Source: Macrostomum lignano
Taxonomy: Eukaryota
Assembly: GCA_002269645.1 (NCBI GenBank)
Contig: NIVC01001039.1
Coordinates: forward strand, 1-64,000
Direction: 5' to 3'
DNA length: 64,000 nt
The notes beneath the pieces were generated by a model. The model did no database searches. It saw only the letters and a list, made by a program, of their open reading frames with translations, and was not told the DNA's origin. Below are positions 1-64,000 of this stretch, piece by piece (position 1 is the first letter of the stretch; every line of letters begins with the position of its first letter). Both the position numbers and the translations under genes were made by a program.

Positions 1-194
1 AAATTTGTTTCAAACTGGGGGGGGGGCTTGACTGAAAGTTTTCGTGAGAGTTCACCTGCAGACCATTCCGCTATCATAAGACCGCACCCGAAGAATCGAA
101 CCCCCGGGACCCCGTACACCTGCTAAGCTCAATCATGACTTGCGCGTTAAATTCTCTTGATTTCATTCGTAATTTTTAACTTCTTAACACTCAG

Positions 195-441
195 AGCGCA
201 GAGCAGCCAGCAGAAGCAGCAGCAGCAGCAGCAGCAGCCACAACCCCAGCCTCCGCAGCAGCAGCGCAGCGGCGGCTCGCCAGTCAGGATCTGGACTTTC
301 CCGACATCGCCAGCCATCGACTCTGACGACAGCGGCGCGGCTTCGCCAACCTCGGCGTCGTCAGGCGAAGAGGAGGCCGCCTCGTCGGAGGCTGTTCTTC
401 TTCGTCTTCGTCGACAAACACGACAGGGTCGAATCGGTTCC

Positions 442-477
<36 letters not shown>

Positions 478-643
478 ACAGAGACAGCGGGAAGCGCAGC
501 GGCGGCGGTCGCCTCGAAGGGGCAGGCGCTACTGACGTCTCTGCTGACTGGCGATAGGCAGCGCGGCCGCTACCGTCGGGTGCCTCTGCAGTGCGCCCGG
601 ATGACGCCGTCAGAAAATCAGAGGCTGTTGAGCCAGGCGGTGG
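195..643 (+). CDS. Probable low-complexity N-terminal exon of the Mint/X11 gene (poly-Gln, poly-Ala)
   Basis: GC-rich open frame (ORF 157..666) starting after acceptor aacactcag at 194. A phase-1 donor candidate (G|gtagta at 643/644) would join the phase-1 acceptor at 2794. There is no recognisable domain, so linkage to Mint is inferred from position and phase only. Confidence 0.45.
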
Positions 644-964
644 GTAGTAGCTCTGGCATGTTTTAATTGTTGTTTTGTCGCGGTTACCAAGGCCTAACCT
701 AAGGGTAAGAGTACCTGAATAGCTAGTACCTGAATAGCTAGTACCTGAAAAAAGAGTAGCATGCTGTACATGCTACATCAAAGGAATGGTAATCTTTACT
801 GCCAGAGATCAAATGCAGTCATTGATTTTGTGAAAAAATGATTTTCATATCTCTACAGTGTATTTTTTTCCAAGAAATTGGCCTCCTAAAAATTACACGA
901 ACTTTTGGGTTTTACGTATTGTGATACTACAGGGCAAGTAATAGGGGTCCTTGCTGTATAGGGA

Positions 965-1140
965 AAGAATCGGCGGAAAAGAATCGGCGGACAGGCATCA
1001 ATGGACAGGCATCAGTGAACGGGATCAGTGGACAGGCATCAGTGGACAGGCATCGGTGGACAGGCATCGGTGGACAGGAATCGGTGGACAGGAATCGGTG
1101 GAAAGAATAGAAAATGTGTCAGTGGACAAGCTTCAATGGA
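965..1140. repeat. ~14-bp tandem repeat (tcggtggacaggca)
   Basis: About 10 degenerate copies seen directly. Confidence 0.8.
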
Positions 1141-2389
1141 CAGCTAATATGCATATTGCCGATAAGCTGTAGTCAAAGACAAGAGCATCAACGGACAAGT
1201 TCAGTAGGATAACATGTCAGCCAAACGGCTGATAAAATAACCGACAAGCGCACGGAGAAAGCTGACAAAGCGTAGACAACTGCCTAGAACCGATGACTTG
1301 GGCGATTAGAAACAAGGTTTTAAAAGAATTTCACTTCTAGCCGCGCGGCCAGCCGATCAGAAGCCAGACCGGAGAGAGGGAAAAGCACAAGGTCGAGAGA
1401 TTTCCTGTCGAATCGGGAGTTTATCTTTCGTCCAGATCGCCCCGCCTTGCCAGACCGGCTGTCTGTCTGTCAATTGTCTCCCAGGCTGCCTCCAGCCTCC
1501 CAGCAGGGGTTGGGAGTGGGGGGAGCGCGAGCGTTTAGAGGGGAATAAAACTCGGGCAAGATATCCCCCGCATAGTCCACTCAGCCGTCGCGTGCTGGAA
1601 ATTCCGTGTCCGTTAAGTTTTTGCTGCTGCCCTAAGCTATCCGCTGCTCCTTCCGAATTTTTGTTTCACTCAGCTCCACTGCCGCGGGGAAGCCCGCTCT
1701 CAGCTGCTGCTCCCGGGGCATCGACTCGCCTCTCTCCGCTGTTATTCTCTTCCTTTTTGCTTTGCTAGCCCCAGCCTCGACAGCTCCGGGCCTAATTATG
1801 TTAATTATGCCGCTTACTGCCCGCCTCGGCTCCCAGTGCAAAGCGGATTACCCGACAGGCAGTCCGCTCCAAGCCAGCCCTGCACTGCTCTGCCCCTGAG
1901 CAATGGGACCAACACCAACACCAACCCCGTTCAAAAAAATCGCGCCACCCCCTATTCACAGCCGCTCTTCTCGGCATCATTCGAATCCGAATGGGAAGCT
2001 GGAAATCCCTGTGTCTTCATCCGGCCGAGCCCCCCCTGCCCGATCCGCCTGCCTTAGATAGGCGTCCGACTCAATGACTCCGCGCTCTTTCCTCCCCACG
2101 TCCCCTCTTCCCCGCTCTTATCCCCGCTCTTACTCATCCGCCATGCTTGGCTCAGCCTCCCACTGACCTCGCTTATCCAAAACGCCAGCAATTTATCTTA
2201 CTCTGTCTGGGCGGGAAGGCCAAGCTTACAAATAAAAATAAACCGAATACTAAAGGAAGCACTTATATTTGTTGCCATTGAGTGCTTTGCTGTTTTGCAG
2301 CTTGGCACCCGCCATCAGTTTGCTGCCCAGCCATCAAGAGATGCTGAATTCCCTGTGTGCTAAACTGCGGCAGGACCACCGGCTCCGCT

Positions 2390-2775
2390 CACTCCGCTCC
2401 TCCACCCACCCACTCCACTACCCACCCCACTCCCCACCCACCCCATTCCTCCACCCACCCCACTCCTCCACGCACCCCATTCCTCCACGCACCCCATTCC
2501 TCCACGCACCCATTCCTCCACGCACCCCATTCCTCCACCCACCCACTCCTCCACGCACCCCATTCCTCCACCCACCTCACTCCTCCACACACTCCACTCC
2601 TACACCAACCGCACTCCTACACCAACCGCACTCCTACACCAACCGCACTCCTACACTAACCTCACTCCTACACCCACCACACTCCTCTAGCCGCCTCACT
2701 CCTACACCCATCTCACTCCTCCACCAACCTCACTCGATCCTACATCAAACTCACTCCTCCACCCACCTCACCCAC
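2390..2775. repeat. C/A-rich degenerate repeat (ccactcctccac..) immediately upstream of a Mint exon
   Basis: Seen directly; it generates spurious HP-rich ORFs. Confidence 0.8.
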
Positions 2776-2793
2776 ATTAACCCAATTGCGCAG

Positions 2794-5700
2794 ATGGCGG
2801 CTCCTCCAGACAGCCCGCATCAGCATCGACCGCTGACTGCTATGACAGCGACGGCGACACGGACGGCCTGTTGAAGAAGCCCTACTGTCGGGAGGTACGG
2901 CTGCACATCCCCGAGCTGCGGCGCCAGCAGACGCGCAGCGGCTCCGCCGGGTCGGCGATGACGTCATCCACCTCCTCTTCCACTTCCGCTGCCGGCAGTG
3001 AGCCCCGGATCCTCCAGTCGGCGAATACGGCGCAAGGTGGTGCGCAGCAGCAGCCGAAGAAGCAGCAGGAGTCCAATGATCAAGCCGATGGCAGCAGCGG
3101 AGAAGGTAGGAGCTGCCTGCCTGCTGCATGCTACTGTCTCTTTCTCCTTGTCTGGTGTCCTGTTTCTCTCAGTCTCTGTCAGTCTCTCTCAGTGTCTCAG
3201 TCTCTCTCAGTGTCTCAGTCTCTCTCAGTGTCTCAGTCTCTCTCAGTGTCTCAGTCTCTCTCAGTGTCTCAGTCTCTCTCAGTATCTCAGTCTCTCTCAG
3301 TGTCTCAGTCTCAGTCAGTGTCTCAGTCTCTCTCAGTGTCTCAGTCTCTCTCAGTGTCTCAGTCTCTCTCAGTGTCTCAGTCTCTCTCAGTGTCGCAGTC
3401 TCTCTCAGTGTCTCAGTCTCTCTCAGTGTCTCAGTCTCTCTCAGTGTCTCAGTCTCTCTCAGTGTCTCAGTCTCAGTCAGTGTCTCAGTCTCTCTCAGTG
3501 TCTCAGTCTCTCTCAGTGTCTCAGTCTCTCTCAGTGTCTCAGTCTCAGTCAGTGTCTCAGTCTCTCTCAGTGTCTCAGTCTCTCTCAGTGTCTCAGTCTC
3601 TCTCAGTGTCTCAGTCTCTCTCAGTGTCTCAGTCTCTCTCAGTGTCTCAGTCTCTGTCAGTCTCTCTCAGTCTCTCTCAGCCCCTCTCAGCCCCTCACAG
3701 TCTTTCACAGTCTCTCTCAGTCTCTTACAGTCTCTCACAGTCTCTCTCAGTCTCTCTCAGTCTCTCTCAGTCTCTCACAGTCTCTCACAGTCTCTCTCAG
3801 CCCCTCTCAGCCCCTCACAGTCTCTCACAGTCTCTCTCAGTCTCTTACAGTCTCTGTCAGTCTCTGTCAGTCTCTGTCAGTCTCTGTCAGTCTCTGTCAG
3901 TCTCTCCCAGTCTCTCACAGTCTCTCTCAGTCTCTATCAGTCTCTCACAGTCTCTCACAGTCTCTCACAGTCTCTCTCAGTCTCTCTCAGTCTCTCACAG
4001 TCTCTCACAGTCTCTCACAGTCTCTCCCAGTCTCTCACAGTCTCTCTCAGTCTCTATCAGTCTCTCACAGTCTCTCACAGTCTCTCACAGTCTCTCTCAG
4101 TCTCTCTCAGTCTCTCACAGTCTCTCACAGTCTCTCACAGTCTCTCTCAGTCTCTCACAGTCTCTCTCAGTCTCTATCAGTCTCTCACAGTCTCTCACAG
4201 TCTCTCACAGTCTCTCTCAGTCTCTCTCAGTCTCTCACAGTCTCTCAGTCTTTTCCCTTTCTCTTTCAGTCTCTCATATGCTAAAGTACCTCTATGTATG
4301 CATACTTACTTTCTAAACACTTATATAGTAACCGAAACTATAAAAGTGGTTAATAGTTTATTTAAGCAACCTCAACGTCTGTACTATGCGGCTTTTAAAA
4401 GACGCCTCATATGCTTTGAAATATTTCAGAGTCTACAGCCAAAACGTCAACTCTTTGCTGTTCAAAAAAGCCGTCGGCCCCTAAAATTAGAAATCTCATT
4501 CAGGAATCAAAACTGCGGCATTTGCATCAGAGGCGAATGCAATTTAGGATTTCGGATTTAGAATGGAAGAGAATTTAGGGCGCAAGAAAAATAAAAAATT
4601 CAGAGGAATTTCGACTTTCTTCTACTGTTCCTCAATTTCCCCTTGACTCTTTCAGGGGGGGGGGATAAACGCCTTGAAAGCATTTCTGACGGGATTCTGG
4701 CTGTGCGGTCTCCATCTTTATTAGTCCTCTTTCGACGCCCGCCCGGCCGCTGATAAGCCAATCTTTGAATTCCTTACCCGGGCCGGCCTCTCCCGCCACT
4801 ATTTTACCCCCCCCCTTCTCTGTGCTTTTCATTCCTCCGCAGCCTCTCAAAGTCCCGCCCAGTTTGTTCCCACGCCGAATTTTGCTGCCGAATTTCTCCC
4901 ACTCTCTCTCTCTCCTGCCCCACCCCCCGTTTCCCGACTCCGGGCTCCCGGAGGTCAGGCAGCGGCGGCTTGCGCTGTCACGCTCGTTCGGCTTTCAGCA
5001 GATGATTATTTTCTTTAACACTGCCCACCCGCCTGTGTCCCCCAGCCCGCAGGCCGCCTGTCTGCGCAGATAGGGATTCCGTGTTCTGCACTTGTCTGTC
5101 AACTTTTTCAACTCTCATCCCTTCTTTTAGTGTTCTTCTTTCGCAGTTGTGACTCAACTTTTGCTTCCTATATGTTTCGGCTGCTATTCATTTCCTACTC
5201 GTAGATCGCTTTTTAGGGCGCCTTCCTACGAGTCTAGCTGCTGTGAACGATAAAATAACATTTTGCGAACAAAAATGTGCCTATCGCGTCAAAGTTTCCG
5301 ATTACACTACTGGGACAAGTAGCAATCAACGATTTTCTTCATTTGCAACAGTGCTGATCGAGGGCCTGCTGTTCAGGGCGCTGTACCTCGGCTCTACCCA
5401 GCTGGTCACCGAGGGCCAGCCCGGCAAAGCCGCCAGGATGACGCAAGCGCAGGAGGCTGTGAACAGGGTCAAGGTGGGTGTCCGAGCTGGAGCACTGATG
5501 AGCATCCTGCTACATCTTTACGTCTCAGTCACCAGCCTCCCAGATCTCCACTTACTGGGCCAACGCCACCCTCTCAGATCCTCAGTTGCTGAGCCAGCCT
5601 CCCAGATCCTCAGTTGCTGAGCCAGCCTCCCAGATCCTCAGTTGCTGGGCCAGCCTCCCAGATCCTCAGTTGTTGGGCCAGCCTCCCAGATCCTCAGTTT

Positions 5701-8700
5701 CTGGGCCAGCCTCCCAGATCCTCAGTTGCTGGGCCAGCCTCCCAGATCCTCAGTTGCTGGGCCAGCCTCCCAGATCCTCAGTTGCTGGGCCAGCCTCCCA
5801 GATCCTCAGTTGCTGGGCCAGCCTCCCAGATCCTCAGTTGCTGGGCCAGCCTCACAGATCCTCAGTTGCTGGGCCAGCCTCCCAGATCCTCAGTTGCTGA
5901 GCCAGCCTCTCAGATCCTCAGTTGCTGGGCCAGCCTCCCAGATCCTCAGTTGCTGGGCCAGCCTCCCAGATCCTCAGTTGCTGGGCCAGCCTCCCAGATC
6001 CTCAGTTGTTGGGCCAGCCTCCCAGATCCTCAGTTTCTGGGCCAGCCTCCCAGATCCTCAGTTGCTGGGCCAGCCTCCCAGATCCTCAGTTGCTGGGCCA
6101 GCCTCCCAGATCCTCAGTTGCTGGGCCAGCCTCCCAGATCCTCAGTTACTGGGCCAGCCTCCCAGATCCTCAGTTGCTGGCCAGCCTCACAGATCCTCAG
6201 TTGCTGGGCCAGCCTCCCAGATCCTCAGTTGCTGAGCCAGCCTCTCAGATCCTCAGTTGCTGGGCCAGCCTCCCAGATCCTCAGTTGCTGGGCCAGCCTC
6301 CCAGATCCTCAGTTGCTGGGCCAGCCTCCCAGATCCTCAGTTGCTGGGCCAGCCTCCCAGATCCTCAGTTGCTGTGCCAGCCTCCCATATTCTCAGTTTC
6401 TGGGCCTCTCCAGATACCCAGTTACTGGGCCAGTCTCCCAGATCCTCAGTTGCTGGGCCAGCCTCCCAGATCCTCAGTTGCTGGGCCAGCCTCCCATATT
6501 CTCAGTTTCTGGGCCTCTCCAGATACCCAGTTACTGGGCCAGTCTCCCAGATCCTCAGTTGCTGGGCCAGCCTCACAGATCCTCAGTTGCTGGGCCAGCC
6601 TCCCATATTCTCAGTTTCTGGGCCTCTCCAGATACCCAGTTACTGGGCCAGTCTCCCAGATCCTCAGTTGCTGGGCCAGCCTCCCATATTCTCAGTTTCT
6701 GGGCCTCTCCAGATACCCAGTTACTGGGCCAGTCTCCCAGATCCTCAGTTGCTGAGCCAGCCTCTCAGATCCTCAGTTGCTGGGCCAGTCTCCCAGATCC
6801 TCAGTTGTTAAGTTAGCCTCCCAGATCCTCAGTTGCTGGGCCAGCCTCCCAGATCCTCAGTTGCTGGGCCAGCCTCCCAGATGTCAGTTGCTGAGCCAGC
6901 CTCTCAGATCCTCAGTTGCTGGGCCAGCCTCCCAGATCCTCAGTTGCTGGGCCAGCCTCCCAGATCCTTAGTTGCTGGGCCAGCCTCCCAGATCCTCAGT
7001 TGCTGGGCCAGCCTCCCAGATCCTCAGTTGCTGGGCCAGTCTCCCAGATCCTCAGTTGTTAAGTTAGCCTCCCAGATCCTCAGTTGCTGGGCCAGCCTCC
7101 CAGATCCTCAGTTGCTGGGCCAGCCTCCCAGATCCTCAGTTGCTGTGCCAGCCTCCCATATTCTCAGTTTCTGGGCCTCTCCAGATACCCAGTTACTGGG
7201 CCAGTCTCCCAGATCCTCAGTTGCTGGGCCAGCCTCCCAGATCCTCAGTTGCTGGGCCAGCCTCCCATATTCTCAGTTGCTGGGCCAGCCTCCCAGATCC
7301 TCAGTTACTGGGCCAGCCTCCCAGATCCTCAGTTGCTGGGCCAGCCTCCCAGATCCTCAGTTGCTGAGCCAGCCTCCCAGATCCTCAGTTTCTGGGCCTC
7401 TCCAGATACCCAGTTACTGGGCCAGTCTCCCAGATCCTCAGTTGCTGGGCCAGCCTCCCAGATCCTCAGTTGCTGGGCCAGCCTCCCATATTCTCAGTTT
7501 CTGGGCCTCTCCAGATACCCAGTTACTGGGCCAGTCTCCCAGATCCTCAGTTGCTGAGCCAGCCTCCCAGATCCTCAGTTGCTGGGCCAGTCTCCCAGAT
7601 CCTCAGTTGCTGGGCCAGCCTCCCAGATCCTCAGTTGCTGAGCCAGCCTCTCAGATCCTCAGTTGCTGGGCCAGCCTCCCAGATCCTCAGTTGCTGAGCC
7701 AGCCTCTCAGATCCTCAGTTGCTGTGCCAGCCTCCCAGATCCTCAGTTGCTGGGCCAGCCTCCCAGATCCTTAGTTGCTGGGCCAGCCTCCCAGATCCTC
7801 AGTTGCTGGGCCAGCCTCCCAGATCCTCAGTTACTGGGCCAGTCTCCCAGATCCTCAGTTGCTGAGCCAGCCTCTCAGATCCTCAGTTGCTGGGCCAGTC
7901 TCCCAGATCCTCAGTTGTTAAGTTAGCCTCCCAGATCCTCAGTTGCTGTGCCAGCCTCCCAGATCCTCAGTTGCTGGGCCAGCCTCCCAGATCCTTAGTT
8001 GCTGGGCCAGCCTCCCAGATCCTCAGTTGCTGGGCCAGCCTCCCAGATCCTCAGTTACTGGGCCAGTCTCCCAGATCCTCAGTTGCTGAGCCAGCCTCTC
8101 AGATCCTCAGTTGCTGGGCCAGTCTCCCAGATCCTCAGTTGTTAAGTTAGCCTCCCAGATCCTCAGTTGCTGGGCCAGCCTCCCAGATCCTCAGTTGCTG
8201 GGCCAGCCTCCCAGATCCTCAGTTGCTAAGCCAGCCTCTCAGATCCTCAGTTGCTGGGCCAGCCTCCCAGATCCTCAGTTGCTGGGCCAGCCTCCCAGAT
8301 CCTTAGTTGCTGGGCCAGCCTCCCAGATCCTCAGTTGCTGGGCCAGCCTCCCAGATCCTCAGTTACTGGGCCAGCCTCCCAGATCCTCAGTTGCTGGGCC
8401 AGCCTCCCAGATCCTCAGTTGCTGAGCCAGCCTCCCAGATCCTCAGTTGCTGGGCCAGCCTCCCATATTCTCAGTTTCTGGGCCTCTCCAGATACCCAGT
8501 TACTGGGCCAGTCTCCCAGATCCTCAGTTGCTGAGCCAGCCTCTTAGATCCTCAGTTGCTGGGCCAGTCTCCCAGATCCTCAGTTGCTGGGCCAGCCTCT
8601 CAGATCCTCAGTTGCTGGGCCAGTCTCCCAGATCCTCAGTTGTTAAGTTAGCCTCCCAGATCCTCAGTTGTTAAGTTAGCCTCCCAGATCCTCAGTTGCT

Positions 8701-11700
8701 GGGCCAGCCTCCCAGATCCTCAGTTGCTGGGCCAGCCTCCCAGATCCTCAGTTGCTGGGCCAGCCTCCCAGATCCTCAGTTGCTGGGCCAGCCTCCCAGA
8801 TCCTCAGTTGCTGGGCCAGCCTCCCAGATCCTCAGTTGCTGGGCCAGCCTCCCAGATGCTCAGTTGCTGGGCCACCGCCGCTTTCCCAGTACCGCGATTC
8901 CCTAAATCAAAGACCTCAACCGTCCACCGCCCGCCAAGGCGCCGGATGGAGAGCAGCAGCCCTGCGTCCCAGTCGACCTGTTCATCTCCAAGGAAAAGAT
9001 CCTGGTGCTGAACGCCAACCTGCAGGAGATGATGATGGACCACGCGCTGAAGACCGTGGCCTACATCGCAGATATTGGCAACCTGCTGGTGTTCATGGCC
9101 CGCAGGCGGCTCCTGCACAGTCCGGAGAAGAAGCAGGCCCGCGTTGTCTGCCACGTGTTCGAGACTGACGAGGTGAGTGCGCACTGCCTGAGCTCTGCGT
9201 GTGTGCGCGGACATTCTTATTCATGGAAATAAAGCTTACTATTATCTAATTATTGGAATAAAAATAGCTTTTTATAGTACAGGGGTCGGCAAACTCCGGC
9301 CCGCGTGCCTCTCCATCCGGCCCTCGGGTCCTTTGAAACTTCACCATAGCAATCCGGCCTGCTCAAGGTTTGTATCTCTTCTCAGCGCTCTTCTCTCTAA
9401 TCTCCTCTCTACCCTTTCCTCTCTTCTCTCTTCTCTTCTCTTCGCCCTCCTCTCTCCTCTCCTATCTTCTCTATCATCTCCTCTCCTCTCTCCTCTCTTC
9501 TCTTTTCTATCATCTCCTCTCTCCTCTCTCCTCTCTCCTCTCCTCTCTCCTCTCTCCTCTCTCCTCTCCTCTCCTCTCTCCTCTCTCCTCTCCTCTCTCC
9601 TCTCCTCTCCTCTCTCCTCTCTCCTCTCTCCTCTCCTCTCTCCTCTCTTCTCTATCATCTCTCCTCTCTCCTCTCTCCTCTCTCCTTTCTCCTCTCCTCT
9701 CTCCTCTCCGCTCTCCTCTCCTCTCTTCTCTATCATCTCCTCTCTCCTCTCTCCTCTCCTCTCGCCCCATCTCCTCTTCTCTTCTCTCTCTTATCTCCTC
9801 TCTCCTCCCTCCTCATCTTTCCACTCCTTTCTTCTCCTTTATTCTCTCGCCTCTCCTTTTTCGTTTATCTCCCTTCGTTTTTTTCTATTTTTAAATCGAA
9901 ACTTTATCCGAGATTTTCTGTTCAAATTGATCACGGGAGAACTATAAAAGTTCCAAAGTTCCAACTGCACTTAAACAGGAAGTGAACTTCACTTTCTGCC
10001 CCCACGTGACACTTTGTCTCCAGTGTCTTGTATATTCCAGTTCAAATTGAGTCTTCTCAGTAAGAGACCGTGGTTGTAGCCTAGTGGTTAGAGCATTGGA
10101 CTCATGGCTGGAAGGTCGGGGGTTCGATTCGGTTCGACCCACTCTCGGAACAATTTGTGTCCTTGAGCAAGACACTACTCTACATTGCTTGAGCTATAAA
10201 ATGGGTGCCAGCATTAGCTGGGGTAATTGAGGCTGTGTGTGGCGACCCTTCAGTCATTGGACTGAACAGCCGTACGCAGCCTTCAGATGCGATGTCGGTT
10301 GCACATCAGGCCCGATTGGGGCAGGTGTAATCAATGATTATATTATTATTACTAGGTCGAAACTAGCTGTGTGTTCTTGATTGATTTCGCCACTCGTCCA
10401 TGCTGAAAGTTTCGAATTATTTCGCTATTCTCATTTTTGCTAAAATTATAACCTCACACAGCAAACAGTCCCCGAATAGTCTCGAGGATGATGGAGTCTG
10501 GACGACTTGCTAATGAGGCCCAGTGAACTATACCTTCTCTGTAGTGAAAGCATTCAAAGCACGCATACATGGGTTCTTTTGGGCGCCCTTTTGCTATATC
10601 AATCAATAAATCAATTGATTTCACACTAACCTGCCCCGCCATCCAAAATCAATAAAAACGGCCCTTTTAGAGGCTCAACTATAATCAATGAATAAGTCAA
10701 TTAATTTCACACACACCTGCCCAGATAATAAAAACGGCCCTTTTAGGGCCTCACCTATATTTAGTAAATAAATCATTTGATATCACGCACCTGCCCTGTC
10801 CACCCAAATTATCTGAAAAACGGCCCTTTGAAGGACAGAATCATTATCAATGAATAAATCGACAACTGATATCACACACCTGCCCTGTCCACCCAAATTA
10901 TCTGAAAATAAAAACGGCCCTTTGAGGGGCTCACTCATTATCAATTAATAAATCAGTTGATATCACACACCGCCCCGCCCACTCAGGCCGGCCTGGTAGC
11001 CCAGTCCATCGGCCAGGCCTTCCAATCCGCCTATCTGGAGTTTCTTCGCGCGAACGGCGTCGACCGACCGCATCGCCGAGAGCTGCGGGAGGCCGCCTAC
11101 CAGGACGTGCTGGAAGCGCAGGACCTCCTAGGCGAGGAGCTGGCTCTGTTCAGCCGGCCGGAGACCCAGAAAGAGGTGCTGGTGCCCAAAGCCAAAGGCG
11201 AACCGTTGGGCGTTGTGGTTGTTGAAAGCGGCTGGGGCTCCCTGCTGCCCACCGCCGTGCTGGCCAACATGCAGCCAGCCGGCCCAGCGGCCCGATGCGC
11301 CCAGCTTAACATCGGCGACCAGCTGCTGGCGGTGAACGGGGTCAGTCTGGTGGGCCTGCCGCTGTCCACCTGCCAGCAGCTGCTCAAAGCCTGCCGACCG
11401 AGGACTGCAGTCAAGCTCAGCTTGGTGTCCTGTCCGCCTGTTGTGCAGGTACTCTAGTTTACCTGGCATGGATTGCTAGCCTAGTCAAGATGGATTGCTA
11501 GCCTAGTCAAGATGGATTGCTAGCCTAGTCAAGATGGATTGCTAGCCTAGATGGATTGCTAGCCTAGATGGATTGCTAGTCCACACTAAATGCATTGCTA
11601 GTCTAGACTAGATGGATTGCTAGCCTAGATGGATTGCTAGTCTAGACTAGATGGATTGCTAGCCTAGATGGATTGCTAGCCTAGATGGATTGCTAGCCTA

Positions 11701-12557
11701 GATGGATTGCTAGCCTAGATGGATTGCTAGCCTAGATGGATTGCTAGCCTAGATGGATTGCTAGCCTAGATGGATTGCTAGCCTAGATGGATTGCTAGCC
11801 TAGATGGATTGCTAGCCTAGATGGATTGCTAGCCTAGATGGATTGCTAGCCTAGATGGATTGCTAGCCTAGATGGATTGCTAGCCTAGATGGATTGCTAG
11901 CCTAGATGGATTGCTAGCCTAGATGGATTGCTAGCCTAGATGGATTGCTAGCCTAGATGGATTGCTAGCCTAGATGGATTGCTAGCCTAGATGGATTGCT
12001 AGACTAGATGGATTGCTAGTCTAGATGGATTGCTGGACTAGATGGATTGCTAGCCTAGATGGATTGCTAGCCTAGATGGATTGCTAGCCTAGATGGATTG
12101 CTAGCCTAGATGGATTGCTAGCCTAGATGGATTGCTAGCCTAGATGGATTGCTAGCCTAGATGGATTGCTAGCCTAGATGGATTGCTAGCCTAGATGGAT
12201 TGCTAGCCTAGATGGATTGCTAGCCTAGATGGATTGCTAGCCTAGATGGATTGCTAGTCCAGCCAAGATCCCGAACTGCTGCAGGTGCTAATCCGCCGGC
12301 CAGACGCCAAGTACCAATTGGGCTTCAGTGTGCAAAACGGCGTCATCTGCTCGCTGCTCCGTGGCGGCATCGCCGAACGCGGCGGAGTCCGAGTCGGCCA
12401 CCGGATCATCGAGATCAACGGCCAGTCCGTGGTGGCCACCCCGCACGACAAGATTGTCTCCATGCTGGCCTCCGGAGTGGGGGAGATCCACATGAAAACC
12501 ATGCCGACCTCAGTGTTCAGACTGCTCACTGGGCAGGAGACTCCGCACTATATTTGA
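2794..12557 (+). CDS. APBA1: Mint/X11/LIN-10 family adaptor (PTB + two PDZ domains)
   Basis: Exons 2794-3105, 5352-5473, 8939-9172, 10987-11448, 12285-12557 join in frame with GT..AG ends. PTB motifs: [81 protein letters not shown]1: [30 protein letters not shown]2: [44 protein letters not shown]-terminus [11 protein letters not shown] is typical of the family. The symbol denotes the family; the vertebrate paralogue cannot be assigned. Confidence 0.95.
3170..4250. repeat. Compound minisatellite: 18-bp (cagtgtctcagtctctct) then 10-bp (cagtctctct/cagtctctca)
   Basis: Seen directly in Mint intron 2. Confidence 0.95.
5530..8872. repeat. 28-bp minisatellite (gggccagcctcccagatcctcagttgct), roughly 115-120 copies with variant blocks
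   Basis: Fills almost all of Mint intron 3. Confidence 0.97.
9280..9335 (+). mobile_element. hAT-Charlie-type terminal fragment
   Basis: caggggtcggcaaactccggcccgcg matches the common Charlie/MER58-like terminus. The partner end was not found. Confidence 0.45.
9385..9800. repeat. (CTCTC)n pyrimidine-rich simple repeat
   Basis: Seen directly. Confidence 0.9.
10044..10070 (-). other. Spliced-leader-like 27-nt fragment (antisense, abutting SINE 5' end)
   Basis: Minus strand reads cggtctcttactgagaagactcaattt. It matches the copy at 28120-28145 at 25/26, and matches the M. lignano SL as I recall it (CGGTCTCTTACTGCGAAGACTCAATTTATTGCATG) at 26/27. Confidence 0.6.
10070..10351 (+). mobile_element. 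tRNA-derived SINE
   Basis: A box tagcctagtgg (10077), B box ggttcgattc, central gtgtccttgagcaagacact...tataaaatggg resembling CORE-type SINE bodies, and an (ATT)n tail at ~10338-10351. It lies in Mint intron 4. Confidence 0.75.
10600..10975. repeat. Four degenerate ~90-bp tandem units (cacacctgccc..aaaacggcccttt..atcaatgaataaatc)
   Basis: Repeated blocks immediately before the Mint exon at 10987. Confidence 0.7.
11466..12258. repeat. 17-bp minisatellite (ctagcctagatggattg) filling Mint intron 5
   Basis: About 45 near-perfect copies. Confidence 0.97.
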
Positions 12558-12739
12558 GCATTTTCTGAGTCCCCCTCCTTCCCGGCCGTCCCCGCGTCCG
12601 CTCTGTCCGGTTAGCTGGGCTGCTAATGCTTCATCTCTGTTGCTAGTGCCCTCACTTTGCAGCCGCTTTCACTGCGTCTCTGCATTCGTTTCATGCACTG
12701 CCAATGGCATGTTTTCTGTCTTTGTCTTTCCTGCTTGGT

Positions 12740-14095
12740 GCTTGTGTCTCTGGTTGTGTCTCTGGTTGTGTCTCTCTGGTTGTGTCTCTCTGGTTGTGTC
12801 TCTCTGGTTGTTGTGTCTCTCTGGTTGTGTCTCTCCCGATTGTGTCTCTCTGGTTGTGTCTCTTTGGTTGTGTCTCTCCGATTGTCTCTCTGGTTGTGTC
12901 TCTCTGGTTGTGTCTCTCTGGTTGTGTCTCTCTGGTTGTGTCTCTCTGGTTGTGTCTCTCCCGATTGTGTCTCTCTGGTTGTGTCTCTCTGGTTGTGTCT
13001 CTCCGATTGTGTCTCTCTCCGATTGTGTCTCTCTCCGATTGTGTCTCTCTGGTTGTGTCCCTCTACGATTGTGTCTCTCTCCGATTGTGTCCCTCTCCGA
13101 TTGTGTCTCTCTGGTTGTGTCTCTCTGATTGTGCCTCTCCGATTGGGTCTCTCCGATTGTGTCTCTCTCCGATTGTGTCTCTCTCCGATTGTGTCTCTCT
13201 CTGATTGTGTCTCTCTGGTTGTGTCCCTCTTCGATTGTGTCTCTCTGGTTGTGTCTCTGTCCGATTGTGTCTCTCCGATTGTGTCTCTCTGGTTGTGTCT
13301 CTATCCGATTGTATCTCTCTGGTTGTGTCTTTCTAGTTGTGTCTCTATCCGATTGTGTCTCTCTGGTTGTGTCTCTCTGGTTGTGTCTCTCTCCGATTGT
13401 CTCTCTCCGATTGTGTCTCTCTGGTTGTGTCTCTCTGGTTGTGTCTCTCCGATTGTGTCTCTCTCCGATTGTGTCTCTCTCCGATTGTGTCTCTCTGGTT
13501 GTGTCCCTCTACGATTGTGTCTCTCTCCGATTGTGTCCCTCTCCGATTGTGTCTCTCTGGTTGTGTCTCTCTGATTGTGCCTCTCCGATTGGGTCTCTCC
13601 GATTGTGTCTCTCTCCGATTGTGTCTCTCTCCGATTGTGTCTCTCTCTGATTGTGTCTCTCTGGTTGTGTCCCTCTTCGATTGTGTCTCTCTGGTTGTGT
13701 CTCTGTCCGATTGTGTCTCTCCGATTGTGTCTCTCTGGTTGTGTCTCTATCCGATTGTATCTCTCTGGTTGTGTCTTTCTAGTTGTGTCTCTATCCGATT
13801 GTGTCTCTCTGGTTGTATCTCTCTGGTTGTGTCTCTCTCCGATTGTCTCTCTCCGATTGTGTCTCTCTGGTTGTCTCTCTGATTGTCTCTCTTGTTGTGT
13901 CTCTCCGATTGTGTCTCTCTGGTTGTGTCTCTCTGGTTGTGTCTCTCTGGTTATGTTTCTCTGGTTGTGTCTCTCTCCGATTGTCTCTCTCCGATTGTGT
14001 CTGTTTGTTTGCATCTATCTGATTGTGTCTTTCTGATTGTCTATCTGATTATGTCTCTCCAATTGTGTCTGTGATTTTGTCTGTCTGATGGTCTC
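12740..14095. repeat. 14-16-bp minisatellite (ttgtgtctctctgg / ttgtgtctctctccga) with a ~240-bp higher-order duplication
   Basis: Seen directly downstream of the Mint stop codon. Confidence 0.93.
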
Positions 14096-14979
14096 TTTCT
14101 GTCTATCTGTCCCGCTATACCTGTCCATTTCAGCGCCCCAGCCTGGCTCCCAGGTGCACCTGTACATAGCACAGCAAGCTTTGCAGCTTTGCTTCGCAGT
14201 CTGAGACAGCCGCCGTGATTCGCTATTCAACTGATAGCTGAACTACTTACAGCTGCTGTCACAGGTTTTACTGTTGCTGTAAGCATGTAAAGCCCAGCAG
14301 TGCAATAAGTAATGCTATTCCACTGGTTGCGAATATTGATAACCCCAATTAATCAATTGCTTTGTCATTAATTTCTAGCCAAGAATATTCTGTTATTTGT
14401 CACACAAGTGCAACCACTTGCAAAGGTCCAGTATTAACCTGCCTTTCAGAGTAGCCAGTTTTTCACTCATATAATTTGCTTTCAACTTCTTGATCGCGTT
14501 TTCACTATCTGGTCAACTTGTCCTTCCAAACTGGTTATTAAATATTCCTCCACGGTATTGTTTTCACAGTTTTTATTCATTCGAATTTTAAACAATACAC
14601 CTCTGCTAGGGCATCGAACCCAGGACCTCTTAGGTACATAGTTTAGATTTTTAAGGCTGGATTAAACCAATATTTGTTCGAGTTTTCATAAAGCCCTGGC
14701 AAGAATTTTGATAATCTTTCTCTACTTGCTACTGACGGCTTTTCAGTAGCATAGTCAGCTTTTTTCAACCGTTTTCTCTCACTGTGCTCTCCGTCTAAAA
14801 ACGTTAACGACTTTATATATTTTTTCGCTTCTTAAAGCTTCGAGCCGTGCGGTATTTAACTTTCAACATTTTTTGCCATTTCCCGTCGCGAAATTGGGAT
14901 TTTTTTACCAACCCAGTAAGACACGCAGTCAGGCGTGAGCATTGGTTAAGGGCTGAGCTGCCTCATCTCCAGTTATTTT

Positions 14980-15480
14980 GATGGATTGCTAGACTAGATG
15001 GGTTGCTAGACTAGATGGATTGCTAGACTAGATGGATTGCTAGACTAGATGGATTGCTAGTCTAGATGGATTGCTGGACTAGATGGATTGCTAGACTAGA
15101 TGGATTGCTAGTCTAGATGGATTGCTAGTAGAGATGGATTACTAGTAGATAGATTGCTAGTAGAGATGGATTGCTAGTAGAGATGGATGGCTAGTAGAGA
15201 TGGATTGCTAGTAGAGATGGATTACTAGTAGATAGATTGCTAGTAGAGATGGATTGCTAGTAGAGATGGATGGCTAGTAGAGATGGATTGCTAGTAGAGA
15301 TGGATGGCTAGTAGAGATGGATGGCTAGTAGAGATGGATTGCTAGTAGAGATGGATGGCTAGTAGAGATGGATGGCTAGTAGAGATGGATTGCTAGTAGA
15401 GATGGATGGCTAGTAGAGATGGATTGCTAGTAGAGATGGATGGCTAGTAGAGATGGATTGCTAGTCTAGATGCTAGTCTT
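14980..15480. repeat. 17-bp minisatellite of the same family as 11466-12258 (ctagactagatggattg / ctagtagagatggattg)
   Basis: Seen directly. Confidence 0.92.
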
Positions 15481-15789
15481 AACGCATTGCTAGTTCAGAT
15501 GAATCGCTTGCGTGTGAAGCTTGCGAGAATGGCAGATAGAATCGCTTTTGTACTGCTGCTACAGTTAACTTTTTATATTATATTAATAGCAATCAACGTT
15601 TGCATTAAAAACACATATATACTCGTGTGTGTGTGCAGTGTGACAGCAGGCACTTCCACATTGAGAACTGAGATTGGCGGTTCTCACGAAATTAAATTTT
15701 CCTGCTTATTTTAATCGATTTAATAGATTAAAACATTGAAAAACTCAGAAGTGCGTTAACAAAAAGGTAAACAGATTCACACATAGAGA

Positions 15790-16170
15790 TAGAATTGCAT
15801 ATTTAATGTCAGATAGAATGGCAGATAGAATTGCAGATAGATTGGCAGATATATTGGCAGATAGAATGACAGATAGAATGGCAGATATATTAGCAGATAG
15901 AATGGCAGATAAAATGGCAGATAGAATAGCAGATAGAATGGCAGACAGATTAGCAGATAGAATGGCATAGAATAGCAGATAGAATGGCATAGAATAGCAG
16001 ATAGAATGGCAGACAGATTAGCAGATAGAATGGCAGATAGAATGGCAGACAGATTAGCAGATAGAATGGCATAGAATAGCAGGTAGAATGGCAGACAGAT
16101 TAGCAGATAGAATGGCATAGAATAGCAGATAGAATGGCAGACAGATTAGCAGATAGAATGGCAGATAGAA
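15790..16170. repeat. ~12-bp repeat (gcagatagaatg)
   Basis: Seen directly. Confidence 0.88.
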
Positions 16171-16549
16171 GTCTAAAGCAGTGAGGGCCTTCGGAAATGA
16201 GAATTGGCTCTACTTTGCGCAGCTCATTTCTCTCTGACTCTTCTTACTCTGATTCGGGGTCATAAATCTCAATCGGTCTCGGGAGTCTCCGGGATTCTGG
16301 ACTGTCTTCCTCATCCCCAAACTAAATGCCGGCGGGCCCCGGTGGGAGAGGTAACTGCAGAGACTGCAGCGGCCGGCTCTGCTGCTTAGGAGAGCTGCCC
16401 AGGCCTTCTGTGCATTGGGTCGGCTTTACTGCATCCTTGGGGCTGCTGTTGAGGAATTTCACTGGCCACAGCGCATGGAGGCATCGCCAATATGAAACTG
16501 CTGTGTTTGATTGAAGCTATCGATTTAGCGCAGTTCAATTAACTGTGGA

Positions 16550-16930
16550 CTCGCCCCACACTGCTTCTCAGCCACACACCGCTACTCAGCCCCACACCGC
16601 TACTCAGCCCCACACCGCTTCTCAGCCACACACCGCTACTCAGCCACACACCGCTACTCAGCCCCACACCGCTTCTCAGCCCCCACCGCTTCTCAGCCAC
16701 ACACCGCTACTCAGCCACACACCGCTTCTCAGCCCCACACCGCTACTCAGCCCCACCGCTACTCAGCCCCCACCGCTTCTCAGCCTCACACCGCTACTCA
16801 GCCCCACACCGCTACTCAGCCACACACCGCTACTCAGCCCCACACCGCTACTCAGCCCCACACCGCTACTCAGCCCCACACCGCTTCTCAGCCCCACGCC
16901 GCTACTCAGCCCCCCCCCCCACCGCTACTC
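16550..16930. repeat. ~18-bp repeat (cacaccgctactcagccc)
   Basis: Seen directly. Confidence 0.88.
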
Positions 16931-17718
16931 TGAAGTTATCCGTACTCCGTACAGCTAACAATGAGAGAATTTAAACTTTCTTTATTGTCTCAGACTTGGT
17001 CTAGTTTAGAAGTAAGCCAGAGGCTGATTTATTGCAGTCAGCATCACAGCATAGACCGTGCGGTGAATTGGGAATCAGCTTGTCCATAACTGGTGCCTCT
17101 TGGGTACCGAAATAGCTGCATAGAGCCAGAGATTTACCGCAAGCCTTTCGGGTCTGCAAATGCTTGCAGGCTGAGTGGCACACCTGAGATGTGCTCAAAA
17201 CTTCCTACCCAATCTCTAACAACTAACAACACAATACGGCGTCAATGTCTACAGCATGGCATCAGTTACTTTGGCCCGTGAGAAAACTTGCACCTGCGAT
17301 ACTTTAGTAATTCCTCCTTATTGTCATTCTGCTTACCCACTGAGCCGCTTTTTGGGCTTAAAATGGCAGTTGTTGTCGGGCTCAGCTAATGAGGGTATTT
17401 CAGTGAACGAGACCGGCGTTATTTTGCCATGGAAACCAACCCAACACAGCTGTACTCGTGGGTTATGATTTGCAAGCCATGCATGCATTACGACTAAATT
17501 TTGTATATTTCTGTTCATCCACTGATGCCTATGGACACAGCGCCAGCTCTTCGCTAAGGATGTTTGGGAAAAGAGGTACACTGTGTTCAAGGTTCGAGGC
17601 TCAGTTTCTGTGGCGCATTCTGGGAGATTCCGGAGCAGGTTCAAGCGTTCCTAAGAGACGCATATTGGTAAATGTAGCAGTTAAAAGTTTGTGTCTCATT
17701 GTCGGAATCGTATTGTAT

Positions 17719-18756
17719 CTACTCAAGGTCAAGGTAGAACTCGGTGTTGGCCGCTACTTCCGGGATGTCTTGACTGGCCTCGCTAAGTCGTTTACCGAAT
17801 CCGCTGCTCCAAGCTCCGGAACGTTTACCGAATCCGCTGCTCCAAGCTCCGGCACGTTTACCGAATCCGCTGCTCCAAGCTCCGGCACGTTTACCGAATC
17901 CGCTGCTCCAAGCTCCGGCACGTTTACCGAATCCGCTGCTCCAAGCTCCGGCACGTTTACCGAATCCGCTGTTCCAGGCTCCAGCACGTTTACCGAATCC
18001 GCTGTTCCAGGCTCCAGCACGTTTACCGAATCCGCTGTTCCAGGCTCCAGCACGTTTACCGAATCCGCTGTTCCAGGCTCCAGCACGTTTACCGAATCCG
18101 CTGTTCCAGGCTCCGGCACGTTTACCGAATCCGCTGCTCCAGGCTCCGGCACGTTTACCGAATCCGCTGTTCCAAGCTCCGGCACGTTTACCGAATCCGC
18201 TGCTCCAGGCTCCGGCACGTTTACCGAATCCGCTGTTCCAGGCTCCAGCACGTTTACCGAATCCGCTGTTCCAGGCTCCAGCACGTTTACCGAATCCGTT
18301 GTTCCAGGCTCCGGCACGTTTACCGAATCCGCTGTTCCAGGCTCCGGCACGTTTACCGAATCCGCTGCTCCAGGCTCCGGCACGTTTACCGAATCCGCTG
18401 TTCCAAGCTCCGGCACGTTTACCGAATCCGCTGTTCCAGGCTCCGGCACGTTTACCGAATCCGCTGCTCCAGGCTCCGGCACGTTTACCGAATCCGCTGC
18501 TCCAGGCTCCGGCCCGCTTTTTGTCTTGCCAAAGAGATGCATCACCGTTTATGTCGGCCTTATCGAGCTCATCAGTGTCCAGCAGGTCTGAAATGTGCGG
18601 ATTATATTAGTACTCAAACCATTTTTCGAGTCTGACCCCAAATTTGGTAATACGAGTAAATTAAGGAGACACGCTCTCACCCTTGGCACTGGCTGAATGA
18701 CTCAGCAAGTTGACCGCCATCAGAGCAGCCGAGAGCAGTAGCAGCAGTTTCGTCAT
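17719..18756 (-). CDS. Neuropeptide precursor: signal peptide + 22 copies of (A/S)GAW(S/N)(S/N)GF-G-KR, 314 aa
   Basis: Exon 1 (18756-18681) encodes MTKLLLLLSAALMAVNLLSHSASAK plus 1 nt, donor gtgaga. The intron is 93 nt with acceptor catttcag. Exon 2 (18587-17719) reads DLLDTDELDKADINGDASLWQDKKR-[AGAWSSGFGKR / AGAWNSGFGKR]x22-LSEASQDIPEVAANTEFYLDLE*. Total 945 nt, in frame. Most unit-to-unit differences (GCC/GCT) are synonymous in this frame. Confidence 0.93.
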
Positions 18757-18881
18757 ATCCGTCGTTGTCTCTCCGTGCTCGAAACGTTTAGCAGGATTTG
18801 CAACTGTACTGCGATGGCTTGGGTTACTCAAATGCCCAGCTGGCGTTCGCACTCCAGTGGCGAGGAGCTGCCCAAGCGCTA

Positions 18882-18892
18882 GTATTTATGCG
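18882..18892 (-). promoter_or_regulatory. TATA-like element upstream of the neuropeptide precursor
   Basis: Minus strand reads gcataaatact about 130 nt upstream of the ATG at 18756. Motif only. Confidence 0.25.
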
Positions 18893-19234
18893 CCTGGAAT
18901 GCAACGAGAAGTTTTGGGTTCTCTCTACGAGGGTATCTCATCTTTCTCATTCTGCGCCTCTTCACCGCCCTGCCCCTCTTCCCTGGCTCCCGGGATTAAC
19001 CTGATGCAGCAGTGCGGCCTCATCCGCAAAGCAGTCAGTTGATTGGCCGCGGCAGCTGCATGAGAGGTGCGTGGGCCAAAGTTGGACAAATTTGGATTCT
19101 GAAATCTACCAGGATCTGAGATGTTGAATTCGGCTATTGATAGCATTTTCGTCACTTTAATGGACCGGTATGACGTGAATGGATGCCATTTAAGTCCCCA
19201 TCCGTATCTGCGTTCCTCAGTCACTAAGTCCCTC

Positions 19235-19625
19235 TGCTCCCGAGTCCCTCCGTTTCTGAGTCCCTCCGTTCCCGAGTCCCTCCGTTTCCGAGTCCCTCCG
19301 TTTGCGAGTCTCTCCGTTCCCGAGTCCCTCCGGTCCCTCCGTTCCCGAGTCGCTCCGTTCCCGAGTCGCTCCGTTCCCGAGTCGCTCCGTTCCCGAGACC
19401 CTCCGATTCCGAGTCCCTCCGTTCCCGAGTCCCTCCGTTCCCAAGTCCCTCCGTTCCCGAGACCTCCGTTCCCGAATCGCTCCGTTCCCGAGTCCCTCCG
19501 TTCCCGAGACCCTCCGATTCCGAGTCCCTCCGTTCCCGAGACCCTCCGTTTCTGAGTCCCTCCGTTCCCGAGTCCCTCCGTTCCCGAGACCCTCCGTTTC
19601 CGAGTCCCTCCGTTCCCGAGTCCCT
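19235..19625. repeat. ~17-bp repeat (cccgagtccctccgtt)
   Basis: Seen directly. Confidence 0.88.
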
Positions 19626-20739
19626 TCATTCCCGGAATCATTCCAGTCTTGCCTCCTGTGTGACTCATAAATATGTCGATTATTTAGTCTGAACAAGTTT
19701 ACTTTCTTATAATGCATGCGCAGTGTACTAAAAGTTATTTGTGTTTCGTCCTACTGCTACCAGCAATTGCTCCTAACGTGTTGTCTAATAATTTCCTAAC
19801 CTCTTATCACCGACTGCCGAGCGGTGCCCCGCACTGTAACACACGCAGGTAAAAATTTTCTCCCCCAATACACGGCGGAAGCATATGTTCGCTCTGCCAG
19901 TGATCGGGGTTACCTGGCCCGCAATCTACTTGACGCACAGGTTCACTCAGCATCTGCTGAGCCGCCTGCCGATAGCGGGGATGAGGGTTGTTAATCAGAA
20001 TTGATCGCGAGAGTTGCCGCACTCAGCTACGAGACTTGAGCTCCGACTAAATGCATCGTAATATCGCTTGACAAACTTGTGGCTCCTCAGGTAAGTTTGG
20101 ATTGGGCTCGCAAACAAGTGGCCATTGAGATAGCGGTCTCCCGCCCAGCCTAGAAGAGGCTTGGAAAAAAGGCAATGAATGCAATTTTGAATAGCGATTT
20201 CCAATTTCCCAGAGCCCGAATTCGGAGAGCTGCTCGACTTGATAGGCGCGCTTCGCTCGATGGCTGCTGCAGGTTAATTGCAGCAACTTGAGCCGCGCTT
20301 GCTGCCAAAGAAGCGAAATATTTTTTTGCAATTCTCTTTTCTTGATTGGCAGCCAAAATGAGCTGACGAAACAAAACGCGAAATTTCCTGCAATTTTTTA
20401 TCAGTCAGCGCTGTTTAACACGTCTTGAGTCTGACAATGCGATGCTGTGTTGGCAAAGCTTGATAAGCTAGAAATGCTAGAAATGGATTTGAGCTAAAAT
20501 CGGCTTAACTGCTCAAAGTTTCAAAGTCCTTTTGAGCTAAAATTTACCGTTCCATTATGATGAGAAGTGAGACCATACAATACCGACTAATAGTCTGATT
20601 TTAAAAGCTGTTCACCTTCATTGGGACTGCAGCACCCCAGAGCCGAAGCAGGGATTGTAGGCCGACGGAAGGCTTTCAAACCAAAGTGCATCTGGTGGAA
20701 AGTACCTCGGGACTTCTGATTGTGACAGCTTGTGACAGA

Positions 20740-21540
20740 CACTGCAGTACAGGACACCTGATGATGATACAAATGAGTAAGGACACTGCAGTGCAGGACA
20801 CCTGATGGTGACACAAGTGAGTAGGGAAACTCCAGTGCAGGACACCTGATGGTGACACAAGTGAGTAGGGACACTGCAGTGCAGGACACCTGATGGTGAC
20901 ACAAGTGAGTAGGGAAACTCCAGTGCAGGACACCTGATGGTGACACAAGTGAGTAGGGACACTGCAGTGCAGGACACCTGGTGGTGACACAAGTGAGTAG
21001 GGACACTGCAATTCAGGACACCTGATGGTGACACAAGTGAGTAGGGACACTGCAATTCAGGACACCTGATGGTGACACAAGTGAGTAGGGACACTGCAAT
21101 TCAGGACACCTGATGGTGACACAAGTGAGTAGGGACACTGCAATTCAGGACACCTGATGGTGACACAAGTGAGTAGGGACACTGCAATTCAGGACACCTG
21201 ATGGTGACACAAGTGAGTAGGGAAACTCCAGTGCAGGACACCTGATGGTGACACAAGTGAGTAGGGACACTGCAATTCAGGACACCTGATGGTGACACAA
21301 GTGAGTAGGGACACTGCAATTCAGGACACCTGATGGTGACACAAGTGAGTAGGGACACTGCAATTCAGGACACCTGATGGTGACACAAGTGAGTAGGGAC
21401 ACTGCAATTCAGGACACCTGATGGTGACACAAGTGAGTAGGGACACTGCAGTACAGGACACCTGATGATGACACAAGTGAGTAGGGACACTCCAGTACAG
21501 GACACCTGATGATGACACAAGTGAGTAGGGACACTCCGGT
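20740..21540. repeat. 44-bp minisatellite (gacactgcaattcaggacacctgatggtgacacaagtgagtagg), ~18 copies
   Basis: Seen directly. Confidence 0.95.
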
Positions 21541-22287
21541 GTAGTGGTAACTGTGGAGGCACCCTGAATTTCCAATTTGCCTACGAGATTCGTGACAAGG
21601 ACCAGTGGTCCTTGATTCGTAAACCAATTAAAACGTGAAAACAACTTGACATTTCTTGCCATTAGAGAAAATCTTGCTGCCAATTTTGGATGCAGTTATC
21701 CCAAGAGCATATATTGGGATATGAATCTGTCCCACACTTGTCAATAGCGCATTAGACAGCTATAGCAGTTCACTGACAATTCCGAAGAGTTTTCAGGCTA
21801 AGAGCCAACCTGACACAGTCAAACCTGTCAGTTAGTAAAACTTTCTATCAGTGAATTCTCATATAGAATAATGCCTCACGAGCCATGTTTTGTACTATAG
21901 TTTTTATGCCTCGCAGGGCAGAGACCACTATGGCAGCTGCACGCACCGCTACAACTGGATGGACTGCTGACAAGGCCGCTTCCTGATAAGCATGCCGTGC
22001 AGATGCTGCCAGCTTCATCAGAGTAGCTCCAGCTTACAGGAGTTTATCCCAGCGCCCAAATCCTCAGTTGAAATTGCCCAGCCCTCCCTATTCAATGCTG
22101 CCATTGTGTGCGGCCATCTATTTAGGATCGGTCAGTCGCTGTGATTAAAACCATGAGCAGATCCGCACGCTTTACTTGCCCGCAGCGATATGGAAAATTA
22201 AAATTATCTGAAAGCTTAATCAAAATTAAAGATATTCTCACTAAGTAAAGCATTGCACTGTCTTGCAGATTGCAGGGAAGATTGTCG

Positions 22288-22545
22288 ATTGGAAGCAAGG
22301 CTGTCAGGTGGAAGCAAGGCTGTCAGGTGGAAGCAAGGCTGTCAGGTGGAAGCAAGGCTGTCAGGTGGAAGCAAGGCTGTCAGGTGGAAGCAAGGCTGTC
22401 AGGTGGAAGCAAGGCTGTCAGTTGGAAGCAAGGCTGTCAGGTGGAAGCAAGGCTGTCAGGTGGAAGCAAGGCTGTCAGGTGGAAGCAAGGCTGTCAGGTG
22501 GAAGCAAGGCTGTCAGGTGGAAGCAAGGCTGTCAGGTGGAAGCAA
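22288..22545. repeat. 19-bp minisatellite (ggaagcaaggctgtcaggt), ~13 copies
   Basis: Near-perfect copies. Confidence 0.95.
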
Positions 22546-23103
22546 AATGTCAGGAAGGAAGAATATTTAATCCATAAATAATCTCTGAAAATTCATCCAA
22601 CAAAACCTTCACTTCTTCAACTAAAAAATACTGACCAGACACCTCGGTTGTTACTACTGGCAGTAGTAATCGTAGGATTTGCGGCTTACTGAACTGTATG
22701 AGTGCATATTATTGTATTGCTGTACAGCATTAGTAAAAATACAGTAATACAGCAATATACAGGCTCAATACAGGCGTGACAATTAAGTATCAGAGTCGAA
22801 TACGAGTAGCAGCACAATGGCAACTGCGATTTTTAAGAGAACTAACAAGTATTGTAATATATGTGTATTTTAATAGCTTATGATATTAAGTTTAGTTTAA
22901 AAAATTATGCGTTTCTAGTATTAAAAAAATAAAATATGAATATCTATCTAATATCACAGCAGACGCTAGACTCACTGCAAAAAAATTTAAAGTTTATTAT
23001 AGAAGCAGAATGAAGACCACTTAAGAGTATGTAATTTAAATCAGTGGAGTATGAACCAGTCCAGCCGAATGTCTTAAAAGTTCAAAGGCTCAAATCCGCG
23101 GCT

Positions 23104-24090
23104 TCACAGGATGGCGCACACGCAGCTCTGCTTCCGTTTGAATGACTCCTGCTGAGCTCGCTTGAGCTCTTGAATCTCTCTTTCCTTCTGTTCGTTTTCC
23201 AGTCTGAGTTCCTCTTTGTCCTTCTCGAGCTTCTGCTTCTCAGCCTGCTCCTTCTCGCGGCGGCTCTTTTCTTCGCTTTGCCGCTTCAAGGCGAGCAGCT
23301 TCAGTTCGTTAATCCGGCTGGCCAGGCTCTCAGTTGCCGAGCGAAGACCCACGAGTTCGTCGCCGACTTTGTTTAGTTCGCTAATCGACAATTCAAGCTT
23401 GTTTTTGAGTTCGTTGAACTGCTCACCCAGCTTGTCTAGCCGGGCAGCTGTTTCCCGAGTGTACTTTCCTGTGGCCAGGGCGGCCACACCGCCAGCTGCA
23501 GCAGCCAGTAGAGCGAGCCCACCGGTCAATACTGTGGCTGCTACGCCACCAGCCAAAGCTGAAACACCAGCTGCACCGTAACCAACTGTACGCGTGTTGG
23601 ACGCGTCTCGTTCAGCTTTCTCGTTTGCGTTTTTTATCTGCGCAACAAGTTTGGTTGCGAACGTGACAGTTTCATTTAAATCCTCAGTAAATTCCTTATA
23701 CTGCTCCTCGCAGTTGGAAACTTTGATGAGCAACTCATTCAGATTGTCAACACAGGCTTTTACGAAATCGGCATCAACTTCATCATTCTTGAGCGGTTCC
23801 TCCATGATCTCTCTCTTTGATTTCCAGTTTTCTTGCAGATTTTGGCACGCGATTCTGAAAAAATCGGCAGATTGCTTCGTTTTCCGGAGCAGTTTGGACA
23901 GCTCATTCCACTCAGCGCTTTCACTGCTGCTCAACAGTTCCCGGAGATCAGTCTGCGCCTTTTCCCAGCTGCTCGCCACGCTCAGAACAGTCTCCGTCAT
24001 TTTGGCCGTTGCAATCGCAACTTTATCAGAGCACCCTATGGCAGTAGCCAAGCTCTTTAAGGCTTCGGAAGCTTTGCTTGTAATCGACAT
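23104..24090 (-). CDS. Intronless 328-aa coiled-coil protein with Gly/Ala-rich hydrophobic segment and C-terminal CaaX box (apolipoprotein L / alpha-helical pore-former-like architecture)
   Basis: Non-repetitive ORF with ATG. Helical, E/K/L-rich, with central VGYGAAGVSALAGGVAATVLTGGLALLAAAAGGVAALATG and terminus KRKQSCVCAIL*. A TATAAAA lies on the minus strand about 90 nt upstream (24179-24185). Family assignment is inference. Confidence 0.8.
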   Translation of the reverse strand: MSITSKASEALKSLATAIGCSDKVAIATAKMTETVLSVASSWEKAQTDLRELLSSSESAEWNELSKLLRKTKQSADFFRIACQNLQENWKSKREIMEEPLKNDEVDADFVKACVDNLNELLIKVSNCEEQYKEFTEDLNETVTFATKLVAQIKNANEKAERDASNTRTVGYGAAGVSALAGGVAATVLTGGLALLAAAAGGVAALATGKYTRETAARLDKLGEQFNELKNKLELSISELNKVGDELVGLRSATESLASRINELKLLALKRQSEEKSRREKEQAEKQKLEKDKEELRLENEQKEREIQELKRAQQESFKRKQSCVCAIL

Positions 24091-24734
24091 GCTTGTGTTT
24101 TGCTGGTGTCTGCGGGCTCTTTGTTCTCTGCTTTCTTATATTTTTCCTAGCAAAACTTGTTATTTATTTAAATACGATTTTATAGTTTAAAAAACGGCAC
24201 GCAAGCACTGTGTTACCATGGCGCCTTGTTAAACAAGCGCTCAGTTCACCTGTCTGCCATCTCGTCCATTGCTACAAACATGTACATGGGCATCGTACAA
24301 TCCCACTGAAGTTCCCCAACGGCTCGTACAGTGCGGCGTGCTGCCGCGGGCCAACCAGTGTGCAGGCAGGCAAAAAAATGCGCACAGAGGAACCGGTTCG
24401 CTCTCTGATGATGAGATGAAAGCGGCAATGAGCTCGTAGGTTTAGATAGCTGCAACGCACAAGAATAATAGATGAATGAATGCCAGCTTCTGAAACAAAC
24501 CGAATGCAGTTACTCGCAGATGTAGCTAGCGTTATTTGCTAACAATTGGAGGGCGACTCGCTTTGTTAAGAATAAAACTCTGCAATTAAAATTTAAGAAC
24601 TTGGACAAATATTTCAAGCCGGAACGTTGCCCCGCCAGAGCCCAGAGTCCAGACCAAACACCGGTTTGGGGCCTGCATTATGTACACTTAACTCATCGCC
24701 AACATTGACACTGACACCGTTCCAGACATTTAGA

Positions 24735-25678
24735 CTGTCGGAAGAGAGTGTCAACTTCCGAAACTTCGCTTCCAGACACTTGGACATGTCGGAAGAGAGT
24801 GTCAACTTCCGAAACTTCGCTTCCAGACACTTGGACATGTCGGAAGAGAGTGTCAACTTCCGAAACTTCGCTTCCAGACACTTGGACATGTCGGAAGAGA
24901 GTGTCAACTTCCGAAACTTTGCTTCCAGACACTTGGACATGTCGGAAGAGAGTGTCAACTTCCGAAACTTTGCTTCCAGACACTTGGACATGTCGGAAGA
25001 GAGTGTCAACTTCCGAAACTTCGCTTTCAGACACTTGGACATGTCGGAAGAGAGTGTCAACTTCCGAAACTTCGCTTCCAGACACTTGGACATGTCGGAA
25101 GAGAGTGTCAACTTCCGAAACTTCGCTTCCAGACACTTGGACATGTCGGAAGAGAGTGTCAACTTCCGAAACTTCGCTTCCAGACACTTGGACATGTCGG
25201 AAGAGAGTGTCAACTTCCGAAACTTCGCTTCCAGACACTTGGACATGTCGGAAGAGAGTGTCAACTTCCGAAACTTCGCTTCCAGACACTTGGACATGTC
25301 GGAAGAGAGTGTCAACTTCCGAAACTTTGCTTCCAGACACTTGGACATGTCGGAAGAGAGTGTCAACTTCCGAAACTTCGCTTCCAGACACTTGGACATG
25401 TCGGAAGAGAGTGTCAACTTCCGAAACTTCGCTTCCAGACACTTGGACATGTCGGAAGAGAGTGTCAACTTCCGAAACTTCGCTTCCAGACACTTGGACA
25501 TGTCGGAAGAGAGTGTCAACTTCCGAAACTTCGCTTCCAGACACTTGGACATGTCGGAAGAGAGTGTCAACTTCCGAAACTTTGCTTCCAGACACTTGGA
25601 CATGTCGGAAGAGAGTGTCAACTTCCGAAACTTTGCTTCCAGACACTTGGACATGTCGGAAGAGAGTGTCAACTTGCG
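24735..25678. repeat. 51-bp minisatellite, ~18 near-identical copies, internal hairpin tcggaag..cttccga
   Basis: Unit gtcggaagagagtgtcaacttccgaaacttcgcttccagacacttggacat. Confidence 0.97.
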
Positions 25679-26439
25679 AAACTATAAAATTAAGGGAAAT
25701 CGAACTCTAGCAATAGATTTTGTGAATAATCCGACGCGTAAACAAAAAAGGATCGATTGTATTTTTGTGCCAGATTAACGTTTATTTTGTAAATAGTGAA
25801 TTGCGCATTGCGTCATACTCGTACAGTAATAAATATCAGCTTATACAGGGGCATAGAAATAAGAGCTGCATTGCTCAGCAATAACTTTCAGTTTCCATTA
25901 TAAAGAGTAATATAGCTATTCGATTTTCGCATGAAGCGCTCCACAGTACAGGTAATGGCTTTCTACTAGAAAAGAAGACAAACAAAACAGCTAACAACGA
26001 TGTTTAAAAAGAGGCGTTGCAGACGAAAAAAGCAAGACAAACTCTTTGGTCTAGAAGCAGCATTTCACAATACATTTAACCAGTTAGCTCAGTTGACGCA
26101 AAAATAACAACAATTTTCTAAAGAGCTTTGTCTACATTAGCATGGCAGCGTTGGCAGATAAATACATTAAACTCCTAGCAGTTAGAGAAACGTTCTTCTG
26201 CGAATTCGATACATTTTTATGATACTCTAAACTAAATAAGCTGGCTAATAGAGAAAGCGCGCCTTTTAGCACAGCAAACGGCCGCTGCTAACCACAGTTT
26301 CGAAGGGGCAGAGTAATAAATATAGTAATAAACAAGCTAGTATTGGCTGACAGTTTATATTGGGACCTCACTATATATGGAATTGAAATTAGCGCTTAAC
26401 CCAGGGATTATTCTAATACGATGGTTTCGTTGAATACCA

Positions 26440-26790
26440 ATGACTGAATAGCCAGGGGAAATCCCAACCAGGGGGAATCCCAACCAGGACAACCCTCGGA
26501 GAATCTCTAATAGAACAACCCAGGGGAATCCCCAGCCAAGAAAACCCCGGGGAATCCCAACCAGGACAACCCCGGCGAATCCCAACCAGGACAACCCCGG
26601 CGAATCTCAACCAGGACAACCCTGAGGGAATCCCAGCAAGTACAACCCCGGGAGAATCTCAATCAGGACAACCCATCGGAATCCCCAGCCAGGAATACCC
26701 CGGGAGAATCCCAGCCAGGACAACCCTGGGAGAATCCCAGCCAGGACAAAACCGGGGAATCCCAGCCAGGACAACTCTGGGAGAATCTCA
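26440..26790. repeat. ~24-bp degenerate repeat (gggaatcccagccaggacaacccc)
   Basis: Seen directly. Confidence 0.85.
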
Positions 26791-26918
26791 ATATAAATAT
26801 CCAAAAAGAATTTACGGTACAACAGAAAAAAACATCTTGCTTTCCAACAGAGAAAAAGCATACCGTACACAGTGTCTGGAGAGCGCTAAGCCTGCAACAG
26901 AAAACACACATCTGGTTG

Positions 26919-29900
26919 TCAAGCGGCTACCACAAGCTGCTGCAGGCTGGGCGGTGGATCAGCGGCCGCCGATTCCAGACCGTCGGAGCGCAGCAGGTGC
27001 GGCCCGATAAGGCGGAAAGCGTCAGCCAGCTGATCCGCCAGGCGGACGATCATCGGCTCCGTGTGGTGCGGCGTCGGCGCCAACCGGAGCCGCTCGTCGC
27101 CCCTAGCAACGGTTGGATAATTGATAGCCTGGATGTAGGCTCCGCAGCGGTGCATCATGTGCTCGGAGATGGCCTGAGCAACCCGGGGATCGCCAACGTG
27201 CAGCGGGATGATGTGGCTCGGCGCGGGGATCACAGGCAGGCCGCGGCTCAGCAGGGCATCGCGCAGGAGCTGTACAGCGGCCTGGTGGCGTTGGCGAAGC
27301 TCGGCGCCTTCGACGGAGCGAAGCACGGCAAGGGAGGCCCGAGCACCGGCCAGCACAGTCGGCGGCAGGCTGGTGGTGAAGATGAAGCCGCTGGCGTAGC
27401 TCCTGACCGCGTCAATCACAGTGGCGTCCCCGGCAACGTAGCCGCCGATGTTGCCGATAGCCTTGCCGAGGGTGCCGCTGATCAGGTCCATGCCGGCCAG
27501 GCAGCCGTCGCGCTCGCCGACCCCGGCACCGGCGGCGCCGTACATGCCGACCGCGTGCACCTCGTCGACGTAGCTGAGGCCGCCGAATTGGCGAGTCAGG
27601 CTGCACAGCTCGGCCAGGGGGCTGATGTCGCCTGTCATGGAGTGGACGGTCTCGAAGGCCACCAGCTTGGGCGAATCCAGCGGCAGCTTCAGCAGCTCTT
27701 GGCGAAGGCGGGCGACATTGTTGTGCGGGAAAATTATCTGCAGGATTGGGGATGGAGGTTGTGAATGCTTGGTTGGAACTGTGAACCATTAGTAGCAATA
27801 CTGTGTGGTGTCTGGCCTGTTCTGGCTGGTTGGGGGTCGCCCGGCCCGGCTTGAGTCTTTCCCCGCGGCGGCCACTGATTGGCTGGGCCTGAGAGTTTGT
27901 GTTTTTCGCTCTAGCCCCCATTCAGTCAGATCTGCTCGGCGGGCACGCTGATTGGCTGAGAGGTCATTTCTTTTGTTTGGCGTTTCTCTCTCGCTGTCTG
28001 TCCCTCTACCCTGTTTAAGTGGTATATAGTGCTCAAGCCTGGCCCAGCACCTTCCCCCGCTCCGCGCCCGCGCCTAGTTCTTCAAACTAAACTAGCGATA
28101 CTCAAGCGAGCCGTATAGACGGTCTCTTACTGCGAAGACTCAATTAATTGCGAGCAAATAAAGCGGTCAGGTGGTTGCGATATTCGAACGAGCCTCACAG
28201 CTTCTGTCATCGGTAAGACCCAGAGTTTATTCGCTTCTTTAGCTTTTCCGAGGCCTTGCCGTAGCAGTGGTTCCATAGCTAGAGCGTCATCACGCCTGCG
28301 ACTGTGACCACTGCAGCACAGCAGCGTAGTATATTGTGTATTATTGTAGTACTGTACCGGTTACTTTATATAGTGTGTACAACCTTACAGTATGGAAACT
28401 AGAAGCACTCGAGAGTGTCACCACACCTCGAGCTGCAGCGTGAACTCTGAGTGTCACAACACCAGAGGGATCGACCTATTATCGCAGAGCGTCGTCACGC
28501 CTGCTCGTATCCATAAAAGTACAGACAGAGCGTCACTACGCCTGTATATTGCGTGTAATACATATTGTACTCGGGACTGGGCACCCAAACCGACCCGGGT
28601 TACGACAACTGTTAACGCTTGGTTACAACTGTGAATCCTTATGTAGCAATAGTGTGAACGCTTAGTTACAACTGTGAATCCTTATGTAGCAAAACTGTGA
28701 ACGCTTAGTTACAGGGTGTCGACGCATTTTTTGTCTCCCAAATAAAGGAGATAAAGGAGATTTTTTGCAAGGGTCAGGGTACAGCTAGAGGAGGGGGACT
28801 TTATCTTAGTAACAAGACTTAAGCAAAAAAACTAAAACATTAAAATTAAAAAAGTGACTTTTTATTAATTTTATGCATTCTTGTTACACAAGTTGCTGTT
28901 GTACATTCAGAGTTGCGCGAGCAACATTTTGTCTATTATTATTCAGATCTATTTATCATCATTGATTACCTGGTGGAGAAATACCTGATGTTAAGAAAGT
29001 ATATGATTGTGTTAAAAATAAATGAAATCAGTGTTACCACTGATATACGCACACTTCTTCATCATAAAATGCTTGCACACATGTGAAACTAAATATGTAA
29101 TATTAATAGAACTGGGAGTTGGGAAAACGTTTACATTCAAAACAGAAAAAAACACTTTTTACACTTACTTCATGCAGGCAAAATATAAAAACTAGACTGT
29201 CCCCTGAATGGAATTAGCTGTCTCTAGATGTAAAAATGTCAATACTAGAGGCCAGCGTTGTTCAACTCATCAAGCTTCTTTTCAAGCTCATCGGCATCCT
29301 TTGTTGCTGCATCTGCCGTATGACGCTTAGCTGCCACTTCTTTCTCAAGTTTCTCAACCATCTCTTGCTGCCACTTTTTATTTTTAGCCTTCTGTTCATT
29401 ATCGGAGTCCAGTTTATGCTGCAGCTCTCGAGCTTCCAGGCACCTTGAACGGGCAGATTGTACATGCTGCAGCATTCTGGGAGTGATGGCAATTGCTGTG
29501 ACTGATCCGGCATCATGAATAGCTTGGGAAACAATTATCTGTGCAATTAGGCTTCGGTCAGATAAGTTTTCCACCAGCAGACTATTGTTAATAGAGAAGC
29601 CACTTTCAACTGATGCCTGCCCATGTGACAATATTAGAACAACAAACAATCCAAAGAAGCTCTTTGCAATTGTTCAGCACTTTCTGCTGAGAAAAGAGGT
29701 TAGAAAAGAACACATCAAGTCGATCAGTATGCCTGTCAAACTTCTGCAGAGAGCTACACAGCACTGAGGATCACTTTACATGATAAAAAACTGCTGCTTC
29801 GCTTTATCAGCATCCTCATGTGTCAACCAACCAGAGTCAGAAAGCAGCTTCATTAGCAACTTGAACCTCTTGTCTCACAAACTAGTGTCCTCATGAAGAA

Positions 29901-32900
29901 GGTGCGGTGATAGAGAACTTTCTGTCCTGGCAATAGGCTGTGCCAAAGGGGACTTCTCAAACAACTTTTCATACACTTTCAAAAGAAACTTGCGACTAGT
30001 GGTGCGAAAAGCCAAGTGCTCATGTTGAGTTGGTGGTGTTGCTTGTCGCTTGAGATGTTCAATAGCAGTTTGAGCAGCTGAACCAAAGTCCACAGTAGTT
30101 TTCTGCACGCCTTGTTGGCTTAAGTCAAGGTCTAAGAGCTGGGTCACTGTGAGGCACTTCTTCATCACGTAAGTCAACGTCTAAGAGCTGGGTCACTGTG
30201 AGGCACTTCTTCATCACGTAAGTCAACGTCTAAGAGCTGGGTCACTGAGGCACTTCTTCATCACGTAAGTCAAGGTCTAAGAGCTGGGTCACTGTGAGGC
30301 ACTTCTTCATCACGTAAGTCAACGTCTAAGAGCTGGGTCACTGTGAGGCACTTCTTCATCACGTAAGTCAACGTCTAAGAGCTGGGTCACTGAGGCACTT
30401 CTTCATCACGTAAGTCAACGTCTAAGAGCTGGGTCACTGAGGCACTTCTTCATCACGTAAGTCAACGTCTAAGAGCTGGGTCACTGAGGCACTTCTTCAT
30501 CACGTAAGTCAACGTCTAAGAGCTGGGTCACTGTGAGGCACTTCTTCATCACGTAAGTCAACGTCTAAGAGCTGGGTCACTGTGAGGCACTTCTTCATCA
30601 CGTAAGTCAACGTCTAAGAGCTGGGTCACTGAGGCACTTCTTCATCACGTAAGTCAACGTCTAAGAGCTGGGTCACTGAGGCACTTCTTCATCACGTCGG
30701 CATCCACAAATCGTAGCATGACACTGCGAAGCACTTCTCCTAGAGATTCGTACAAAAATGGAAACATTGGTGCAGCAGTTTGGAACTGTCGCAAAAATGG
30801 CTCAAGTAGGTTGGCGATAGAGACAAAAAATGAAGCTTGGCCTCTAAGTACTTGTCAGCACAAGCAGATCGAAGCTGTGACATGAGGGACTCTGAATCAT
30901 CAGGTCTCTTTGCAGCCAGCCACTGGAGTAAGCTAGGAAGCATTTCCAGTGCTCGGTTGGCTGCTTTGGAATTCTCTGGCCAGCGGACAGTACAGAACTT
31001 GATTGGGCGTAGATTGTAGCAGTGTCACTGCTTGAAATTCTGTTACTCGAGCTGGACAGTCTTTAAACAAATAATACAGGTTGCGTAGAACTGCCGAATA
31101 TGCCAACCACTGGCATCATGGCTGCAATGGGATGATCGGCTTGCTGTGTGCAATCCACAGGTACCAGTGTCAAGAACAAGAACAACCGAACCAGTGAGAT
31201 CTTCAATCTCAGACTGTAGCTTTGTCTTTAAATCGCAAAAAATCTTCAAATTGACACTTGGGCCATCCATACCAACCTGCACCAGGTGGTCTACAGGTAG
31301 CTGCAGGCGTGCTAGACAGTTAATAAAAATTTATTGCTACTATTTTGATGCAGCACATTATATCAGTTAAGAGTAATAAGTGTACAAAAAGTACACAAAT
31401 GTACAAAACTGTACAAAATACAACTATAATAAAGGAGATAAAGGATATAAAGGAGGCCGTCGACACCCTGTAGTTACAACTGTGAATCCTTATGTAGCAA
31501 TACTGTGAACGCTTAGTTACAACTGTGAATCCTTATGTAGCAATAGTGTGAACGCTTAGTTACAACTGTGAATCCTTATGTAGCAATACTGTGAACGCTT
31601 AGTTACAACTGTGAATCCTTATGTAGCAATAGTGTGAACGCTTAGTTACAACTGTGAATCCTTATGTAGCAATACTGTGAACGCTTAGTTACAACTGTGA
31701 ATCCTTATGTAGCAATACTGTGAACGCTTAGTTACAACTGTGAATCCTTATGTAGCAATACTGTGAACGCTTAGTTACAACTGTGAATCCTTATGTAGCA
31801 ATACTGTGAACGCTTAGTTACAACTGTGAATCCTTATGTAGCAATACTGTGAACGCTTAGTTACAACTGTGAATCCTTATGTAGAAATACTGTGAACGCT
31901 TAGTTACAACTGTGAATCCTTATGTAGCAATAGTGTGAACGCTTAGTTACAACTGTGAATCCTTATGTAGCAATATTGTGAACGCTTAGTTACAACTGTG
32001 AATCCTTATGTAGCAATAGTGTGAACGCTTAGTTACAACTGTGAATCCTTATGTAGCAATACTGTGAACGCTTAGTTACAACTGTGAATCCTTATGTAGC
32101 AATATTGTGAACGCTTAGTTACAACTGTGAATCCTTATGTAGAAATACTGTGAACGCTTAGTTACAACTGTGAATCCTTATGTAGCAATAGTGTGAACGC
32201 TTACTTACAACTGTGAATCCTTATGTAGAAATACTGTGAACGCTTAGTTACAACTGTGAATCCTTATGTAGCAATAGTGTGAACGCTTAGTTACAACTGT
32301 GAATCCTTATGTAGAAATACTGTGAACGCTTAGTTACAACTGTGAATCCTTATGTAGCAATAGTGTGAACGCTTAGTTACAACTGTGAATCCTTATGTAG
32401 CAATAGTGTGAACGCTTAGTTACAACTGTGAATCCTTATGTAGCAATACTGTGAACGCTTAGTTACAACTGTGAATCCTTATGTAGCAATATTGTGAACG
32501 CTTAGTTACAACTGTGAATCCTTATGTAGAAATACTGTGAACGCTTAGTTACAACTGTGAATCCTTATGTAGCAATAGTGTGAACGCTTAGTTACAACTG
32601 TGAATCCTTATGTAGAAATACTGTGAACGCTTAGTTACAACTGTGAATCCTTATGTAGCAATAGTGTGAACGCTTAGTTACAACTGTGAATCCTTATGTA
32701 GAAATACTGTGAACGCTTAGTTACAACTGTGAATCCTTATGTAGCAATAGTGTGAACGCTTAGTTACAACTGTGAATCCTTATGTAGCAATAGTGTGAAC
32801 GCTTAGTTACAACTGTGAATCCTTATGTAGCAATACTGTGAACGCTTAGTTACAACTGTGAATCCTTCTTATGTAGCAATATTGTGAACGCTTAGTTACA

Positions 32901-34789
32901 ACTGTGAATCCGAACGCTTGGTTAAAACTGACTCGTTAGTGCAGAAGCTCACCTTGCGACAGTTGCTAGTGCGGATGCCGTGAATCATGCTCGCGTGATT
33001 ACCGGCATCGGACAGAAACACCAGGCCGGGCACCAGCTGGCCAAGGGTGTACAGAGTCGCCTCGTTGGCCACGTAGCACGAGGTGAACAGCAGGGCGGCC
33101 TCCTTGCCGTGCCAGTCGGCCAGCTCGGCCTCCAGCGCCTCGTGATGGATGGTGTTGCCCGATATGTTGCGGGTGCCGCCCGAGCCCACACCGTGCTGCC
33201 TGGCCGCCTCGATCACCGCCTCCTGTGGGCGGTCACCGATCGGCACCGCTGATCTTCTGTGCTCAGCCTACTTCTCCAGCGACTCTCTCAGCCTACTTCT
33301 CCAGCGACTCTCTCAGCCTACTTCTCCAGCGACTCTCTCAGCCTACTTCTCCAGCGACTCTCTCAGCCTACTTCTCCAGCGACTCTCTCAGCCTACTTCT
33401 CCAGCGACTCTCTCAGCCTACTTCTCCAGCGACTCTCTCAGCCTACTTCTCCCCCGATTCTTTCAGCCTACTTCTCCAGCGACTCTCTCAGCCTACTTCT
33501 CCAGCGACTCTCTCAGCCTACTTCTCCCCCGATTCTTTCAGCCTACTTCTCCCCGGATTCTTTCAGCCTACTTCTCCCCCGTTTCTCTCAGCCTACTTCT
33601 CCCCCGTTTCTCTCAGCCTACTTCTCCCCCGTTTCTCTCAGCCTACTTCTCCCCCGATTCTTTCAGCCTACTTCTCCAGCGACTCTCTCAGCCTACTTCT
33701 CCCCCGTTTCTCTCAGCCTACTTCTCCCCCGTTTCTCTCAGCCTACTTCTCCCCCGATTCTTTCAGCCTACTTCTCCCCCGTTTCTCTCAGCCTACTTCT
33801 CCCCCGATTCTTTCAGCCTACTTCTCCAGCGACTCTCTCAGCCTACTTCTCCCCCGATTCTTTCAGCCTACTTCTCCCCCGATTCTTTCAGCCTACTTCT
33901 CCCCCGATTCTTTCAGCCTACTTCTCCCCCGATTCTTTCAGCCTACTTCTCCCCCTAATCTCTCAGCCTACTTCTCCCCCGTTTCTCTCAGCCTACTTTT
34001 CCCCCTAATCTCTCAGCCTACTTTTCCCCCTAATCTCTCAGCCTACATCTCCCCCGATTGTCTCAGCCTACTTCTCCCCCCAACCGACTCTCTCAGCCTC
34101 TAACATCTTACCCTTCTACCCCATCACACCTCAGGATCTACTTTCATACATTTATTGTACTCGTACGAGAAGACTAACTAGACAACAATCCCTACTAGAA
34201 GCAGAAATTGCCAATACCTGCACCACGGGATGCCAGCTCATGCCCAGATAGTCATTGCTGCACCACACCGTGATGTCCTTCCTGCCGCCCGTGTGCTCCT
34301 CGGCCAGGGGGAAACTCGGGCCGCGCCTGTTCACTTTGCGAAACACCCGATAGCTGTGATCGTCGCGTTTCCGCTGCAGCTGGGCCTCGCAGCGGGCCTT
34401 GTAGTTGTAGAGGTTGGGGGCTCAGCCTGCGGCACCAGCGGCTCGGCTGGCATTGGAGCCGCCTGTTGCTCGTCCATACAGCAGACGGTCAGCGGCCGGC
34501 CGGCCATGCGGCTGTACGGACACTCGCTGGGCGGCGACAGGCCGCAGACGGCGGCGTCGCTAGCAGCTAGGCGGCCGCTGAGAAACGGGCACTTCTTCTC
34601 AGAGATTGGCGGAGGCGGCGGCGGTTGCTGATGACGCTGCGACTGCGTAGATTCCTCAACGCCGGCTGTCATGGCCCGCTGGATGTGCTTGCCGATCACG
34701 GGGCAGCGCTGGGCGAAGCGCAGCAGAGACCAGGGCCGGGACTGGATGAGGCCGCTCGGCAGGTGGCTGAGAAACGGGCAGGACAGCAT
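26919..34789 (-). CDS. ALAS1: 5-aminolevulinate synthase, mitochondrial (apparent 1-nt frameshift in exon 1)
   Basis: Exons 34789-34218, 33222-32953, 27737-26919 have phase-0 GT..AG junctions. Motifs: SYRVFRKVNR, VWCSNDYLGMS, GSGGTRNISG, EAALLFTSCYVANEATL, SDAGNHASMIHGI, AFETVHSM, DEVHAVGMYG, PLP lysine in SGTLGKAIG, FIFTTSLPP, HIIP, QAINYPTVARGDERLRLAPTPHH. The N-terminus has CP heme-regulatory motifs. The frame changes at the G5 run 34416-34420. The symbol denotes the family. Confidence 0.95.
27870..28032 (+). promoter_or_regulatory. Promoter-like cluster (two ctgattggctg CCAAT boxes and gtatatag) upstream of the SL-like sequence
   Basis: ctgattggctg at ~27876 and ~27948, TATA-like gtatatag at ~28023, then a GC-rich tract. 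Motif evidence only. Confidence 0.35.
28110..28154 (+). ncRNA. Spliced-leader-like sequence (SL exon-like copy) in ALAS intron 2
   Basis: gccgtatagacggtctcttactgcgaagactcaattaattgcgag gives 32/35 identity to the recalled M. lignano SL. It ends GAG rather than ATG and has no GT donor immediately after, so it is not a canonical SL RNA gene. Confidence 0.55.
28712..31470 (-). mobile_element. Internally deleted, decayed hAT-like DNA transposon with 13-bp TIRs and 6-bp TSD
   Basis: TIRs cagggtgtcgacg (28712-28724) and cgtcgacaccctg (31458-31470). TAGTTA on both sides (28706-28711, 31471-31476). ataaaggag subterminal repeats at both ends. Broken transposase pieces: QVGMDGPSVNLK..GTCGLH (31043-31282), LEAKLHF (30740-30943), and LILSHGQASVESGFSIN of the hAT C-terminal dimerisation type (29245-29649). 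Confidence 0.88.
30120..30697. repeat. 57/59-bp tandem amplification of a piece of the transposase coding sequence
   Basis: About 10 copies of aagtcaacgtctaagagctgggtcac(tg)tgaggcacttcttcatcacgt. Confidence 0.93.
33262..34100. repeat. ~22-bp minisatellite (ctctcagcctacttctccagcga / ..ctcccccga) filling ALAS intron 1
   Basis: Seen directly. Confidence 0.93.
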
Positions 34790-34911
34790 GGCTGCCGGGC
34801 TGCGGGCGGGCGGGACTGCGACTTGTGGGAAAATGCTTGGATTAAATATCCCCAATGCTGAGCTAGGCCTGACCAATATGAGCCCGAGATGTGTGTAAGG
34901 TGGGGATGGCA

Positions 34912-35165
34912 ACTGGGGATCTGTGAGGCTGGCTCAGCAACTAAGGATCTGTGAGGCTGGCACAGCAACTGAGGATCTGGGAGGCTGGCCCAGCAACTGA
35001 GGATCTGGGAGGCTGGCACAGCAACTGAGGATCTGGGAGGCTGGCCCAGCAACTGAGGATCTGGGAGGCTGGCACAGCAACTGAGGATCTGGGACAACGG
35101 CTTGGCAATTGAGGATCTGGGAGGATAACTTAACAACTGAGGATCTGAGAGGCTGGCGCAGGAAC
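34912..35165 (-). repeat. Inverted outlier of the 28-bp Mint-intron minisatellite
   Basis: agcaactgaggatctgggaggctggccc is the reverse complement of the 5530-8872 unit, including the taacttaacaactgagg variant. Confidence 0.9.
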
Positions 35166-35360
35166 TAAGGATGTGTGGTAAAGGCGGTGGCCTAGCAGTG
35201 CAAAAGACATTGCAAAGTCTTTCATGTAATAAAGAGGTTTTTTAAAGAGCAGCGGCACGGCAGTGTTGGTAGCTAATCTTCACAATTAATTTTCACATAG
35301 AAAGTTTCACATAAAAATGTCTGACTCACGCAAAGCACAATACAAGCGCATGCCTGTGCT

Positions 35361-35391
<31 letters not shown>

Positions 35392-37099
35392 GTACACATT
35401 CCTACAGAACAGATAAGCGGTGCAAAAACACGGTCAACAGAATCAACTGACACGTGACAAACAAGCTTCCTCAATCAAATTTAGTGTTGTCACAGGAATT
35501 CCAGTTACAAAGCGAAATTTATAACATTGAACAGTTTATCTAATCTAAGTTGAAATCAAATCTGTTTTTTTAACTCTATTTTTGACACTCCAAGCTAAGC
35601 ACAAACTGTTGCACATGAGAAGTCTCGCATTACAAAATAACAAGTGAAGGTAACTAATAAATTGTTGTTAACTCACGCTGAAGAATAGCTCGAGATGAAA
35701 TAATTTAACAGAGAAGCAGTTTGTATGATGGGTTTTGCATGTCTAATTTATAAGCTGTGCACGGTAGGGGCGTTGCTCCGTTTGCACTCTTTCATTGTCA
35801 GCTCTTCGCAATCTCTTCTCCTGCAATTTGCTTCTCACGATCTGCTCGCTGCGCCAGCTCAGGGACCTCTGGATGCACATGGACTGTTTGAATTCGTGCA
35901 AAAATAATAACTAGAAAAACCAAAATAGCATTGGACATTGCTAAAACATTCGGAGTTATGATATTTCGGTTTTATGATGCCCCTCCATCCCAGAGCTCTC
36001 GCGCGAATGACTGTTTTTTATGTTTATAGCTTAGATAATGAAAAATATGAAAATTATGAAAACAAGTTATGCTCTATAAATTAGTGAATTCTGCTACAAC
36101 TTTTAGGTTACTGGTTACCAGTCCAAGTGTATTCAGAGGTCCCTGGTCAAACTCTTTTTCAATTCATTCTCTACCAGACTCGGGCACTGGGTGGGTACCG
36201 CGAATTCAGTGTTGGTTGGGGCTTGTCATTAAAAAAGGCCTTGTTGTTTGTCTTTATACTAGGATAGTACGAGTCCCAACCAACAACCAACATAGCAAAC
36301 TTACTGTTCCAACTTACCGCATTCGAGATAGCAACATGAAAACTTCTACTGCTTCTTATTGACAAACAAAATCAAAAGAATTTTTTACGGATTTTTTTAT
36401 TATCAAAAACGAATACTTCGAGAGCTCATGCAAGCCACAGTTTTATAATCGAGAGAGGGGAGGAGGGTAGGTGGCGTGACGTGCAGGTGCATAAAGACTG
36501 ACTCGAGGGGGGAGACAGAAGAAGAAGGCGGGTGTTTTATGATTTGTCAAGACGACCCGGACCGGGAACTGGGACAGCAGGCAAGGCAGGCCTCAGTAAT
36601 TAAAGTGCCAGTTCGCTCCGTTTCTATAATCACCCAATCTTTTTCAAGTTGCCAATAGCAACCGAAAGAAGTGGAAACGAGAAGGCTGGGCGGAAATAAG
36701 CCTGTCACCTCTCTTCCCCCCTACCGTCGGGTCCTCATAAACCAGGCTGTCTGGAGAGAGAGATCCCATTTCCTTAAGGCATTCCGAATCCCCCTAGTCA
36801 CCTTGTATGCATGCTAATCTAAAAGCTGCAGAAACTAATTACTTGGATGGCTGCACTTCGCTCGGTGCGATGGGACTCTGCTGCAAACAGAAATTTAAAA
36901 CAAAACAGTGCGAAGATTTCTTAGCATCACCGAAAACAGTGCGGTGCAATGTTTTATTTATCAACCATTTGGGAGGGAGCTGATCAACAAACAGTACAGT
37001 TTATATTGACACTGGATAGCGACATCAGTTATGACTGGCTTGCAGGGCGAACAGGGAGATGAACTCAATGGGACAAATGGGCTGACACTCAGACACAGA

Positions 37100-37102
37100 G
37101 AC

Positions 37103-37157
<55 letters not shown>

Positions 37158-37232
37158 GGCAGACAGACAGGCAGAAGGACAGACAGACAGACAGACAGAC
37201 AGACAGGCAGACAGACAGTCAGACAGGCAGAC
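37100..37232. repeat. (GACA)n microsatellite
   Basis: Seen directly. Confidence 0.9.
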
Positions 37233-37364
37233 AAAAACACAGCAATCGCATCTCAGTGATCCAGATAGAAGACTCAAAAAATCATTTTCATAACTCTGCA
37301 GGCCATTGGATTGGCAAGCAGAGACGCAGCAATGAAAGATGGGCAGAGGACCCAGAGCCAGCAT

Positions 37365-40300
37365 CTACTTGGGATTCTGATCCCTGAAGTGTTTCTGCAG
37401 CCGATTGGCGCCCAAGCCGAGCTGCACAGCCGCCCGCTGCCGATGCCGCTGCACGAAGGCCCGATCGCGCAGGGTGGCCACCTCGGCCTGGCCGCGGGTC
37501 GGGCCGTGCCAGCCAATGGATCTGTACTGAGCCAGCAGGCGCTGATGCTGCAGGCTGCCGCCGGCCGCAGGCAGGGCCACCGCCCGGGAGGGGGCCGGGC
37601 TCTGCCTGTAGTAGCGCATCAGAGAGCGGTGCCCGACAACGGCGCCGGACGGCAGCACCAGCTCGAATGTCTCCAGATCGGTTGGCGCGTCTTCTTCGCC
37701 TGAGTCGGCGTCGTCTTCGCCGGCGTTGGGATCGAGCTGGGGGATCCGATCGGCAAGCAGAGGAATTCTGCTTGAAAATTCTGCCCGAGATTATGCAATA
37801 CTAATAAGATCCCATCGCATCTAAACTGATGTCATCCAGTCTGATCAAATCTAATTTGATCCCATTTCATTCTATCCTATCTAATCCTATCCCATCTAAT
37901 CGGATCCATCCAATCTGATCCCATCTAATCTGATCTTTTTCCCATCAAATCTGATCCCATCTAATCTGATCTTTTTCCCATCAAATCTGATCCCATCTAA
38001 CCCGATCCCATCTAACCTTATCCCATCTAATCTGATCCCATCTAATCTGATCCCATCTCATCTGATCCCATCTCATCTGATCCCATCCAATCTGATATCA
38101 TCTAACCCAAACCCATCTAACCCGATCCCATCTAATCTGATCCCATCTCATCTGATCCCATCTAAACCGAACCCATCTAATCTGATCCCATCCAACCCGA
38201 TCCCATCTAACCCGATCCCATCTAATCTGATCCTATCTCATCTGATCCCATCTAAACCGAACCCATCTAACCCGAACCCATCTAATCTGATCCCATCCAA
38301 CCCGATCCCATCTAACCCGATCCCATCTAACCCGATCCCATCTAACCCGATCCCATCTAATCTGATCCCATCTAACCCGATCCCATCTAATCTGATCCTA
38401 TCTCATCTGATCCCATCTAAACCGAACCCATCTAACCCGATCCCATCTAATCTGATCCCATCTCATCTGATCCCATTTAACCCGAACCCATCTAACCCGA
38501 TCTCATCTAATCTGATCCCATCTAATGATCCCAATCCGCACTCAATCCCAACCCTGATGCTGCTCACCCCCAGACTGCTATAGTCGTAGAAGTCGGCAAG
38601 ATCAAAGGCGTGCTCCCCGGCCAGGTTATACCGACAGTGGCCCTTGTCCAGCATGTGGCTGCGCACCGCTCGCACGCTGTCAAATCGTCTGGCCCCGTGG
38701 CACCAGAGGCACTCGCGCCCGACGCCAACTTTATAATCTAGCAGAGTGATGAGGCCCTCCAGGTCGGACAGCAGGTCCGGGTCGGGGAGAGCGAACCCGT
38801 GCTCGCGCAGCATGTGCGCGCAGTTGGCCTCCAGGCTGGCGGCCACATTCGGGCAGAACAGGCACTCCTCCTGGCCGAGTGGAGACTCGCCATCGAGTTC
38901 GCCCGAGTCTGAGTCAGAGTCGCCGTCAACGCTGAGCCAATCGGGCGAGTCGGAGCGGCCAGGCGTCTCGCGCTGCTCCAGCTGCTCGGCTTCGCGCTGC
39001 TTGTGCTTCTTCGAAGCAACGTGATTTTCGAAAGCTTTAGCGCTGGAGAATTTCTTGTGACAGGCGGAGCAGTAGGGCTGCGGATTAGCGGGCATGGGGA
39101 TTGGGGCTGAAGGACAAAGTGCACAATTCCAGGAGGACAGACTAAGTCTATTCGATAAAATTAAAATGCCAATCGAAAGTTTTTTTATTATGACTTTTTA
39201 ATCATTCGCGAAGCAAGACAATTTACAGGATCTACAGGGGTAAACTTGCTAATGCATCTCTATTATGGTGCCAAGGTACATTCAGACCTGGGATTGATTG
39301 CGCCTTGGCCGCTATACAACCTGTGTAAAGCTATCCGCATGTGTAACACAAAATGCACATGCATCCTAGAATAGACTGCGAGGGGGCCGTAGCCCAGCAG
39401 TAGCGCAGCTGCTCTGGTGTGCCGCGACCCAGGCTCAATTCCAAGTGCAGTCACATTAATTTGGGGCTGAATTGGAATCTCAGCTTGGCTCCGCTTGTGC
39501 AATTAATGACCTTGAGAGCCAACCCCCCAAGGTGCAATGAAGTGTACATGCCTAACGATAAAATAAAGTTAGGGCTGCTGTACACTCCTGTGTGAGTGTG
39601 TGCCTGCGTATGTATCCGCGCGCTTGTGTGCCTGCTCAGGGGAGTTGGCGGAATGGGCAGTAATGCCTCTCGCCGGTTGTGTGCCCATATCGCTTAAAGT
39701 GCGATAGGGTACACACAACCCCCCTGCCTCTAATAAAAAAAATAGAATAGACTGCAGCTTGGGCTACATGTATGTCGCTAGGGGTGGCAACGCCTCGCTG
39801 TTTCTGGACACACAGAGCCCCCTGCAGCTAAGTCAAAAGTAAGAGCTGCATGTGTGTACTGCATAGGTTTGCAACTCGAGTTATTTATATAAATTAATAA
39901 CCATAAAGCAATAGGGAAAAATAGCTTTCTGTCAAGAACTAAGAAAATCTATAGCGATTATAGTTAAACCAGTGGGCTAGCATAAAAAATGTAGAAAAAA
40001 GTCAAAATTATAAGTGAACAGGACCAGGTGCAGTAATATGCACAAATTGATCTAATATTGTCTAAAATCTAGTAAGATTGGATATATGATCACTATTATA
40101 GAAAATCAAAAGCATTTAATCATTTAAATGGAAGAAATGTATAGAAAGGGATTAGATAACAAAACTTAAGCTTTTCATCAATTTTGTAATACGATCCCTC
40201 AAGGCAAAATTTGTTTGGAGGGGATTGTGTACCTAACATGCAAAAAAACACCTTGTAAAAATTTCAGCAATGGCCAATAAAAAGAAGTCTCATAGGTCGT

Positions 40301-41599
40301 TCTATACAATTCACATATCATATCATATATAATATGATATGATATTCATCTATTTTTTACCCCCCTCACTTTCATTATATGATCCCCAATAGCATGAAAC
40401 AATACTCTCCATACTGTAAGGGGATCATAAAACAAAAGTGAGGGGGGTGTCAGGCGGGCATCGAACAAGTTGTATGAACTATTTTTACTTCATATATAAT
40501 TAGTAGCCTACGATATCAAATTTCACTTTTGATATACGATCCCCTGCAAAAAAATTTCTAACTTAAAGGATCATATTACGAAATTGATGAAAAGCCTAAG
40601 TTTTGTTATCCGATCCCTTTCAATACACTTCCTCCATTTAAACGATTGTATAATGAAAGTGAATATAGGGAGGCTCCTATACTGTTCTTGCGAAGACTCT
40701 TGTCCAGGCTTTGTTTGGTTGCCTTCAAAATAGACAGCTTTTGAAACTGCCTTAGTGCAGTGACTTTGACTCTTTGATGGATATGTTTCTAGTCTTTTGG
40801 TGTCTATATTCTTTCACTGTGTCTTTTACATAGGGATCGTATAACGAAAGTGCCTAGGAATGGGGATTGTAAAATGAAAGAATGCCCAAAAAACTCTGGT
40901 ATACATTAGACATCTTTGGCCTTTCTGATAGTGGCATATAATGTTTAATACTTTTAAAAATGAATTGACAATTACATTTGGCCTAGGCCTAATTGTAGGC
41001 CTAGACTTTAAAAAATTATTATTGCTTAGAATATAAAGTCTTTTTGTATAATTTTTGATAATGATAACCTAGAAAGGTTTCTAACTTCATAATCATAATA
41101 GATAATGCCATATTTAAATTTATTATCTAGGAATTTATATCCAAATATACTAAATCACTAAGGTTTGTCATGCTTGCTTGGATAGGCCTATAATGGTCTA
41201 CAGACTGCAATTTATTATACTAAACCTAAGCCTTCTCAATAAATAGAGGAAGGGCTAATATATAAATATCTTTTAATTCTAAATGATATTGATAAGCCTT
41301 GCTTTTTTGTTAAATGTTTGCTTAAAAATAAATTAAAATTAAAATTAGGAATCAAGCCTTGAGGTACTTACCAAGCTCTTTTTAGATTTCTCTTCTCCAC
41401 CACTCCCAGTTGGATTGTGAGCCTCATAATCTGACTTAGCAAACAATGTCTTTTTCAAATTAAACTCATCAATAGGAATGGGGGGTAGATTAGCTACTTT
41501 TCTTTTCAGATTATATCTGTGCCATTCACTTTTATAATGCTCTCGCTGTTCAGCTGAGCTGGCGAGTATAACTCCACAAGAAATGCAAGGAAAAGACAT
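37365..41599 (-). CDS. ZNF622: ZNF622/Rei1-Reh1 cytoplasmic pre-60S maturation zinc-finger protein, ~369 aa
   Basis: Exons 41599-41372, 39077-38568, 37736-37365 join in frame (phase 0). Motifs: CISCGV..EQREHYKSEWHRYNLKRKVANLPPI, YCSACHKKFSS..FENHVASKKH, CLFC..NCAHMLREHGFALPD, ECLWC..FDSVRAVRSHMLDKGHC, LADFYDY, LVLPSGAVVGHRSLMRYYRQ, C-terminal NRLQKHFRDQ. Confidence 0.93.
37810..38535. repeat. ~15-bp repeat (tctaatctgatccca / tctaacccgatccca) filling ZNF622 intron 2
   Basis: Seen directly. Confidence 0.92.
39375..39450 (+). mobile_element. Degenerate tRNA-like SINE head
   Basis: tagcccagcagt (A-box-like) ... ggctcaattcc (B-box-like) in ZNF622 intron 1. Confidence 0.3.
40105..40660. mobile_element. 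Foldback/MITE-like element with nested inverted repeats
   Basis: An arm at ~40108-40203 (..gataacaaaacttaagcttttcatcaattttgtaatacgatcc) is inverted at ~40565-40650. An inner inverted pair cccctcactttcattatatgatcccc / ggggatcataaaacaaaagtgagggg lies at ~40350-40447. It is in ZNF622 intron 1. Confidence 0.6.
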
Positions 41600-41901
41600 G
41601 GCCTGATCCGACCTTAGTTAGCTTAGCTTATTGGGCAGCCAAAAATATTAGGAGGCCTATACAAAATTGATTTCGAGAAATTTAAAGGTTAAATCTTAAC
41701 TACGGTCTGAGGTGAGGCCTGTCGATTATTTGTCTGGCTGATCCCTTTCGCTTGTAATTTTAAAACCGCATAAGTGTTTACACTGCTGACCAGCCAAGTG
41801 CAGGTTTTAAAAAATATTTTAACAGCAGATATTCTCTCTCTCTGTTTAACAGATTTGATTTGATTTGATTTTAAGAGAACAAACTGCAGGCCTACTACTT
41901 T

Positions 41902-42279
41902 GGGTCTCCCTAAAACACGCACCGCACCGCCCCGACCGCTACACATTATAACATTTTTGTCAATGCAGTATTTTGATTGCAAAGAAAACTATTTGTTGTA
42001 AGAGTAACAGAATAATTAACTTTAATTATTACTTTAAATATTATTATTATTTTTCATATTCTTGTTTGCATTATTAAATTAAATTATTATTATTTTATTA
42101 ATATTATTAATTGTATCACTTATTATACACCGAATTTAATATTTTAAAGTAAAAAAACTAAATTTTATAAAAGCTTAAAGCTTAACATAAAACGCATTTT
42201 GAAATGTCTTCAGTTATAGTCCAATTTGTTTTAACGTGCAGCGCTGTGGGGCGGGGCGGTGCGTGTTTTAGGGAGACCC
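41902..42279. mobile_element. 378-bp MITE with ~35-bp TIRs and 8-bp TSD
   Basis: TIRs gggtctccctaaaacacgcaccgc.. and ..gcggtgcgtgttttagggagaccc. TSD ACTACTTT at 41894-41901 and 42280-42287. AT-rich interior. Confidence 0.85.
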
Positions 42280-42837
42280 ACTACTTTCGAGGAAAACTTT
42301 TAGCGTAAAGCAGTATAAAAAATCTTAAGTTGCAGCTGGTGTTCTCTTTCTCATGCATAGTATTTAAAGCAGAAAACTGTTTTTACAGATTATCTTATGT
42401 TATAAACTGCTTTTGTCTTTTGCTAAATGCGAACCCATTAATTTTTTTCCAGAAAATTGCATCAATGCATGCATCCTGGATGCAATATTATTAATGCATT
42501 AATGTATATTACAGTTCTGTTGAGATCCAGTTGGAAAAGAAATCAAATTTATTTATTTTATATTTGTTCTGACTAATGGTTAAAATTCATGGAAAACATT
42601 CTTCAAATTTTCAGCCTGATAAACGCTTGTTTCATTTCATATACAAGCAAAAACTGAGCATTTCTGCGCAAACACAAATCATGATGTGATCGATCATATT
42701 CACTAATTTGTGGGGCCTTAGAAAGTTTTTTATTTTCGGTCCATCAATATTTCAGTTTGCATTCCTGCCGAATTTCATTTCAAGGTCATTGAAAAAGGTG
42801 CTGCTTGCATATGCAACTAGGGAATACAATTAAATCC

Positions 42838-43910
42838 CTAGATTTGCCAATCACGGACTCGGGATCGGGATATCCCGGACTTCGAAAATCCCGGGATTCT
42901 CGAGATCAGGATATCCTGGACCTTGTCAATCCCGTTAATCTTTGTTGGTGCGATTTCGGTTTACAAAGCCATCTAATCTGATTTTAAAGGGCTTTCAATA
43001 GAACAGAATAAAATATTTTGCAAACCATAGAACTGACGGTGAGCTCTGAATTTGAGTGTGATGTACATTTTCGGCCTACGGGCTGGCGTAATAGACGTAC
43101 TTTTTTACATGCCAGTATCAACTCAGGAAAATCACACTTGATTGTGATGTAACCTGAGGAATGATATAGCTTAATGAACAGAGCTATGGCCCGAGGTACT
43201 GATACCAGGGCAGAAGGGGACCATCATGATTCAGACCTCCACCCTCCCAAGGGCACCCCATTGGAAAATAGGTAGATTTGGTTGTGTGTGGTCAAATGAA
43301 AAAAGTCCAACTGTTCTAATCCCAACTATACGGCCAAGGAGTTTTTGAAGGTAGGGATTGCCTTGTATAGTTGTGCCACACCCTGTGCTGGACATCTAAA
43401 GGGTGTCCTCACAATGCTGAGAGTGAAGTCTTTCGCATAAGGGGGGCTTCTGATCTGCGCAAGGTCGAGACCACCTGGCAAGCGCTGTGTGATCGCAAAC
43501 AATGAGGAATTAAAAAAATTATCATTATACATTAATATGCGAGTACCATATGCACAGAGAACGTTCATTATATGCTTACACCTTAAAATCTCTTTACGAT
43601 CTGCCAGCAGCTTCTGTTTTGCATCCCTGCAGCCCCATAGCCTCCGGGGCCGGCGGTAAAAGTCATGTCGAAATGACGTCGATATATTCGCCTTTCAAAA
43701 ACTGGCGACTAATTCTACTCTCTAGCCTGCATACTTAAAAGATTAATAAATCAAAACAGGACAACTAGGTTATGATTTTCGCCTGACAAGTACAGTAGCT
43801 CAGCTGCAGATACTGCTACTCGAGAATGAATGATTGAATTATGAAGCGGAATCGGGATCCCGATGGTCAATCCCGGGATTTTCGAATCCCGGACTATTGT
43901 GATCGGGCTC
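42838..43910. mobile_element. Possible non-autonomous DNA element with aatcccgggatt palindromic subterminal motifs
   Basis: cccggacttcgaaaatcccgggatt near 42875 is inverted near 43870-43895, and the same motif recurs near 56730. Ends and TSD were not resolved. Confidence 0.35.
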
Positions 43911-44494
43911 TACTCGTATATTTTAAACTATGCCGTTATTTTATATCTTAGCCTATGCGGAACGGAAAGTTAATACGCGTTTTTGCCACTTTTGCACGCG
44001 CTAAGAGATAAGATAAGGTTTCGAGCAGCACGCAGAAAACGCTATAGAATATCAAACACAGCATAATTATTGTGTATTTATTAATTCAAATTACTCATTC
44101 TTTTTGTATGATAAGTGAAGTAAATCCAATCCAAAAACTCTAGCTGTAGCGTCGTTGCCTGACAACAGTCACAACAAACAATAGGAGAGGGAGTGGAATG
44201 CCTTTAATGCAGCAAAATTAACGTACATACTACATGCGGATACCTGACGTACTTGGCCGAAGTACCTTGTAATCATACTCATAATCATAATGAGTATTTT
44301 TAGAACTGCAACTGCAAGCGCCATAAACATGCACTGTGAAGTATGCTCGTAAACTGACTTAGTTTTTATAATTTCAAGTGGAATAAAAATAGAAATAGCA
44401 ATAAACAAGATATGTTAATAAAAAAGCATAAATAGCAATAAAACAGCAGACTAAATCGCCGATCCGGTAAGTAAAGTCTAGCTGACTCCAGCAG

Positions 44495-47400
44495 ATGGAA
44501 TCCGAGCTACACCGCGCCTGCCGCAACCGCCATGAAGACACCGTGAAATCGCTGCTGAAGTCCGGAGCAGACCCGGACACTCGAGACTCATTTGGTCGGA
44601 CGCCGCTGTGGGTGGCTAGTCAGCTTGGTTTCGTGGAAGTGATGACGCTACTAATAGATGCTGGGGCTCAGTTGGATTGTCCGCAGACTGATGGAGCAAC
44701 TCCTCTGTTCGCAGCGGCTAAGGCAGGAGGCGACGCAGCTGTTGAGAAGCTACTGGAAGCCGGCGCTAATCCGGACCTCCGTTGTCTGGACGGGTCAGGT
44801 CCGCTGCTGATCGCGGTTCAGACAGGACACGTTGACGTTGTTCGGTGCCTGCTAGCGGCCGGAGCTGACGTCAACTTGAGGAGAAACGATCTCTCGTCGC
44901 CGCTGCTAATCTTGGCTCAATATGGACAACACAGCGTGCTAGAGATTCTGCTGCGGGCGGGACCCGATCTTCACTTGCCTAACAGAAATGGTTCGTGCCC
45001 GCTCTACGCGGCTTGCTGGTTCGGCTACACATCTGTCGTTGAAAGGCTGCACCTGGCTGGAGCAGAGGTGAACCACTGGAACAGCATCGGATTCACACCT
45101 CTGCACAAGGCCGCTGAGAACGGGCATCTTGATCTGGTTCAGTTTCTAATTAAAATCGACGCCCAAGTCGATGCCCTCAGCAACACAGGTGCAGCACCGC
45201 TTCACCTGGCCGCCGAGAACGGGCACGCAAGCATTATCCAAGTTCTGCTTCAAGCCCGTGCATCGGTAAATGCACAGGATGAGGCTGGAGATTTGGCCAT
45301 TCACCGTGCTGCAAGGCGGGGCCATAAAGATGCGCTCAGAGTGCTGCTGATGGCCGGGGCCGATGTGAACTTGGAAAACAATGTAGGGAACACTCCACTT
45401 ACTGTGGCGGCTGGGCACTGTACTCAGCCTGAGGTATTGAGCCTGCTACTTTCCGACGCTTCTGTGAACTACATTGAAGCGGCGTTGTCGGCCTCTCTTT
45501 TCTACGGTCTCTCCGGCAACGCCCTGCAATTCTTAAGCGTCCTGCACGTTGATGCAAAGGCACTGAGACGGATTGTGCCAAAGTCGTGCATGCAACTGGC
45601 AACTAGCTGCTTGCATCGAGCCACAAAGAGAAACTCGAGTTTCAACCATTCTTCGATTTTGACAAGGTATTAAAAAGGACACGGTCCTCTGGAATAGTAA
45701 GAGGGTATAATTTAGTTATAGCTTGAGTAATTCGTAGTAAGAATTTGAATAAGTATGAATGAGTAGTGAGTATTTGAACAGGGTGTCAGGCAAGAGTAGC
45801 TCACTCTCGCTTCTTGCGCCATGACCCACTGGTTGATTCCGTGCAATATTTATTTGGGGCTTGTGTGCACAACAATTGGCGGGAGGTTGGCGTGCAACTC
45901 ACATCCATCCATGAGGGCCAAAGCCCAAGGCCAAGGCGTGTGTACGAGTGTGTGTTTGCGTACAGTATTCGCGTGCTTGGATGTGCTCAAAGCAGAATAG
46001 GCAGCGGACGCTGCCCGGTGTTCCATGGTGCTCACAACCCAAATTACTATTACATACGAGCTATTTCAATCATTATAGAGCCAAAATTTCGGATGATCAT
46101 CAGTTTAGTCAACTGCTATTTGAGTCTCTTTGCTGCTCGGGCTTTACAAGAGACGGCTCCGTCACTCAGCAGGCGCAGGCAGATGTTCTACAACAAATAG
46201 TTCGGAAATTAAAGCCCAATACCTGTATAAATGTAGTTGGCAGCTACAGCGAGGGTTGGGGAAGCTCTCTAACAAGTCTGGACGGTGGCATTGACGAAGA
46301 TTCCGACATAGACTATACGGAGATTCTGCCAGTTGAGCTGCATCTTGTTGGCTACTGCCAGTGCCCGGCGCCTGATTCCGAGAAACTATTGACGTACGAA
46401 GGCGGCTACGCTCGGTTTCGGGCTGCTAGTAAGCTCATCCACAATCAGCTTTTTTATCGTATAATGTCCTGTTTATCCTGTACTGTTGTACCCAGACGTT
46501 TTAAAAAGCAATTACATTTCATATTCTGGCAATTTCTCTGTCTTTCAGCTGCGAACCCCAGCAATCCTCAGTTGCGAACGCTGCAATCGCCAGCTATGGA
46601 TTACGTGAATTCAGTGAGGGCTTGTTGCTATCCAGACATAGACGTGCTGACACCTGGTCGAGCCACTCACATTCCACAGGACATGCTTGAAGCGCTACGA
46701 AACGAAGTACTTCAAGCCAAGGCCCGTCAAGCATCACCGGCTCATTCTGTTCATAAGCCTGCGTCCCCGTGCCACCTGGTCAGAGCGGCGCCTCCGGACA
46801 GAGAGGGTGAATGGCTGAGACTCAGCACAACATTTTTGGAGAGGCTGATGATTCGCGGCTTCAGCACGCTGCAGGGTCAACTATTCGTTATACTGAAGTT
46901 TATCATCAAGCGACACCTGTCCAACACAGTGAGCGGGCTCAAGACTTACGTAGCGAAGACTTTAATGTTTCGCATGATACACGAGAGTCCAGCTGAGGAA
47001 TGGCACCCATCAAATCTGCTGCAACTGATCAAGAAGGCTTTGGGAATTCTGCTCGTTGGTCTGCAGCAGGGGGGAGAGCATGAGTGTCTGCCGCACTTCT
47101 TTGCGCCCCACGCCGCCGTCTATTTGCGCAAAGGCCACTCGACAAAGCAAGACATATATAAGGCGATAGTTAGCACAACGAACAATCTTCGCCAACCATT
47201 GATAACGCTCATGGACCAGCTGGTACCTACGAGTCACTCGGACTACCATCAGTTTCACCCGTTCACATTGATACCTGTAACCTACGAACTGCAATCGGAT
47301 TTTAAGATAACCAGCTTTCTGGATCTTTATCCAGCGGCTTGGACTCAGCTGCGAGGTTTAGCAAGCGACTCGCATATATCGATGTCGCTTATCAACAGCA

Positions 47401-47978
47401 TACCAGACTTTGCATTCGCTATGCGAGAAAGTTTTCGAGTGATGGCCCAACTGAAGAATGACAAGCGTGAAGATGCCTTGCACACGCTGAGATTGGCGCT
47501 TCACCACAGGGTCAGCCGAACTGTTGTCAAGAGACAAAAAGAGGCCACTGTGTCGGGCGTTTTCGAGTATTTGGAAAAGAAATTTGTCGCAGTGGATGCA
47601 AGCTACAGGTTCTGCTTTCGTTTCGATAAACGACCCGAGCTGAGTTTTCTCCCAGCTTTGGCCAGAATAAACTTTCCGCAGAAAATGCTTTTTTATGGCA
47701 ACAGGTTCTTCATGAACTTTGACACCCTGCTCAAGTGGCTCAGCCTGGAACTCATCCCCAACCAAGCTCAAGGCGAGTCGCAGCGCTGGTTTGAAGAACT
47801 GCTGCACGACCAGCACATTGACGCTCTCGACTTGGCGATGGCCTTGCAGTTCTGCTCAGACGGTAACATTCTGGCCGCTATTATTCAACGAGAGCGCAAT
47901 GTCATCGCTGCTTTGCCGTCGCTGCGACAGGGCTTGGAGGATTGCAAGCGCCGATTGGTGAGTCACCGAAGCTTCTGA
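44495..47978 (+). CDS. Ankyrin repeat (x10) - Mab-21/cGAS-like nucleotidyltransferase (cGLR) fusion protein
   Basis: ORF 44495-45673 has 10 ankyrin repeats (G.TPLH.AA..GH pattern). Donor AG|gtatta at 45666/45667 (phase 2) joins in frame to acceptor cattatag at 46078 (or aatag at 46000). The downstream frame has VVGSYSEG..DSDIDY (GS + DhD), PAMDYV, WLRLSTTFLE, LKTYVAKTLMF, EEWHPSNLL and CLPHFFAP, all characteristic of Mab-21/cGAS. A probable extra in-frame intron spans 46429-46548. Confidence 0.82.
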
Positions 47979-49243
47979 AACAATCCACTGCCAACTAGGC
48001 AACTATCTTTCGGTATACTATTGGTACTGTTTCTGATATTGTCACAAAAATTTCGTTGCCTATCTCTGAATTCTGCAGCCAAACCTCAGCGACTGCTGCA
48101 TCAGGCGGACGCTCACAAGCGTGAATCGCCAGCTCCGAGTGGAGACTCGCTGCCGACGGCGGCGTCGGCGAAGTGGCCGGCTGGGCCAGATGGACCCATC
48201 GGCTTCTAAAGCCTAACTAAAAATTATACAAACTGGTCTTACGAGTATTACTATTAGTAATACAGTTGGAAAGCATAAAAATTAAGTATCACTGTCATCA
48301 GGTTTCAATTCAGTTCCGTTCTAAGACCCGAATTCGTCCGGTTCGTCCGGCTTTTTTTGAGAACTCTTTCAGTTGAATAGCTACATGTACTGACCGCAAA
48401 CCAGCATGGCTGATGAACAACTCAAGAAAAATCTGGATCGGACTGGAACCTGATGGTTGTGAACTCAACCCTATAATTTAGCGTCATTTTTGCGTGAATT
48501 TTGATTGCCTATTCAAGTCCGTTAATTAACGTTTTTATTTAGGCACTTTTGGCTCCCTCCAAATGGTGTACGTCTTGAAAATTCAGAAAAAATTCTAAAT
48601 CTTGTTTTTTGGTTAGAAAATGTCTAAAAAGCAACAAAGGGCATCCATTTTCAGTCACAATCCATTTTCAAGTGTCATTTTTCGTCGTGTAGTTTTACTC
48701 CATAATTCTGTGATTCGTGACAGAAATCAGCCTTTTTGCGACATTGATTTTTCTATTTCAATTATACTGACAGGAAATGCGTCTTGTCAACCCCTGCGAA
48801 TACAGCGAAATTCTTTACACAGCGTCTATAGATTGAAGACTTCTAACAGTACAAGCTGTGCGCTTTATTCCATTCAATTTATCTCTTATAAGAAAAACTT
48901 GGCTGCCTCGCCGTCTTCATTAATGGCCTGCTCGATCGGAGAGGCAAAAGCTGGCGATGTGGATGCAGTCAGTAGAAATTGGATTAGCCATTGGCTGACG
49001 GCATAGCTGATTCAATCTGAGGTCTCTGATTTCGAGAACGGGGCCTCAAACTCGGAGACGATAGATTAATTGGCTTGCCAGCCGCCTCTACACTCAGACA
49101 GGCGGAGCGGCCGTGCATTTTTCTGCTGCACAGTTTCAGTCTGCGTCAAAATTTGATCATTGCTTGATCCGTTTTGTTTCTAGCAGACAAGACTGCCCAT
49201 TCATTTTAATCGTGGCGTGATTTTTGACGGCTTATGGAAACTA

Positions 49244-50116
49244 CGAGGACTGATAACAAAAGTATAGAGTTACAATTTTGATCTTATCTCTATTTCTGAC
49301 GATCCAAATAACACGATTTCGCACAATCTCGTAGCGGCAATTCTCTTCTTTGCATTAAATTTAACATCTTTTAAAACAGACTATGAAAACAAAGTTATGA
49401 ACAAAAATGTAGCAGGAACTCGACCAGTAGACCAGTAGGCTTACAGTAGGTCAACAAGTTATCGGAAAGTAGCGAAGTACTTTTGATTGAAAGCACTTCT
49501 TTGTTTGGCTGCTGTGACAAAGACATATCTATGAAAAAACTTGAAGAAACATAGAACTTTTATAGCAGCAGAATATTTCCCATTGTTGACTTACTATAAG
49601 TCAATAGTCCAGTTCCTGTTACATTTTGTTCATAGCTTTTGTTTCCATTGTTCAAAATGTCTATGGTAATTTACGTTTAGCCAATGACATTCAAGCAATG
49701 ACCGGTCATTGTTTGAAATTGACAATAAAGCATTTTACCGTGATATCAATTTAGAAAACAAACGAGTCGATGAGCGTCAAATAAAATAGTCTATGGTTGT
49801 AAGGGAGGGGGCTTCGCCCCCACACCCCCATCCCCCCTTCCCACTCGAATCCTGATGGACAAATTGACCAATGAAGTTAGCTGGAAGTGAGAAACCATGG
49901 TAATGGCCAAATGCTATCGCCGCTCGTGTCTATCTATGGCCATTACCATGAATTCTCACTTCCAGACGACCCCCATTGTCTGTTTTAAAAGATGTTGGGA
50001 GCGCAAATTTAATAAATAAGAGAGTTGACGTAATAAAATTGTGCGAAATTATGTATTTGGATCATCAGAACGAGAGATATAATCAAAAGTAACACTTTAC
50101 TTTTGGACAGCCCTCG
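49244..50116. mobile_element. Tc1/mariner-type MITE (873 bp) with TA TSD
   Basis: TA|cgaggactgataacaaaagtatagagttac ... gtaacactttacttttggacagccctcg|TA. Imperfect inverted arms extend ~140 bp (49244-49385 vs 49976-50116). Confidence 0.75.
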
Positions 50117-51121
50117 TAGAAACTTACTAGAAACTCTCACCCCTGTTTGTACTCAAAATTTCTTTGCCAATAAAGTGCAGGTCGTGTGACTTTCGGTCAT
50201 GCTTCAATACAAGCAAACAGGAAACTCAGTCTGATTGGAAAACCCAGTCAGAAGCCTGAAGATGAGGAGAAGTTAAAAGGGGCCAGGCAAGACAAAAATT
50301 CCACTCTTCCTTCTTCGGGAAAGAGTCAATTAAGTCCCGGCTTGTGCCTCTTAGTTGAAATCCTGCGACTACATTTGCCTGGTCGAGCTGTTGATACGCA
50401 GTCTCGCCTGCTCCACTGAGACAGCCGCCGCTATTAGCGGCAGAGGAAATTCCGAGCCATGCCTGACTCCGGGCTCGGGGCTGCCGGGAGCTGCTCCGCC
50501 GTGTCCCAGATTCTCGAGGCCAACTCTTTCTAATTTGTTTTTCTTTACTTGCGACCTCGGCAACCTCTGTAGCGAGAAAAAATAACCTTGAAAAAGTTTC
50601 ATTCATCTCTACGGCCTTCTCTCGTCCCAGGAAACCGGATGGAAGCAGGGCAAAGAGGACGCAAAGCTGAGCACTAGCCTACGGTGCTCCTCAGGATACT
50701 GACAGGACTGTCTGTAGTTCCATTTCTGTGCACCAATTAGTAAACAAGGTCTGACCACAGGTATTTATTATCTGTGGTCTCTACAAATATAGATTCTGCA
50801 CGACTTCTGACTGCCAAAAATTGACTTCTCACCCTCGCAACCTTCAGTTTATTCTAGCAATGCCCAAGATTTCTCCTATTTGGTAATCTCATCAAACCCA
50901 GACTTTTACCCTTGGTCTGATCCATTTGACATTTAACAGAAAGATGGGACACTTTGATTCTTAGAAAAAATACGTTCGCATTTTATCGCTGAATTTGTGT
51001 GGAAAAGAAGCAAAACGGAAATAGAAACTTATCGGAAGCAGACCACAGCAGATGAAATGAGAAACCAATTGTAAAATGGACTTTGGCGTCGCTCACAGAT
51101 TTTTTGTCTAGAGAATGTTTA

Positions 51122-52265
51122 CGTCACTCATTAATGACACAGCGTCACTCATTAATGACACAGCGTCACTTATTAATGACACAGCGTCACTCATTAATGA
51201 CACAGCGTCACTTATTAATGACACAGCGTCACTCATTATGACAGCGTCACTCATTATGACACAGCGTCACTCATTATGACACAGCGTCACTCATTATGAC
51301 ATAGCGTCACTCATTAATGACATAGCGTCACTCATTATGACATAGCGTCACTCATTATGACATAGCGTCACTCATTATGACATAGCGTCACTCATTATGA
51401 CACAGCGTCACTCATTAATGACATAGCGTCACTCATTAATGACATAGCGTTACTCATTATGACACAGCGTCACTCATTAATGACATAGCGTCACTCATTA
51501 TGACATAGCGTCACTCATTATGACATAGCGTCACTCATTATGACACAGCGTCACTCATTAATGACATAGCGTCACTCATTAATGACACAGCGTCACTCAT
51601 TAATGAAACAGCGTCACTCATTAATGACACAGCGTCACTCATTATGACATAGCGTCATAGCGTCACTCATTAATGACACAGCGTCACTCAATAATGACAT
51701 AGCGTCACTCATTATGACATAGCGTCACTCATTATGACACAGGGTCACTCATTATGACACAGGGTCACTCATTATGACATAGCGTCACTCATTATGACAT
51801 AGCGTCACTCATTATGACATAGCGTCACTCATTATGACACAGCGTCACTCATTATGACATAGCGTCACTCATTATGACACAGGGTCACTCATTATGACAT
51901 AGCGTCACTCATTATGACACAGCGTCACTCATTATGACATAGCGTCACTCATTAATGACATAGCGTCACTCATTAATGACACAGCGTCACTCATTATGAC
52001 ATAGCGTCACTCATTATGACACAGGGTCACTCATTATGACACAGGGTCACTCATTATGACATAGCGTCACTCATTATGACACAGCGTCACTCATTATGAC
52101 ACAGCGTCACTCATTATGACACAGGGTCACTCATTATGACATAGCGTCACTCATTATGACACAGCGTCACTCATTATGACCTAGCGTCACTCATTAATGA
52201 CATAGCGTCACTCATTATGACATAGCGTCACTCATTGATGACACAGCGTCACTCATTGATGACAC
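51122..52265. repeat. 20/21-bp minisatellite (gacatagcgtcactcatta(a)t), ~55 copies
   Basis: Seen directly. Confidence 0.96.
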
Positions 52266-53179
52266 ATCATCACTTAATAAAGCATTAATAAATGATAAAA
52301 ACTCGATCTGCTTCCCGTGAAAACATGAAAACTTGAAATATCTGCCGAAATATTTGTCTAGGGAAATTGAGTTTTCCATCATTCTACTTCAGTCGTAATT
52401 GGCTTGATCTTGAATTACAATGGCATGTACAGGAGTCATCACCCGAAAAAGTAAGATACGTATAAATAACAGAAAATTTGTCTCAAAGCAAGCGAATTGC
52501 TTCATCGGCAGTGGCTCCTTCACAAAAATGCAATAGGCGTGGCAGCTCAGTCTGCTTTCGTGACCTTGTAGAGTTATTACCAAAACCATGGAAACGAAAG
52601 CAGCTTAAGCTGCTAACACCACCTGCTTCAGTGTCCGAACTGACACAGCAAACCCGACATTGCCTCCGAACTCATCATCGCATCCATATAATCGAATCTC
52701 CAGACAAAAGCCTATGAGTATACTTAACGCTAATCCTCGAGCCGAATTAGCATACCATCCCGTTCTAATCCGCGTGGACACGAGCGGATAGTCAAGCACA
52801 TATGCAGGAATGGGATCGGGCTGGCGTTAATACCTTTATTCCCGGTGCGTGCCCAAGTGTGTGCAGCCGGATTGCGTCGAGCGAAGTCTCAACTCTGCAG
52901 CCTACTGGAATCTTTTGTACACAGTAGCTTCTGGGACTTCTGGGCAGGATTTGGGATTGAATCTAGAACGGGAGATTTATGGATAATCCTCCCAACTCTA
53001 CTCATGCTCACTGGCAGCCAGTTCCGGACGGCCTGTGGACGCGCGCTGAAGAACAATGTTACCTAAATCAAGAAAAAATGAATTTGATCCAGCTAAAGCA
53101 GATTTAAACTTTATAGGCTCTCGTAATTAACGTCGAGTCGTTAGCGCTTGAGTGGTGATGATGCGGGAGGCCAGCAAGG

Positions 53180-53250
53180 ACTTAGAAATGCTAGGAATCG
53201 AACTCAGGCTGTATTTGGCACGAGAGACTCAGACGTGTTACCGCTGAGCT
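53180..53250 (-). mobile_element. Degenerate tRNA-like SINE head
   Basis: Minus strand gctcagcggta (A box) ... gagttcgattcc (B box). No complete cloverleaf. Confidence 0.4.
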
Positions 53251-53749
53251 CGTTTAACGAACTCTCGTCACCAGCATTTTTAATCTTGAATTGAAAAAAA
53301 TAAAACGACGAAACACCGTTGTTTTTCTCGTTCTTATTGTTGCTGACAGACTATCTATAATCAATATAAACAAAAATTATTAAACGTAGAAAATCAAGAA
53401 AATCTACGAGATATCTCATTTTGAATATTCTTTAAACTTATGAGTGGATAGATTTCTAGGAAAATGAGATTAATAGGTCAACATGGGTCAATATCGACCG
53501 CTGTCATCCATCGGGGAAAAGGTCTGATTTAGCTTGTATTACACAGATATACACAGACAATTTTTCCTAAAAGCTCTAATTGACTTTGCTGCAGCAAACC
53601 AATTTTTAAAATATCCGGGAACTGCTCAACTATTACAGCCAGAAATTATGCGCTTGTCTGCTTGTCGCAACGGTTAGGAGACAATGTAACACGCGATGAA
53701 TTTATAAAGTACATTTTGACCGTAATTTCACGGACCATGCAGTTTTAAT

Positions 53750-55192
53750 TCAATATTCAATAGTGAACCTTGGCGGCTTTCGTTCGGAGTCCAGCAGCGG
53801 CTCGCATGGCCGAATGGCGACCAACTCGATGTGGTCCGGCCTGATGGACTGCCGGTCCAGACGGTCCAGGCCGCCGGTCGCCGTGCGCACTGACGGAAGG
53901 CGGCTCTGTCTGCTTAGCCGCCTGTCGGCGTACACTGGATTGGTGCCACCCAGAACTGCTGGGCCGCCGGACAGGCAGCCGAGCGTCTGGCGAAGCTCCT
54001 GACGAAATCGTTGAGCGGAGGCAACGTAAAGAAAGAAATTAGCCACGTGGCTCAGGTACATAATCATCTCGGCGATGGCTTCGATCAGATAGAAGTTCGC
54101 TATGCAGGCCATGTCTCTCGATCGAGTCAAATCGAATAGGAAAATTGACAGTTTCAGCAGAGCGATGGGCAGAGTGCAGAGCAGGTAGCAGGCGCAAATT
54201 GTGCTCAGCATCACAGTCACCTGGCGGGCCGATCGGCTGCGCGGCGGCTGATTCGCCTGGTGATTGTTGCGCCAGCCGCTGAGGCAGCGCGGACGCAGCA
54301 GTCTGATCACCATGGCAGCGTTCAGCAGCAGAATAATGCCAAACGGCGTCAACAGGTAGCAGACGGTGTCCAGCCAGTAGACAGTGTAGTCAATGCCAAG
54401 CGAAGGACGCAGGTCGCAGTCGTTGTAGGCGTACTCACGAATCTCTGGGAGCAAGGAACCGTTAGAATCGTCCGCAGCAGCTCTATGCGTGTAGTTGATT
54501 AGCTTTGGCTGCAGCGCCACGGTCCACATCCAGTGCGAGTTGAGCATCAGGTCGGCGAGGCAGATGACCAACGCCGTGGCTCGAATCCTCCTACCGCTGT
54601 CGGTGCTCGTGCTGGCTCGCAACGGAAATACGACGGCATAGAAGCGCTCGATTGTCATGGCAACAATTAACCACACGGACGCGTAACTAAAGGAGAACTG
54701 CAAGTAGGAAGTGAGCTTGCAGCCAAACTCGCTGATTGTTTCTATTCGAATGCCGAACATCTCCTTGAGCCACTTCCAGAGCAGAGCGGTGGAAAGAACT
54801 AACTGGTCGGTGATGGCAATGAGGATGAGGTACAGGTACACCGGGACAGTCTTGGAGTGCCGCCGCAGCACCGCCAGGCCCAGCAGGTTTCCAACGGTGC
54901 CCACCGTCAGCAGGACTGGCGGGACGGCGCACTTCACCAGCTTGCTCAGTCTGTAGGCCCTGTAACGGTCGTACATGGCCTTCTCGTAGGGAAATATGTG
55001 CATCTCGCCGTTTTTTGCCGGGTTATAGGCGACCAAAGTGGTTGACAGAGCGGCCGAACTCTGTGTGCAGCTGGAGACGGATAGAAGTATGCTGGATTCT
55101 TGTGGGGGGAATCGAAGGCAACTCGCTATTGAGCTATTCGCCCCGATCCTCTGTGCCTCATCGCTTGGATGAAGCTCAGCAGCCAATGGCAT
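53750..55192 (-). CDS. Intronless class A (rhodopsin-like) GPCR, FMRFamide/peptide-receptor-like, 480 aa
   Basis: Seven hydrophobic segments. TM1 GTVGNLL, TM2 LILIAITDQLVL, TM3 CKL..SVWLIVAMTIERFYAVVFPL, TM5 P(F)GIILLLN, TM6 VTVML..CYLLCTLP, TM7 SHVANFFLY, helix 8 RFRQEL. Confidence 0.92.
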   Translation of the reverse strand: MPLAAELHPSDEAQRIGANSSIASCLRFPPQESSILLSVSSCTQSSAALSTTLVAYNPAKNGEMHIFPYEKAMYDRYRAYRLSKLVKCAVPPVLLTVGTVGNLLGLAVLRRHSKTVPVYLYLILIAITDQLVLSTALLWKWLKEMFGIRIETISEFGCKLTSYLQFSFSYASVWLIVAMTIERFYAVVFPLRASTSTDSGRRIRATALVICLADLMLNSHWMWTVALQPKLINYTHRAAADDSNGSLLPEIREYAYNDCDLRPSLGIDYTVYWLDTVCYLLTPFGIILLLNAAMVIRLLRPRCLSGWRNNHQANQPPRSRSARQVTVMLSTICACYLLCTLPIALLKLSIFLFDLTRSRDMACIANFYLIEAIAEMIMYLSHVANFFLYVASAQRFRQELRQTLGCLSGGPAVLGGTNPVYADRRLSRQSRLPSVRTATGGLDRLDRQSIRPDHIELVAIRPCEPLLDSERKPPRFTIEY

Positions 55193-58100
55193 GGAGGCGC
55201 ATCAAGCGTTCGGAAGAATGTTTTTCTATACAGCTGAAAATTGCCGGTGCAGATAGACATACAGGGCGATTACATTAATTTCGGATTTACTCGAATACTC
55301 GTCAGCATGCAGCATTACCGATTGGTTTTGGGTCAGTGCCGAAGATTTCAAAAAAATGTCTAAGGAAGGAAGTAAGCGCGATTTTCTAACAATGACCACT
55401 GTGTTATCTCTGCTTGCAATGCAATAACAAATAAATAATAGTGTGTTTCTTCAAGCCGAGTGTCATTTTCCTGGCAAGGACTACTGATCAAGTAGAAGTA
55501 CGTTTTTTGGAGGCAGTTTTTAAAGAAAAAATACACTACTTTTCAGCACAAAAATAGTTATTGCCTTTGATAAAAAGCAGACCCAATGTTCATATTTTGA
55601 TGTGTCTCGCCTTTCTTATATCAGATAGCTCTATTGATTTTATAAATCTTTCTTAGCTTAATGACTGGTGTAAAAAATGTGCAACAGAATTATAAAAATC
55701 GATTCATAAAACCAATGAGTCGAGCTGTGCCATTCTTACGACTTTTAGGCACAGCATGCACGGGAAATCGTAGGTAGGATATAAAATACGAAAGCCTATT
55801 ATCGAGGTGGGACTAAAAAGTGAACTTTGTATTCGGTGGAATTATCCGAACGGCAGTCAGAATTGTATAAAAACCTGATATTATAGCTCAGCGATCAATC
55901 ATGCATACGAGAATACTGATAGGGATCTGCAGCCGATGTGAGACCCACAGAGGAAGAGAAAATCAGTAACTTCCATCTAACAGTCGTCGCCGCCATTCCA
56001 CGAACTTCCTTTTCTCGTGTCCGACCGCGATCCAAACCATGCATTTATAGTCGGGAAGAATTCGGGCGAACTTGAATTCAATCAGATTGCGGATTCGTAT
56101 CTTAGTCGTCGCCATGGCAACTCAGCTCAACAGACTCAGAGTGCAGCGCGTTCTGACACATGGATTCTGAGATTGCTCAGGTCTCGATAAGATCTGATTG
56201 CAGACATCAAATTGCAGTGAATGAGATTCTGCACTTCCGATCTCTGCCACTGTGAATATGGGTTCGGAGAGTCAGCCAGGCGTTCGCTAATCACAAAATT
56301 AGCGACATCAGATTGTGGCTGCATGCTGCAAATCAGTTTGACTCAGACAGCAGAGCTCAGGGAATATCATGTACACGTATATTGCAATACATGTATCTAT
56401 AAAGTCCTGCGGTCGTCTGCAATACGCACAGCCCAGAACTAGTCATTTGAGGCAGAAACATATTTATAAATAGACTCTCTTTCTCCCACATCCTGGCCTT
56501 AGCTGCAGACCATGCCAGGACGCCATCTGGTTCTCTAATTATCTTCGATTCACTGACCCGACCCTTAATTGCAGTCGATGTGTGCAAGGTCTCGCAAGGT
56601 CTCAAATTTTCCTGTTTTTTGCGATGTCCGTATCGGCATTTGCCAAATACGGTTCAAGTCCTGCTCTCTTTTTCTTTTTGCAATCCAATGCGTCTAATTA
56701 TAATTGGCCTTCCATTGCAGTTCCGAAATCCCGGGATTGGGCCCGAATCCTGGGATAAACAAACGTTTGTTCTTTTACAAAAGTGTTGTAAAATTAACAT
56801 ATTGGGCCCCAAACTACGAAGTAGTTATAATTATTATACTGCGCTCATTAGTGGCGTCTAATTAAACTCGCGAGTGCAGTAAACCAAAAGTGTGTCAGAA
56901 TTTTCGTTTTCGTTTTTCAAATTACTTTATGGATAAACTTAGTATTGGCCAATTGTCTTTAAAAATACATTAAAATAATTCTATTTAACAAGATAGAAGT
57001 TGGAGCTGACTATAACAGATCTCGTCTAAGGACTAACGGAATTGTAGTGCATGCAAGAGCTAGAGATGGGACGACACTACGTTTAGTTGAAGGAACACAT
57101 TTTACACAAGGATGAATTGCCTTGGATCCAAGGATTGAACATTATTTTTTTCAACATATGAACATACATTAAATTATGGGTGTTGTGTATTAAGAGGTGC
57201 CTGGAAAGTCGAATGTCAAAAGATATCATGATGGATTAAATTAGCGTAGATTACATTATAGCTCGTACTGGTACATGCATGCATGAAGTGATAAATTGAT
57301 TTTTAAAACTGATTTTATTCATCACACAATTGCTCAGCTGTACATAGTACGATCGTGTACGTGAAAATCTAGTAGTCTGCTGGATTAATTGGGTTTATGT
57401 ACAGCATTTTGTCATTCGTTCGGATCAAGTCGGGCTCGCCACAATTTACATGTAACCCTCGAGCGAGTAAATTTTAGAAATTTAAAGAAGGATAAGCAAA
57501 AATTGATGATTGAGTTCATTTGCCACAAATTAGCTTTACATGTAAATGCATCATACACATGTATTCTGACCTGCAGCCATGCAATTAAAGAGACGTGATA
57601 GGTGTTATAGCTGCTATCGAACTCGAATTGCCACAAGCAATTTATAAGACACCCCGCTAACCGCAGATACTAGAAAATAACTATATTTACAGTATATGAG
57701 CCACTTAGGCATATATACAGAATTGTAATTAGTAAAACTCTACTTTCAGTTCAGTAGCAAAGACTGTATAAGCTATTCTATAAAATAAAGGCAGCTGAAA
57801 TGACTTCGAGTTTAGAAGTTTAGAGAGAAGCCCAAGCTAATTATTGCAGGGCGTAAACTTAACCTTGCTAATTGGTTCAGCAATATGTACATTAGCCAGT
57901 CCCCTAAAATGTACATAGCAGTTTTAGACTGGAATTCCGAGAAAAAAGTTCGGGCGGGTGGGGTGTGTGAAAGGCGGCCTCGGAGGGTTAGCTGCATGGG
58001 GGTAATAAAAGCCAATTAAATGGCTTGGCTTTTAAAATACATTACAATAATGCTTCTGTTTAACTTACTACTGAACTGAAAGTTATAGCTTACCCGCAAA

Positions 58101-59540
58101 TGTGCTGAGTGGCCCATCTAGTTATTCTACATGTACATGTAGTATCTGTGCCGCTAACACAAGCAGACAATTCCGCTAACACAAACAGACAATTCCGCTA
58201 TCACAAAAGCAGGCAATTCCGCTAACACAAGCAGACAACCGCGCTAACGTCTAACACACTGGAGTCGAAATCATGTCGCTCATTTCCGATACCGTTTGTT
58301 AGCTTCTTTATTGAATAATCAGTTTGTTATGATTCTCATTTACACAATAGGCCTTCTCTACCTTTCAATTGGAAATGCCGAGCCGGGCGAATCTATGATG
58401 CTGAAAATATGATGCGTATTAAATCGTAGAGAATAAAGCAGAACTACAAAGGGCTAAAAATTATGTCGAGAAAAAATGTACAAAATTTTTATATATATCC
58501 TAATCCTAGGGAAAACAAAGTCTCAATAGATCTTTCAACCAAAACATTAAATTTATTTGTTTTAGAAAAAGATTCTAGGAATAAGTTCGTCATTGATGAT
58601 GTCCAGTCAAAACATTGTGTACCTTAGTAATGTACGAAAGCCGGTAAGGCCGGGTGGACATCTTACACAAAAATATTAGTCAAGTAGGCCTAAAGTAATG
58701 AATGTTTTAAATGTTCAATAAATGTAAACTGTGCCTGCAAATTTTGCTTTAGACGTCACTATGGCCTCTTAATATAAATAAAACTAGACTTGAAATTAGG
58801 CTTCATGCCTTCATACTACACCGAGCAGGAGCTATCTCGCACATTATTATTAGATAGAGCATTGTCCTTGACCTGTTGTGATTGATTTATAATTAAATTA
58901 GGTAGGCTGAATTGGGTACAGGCCTATTTGTCTGCTAGCAGATGAATAGTCCAAACTGAATAGTTTAAAAATCTTAACAAGATGCAGCAACAATCTGCAA
59001 TGCAAGGAAGTTTGCAGGGCCTATTGTATAATTTGATGTAGGCCTATTCTATGCATATGATACAGATACAGTGTGGGCGCAATTAAATTGGTTCCAATAC
59101 TCCACTCCACTACAATTGGCAATACTTGGGTCTTGATTGATTGCCAATATTTGATTTATATTTATTTGAAAGTATTGGACTTCAATAAGTTTTTTTTCAA
59201 ATTTCTTAATTGGCAGTTGTTATTGTTTAGGCCTACAGTGATTGTGTAAATAGCAAAACTGTTATTTTTATTGTCATCATAGGTAGGAAGCAAATGGGGC
59301 ATAACTATGGTTTTGTTCGTTATATTATTATTTCTTGTTTCAAATTTGTTCCAGTGCATGAAGAAATGGCTGGATGACCACTGGCTCCTATGACAATCAT
59401 TCCAATGTGGTAGGCAATTTGCATCCGCCTGCAGAGCTATGCCAACTGGACCTCACAATGAGGGACCTGGCAGCTGTGACAACTGATATGCTGGTCGCTG
59501 GCTAGGCCTACTATTTGTTGGTTGGCTACCTATAGGCTGC

Positions 59541-60187
59541 TTGCCAATGAATGGCAGTATGGATGCCAGCCGGGTGTTCAAATGTGTCTGCAATGCCAAG
59601 AAGATGCTTGCAAAGACTGTCGTGCCCAAGTTTATAAAGAGGGGGGTCTTTTTTGCCTACTGGAATGATTGTCATAGTAGCCAGTGGGGCATAGTTCTAG
59701 TTTACTTCGTTATATTATTCTGCCTTTCGTTAAATTATTTTACCCTGTTTTTCTATCAATTTCAGGTTCAAGGTCAAGTCAAGTACTAAACAGGATAATA
59801 AACAGAGGCCCAGTACAGCATGGCGCCAAAGGGAAAGGGTTTGTTATGGTACATGCAGCGCCAGATGTACTCCTCAAGATGGGCCTTGAAAAGCACGTCA
59901 CTCATTCCGTGCATGGCGCGCAGGCACCTCTTGGCCAGGGCCCACATCCTTTCAATGCGGTTTGTGTACACTGTTGGGTCAGCCAGATCCACAAAGTATA
60001 GATGGTGGTTTACCACTGCATGATTCTGTAGCCTGGCATAGCCTAGGCCAGCCAGCCATTGGTGATGATATGGGTCCCTGGTAGTACATGGCGTTGCAAG
60101 AAAATACATGAACTTAATATAACGAAGTAAAGTAGAATTATGAAATAATATAACGAAGTAAACTAGAACTATGCCGCCGGTGGTCAT
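59541..60187. pseudogene. Decayed Merlin/IS1016 (ISXO2-like) transposase remnant, rearranged
   Basis: The minus ORF 59786-60187 has NHAVVNHHLYFVDLADPTVYTNRIERMWALAKR..HG..LFKAHLEEYIWR (VNH..FVDP..HTN.IE..W...K...Y..EF.WR pattern). The plus-strand KTVVPKFIKRGVFFAYWNDC may be the preceding part. Flanked by inverted duplications. Confidence 0.65.
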
Positions 60188-62120
60188 CCAGCCATTTCTT
60201 CATGTGCTGGAACAAATTTGAAACAAGAAATAATATAACGAACGAAACCATAGTTATGCCACAAATGGCTATTTTTATGGTCATGTGGAAGAAATTTCAA
60301 TTAAATTAAAATGTAATAGGCCTAGTTAACAATTACCTAAAGTAAGCTACCATGACAAGAACTACTAGAAGTTAACATCATATTTATTAATAACCTCTTT
60401 CTTTTTTTAAATTTAACCATGCAGAATAATTAGTCTATAGACCACAATTTTTAACTTACATTCAAAAGGAAACACTTTTTGAATTCAGTGTTAAATTTTC
60501 TACAAAGTAATATAACACACATACCAATCTGATATATAGTTAAGCAAAAAATGCCAGTGTTTGGTTGATGATACCAAATTGCATGTTCGGTTCAGTTTTC
60601 AGATTTCAGAATCATCAACCAAACAGAAGAATCTTCAAAACTGAACAAACAAAAATTGTCCAAAAAAACTTATTTCTCGTTTGCTTCTTCTACCTTATAA
60701 TGAATAAATGTATTCTATTGATGAAATGAATTTTATTGAAGCCAAAAATGCATATAAATATAGCAAACAGATATAGCTGCATATTTATAAGTTTTTGGCT
60801 TTTGCCAATTCTATAACTAAAAGCTATAACAAGAGGTTGCAGAACTTTTTGATCACCCCTTGTATTTAACTAATTATTGCTAAAGTTAACTACCATAAAG
60901 ATATACTACTGACAGTTGTAAATCTACTTTGTTATGGAAGTGGCAATTACCAAAGTGGCTATTACCAAAGTGGTCATTTTTTGTTAACAAAATGGCAGTT
61001 ACCAAATTGGCTATTACCAAAGTCAAAGTGGATTGTATTTACATGTTGGCATATGAAGAGTGACTTTGGGCATTTTGTTGTATATGTTATATGATGTGTG
61101 ACATGCACCAAAAGTAGAAAAAATTAGATCTACAATCCTATGTTATCAGTAAAAGTCATAAGAGTTGCCCATATATTATAATTATAAAATTTGATTAACT
61201 TTAATATAAAACTGATTTTTATGTTTCTTAAATGTAACCATTTAAAATTTTAACAAAAATTAATTTTGTATTTTTCTTTATCTTTATTATTAGACCCTAC
61301 TGAAATGGCTATTACTAAAGTAGACTATTACCTTTAGTCTAGAGCTAGCAAAATATTTGTACTTACTAAATAGCAAAGTATGATTAAGTGGCACTGGTAA
61401 CAATTAAGCCTATATAGTAATGAAGTTATATTAGCCTACCTAGATAAGACCAAGGGTTTGGTTTAATTGAAACTAGGCCTTGGGATTATCTAATACTCAT
61501 GTAAATAATATATATTCTCTATGTATCAAAATGTCTAACTTCAAAATTTAACTTGGCTGGTATAACTTTGTTTTATCAAAAAATAATTTATATTTTAGAG
61601 GTCATAGCAATAAATGACTTTTGGAAAAGGTCATAACAATAGTTGCACATTGCCCCTTTAGCTTTTTAAGGGTTATAATAAAATCTAATTACCATTTTGT
61701 AGATTGTTTTAGGCCCACATTGTTTTGATTTTATTTGTTAGAATGGAAACCTGACTAGGACAAATTTATTGTCTTTGGCTTAGGCTTTGACTTGAATGTT
61801 TTTTATTGCTACAACAGGCTTTATGTTTTTTATATTTCTCTTTCTTAGTCTTCAGTTTTCTCTATTTTTCTAAGTCTATATCTTATATTGGCATTTTCTG
61901 TCAATTATCTTGGTTAAGCCTCTTGTCTAATTCTAATTATTTTTTTCTATTTTCTTAATAAGCTATTTAGTTTAGAGTTAGCTTTTAATTTAGTCTTAAG
62001 ACATCAAAGAAGAAAATAAAACTGATGATTAAATTTCTGTGAGTCCAAGTTCATCATTAACTCATCATTAATAAATTTTCAAGCAATTTGGCATTGTTTA
62101 ATGAGCTTTTTGCTGGCTAG

Positions 62121-63904
62121 CAAAGAATGACATCAATACACAGAGCCAGGGATCCTCCTGTGACAGCTGAGAGACGTGGCTCTGCTAGCTACATACCTCC
62201 ACCCCCAAGCAAGAAAGATGTATTGCAGCAAAAGGTAGGTTTGCATAGGTGTGATTTACTTGCCTTTAGGTTTTTGTCTACTGGGGAATTGAAGATATTA
62301 TCTAATGAGGAATTGGGATATTATCTTCTGAGGAATTGGGATATTATCTACTGAGGAATTGGGGGTATTATCTACTGAGGAATTAGGGATATTATCTACT
62401 GGGGAAATCGGATACTTAAGAGCTTCAGAAGAAACTGTCATTCTGACTCATTCAGACTACAGATAAATTAAAATTGCCTTTTTTCCTCTACTGCCTTCGT
62501 CCCGCTCAGTAGAAAAGCGCGCAAATTGTAACTATTATTTAACTCACATTTAAAAACGCCCCCCCTAAGGTCGCCGGCACCGCCACGCCTGGAGACGCCA
62601 GGGCGGCCAGTCTGGACCGCTCGGCGCTACCGCCGCCGCAGCCGAAGCCAAAAACGAAGCCCAAACTGAAGCCGGGCTCCTCTAGCGCCGACGCCGACGA
62701 TGCACCCAGAGTTGTCGACGCTGCCGAGGCCGGCGGCGGAGTAGTCCGGCGCCACTCGGACGAAGACGCCGATCCCGGGGCCGGCGGCGGCGGCACCGAC
62801 CAGTCTGGGCGCGGCAGCGGCGGCGGCTGGGCTCACTTCTCGGACGTCGACTCGGACACTGGCCTCATCAGCGGCTCGGCCGCTGGCCGCGAGCCTTTGG
62901 CCGGCTCGGCCGCTGCCGCAGCATCCACTGGCGGCCGCGGCGCCTCTCGCCGACGTCATCGTCGGGCCGCCTCGTCGTCCTCGGCAGAAGGCGGCGTCGG
63001 GGGATCCAAAAACGACGACGGCGACGATGTCGATGACGACGATTCGACGTCGGATTCGGACGACTCCGACAGCCAGGCTGGCGACGCGCCCGACGGCCGG
63101 CACAAGTACGTTGAGGGCAACGGCGGCGGCGCTGGCGGCTTCGAGGATGAAGAGGACAGCTCGGACCCGCTGGCCATGACCCGCGAGCAGCGCGAGTACT
63201 ACGCCAACCAATTCCTCACCCTGTGCCCCAGCCTCACCGGCCGCATCACCGGCCCAGTGGCCAAGCAGTTCTTTGAGAAGTCCCGCCTGCCCCCGCCCGA
63301 GCTGTCCCGCATCTGGACCCTGTCCGACCGCGACATGGACGGCCAGCTCAACCTGGCCGAGTTCTCCACCGCGATGCACCTGGTCGTGCTGAGGCGCAAC
63401 AATGTGCCGATACCCGACAGGCCGCCCCCTGTTGCTGCCGGCTACGAGCCGCTGTCCGACCAGGACGAGGCTTCGCCGCCTCCGGCGATGCCGCCGCCAC
63501 CGCCAATTCACCAGCAGCAGCCGCCGCCAGAGCCGTCAGTCTTTGGCGGAATTCCTCCAACCGGTGTTGGCGTGCTTCATCCGACCCCTAGGAAACCGAC
63601 AGCGCATCAGCAGCAGCATCTCCTGCAACAGCACGCCGACCCGTCCGCTCCGACTGTGCCGCCACGAGCTGCCAACTATCAGCTGGCGTCCTCCGCTGCT
63701 GCCGCCGCCGCTGCTGCCGACGCAGCCGCTGTTGCCTCCGGCCAGCCGCCTAATCGGGAACGCCTGCTAGCGGCGGTGAAGGCTCAGAAAGAGAAGAATC
63801 ACACCCTGGTTAGGCTCAACAATGAACTGGCTGTCGAGCTCAAGGAGGTCACCGAGCAAAGGATTGCCTTGGAATTGGAGTTGGAACGGCTGAAACCGCT
63901 TTAA
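62121..63904 (+). CDS. REPS1: 3' exons of RalBP1-associated EH-domain protein (REPS1/2)
   Basis: Exon ~62121-62234 (donor AAG|gtaggt) joins in frame to terminal exon 62570-63904. EH domain: MTREQREYYANQF..GRITGPVAKQFFEKSRLP..ELSRIWTLSDRDMDGQLNLAEF..AMHLVV. C-terminal coiled coil KEKNHTLVRLNNEL..RIALELELERLKPL. Upstream exons were not identified. Confidence 0.88.
62280..62405. repeat. ~22-bp repeat (tattatctactgaggaattggg) in a REPS intron
   Basis: About 5 copies. Confidence 0.75.
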
Positions 63905-64000
63905 CAGTCCCTAGTCCTTAGTCTCCCGTCACTACTCACTGCCTCAGTTATTTTTTGCCTGACAACCAGATTATTAGTGCGGCATAACTAGATACTAGAT

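What the first reader, a model, noticed from the sequence alone, without database searches (positions are those of the whole stretch)
17719..18756. Hidden neuropeptide precursor encoding 22 copies of an unassigned W(S/N)(S/N)GF-amide octapeptide
Seen: the 33-bp array at 17788-18513 looks like any other minisatellite here, and the ORF track reports only two wrong frames. Read on the minus strand in the third frame, every unit is AGAWSSGF-G-KR or a variant. A 93-nt GT-AG intron joins it in frame to a 25-codon exon encoding a textbook signal peptide (MTKLLLLLSAALMAVNLLSHSASA). The layout is signal, acidic spacer, KKR, 22 peptides, acidic tail. Predicted products: AGAWNSGFamide x11, AGAWSSGFamide x9, AGAWNNGFamide x1, SGAWSSGFamide x1. 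Established: G followed by KR is the prohormone convertase / carboxypeptidase E / PAM amidation signal. Inference: the C-terminus does not fit RFamides, MIP/AstB (W-X6-Wamide), leucokinins (FxxWGamide) or AstA (YxFGLamide), and I do not recognise it among described flatworm npp/spp families, so it may be a new or highly diverged family.
Basis: partly seen in the sequence, partly recalled or inferred. Interest (0 to 1): 0.92.

Follow-up and report, generated by a model that had tools for sequence, protein, structure and literature searches.

The report
Flatworm npp-8/Wx3Yamide-type neuropeptide precursor gene
The 33-bp "minisatellite" is a real two-exon gene of the flatworm Macrostomum lignano for a secreted precursor carrying 22 amidated W-x-x-G-F octapeptides, but it belongs to a peptide family already described in planarians (npp-8) and molluscs (Wx3Yamide).

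Summary
On the minus strand, ATG 18756, a 76-nt signal-peptide exon, a 93-nt GT-AG phase-1 intron (18680-18588) and exon 2 (18587-17719) give a 314-aa protein. It holds 22 units of xGAW[S/N][S/N]GF-G-KR. The genome is Macrostomum lignano Mlig_3_7.

The array is coding, not a chance open repeat:
- The genome holds nine loci in three paralog groups: AGAWSSGF, AGQRWSSGF and QQRWSSSF.
- All nine have the same signal-exon / phase-1 intron / repeat-exon layout and a TATA-like box 133-141 nt upstream of the ATG.
- W, F, G, K and R are kept through synonymous codon changes.
- A UniProt model (A0A1I8HFI7, "Secreted protein") uses the same splice junction.

The claim of a new family is not supported. 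The closest match is planarian Smed-npp-8 (DQVWHSGYamide, GQAWYSGYamide; BLASTP E=6e-9). The best hits among 1.84 billion protein representatives are molluscan Wx3Yamide precursors. One of these includes QQGWHSGF units.

This is a Phe-amide, high-copy member of a known orphan family. Expression, processing and the receptor remain untested. I could not read McVeigh 2009 or Koziol 2016, so the M. lignano genes may already be named. The link between npp-8 and Wx3Yamide may be new.

The parts
18883..18890 (-). TATA-like box (CATAAATA), about 133 nt upstream of the ATG; putative core promoter
   Evidence: Read directly. A TATA-like element lies 133-141 nt upstream of the ATG in all nine paralogous loci. 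Function is inferred, not shown.
18681..18756 (-). Exon 1 coding part (76 nt): Met plus signal peptide MTKLLLLLSAALMAVNLLSHSASA, then K and the first base of the Asp codon
   Evidence: The same exon and junction are used by UniProt model A0A1I8HFI7. There are no differences from the C1056 and C3614 copies.
18588..18680 (-). 93-nt intron, GTGAGA...TTTCAG, phase 1
   Evidence: A phase-1 intron directly after the signal peptide is also present in the B paralogs (76-79 nt) and C paralogs (140-159 nt).
18514..18587 (-). Acidic spacer DLLDTDELDKADINGDASLWQD, ending in the KKR cleavage site
   Evidence: The spacer is not conserved between paralog groups, whereas the peptides are. This is typical of propeptide spacers.
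17788..18513 (-). 22 tandem 33-nt units, each encoding an octapeptide [A/S]GAW[S/N][S/N]GF, a Gly amidation donor and a Lys-Arg cleavage site
   Evidence: Variable sites within the array are three synonymous third positions and three replacements: S/N twice and A/S once. Across paralogs, W, F, G, K and R are kept through synonymous codon changes.
17719..17787 (-). Acidic C-terminal tail LSEASQDIPEVAANTEFYLDLE and stop codon TAG (17721-17719)

Best explanation
This is a protein-coding gene of Macrostomum lignano for a multi-copy peptide prohormone of the flatworm npp-8 / molluscan Wx3Yamide kind.

Inferred pathway, by established prohormone biochemistry:
1. The 24-residue signal peptide takes the 314-aa precursor into the ER and is cut after A-S-A.
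2. A PC2-type convertase cuts after each KR (and after KKR).
3. A carboxypeptidase E-type enzyme removes the basic residues.
4. Peptidylglycine alpha-amidating monooxygenase converts the exposed Gly into a C-terminal amide.

This releases 22 octapeptides per precursor: AGAWNSGFamide x11, AGAWSSGFamide x9, AGAWNNGFamide x1 and SGAWSSGFamide x1. They most likely act as neuronal or enteroendocrine signals on a still unknown receptor, probably a GPCR.

The array is mechanically also a minisatellite. Copy number differs between gene copies, and variant units sit in blocks. This indicates unequal crossing-over under selection for the peptide.

Shown: sequence, gene structure, paralogs, codon-level constraint and similarity to npp-8 and Wx3Yamide. 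Inferred: transcription, processing, amidation, cell type and receptor.
For: Organism. UniRef hits name Macrostomum lignano. G000 has 764,410,778 bases in 5269 contigs, against 764,424,962 bases in 5270 scaffolds for Mlig_3_7 (PMC5730564).

Gene structure. The coordinates and splice are verified. UniProt model A0A1I8HFI7 reads ...SASAK|DLLDTDE...KKRAGAWNSGFGKR, the same junction.

Paralogs. There are nine loci in three groups:
- A: C1039, C1056, C3614; 19-22 copies.
- B: C1733, C4190, C2877; (AG/PD/DG)QRWS[S/N/A]GF; 11-23 amidated copies.
- C: C1965, C4389, C2913; Q(Q/PQ/RQ)[R/V/M]WSSSF; 6 copies, N-terminal Gln.
All have a signal-peptide exon ending in a phase-1 G|GT donor, a short intron, an acidic spacer, a dibasic site, the repeats and an acidic tail.

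Protein-level constraint. There are 21 distinct DNA versions of the 24-nt core W-x-x-x-F-G-K-R.
- Trp is invariant.
- Phe uses TTC/TTT, Lys AAA/AAG and Arg CGT/CGA/CGC/AGG.
- Gly uses GGT/GGC/GGA, with one G-to-V exception.
- Ser2 is AGC in group A but TCC/TCG in groups B and C.
- 12 of 20 differences between group consensus cores fall at third positions.
- The other frames are not conserved.

Gene copies. The C1056 copy differs from the window at 33 alignment columns, none inside the 1038-bp gene. The C3614 copy has none in exon 1 or the spacer.

Control. None of about 25 other repeat loci fetched from the weaker hits has a G-dibasic grammar, apart from one unrelated precursor on C225.

Processing machinery. 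The genome carries proprotein-convertase P domains (37 hits) and copper type II monooxygenase domains (46 hits).

Family.
- Smed-npp-8 peptides are ...DQVWHSGYa...GQAWYSGYa and ...DQAWYSGYa.
- BLASTP of Smed-npp-8 against group B gives E=6e-9, aligned unit to unit.
- C-terminally anchored 8-mers give mean BLOSUM62 scores of 19-27 against npp-8, 8-18 against molluscan Wx3Yamide and -4 to 5 against kinin, AstA and others.
- The best phmmer hits are Wx3Yamide-type precursors of Dreissena, Haliotis, Mya, Batillaria and Potamilus.
- The gastropod-type precursor P0068 carries QQGWHSGF, QQGWYGHF and QQGWHSHF units.
- Smed-npp-8 is expressed in the lateral cephalic ganglia and the intestine.
Against: No RNA-seq, EST, in situ or peptidomic data for M. 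lignano could be reached here. Transcription, the splice and amidation rest on sequence logic and on a database gene model whose evidence basis I could not inspect.

No canonical AATAAA is visible within about 400 nt downstream of the stop.

The signal peptide was not scored with SignalP.

Homology with npp-8 and Wx3Yamide rests on an 8-residue motif plus precursor grammar. Spacers and signal peptides are not alignable across phyla. HMMER E-values for repeats of this kind are inflated by the shared G-K-R periodicity: kinin precursors scored E=8e-49.

A search of G000 with Smed-npp-8 did not return these loci. Its first look passed only 4 candidates, so this is a weak negative.

The group A peptide, the one in the window, is the most derived. 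It lacks the Gln at position -7 that groups B and C, npp-8 and the gastropod peptides share.
Confidence: 0.8

Rival explanations
1. Real multi-copy amidated peptide precursor, but evolutionarily independent of npp-8 and Wx3Yamide. Under this reading the W-x3-aromatic-amide motif arose by convergence, and the reader's 'new family' would then stand.
For: Only about 8 residues per unit can be compared. Spacers and signal peptides do not align between phyla (one search shows this already between paralogs). Unrelated kinin and AstA precursors also score very well in phmmer, so E-values do not prove homology. One search did not link Smed-npp-8 to these loci.
Against: Groups B and C share 4-5 of 8 identical positions plus the F/Y position with Smed-npp-8: Q at -7, W at -5, S at -3, G at -2 and an aromatic amide at -1. 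The mean anchored BLOSUM score is 19-27, against about 0 for the other amidated families. The molluscan family itself contains F-amide units almost identical to the flatworm ones: QQGWHSGF against QQRWSSSF and GQRWSSGF. The peptide length is the same (8-9 residues). The QQ N-terminus of group C matches the gastropod and scallop peptides.
Confidence: 0.17
2. Secreted amidated peptides that are not neuronal signals. They could be products of exocrine or gland cells (adhesive, pharyngeal or prostate glands), or pheromone, antimicrobial or toxin-like peptides made from a polyprotein.
For: Nothing in the sequence specifies the cell type. Planarian prohormone genes are also expressed outside the CNS: npp-8 in the intestine and mpl-2 in adhesive glands. 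Very high copy numbers (up to 23 amidated units) suit bulk secretion.
Against: The grammar of short peptide, Gly amide donor and KR on both sides is the classical neuroendocrine one. The closest relative is expressed in brain neurons. Oyster and scallop Wx3Yamide precursors were found in ganglia transcriptomes. The peptides are too short and uncharged (group A) for typical antimicrobial peptides.
Confidence: 0.12
3. Non-coding minisatellite that happens to be open in this frame next to a chance signal-peptide-like ORF.
For: The window is packed with minisatellites. Five of the six frames of this array are open. Arrays with a period divisible by 3 and many open frames occur nearby.
Against: Three divergent paralog groups keep the same reading frame, motif, processing sites, signal-peptide exon and intron phase, with synonymous-biased divergence. 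Indels within the array are all multiples of 33. An independent gene model exists. There is a cross-phylum motif match.
Confidence: 0.01

Closest known systems
Flatworm neuropeptide precursor-8 (Smed-npp-8, GenBank GU295189; Collins et al. 2010, PMC2953531; flagged there as previously predicted from the genome, presumably by McVeigh et al. 2009)
   Same: It is from the same phylum. It is an amidated multi-copy precursor with signal peptide, spacer and peptides each ending in G-K-R. The peptide C-termini are Q-[A/V]-W-[H/Y]-S-G-Y-NH2, against G-Q-R-W-S-S-G-F-NH2 (group B), A-G-A-W-S-S-G-F-NH2 (group A, this window) and Q-Q-R-W-S-S-S-F-NH2 (group C). Trp at -5, Ser at -3, Gly at -2 and an aromatic amide at -1 are shared. 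Pairwise BLASTP gives E=6e-9.
   Different: Smed-npp-8 has Tyr-amide, not Phe-amide. It has only 3 copies, with long and variable N-terminal extensions (13-15-residue peptides), against 6-23 tightly packed 8-9-residue peptides here. There is a single gene in the planarian list against three paralog groups, each in three copies, here. Group A has lost the Gln at -7.
Molluscan Wx3Yamide precursors (named by Stewart et al. 2014 in oysters, PMC4200219; scallop SNKWSIAYa, LRQGWNIAYa and QQGWHIAYa, PMC5996578; function unknown, PMC8398477)
   Same: They are multi-copy precursors of about 8-residue peptides flanked by KR, with Trp at -5 and an aromatic amide at -1. They were the best hits of the window's protein among 1.84 billion representatives (E down to 3e-60). 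Gastropod-type units QQGWHSGF, QQGWYGHF and QQGWHSHF show Y/F interchange inside the family and differ from flatworm units at only 2-3 positions. The QQ N-terminus is shared with group C. One genomic copy (L035) has an acceptor site consistent with a phase-1 intron at the end of the signal peptide (weak evidence).
   Different: They are from a different phylum and mostly carry Tyr-amide. Positions -4 to -2 are variable (G-A-T, H-S-D, E-T-A). The molluscan precursors are longer (265-480 aa). They have an isolated first copy, LPGW(S/T)VYYamide in bivalves, followed by a long acidic spacer, and in gastropods spacers between copies. The literature treats the family as molluscan. I found no paper linking it to flatworm npp-8.
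Kinins (F-x-x-W-G-amide) and allatostatin-A (Y-x-F-G-L-amide) multi-copy precursors
   Same: They show the same precursor grammar: many short amidated peptides separated by G-K-R. They also have similar residue composition (A, F, N, S, W, G), which makes them strong phmmer hits. An example is Lycorma delicatula XP_075222263 with AFNSWG-GKR x27, E=8e-49.
   Different: The residue order differs. In kinins Trp is at -2 and Gly-amide is at -1. AstA ends in F-G-L-amide. The anchored similarity to the M. lignano peptides is about 0. These are analogues in architecture, not relatives.

Membership tests
Amidated multi-copy neuropeptide/prohormone precursor (generic class) | N-terminal signal peptide | tested here: inconclusive
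   MTKLLLLLSAALMAVNLLSHSASA has n-, h- and c-regions and A-x-A at -3/-1. The UniProt fragment is auto-named 'Secreted protein'. No SignalP run was possible.
Amidated multi-copy neuropeptide/prohormone precursor (generic class) | Repeated short peptides each flanked by dibasic cleavage sites, with a C-terminal Gly as amide donor | tested here: met
   All 22 of 22 units are x8-G-K-R, preceded by KKR. The same holds in paralog groups B and C.
Amidated multi-copy neuropeptide/prohormone precursor (generic class) | Conservation confined to peptides and processing sites; spacers free to vary | tested here: met
   Alignment A1 shows W, S, F, G, K and R invariant in every unit, while signal peptides and spacers are barely alignable. 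The codon analysis agrees.
Amidated multi-copy neuropeptide/prohormone precursor (generic class) | Processing enzymes present in the organism (PC2-type convertase, amidating monooxygenase) | tested here: met
   PF01483 gave 37 hits and PF01082 gave 46 hits over the cut-off in G000. These are domain-level hits. Orthology to PC2 and PHM was not resolved.
Amidated multi-copy neuropeptide/prohormone precursor (generic class) | Expression in neurons or endocrine cells and detection of the mature amidated peptides | not testable with these tools
   No M. lignano expression or peptidomic data were reachable.
Flatworm npp-8 | Peptide C-terminus Q-x-W-x-S-G-Y-amide | tested here: inconclusive
   Group B matches Q, W, S and G, with F in place of Y. 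Group A (this window) matches W, S and G only, also with F in place of Y. Group C matches Q, W and S, with S in place of G and F in place of Y. The motif is met as W-x-S-[G/S]-[Y/F]-amide, not as the strict Tyr-amide.
Flatworm npp-8 | Orthology (reciprocal best match, synteny or phylogeny) | tested here: inconclusive
   Among the Smed prohormones listed in the Collins 2010 supplement, only npp-8 carries a GYGKR string, and no entry carries GFGKR or SFGKR. BLASTP gives E=6e-9. The reverse search in G000 found nothing, with only 4 candidates scored. No synteny or tree is possible for peptides this short.
Molluscan Wx3Yamide | Multiple copies of W-x-x-x-Y-amide peptides between dibasic sites | tested here: inconclusive
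   W-x3 spacing, peptide length and amidation are met. The terminal residue is Phe in all M. lignano units. The molluscan precursors P0068 and P0026 contain F-amide units too. Membership therefore depends on reading the family as Wx3[Y/F]amide.
Molluscan Wx3Yamide | Common receptor or function | not testable with these tools
   No receptor or function is known for the family (PMC8398477).
Kinin (leucokinin/lymnokinin) | C-terminal F-x-x-W-G/S/A-amide | tested here: not met
   Trp is at -5 and Phe-amide at -1. The anchored BLOSUM score is -4 to 0.6.
Allatostatin-A / buccalin | C-terminal Y/F-x-F-G-L/I-amide | tested here: not met
   There is no F-G-L terminus. The anchored BLOSUM score is 0.4-4.9.

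The most novel reading that the evidence does not exclude
Flatworm npp-8, the three M. lignano W-x3-F-amide genes and molluscan Wx3Yamide would form one ancient spiralian neuropeptide family, (Q)-x-W-x-x-x-[Y/F]-amide. The accessible literature still treats them as a 'miscellaneous' planarian peptide and a mollusc-only novelty. M. lignano would have expanded the family to three paralog groups, two of them absent from public protein sets. That would give an orphan family a tractable, transgenic flatworm model for receptor deorphanisation.
Probability: 0.45. Interest if true: 0.45.

Novelty: new member of a known kind. Interest (0 to 1): 0.3.

Why it matters
For genome annotation, this is a clear case of a real peptide-hormone gene disguised as one of hundreds of minisatellites. 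In public protein sets it appears only as truncated or frameshifted fragments. Its two paralog groups (B and C) did not appear in a 5.8-billion-cluster collection.

For neuropeptide evolution, the M. lignano peptides bridge planarian npp-8 and molluscan Wx3Yamide through shared Q-x-W-x-S-G-[Y/F]-amide units. This suggests the orphan family is spiralian-wide rather than mollusc-specific.

M. lignano is transgenic and RNAi-amenable, so the family's function and receptor become testable. It is not a new kind of signalling molecule.

Tried and rejected
Protein searches.
- The search for homologous proteins with the full 314-aa protein found nothing, probably because of the length window and word limits.
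- A 94-aa N-terminal query found the three UniProt fragments.
- A profile of A, B and C added nothing, so B and C are absent from that collection.

Literature searches that found no neuropeptide paper:
- The strings AWSSGF, WSSGF, WNSGF and WSSSF.
- The names GFamide and SFamide.
- Ml-npp names.
- npp-8 as a word, which returned only Collins 2010 plus C. elegans nucleoporin papers.
- WYSGY and WHSGY.

Papers not held, so whether the M. lignano genes already carry an npp number could not be checked:
- McVeigh 2009 (PMC2749192).
- McVeigh 2011 and McVeigh 2012.
- Koziol 2016 was known to me only from a reference list, and I did not try to retrieve it.

Other checks.
- The xenacoelomorph precursor supplement (Thiel 2018) has no W..GFGKR peptide.
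- Searching G000 with Smed-npp-8 gave no significant hit, but the first look was insensitive.
- Pfam has no family for these proteins.
- The weaker repeat hits were fetched and translated. They are non-coding minisatellites, except for one unrelated precursor on C225.

Resemblances considered from memory and set aside as chance matches of short motifs: GnRH (pQHWSYGL...), kisspeptin-10 (YNWNSFGLRFa), CCK (WMDFa), NdWFamide and the pedal peptide/orcokinin '...SGFG' motif. Their precursor architectures and motif registers differ.

The 5' extension in A0A1I8FAM5 could not be reconciled with a GT-AG intron in this assembly. I treated it as an unreliable model.
Full report
**1.

Reading 17600-18900 on the minus strand and splicing it by script gives the following:
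- ATG at 18756.
- A 76-nt coding exon for MTKLLLLLSAALMAVNLLSHSASAK.
- Donor AAGG|GTGAGA.
- A 93-nt intron (18680-18588) ending TTTCAG, in phase 1.
- A second exon, 18587-17719, ending in TAG.

The 945-nt CDS encodes 314 aa. The layout is signal peptide, acidic spacer (DLLDTDELDKADINGDASLWQD), KKR, 22 units of eight residues plus G-K-R, and an acidic tail. Tandem Repeats Finder gives 17789-18513, period 33, 22.0 copies, 97% matches and no indels.

**2. Why an open frame is not enough here, and what shows the array is coding**

Five of the six frames of the array are open. The window carries more than twenty other minisatellites. One is a 51-bp array that is open in five frames yet has no peptide grammar. 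The decisive evidence comes from the rest of the genome.

A six-frame search of the window's assembly with the protein, followed by retrieval of the loci, shows nine loci in three groups of three.

| Group | Contigs | Units | Signal peptide |
|---|---|---|---|
| A | C1039 (this window), C1056, C3614 | 19-22 units [A/S]G[A/T]W[S/N][S/N]GF | MTKLLLLLSAALMAVNLLSHSASA |
| B | C1733, C4190, C2877 | 11-23 amidated units (AG/PD/DG)QRWS[S/N/A]GF | MQYIWRLVCLAVIFAVVVSAQTN |
| C | C1965, C4389, C2913 | six units QQRWSSSF, QPQVWSSSF, QRQMWSSSF, RQRWSSSF | M(R/H)LLQLAALVGSLISASVIVASE |

Every locus shares these features:
- A 70-76-nt signal-peptide exon ending in a phase-1 G|GT donor.
- A short intron of 76-159 nt.
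- An acidic spacer ending in a dibasic site.
- The repeats, and an acidic tail.
- A TATA-like element 133-141 nt upstream of the ATG.

Signal peptides and spacers hardly align between groups. Every unit nevertheless keeps W, F, G, K and R.

At the DNA level there are 21 distinct versions of the 24-nt core:
- Trp never changes.
- Phe uses TTC/TTT, Lys AAA/AAG and Arg CGT/CGA/CGC/AGG.
- Gly uses GGT/GGC/GGA, apart from one terminal unit on C2877 where it is Val.
- The first Ser is AGC in group A but TCC/TCG in groups B and C.
- 12 of the 20 differences between group consensus cores are at third positions.
- The two other frames on this strand are not conserved.

The C1056 copy differs from the window at 33 alignment columns over 3.2 kb. 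None of them lies in the 1038-bp gene. The C3614 copy has no change in exon 1 or the spacer, while its flanks are about 5-10% different.

About 25 of the weaker repeat matches were fetched and translated. None had a G-dibasic grammar, apart from one unrelated precursor on C225.

**3. Organism and existing annotation**

A 94-aa N-terminal query found three UniRef entries, all from Macrostomum lignano:
- A0A1I8HFI7, 'Secreted protein', 68 aa. It reads MTKLL...SASAK|DLLDTDE...KKRAGAWNSGFGKRAGAWNSG, the very splice predicted here, and is then truncated.
- A0A1I8FAM5, 76 aa, mis-named 'RxLR effector protein', with a doubtful 5' extension.
- A0A1I8JQD3, a frameshifted model.

The assembly size matches Mlig_3_7: 764,410,778 bases in 5269 contigs here, against 764,424,962 bases in 5270 scaffolds in Wudarski et al. 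2017. Three copies per gene fit that genome's known duplication.

The gene is therefore not wholly hidden. It is represented only by fragments, none of them annotated as a neuropeptide. Groups B and C did not turn up in the protein collection at all.

**4. What family it is**

A full HMMER scan of the exon-2 protein against 1.84 billion representatives returned 354 hits. Inspection shows they are other multi-copy amidated precursors.

At the top are proteins whose units are W-x-x-x-Y-G-K-R:
- APAWQAVY (E=3e-60).
- APGWGATY (Dreissena polymorpha KAH3891038).
- QQGWHSDY (Haliotis rubra XP_046558594 and H. asinina).
- QQGWETAY (Batillaria attramentaria KAK7481855).
- Mya arenaria XP_052801122.
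- Potamilus streckersoni KAK3594052, with SWMSGY and AWLTTF.

All named members are molluscs, annotated as uncharacterised.

This is the Wx3Yamide family named in oysters by Stewart et al. 2014. It was also found in scallop as SNKWSIAYa, LRQGWNIAYa and QQGWHIAYa. In 2021 it was still described as a molluscan peptide of unknown function.

One member, P0068 (Logan run SRR32833658), aligns end to end with the Batillaria protein at E=4e-69. It contains the units QQGWHSGF, QQGWYGHF and QQGWHSHF. Phe-amide therefore occurs within the molluscan family, and these units are two or three residues away from the flatworm units QQRWSSSF and GQRWSSGF.

Kinin (AFNSWG) and allatostatin-A (YxFGL) precursors also score highly. 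That is composition and G-K-R periodicity, because the residue order does not match.

The supplement of Collins et al. 2010 lists the planarian prohormones. I searched it for six C-terminal strings: GFGKR, SFGKR, TYGKR, GYGKR, VYGKR and AYGKR. Only GYGKR occurred, and only in Smed-npp-8. Its predicted peptides are ...DQVWHSGYamide...GQAWYSGYamide and ...DQAWYSGYamide. The paper files it under 'miscellaneous amidated peptides' and flags it as previously predicted from the genome. It is expressed in the lateral cephalic ganglia and in the intestine.

BLASTP of Smed-npp-8 against the group B protein gives E=6e-9, aligning unit to unit.

I also took the last eight residues before each G-dibasic site and scored them against the M. 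lignano peptides:

| Compared with | Mean BLOSUM62 score over 8 residues |
|---|---|
| Smed-npp-8 | 19-27 (up to 5/8 identical, plus F/Y) |
| Gastropod-type Wx3Yamide | 10-18 |
| Bivalve-type Wx3Yamide | 8-11 |
| Kinin, AstA and two other amidated families | -4 to 5 |

The common core is (Q)-x-W-x-S-[G/S]-[Y/F]-amide. Group A, the gene in the window, is the most derived. It has G-A where the others have Q-R, Q-A or Q-G.

**5. Mechanism**

These steps are established prohormone biochemistry and are inferred here:
1. The signal peptide is cleaved after A-S-A.
2. A PC2-type convertase cuts at KR.
3. A carboxypeptidase trims the basic residues.
4. Amidation uses the Gly as donor.

The result is 22 amidated octapeptides per molecule. 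Group C peptides start with Gln and could cyclise to pyroglutamate. The genome carries proprotein-convertase P domains and copper type II monooxygenase domains.

The array also behaves as a minisatellite. Copy number differs between the gene copies: 22, 22 and 19 in group A, and 15, 23 and 11 amidated units in group B. Variant units lie in blocks, and all length changes are multiples of the unit. This fits unequal crossing-over filtered by selection on the peptide.

Cell type and receptor are unknown. By analogy with Smed-npp-8 and the ganglionic molluscan transcripts, a neuronal or enteroendocrine signal acting on a GPCR is the most likely reading.

**6. What remains open**

- No M. lignano expression or peptidomic data could be reached.
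- SignalP could not be run.
- No canonical AATAAA is seen within about 400 nt after the stop.
- Homology across phyla rests on a short motif plus architecture.
- The reverse search of the genome with Smed-npp-8 was negative, but it scored only four candidates.
- McVeigh et al. 2009 (which named the npp genes and used M. lignano ESTs, from memory) and the 2011 and 2012 McVeigh papers are not held.
- Koziol et al. 2016 was known to me only from a reference list, and I did not try to retrieve it.
- I therefore cannot exclude that the M. lignano genes already carry an npp number.
- I found no open paper that links npp-8 with Wx3Yamide.

**7. Verdict**

The novelty claim fails. This is a Phe-amide, high-copy member of a known orphan family: flatworm npp-8 and molluscan Wx3Yamide.

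The modestly new points are these:
- Full-length models for nine loci.
- Two paralog groups that were not found in the public protein collection searched.
- The bridge these peptides provide between the planarian and molluscan families.

Noticed in passing
G000:C225:251391-252008 (+) (locus L027): Another unrelated multi-copy amidated precursor. It reads MQILALSVATLAIAAAVAAAATA..., followed by about 13 units of (E/D)WQRGSRL-G-KR, which predicts (E/D)WQRGSRLamide. It contains no introns in the part seen. The family was not identified.
   Followed up: partly
G000:C2877 about 54,430-54,470 (-) (locus L015): The last unit of this group B copy reads AGQRWSSGF-V-KR (GGT to GTC). The amidation donor Gly is lost in one terminal repeat. 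This is a decaying edge copy, as often seen at the ends of repeat arrays.
   Followed up: no
window 19227-19634: A 16-nt minisatellite (about 26 copies) lies about 340 nt upstream of the TATA-like box of the gene. 29 of the 33 differences between the C1039 and C1056 copies lie in the 5' flank that contains this array.
   Followed up: partly
window 24720-25683: A 51-bp array with 18.9 copies and 98% identity is open in five of six frames. One frame reads ...VSTSETSLPDTWTCRKR..., with RKR sites but no Gly donor and no signal peptide. I took it as a non-coding minisatellite, and it served as a negative control.
   Followed up: partly
UniProt A0A1I8FAM5 and A0A1I8JQD3 (proteins P0003, P0002): These are two public models of this same gene. 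One is auto-named 'RxLR effector protein' and carries a 5' extension that I could not fit to a GT-AG intron here. The other slips into the wrong frames of the repeat (SVNVPEPGTAD...). Both names and models are unreliable.
   Followed up: partly
G000:C861:376,000-426,000; C757:32,000-66,000; C4862:6,000-32,000: Copper type II monooxygenase (PF01082) domains occur as dense tandem clusters, with at least six hits within 50 kb on C861. There are 46 hits genome-wide. This suggests an expanded PHM/DBH-like gene family.
   Followed up: no
locus L035 about 985-1003 (ENA ERZ26273219, contig ctg29300): The genomic copy of the best Wx3Yamide-type hit (P0004) begins at a polypyrimidine tract plus CAG acceptor. 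The frame implies a phase-1 intron at the end of the signal peptide, the same position and phase as in the M. lignano genes. The upstream exon was not in the fetched DNA.
   Followed up: partly
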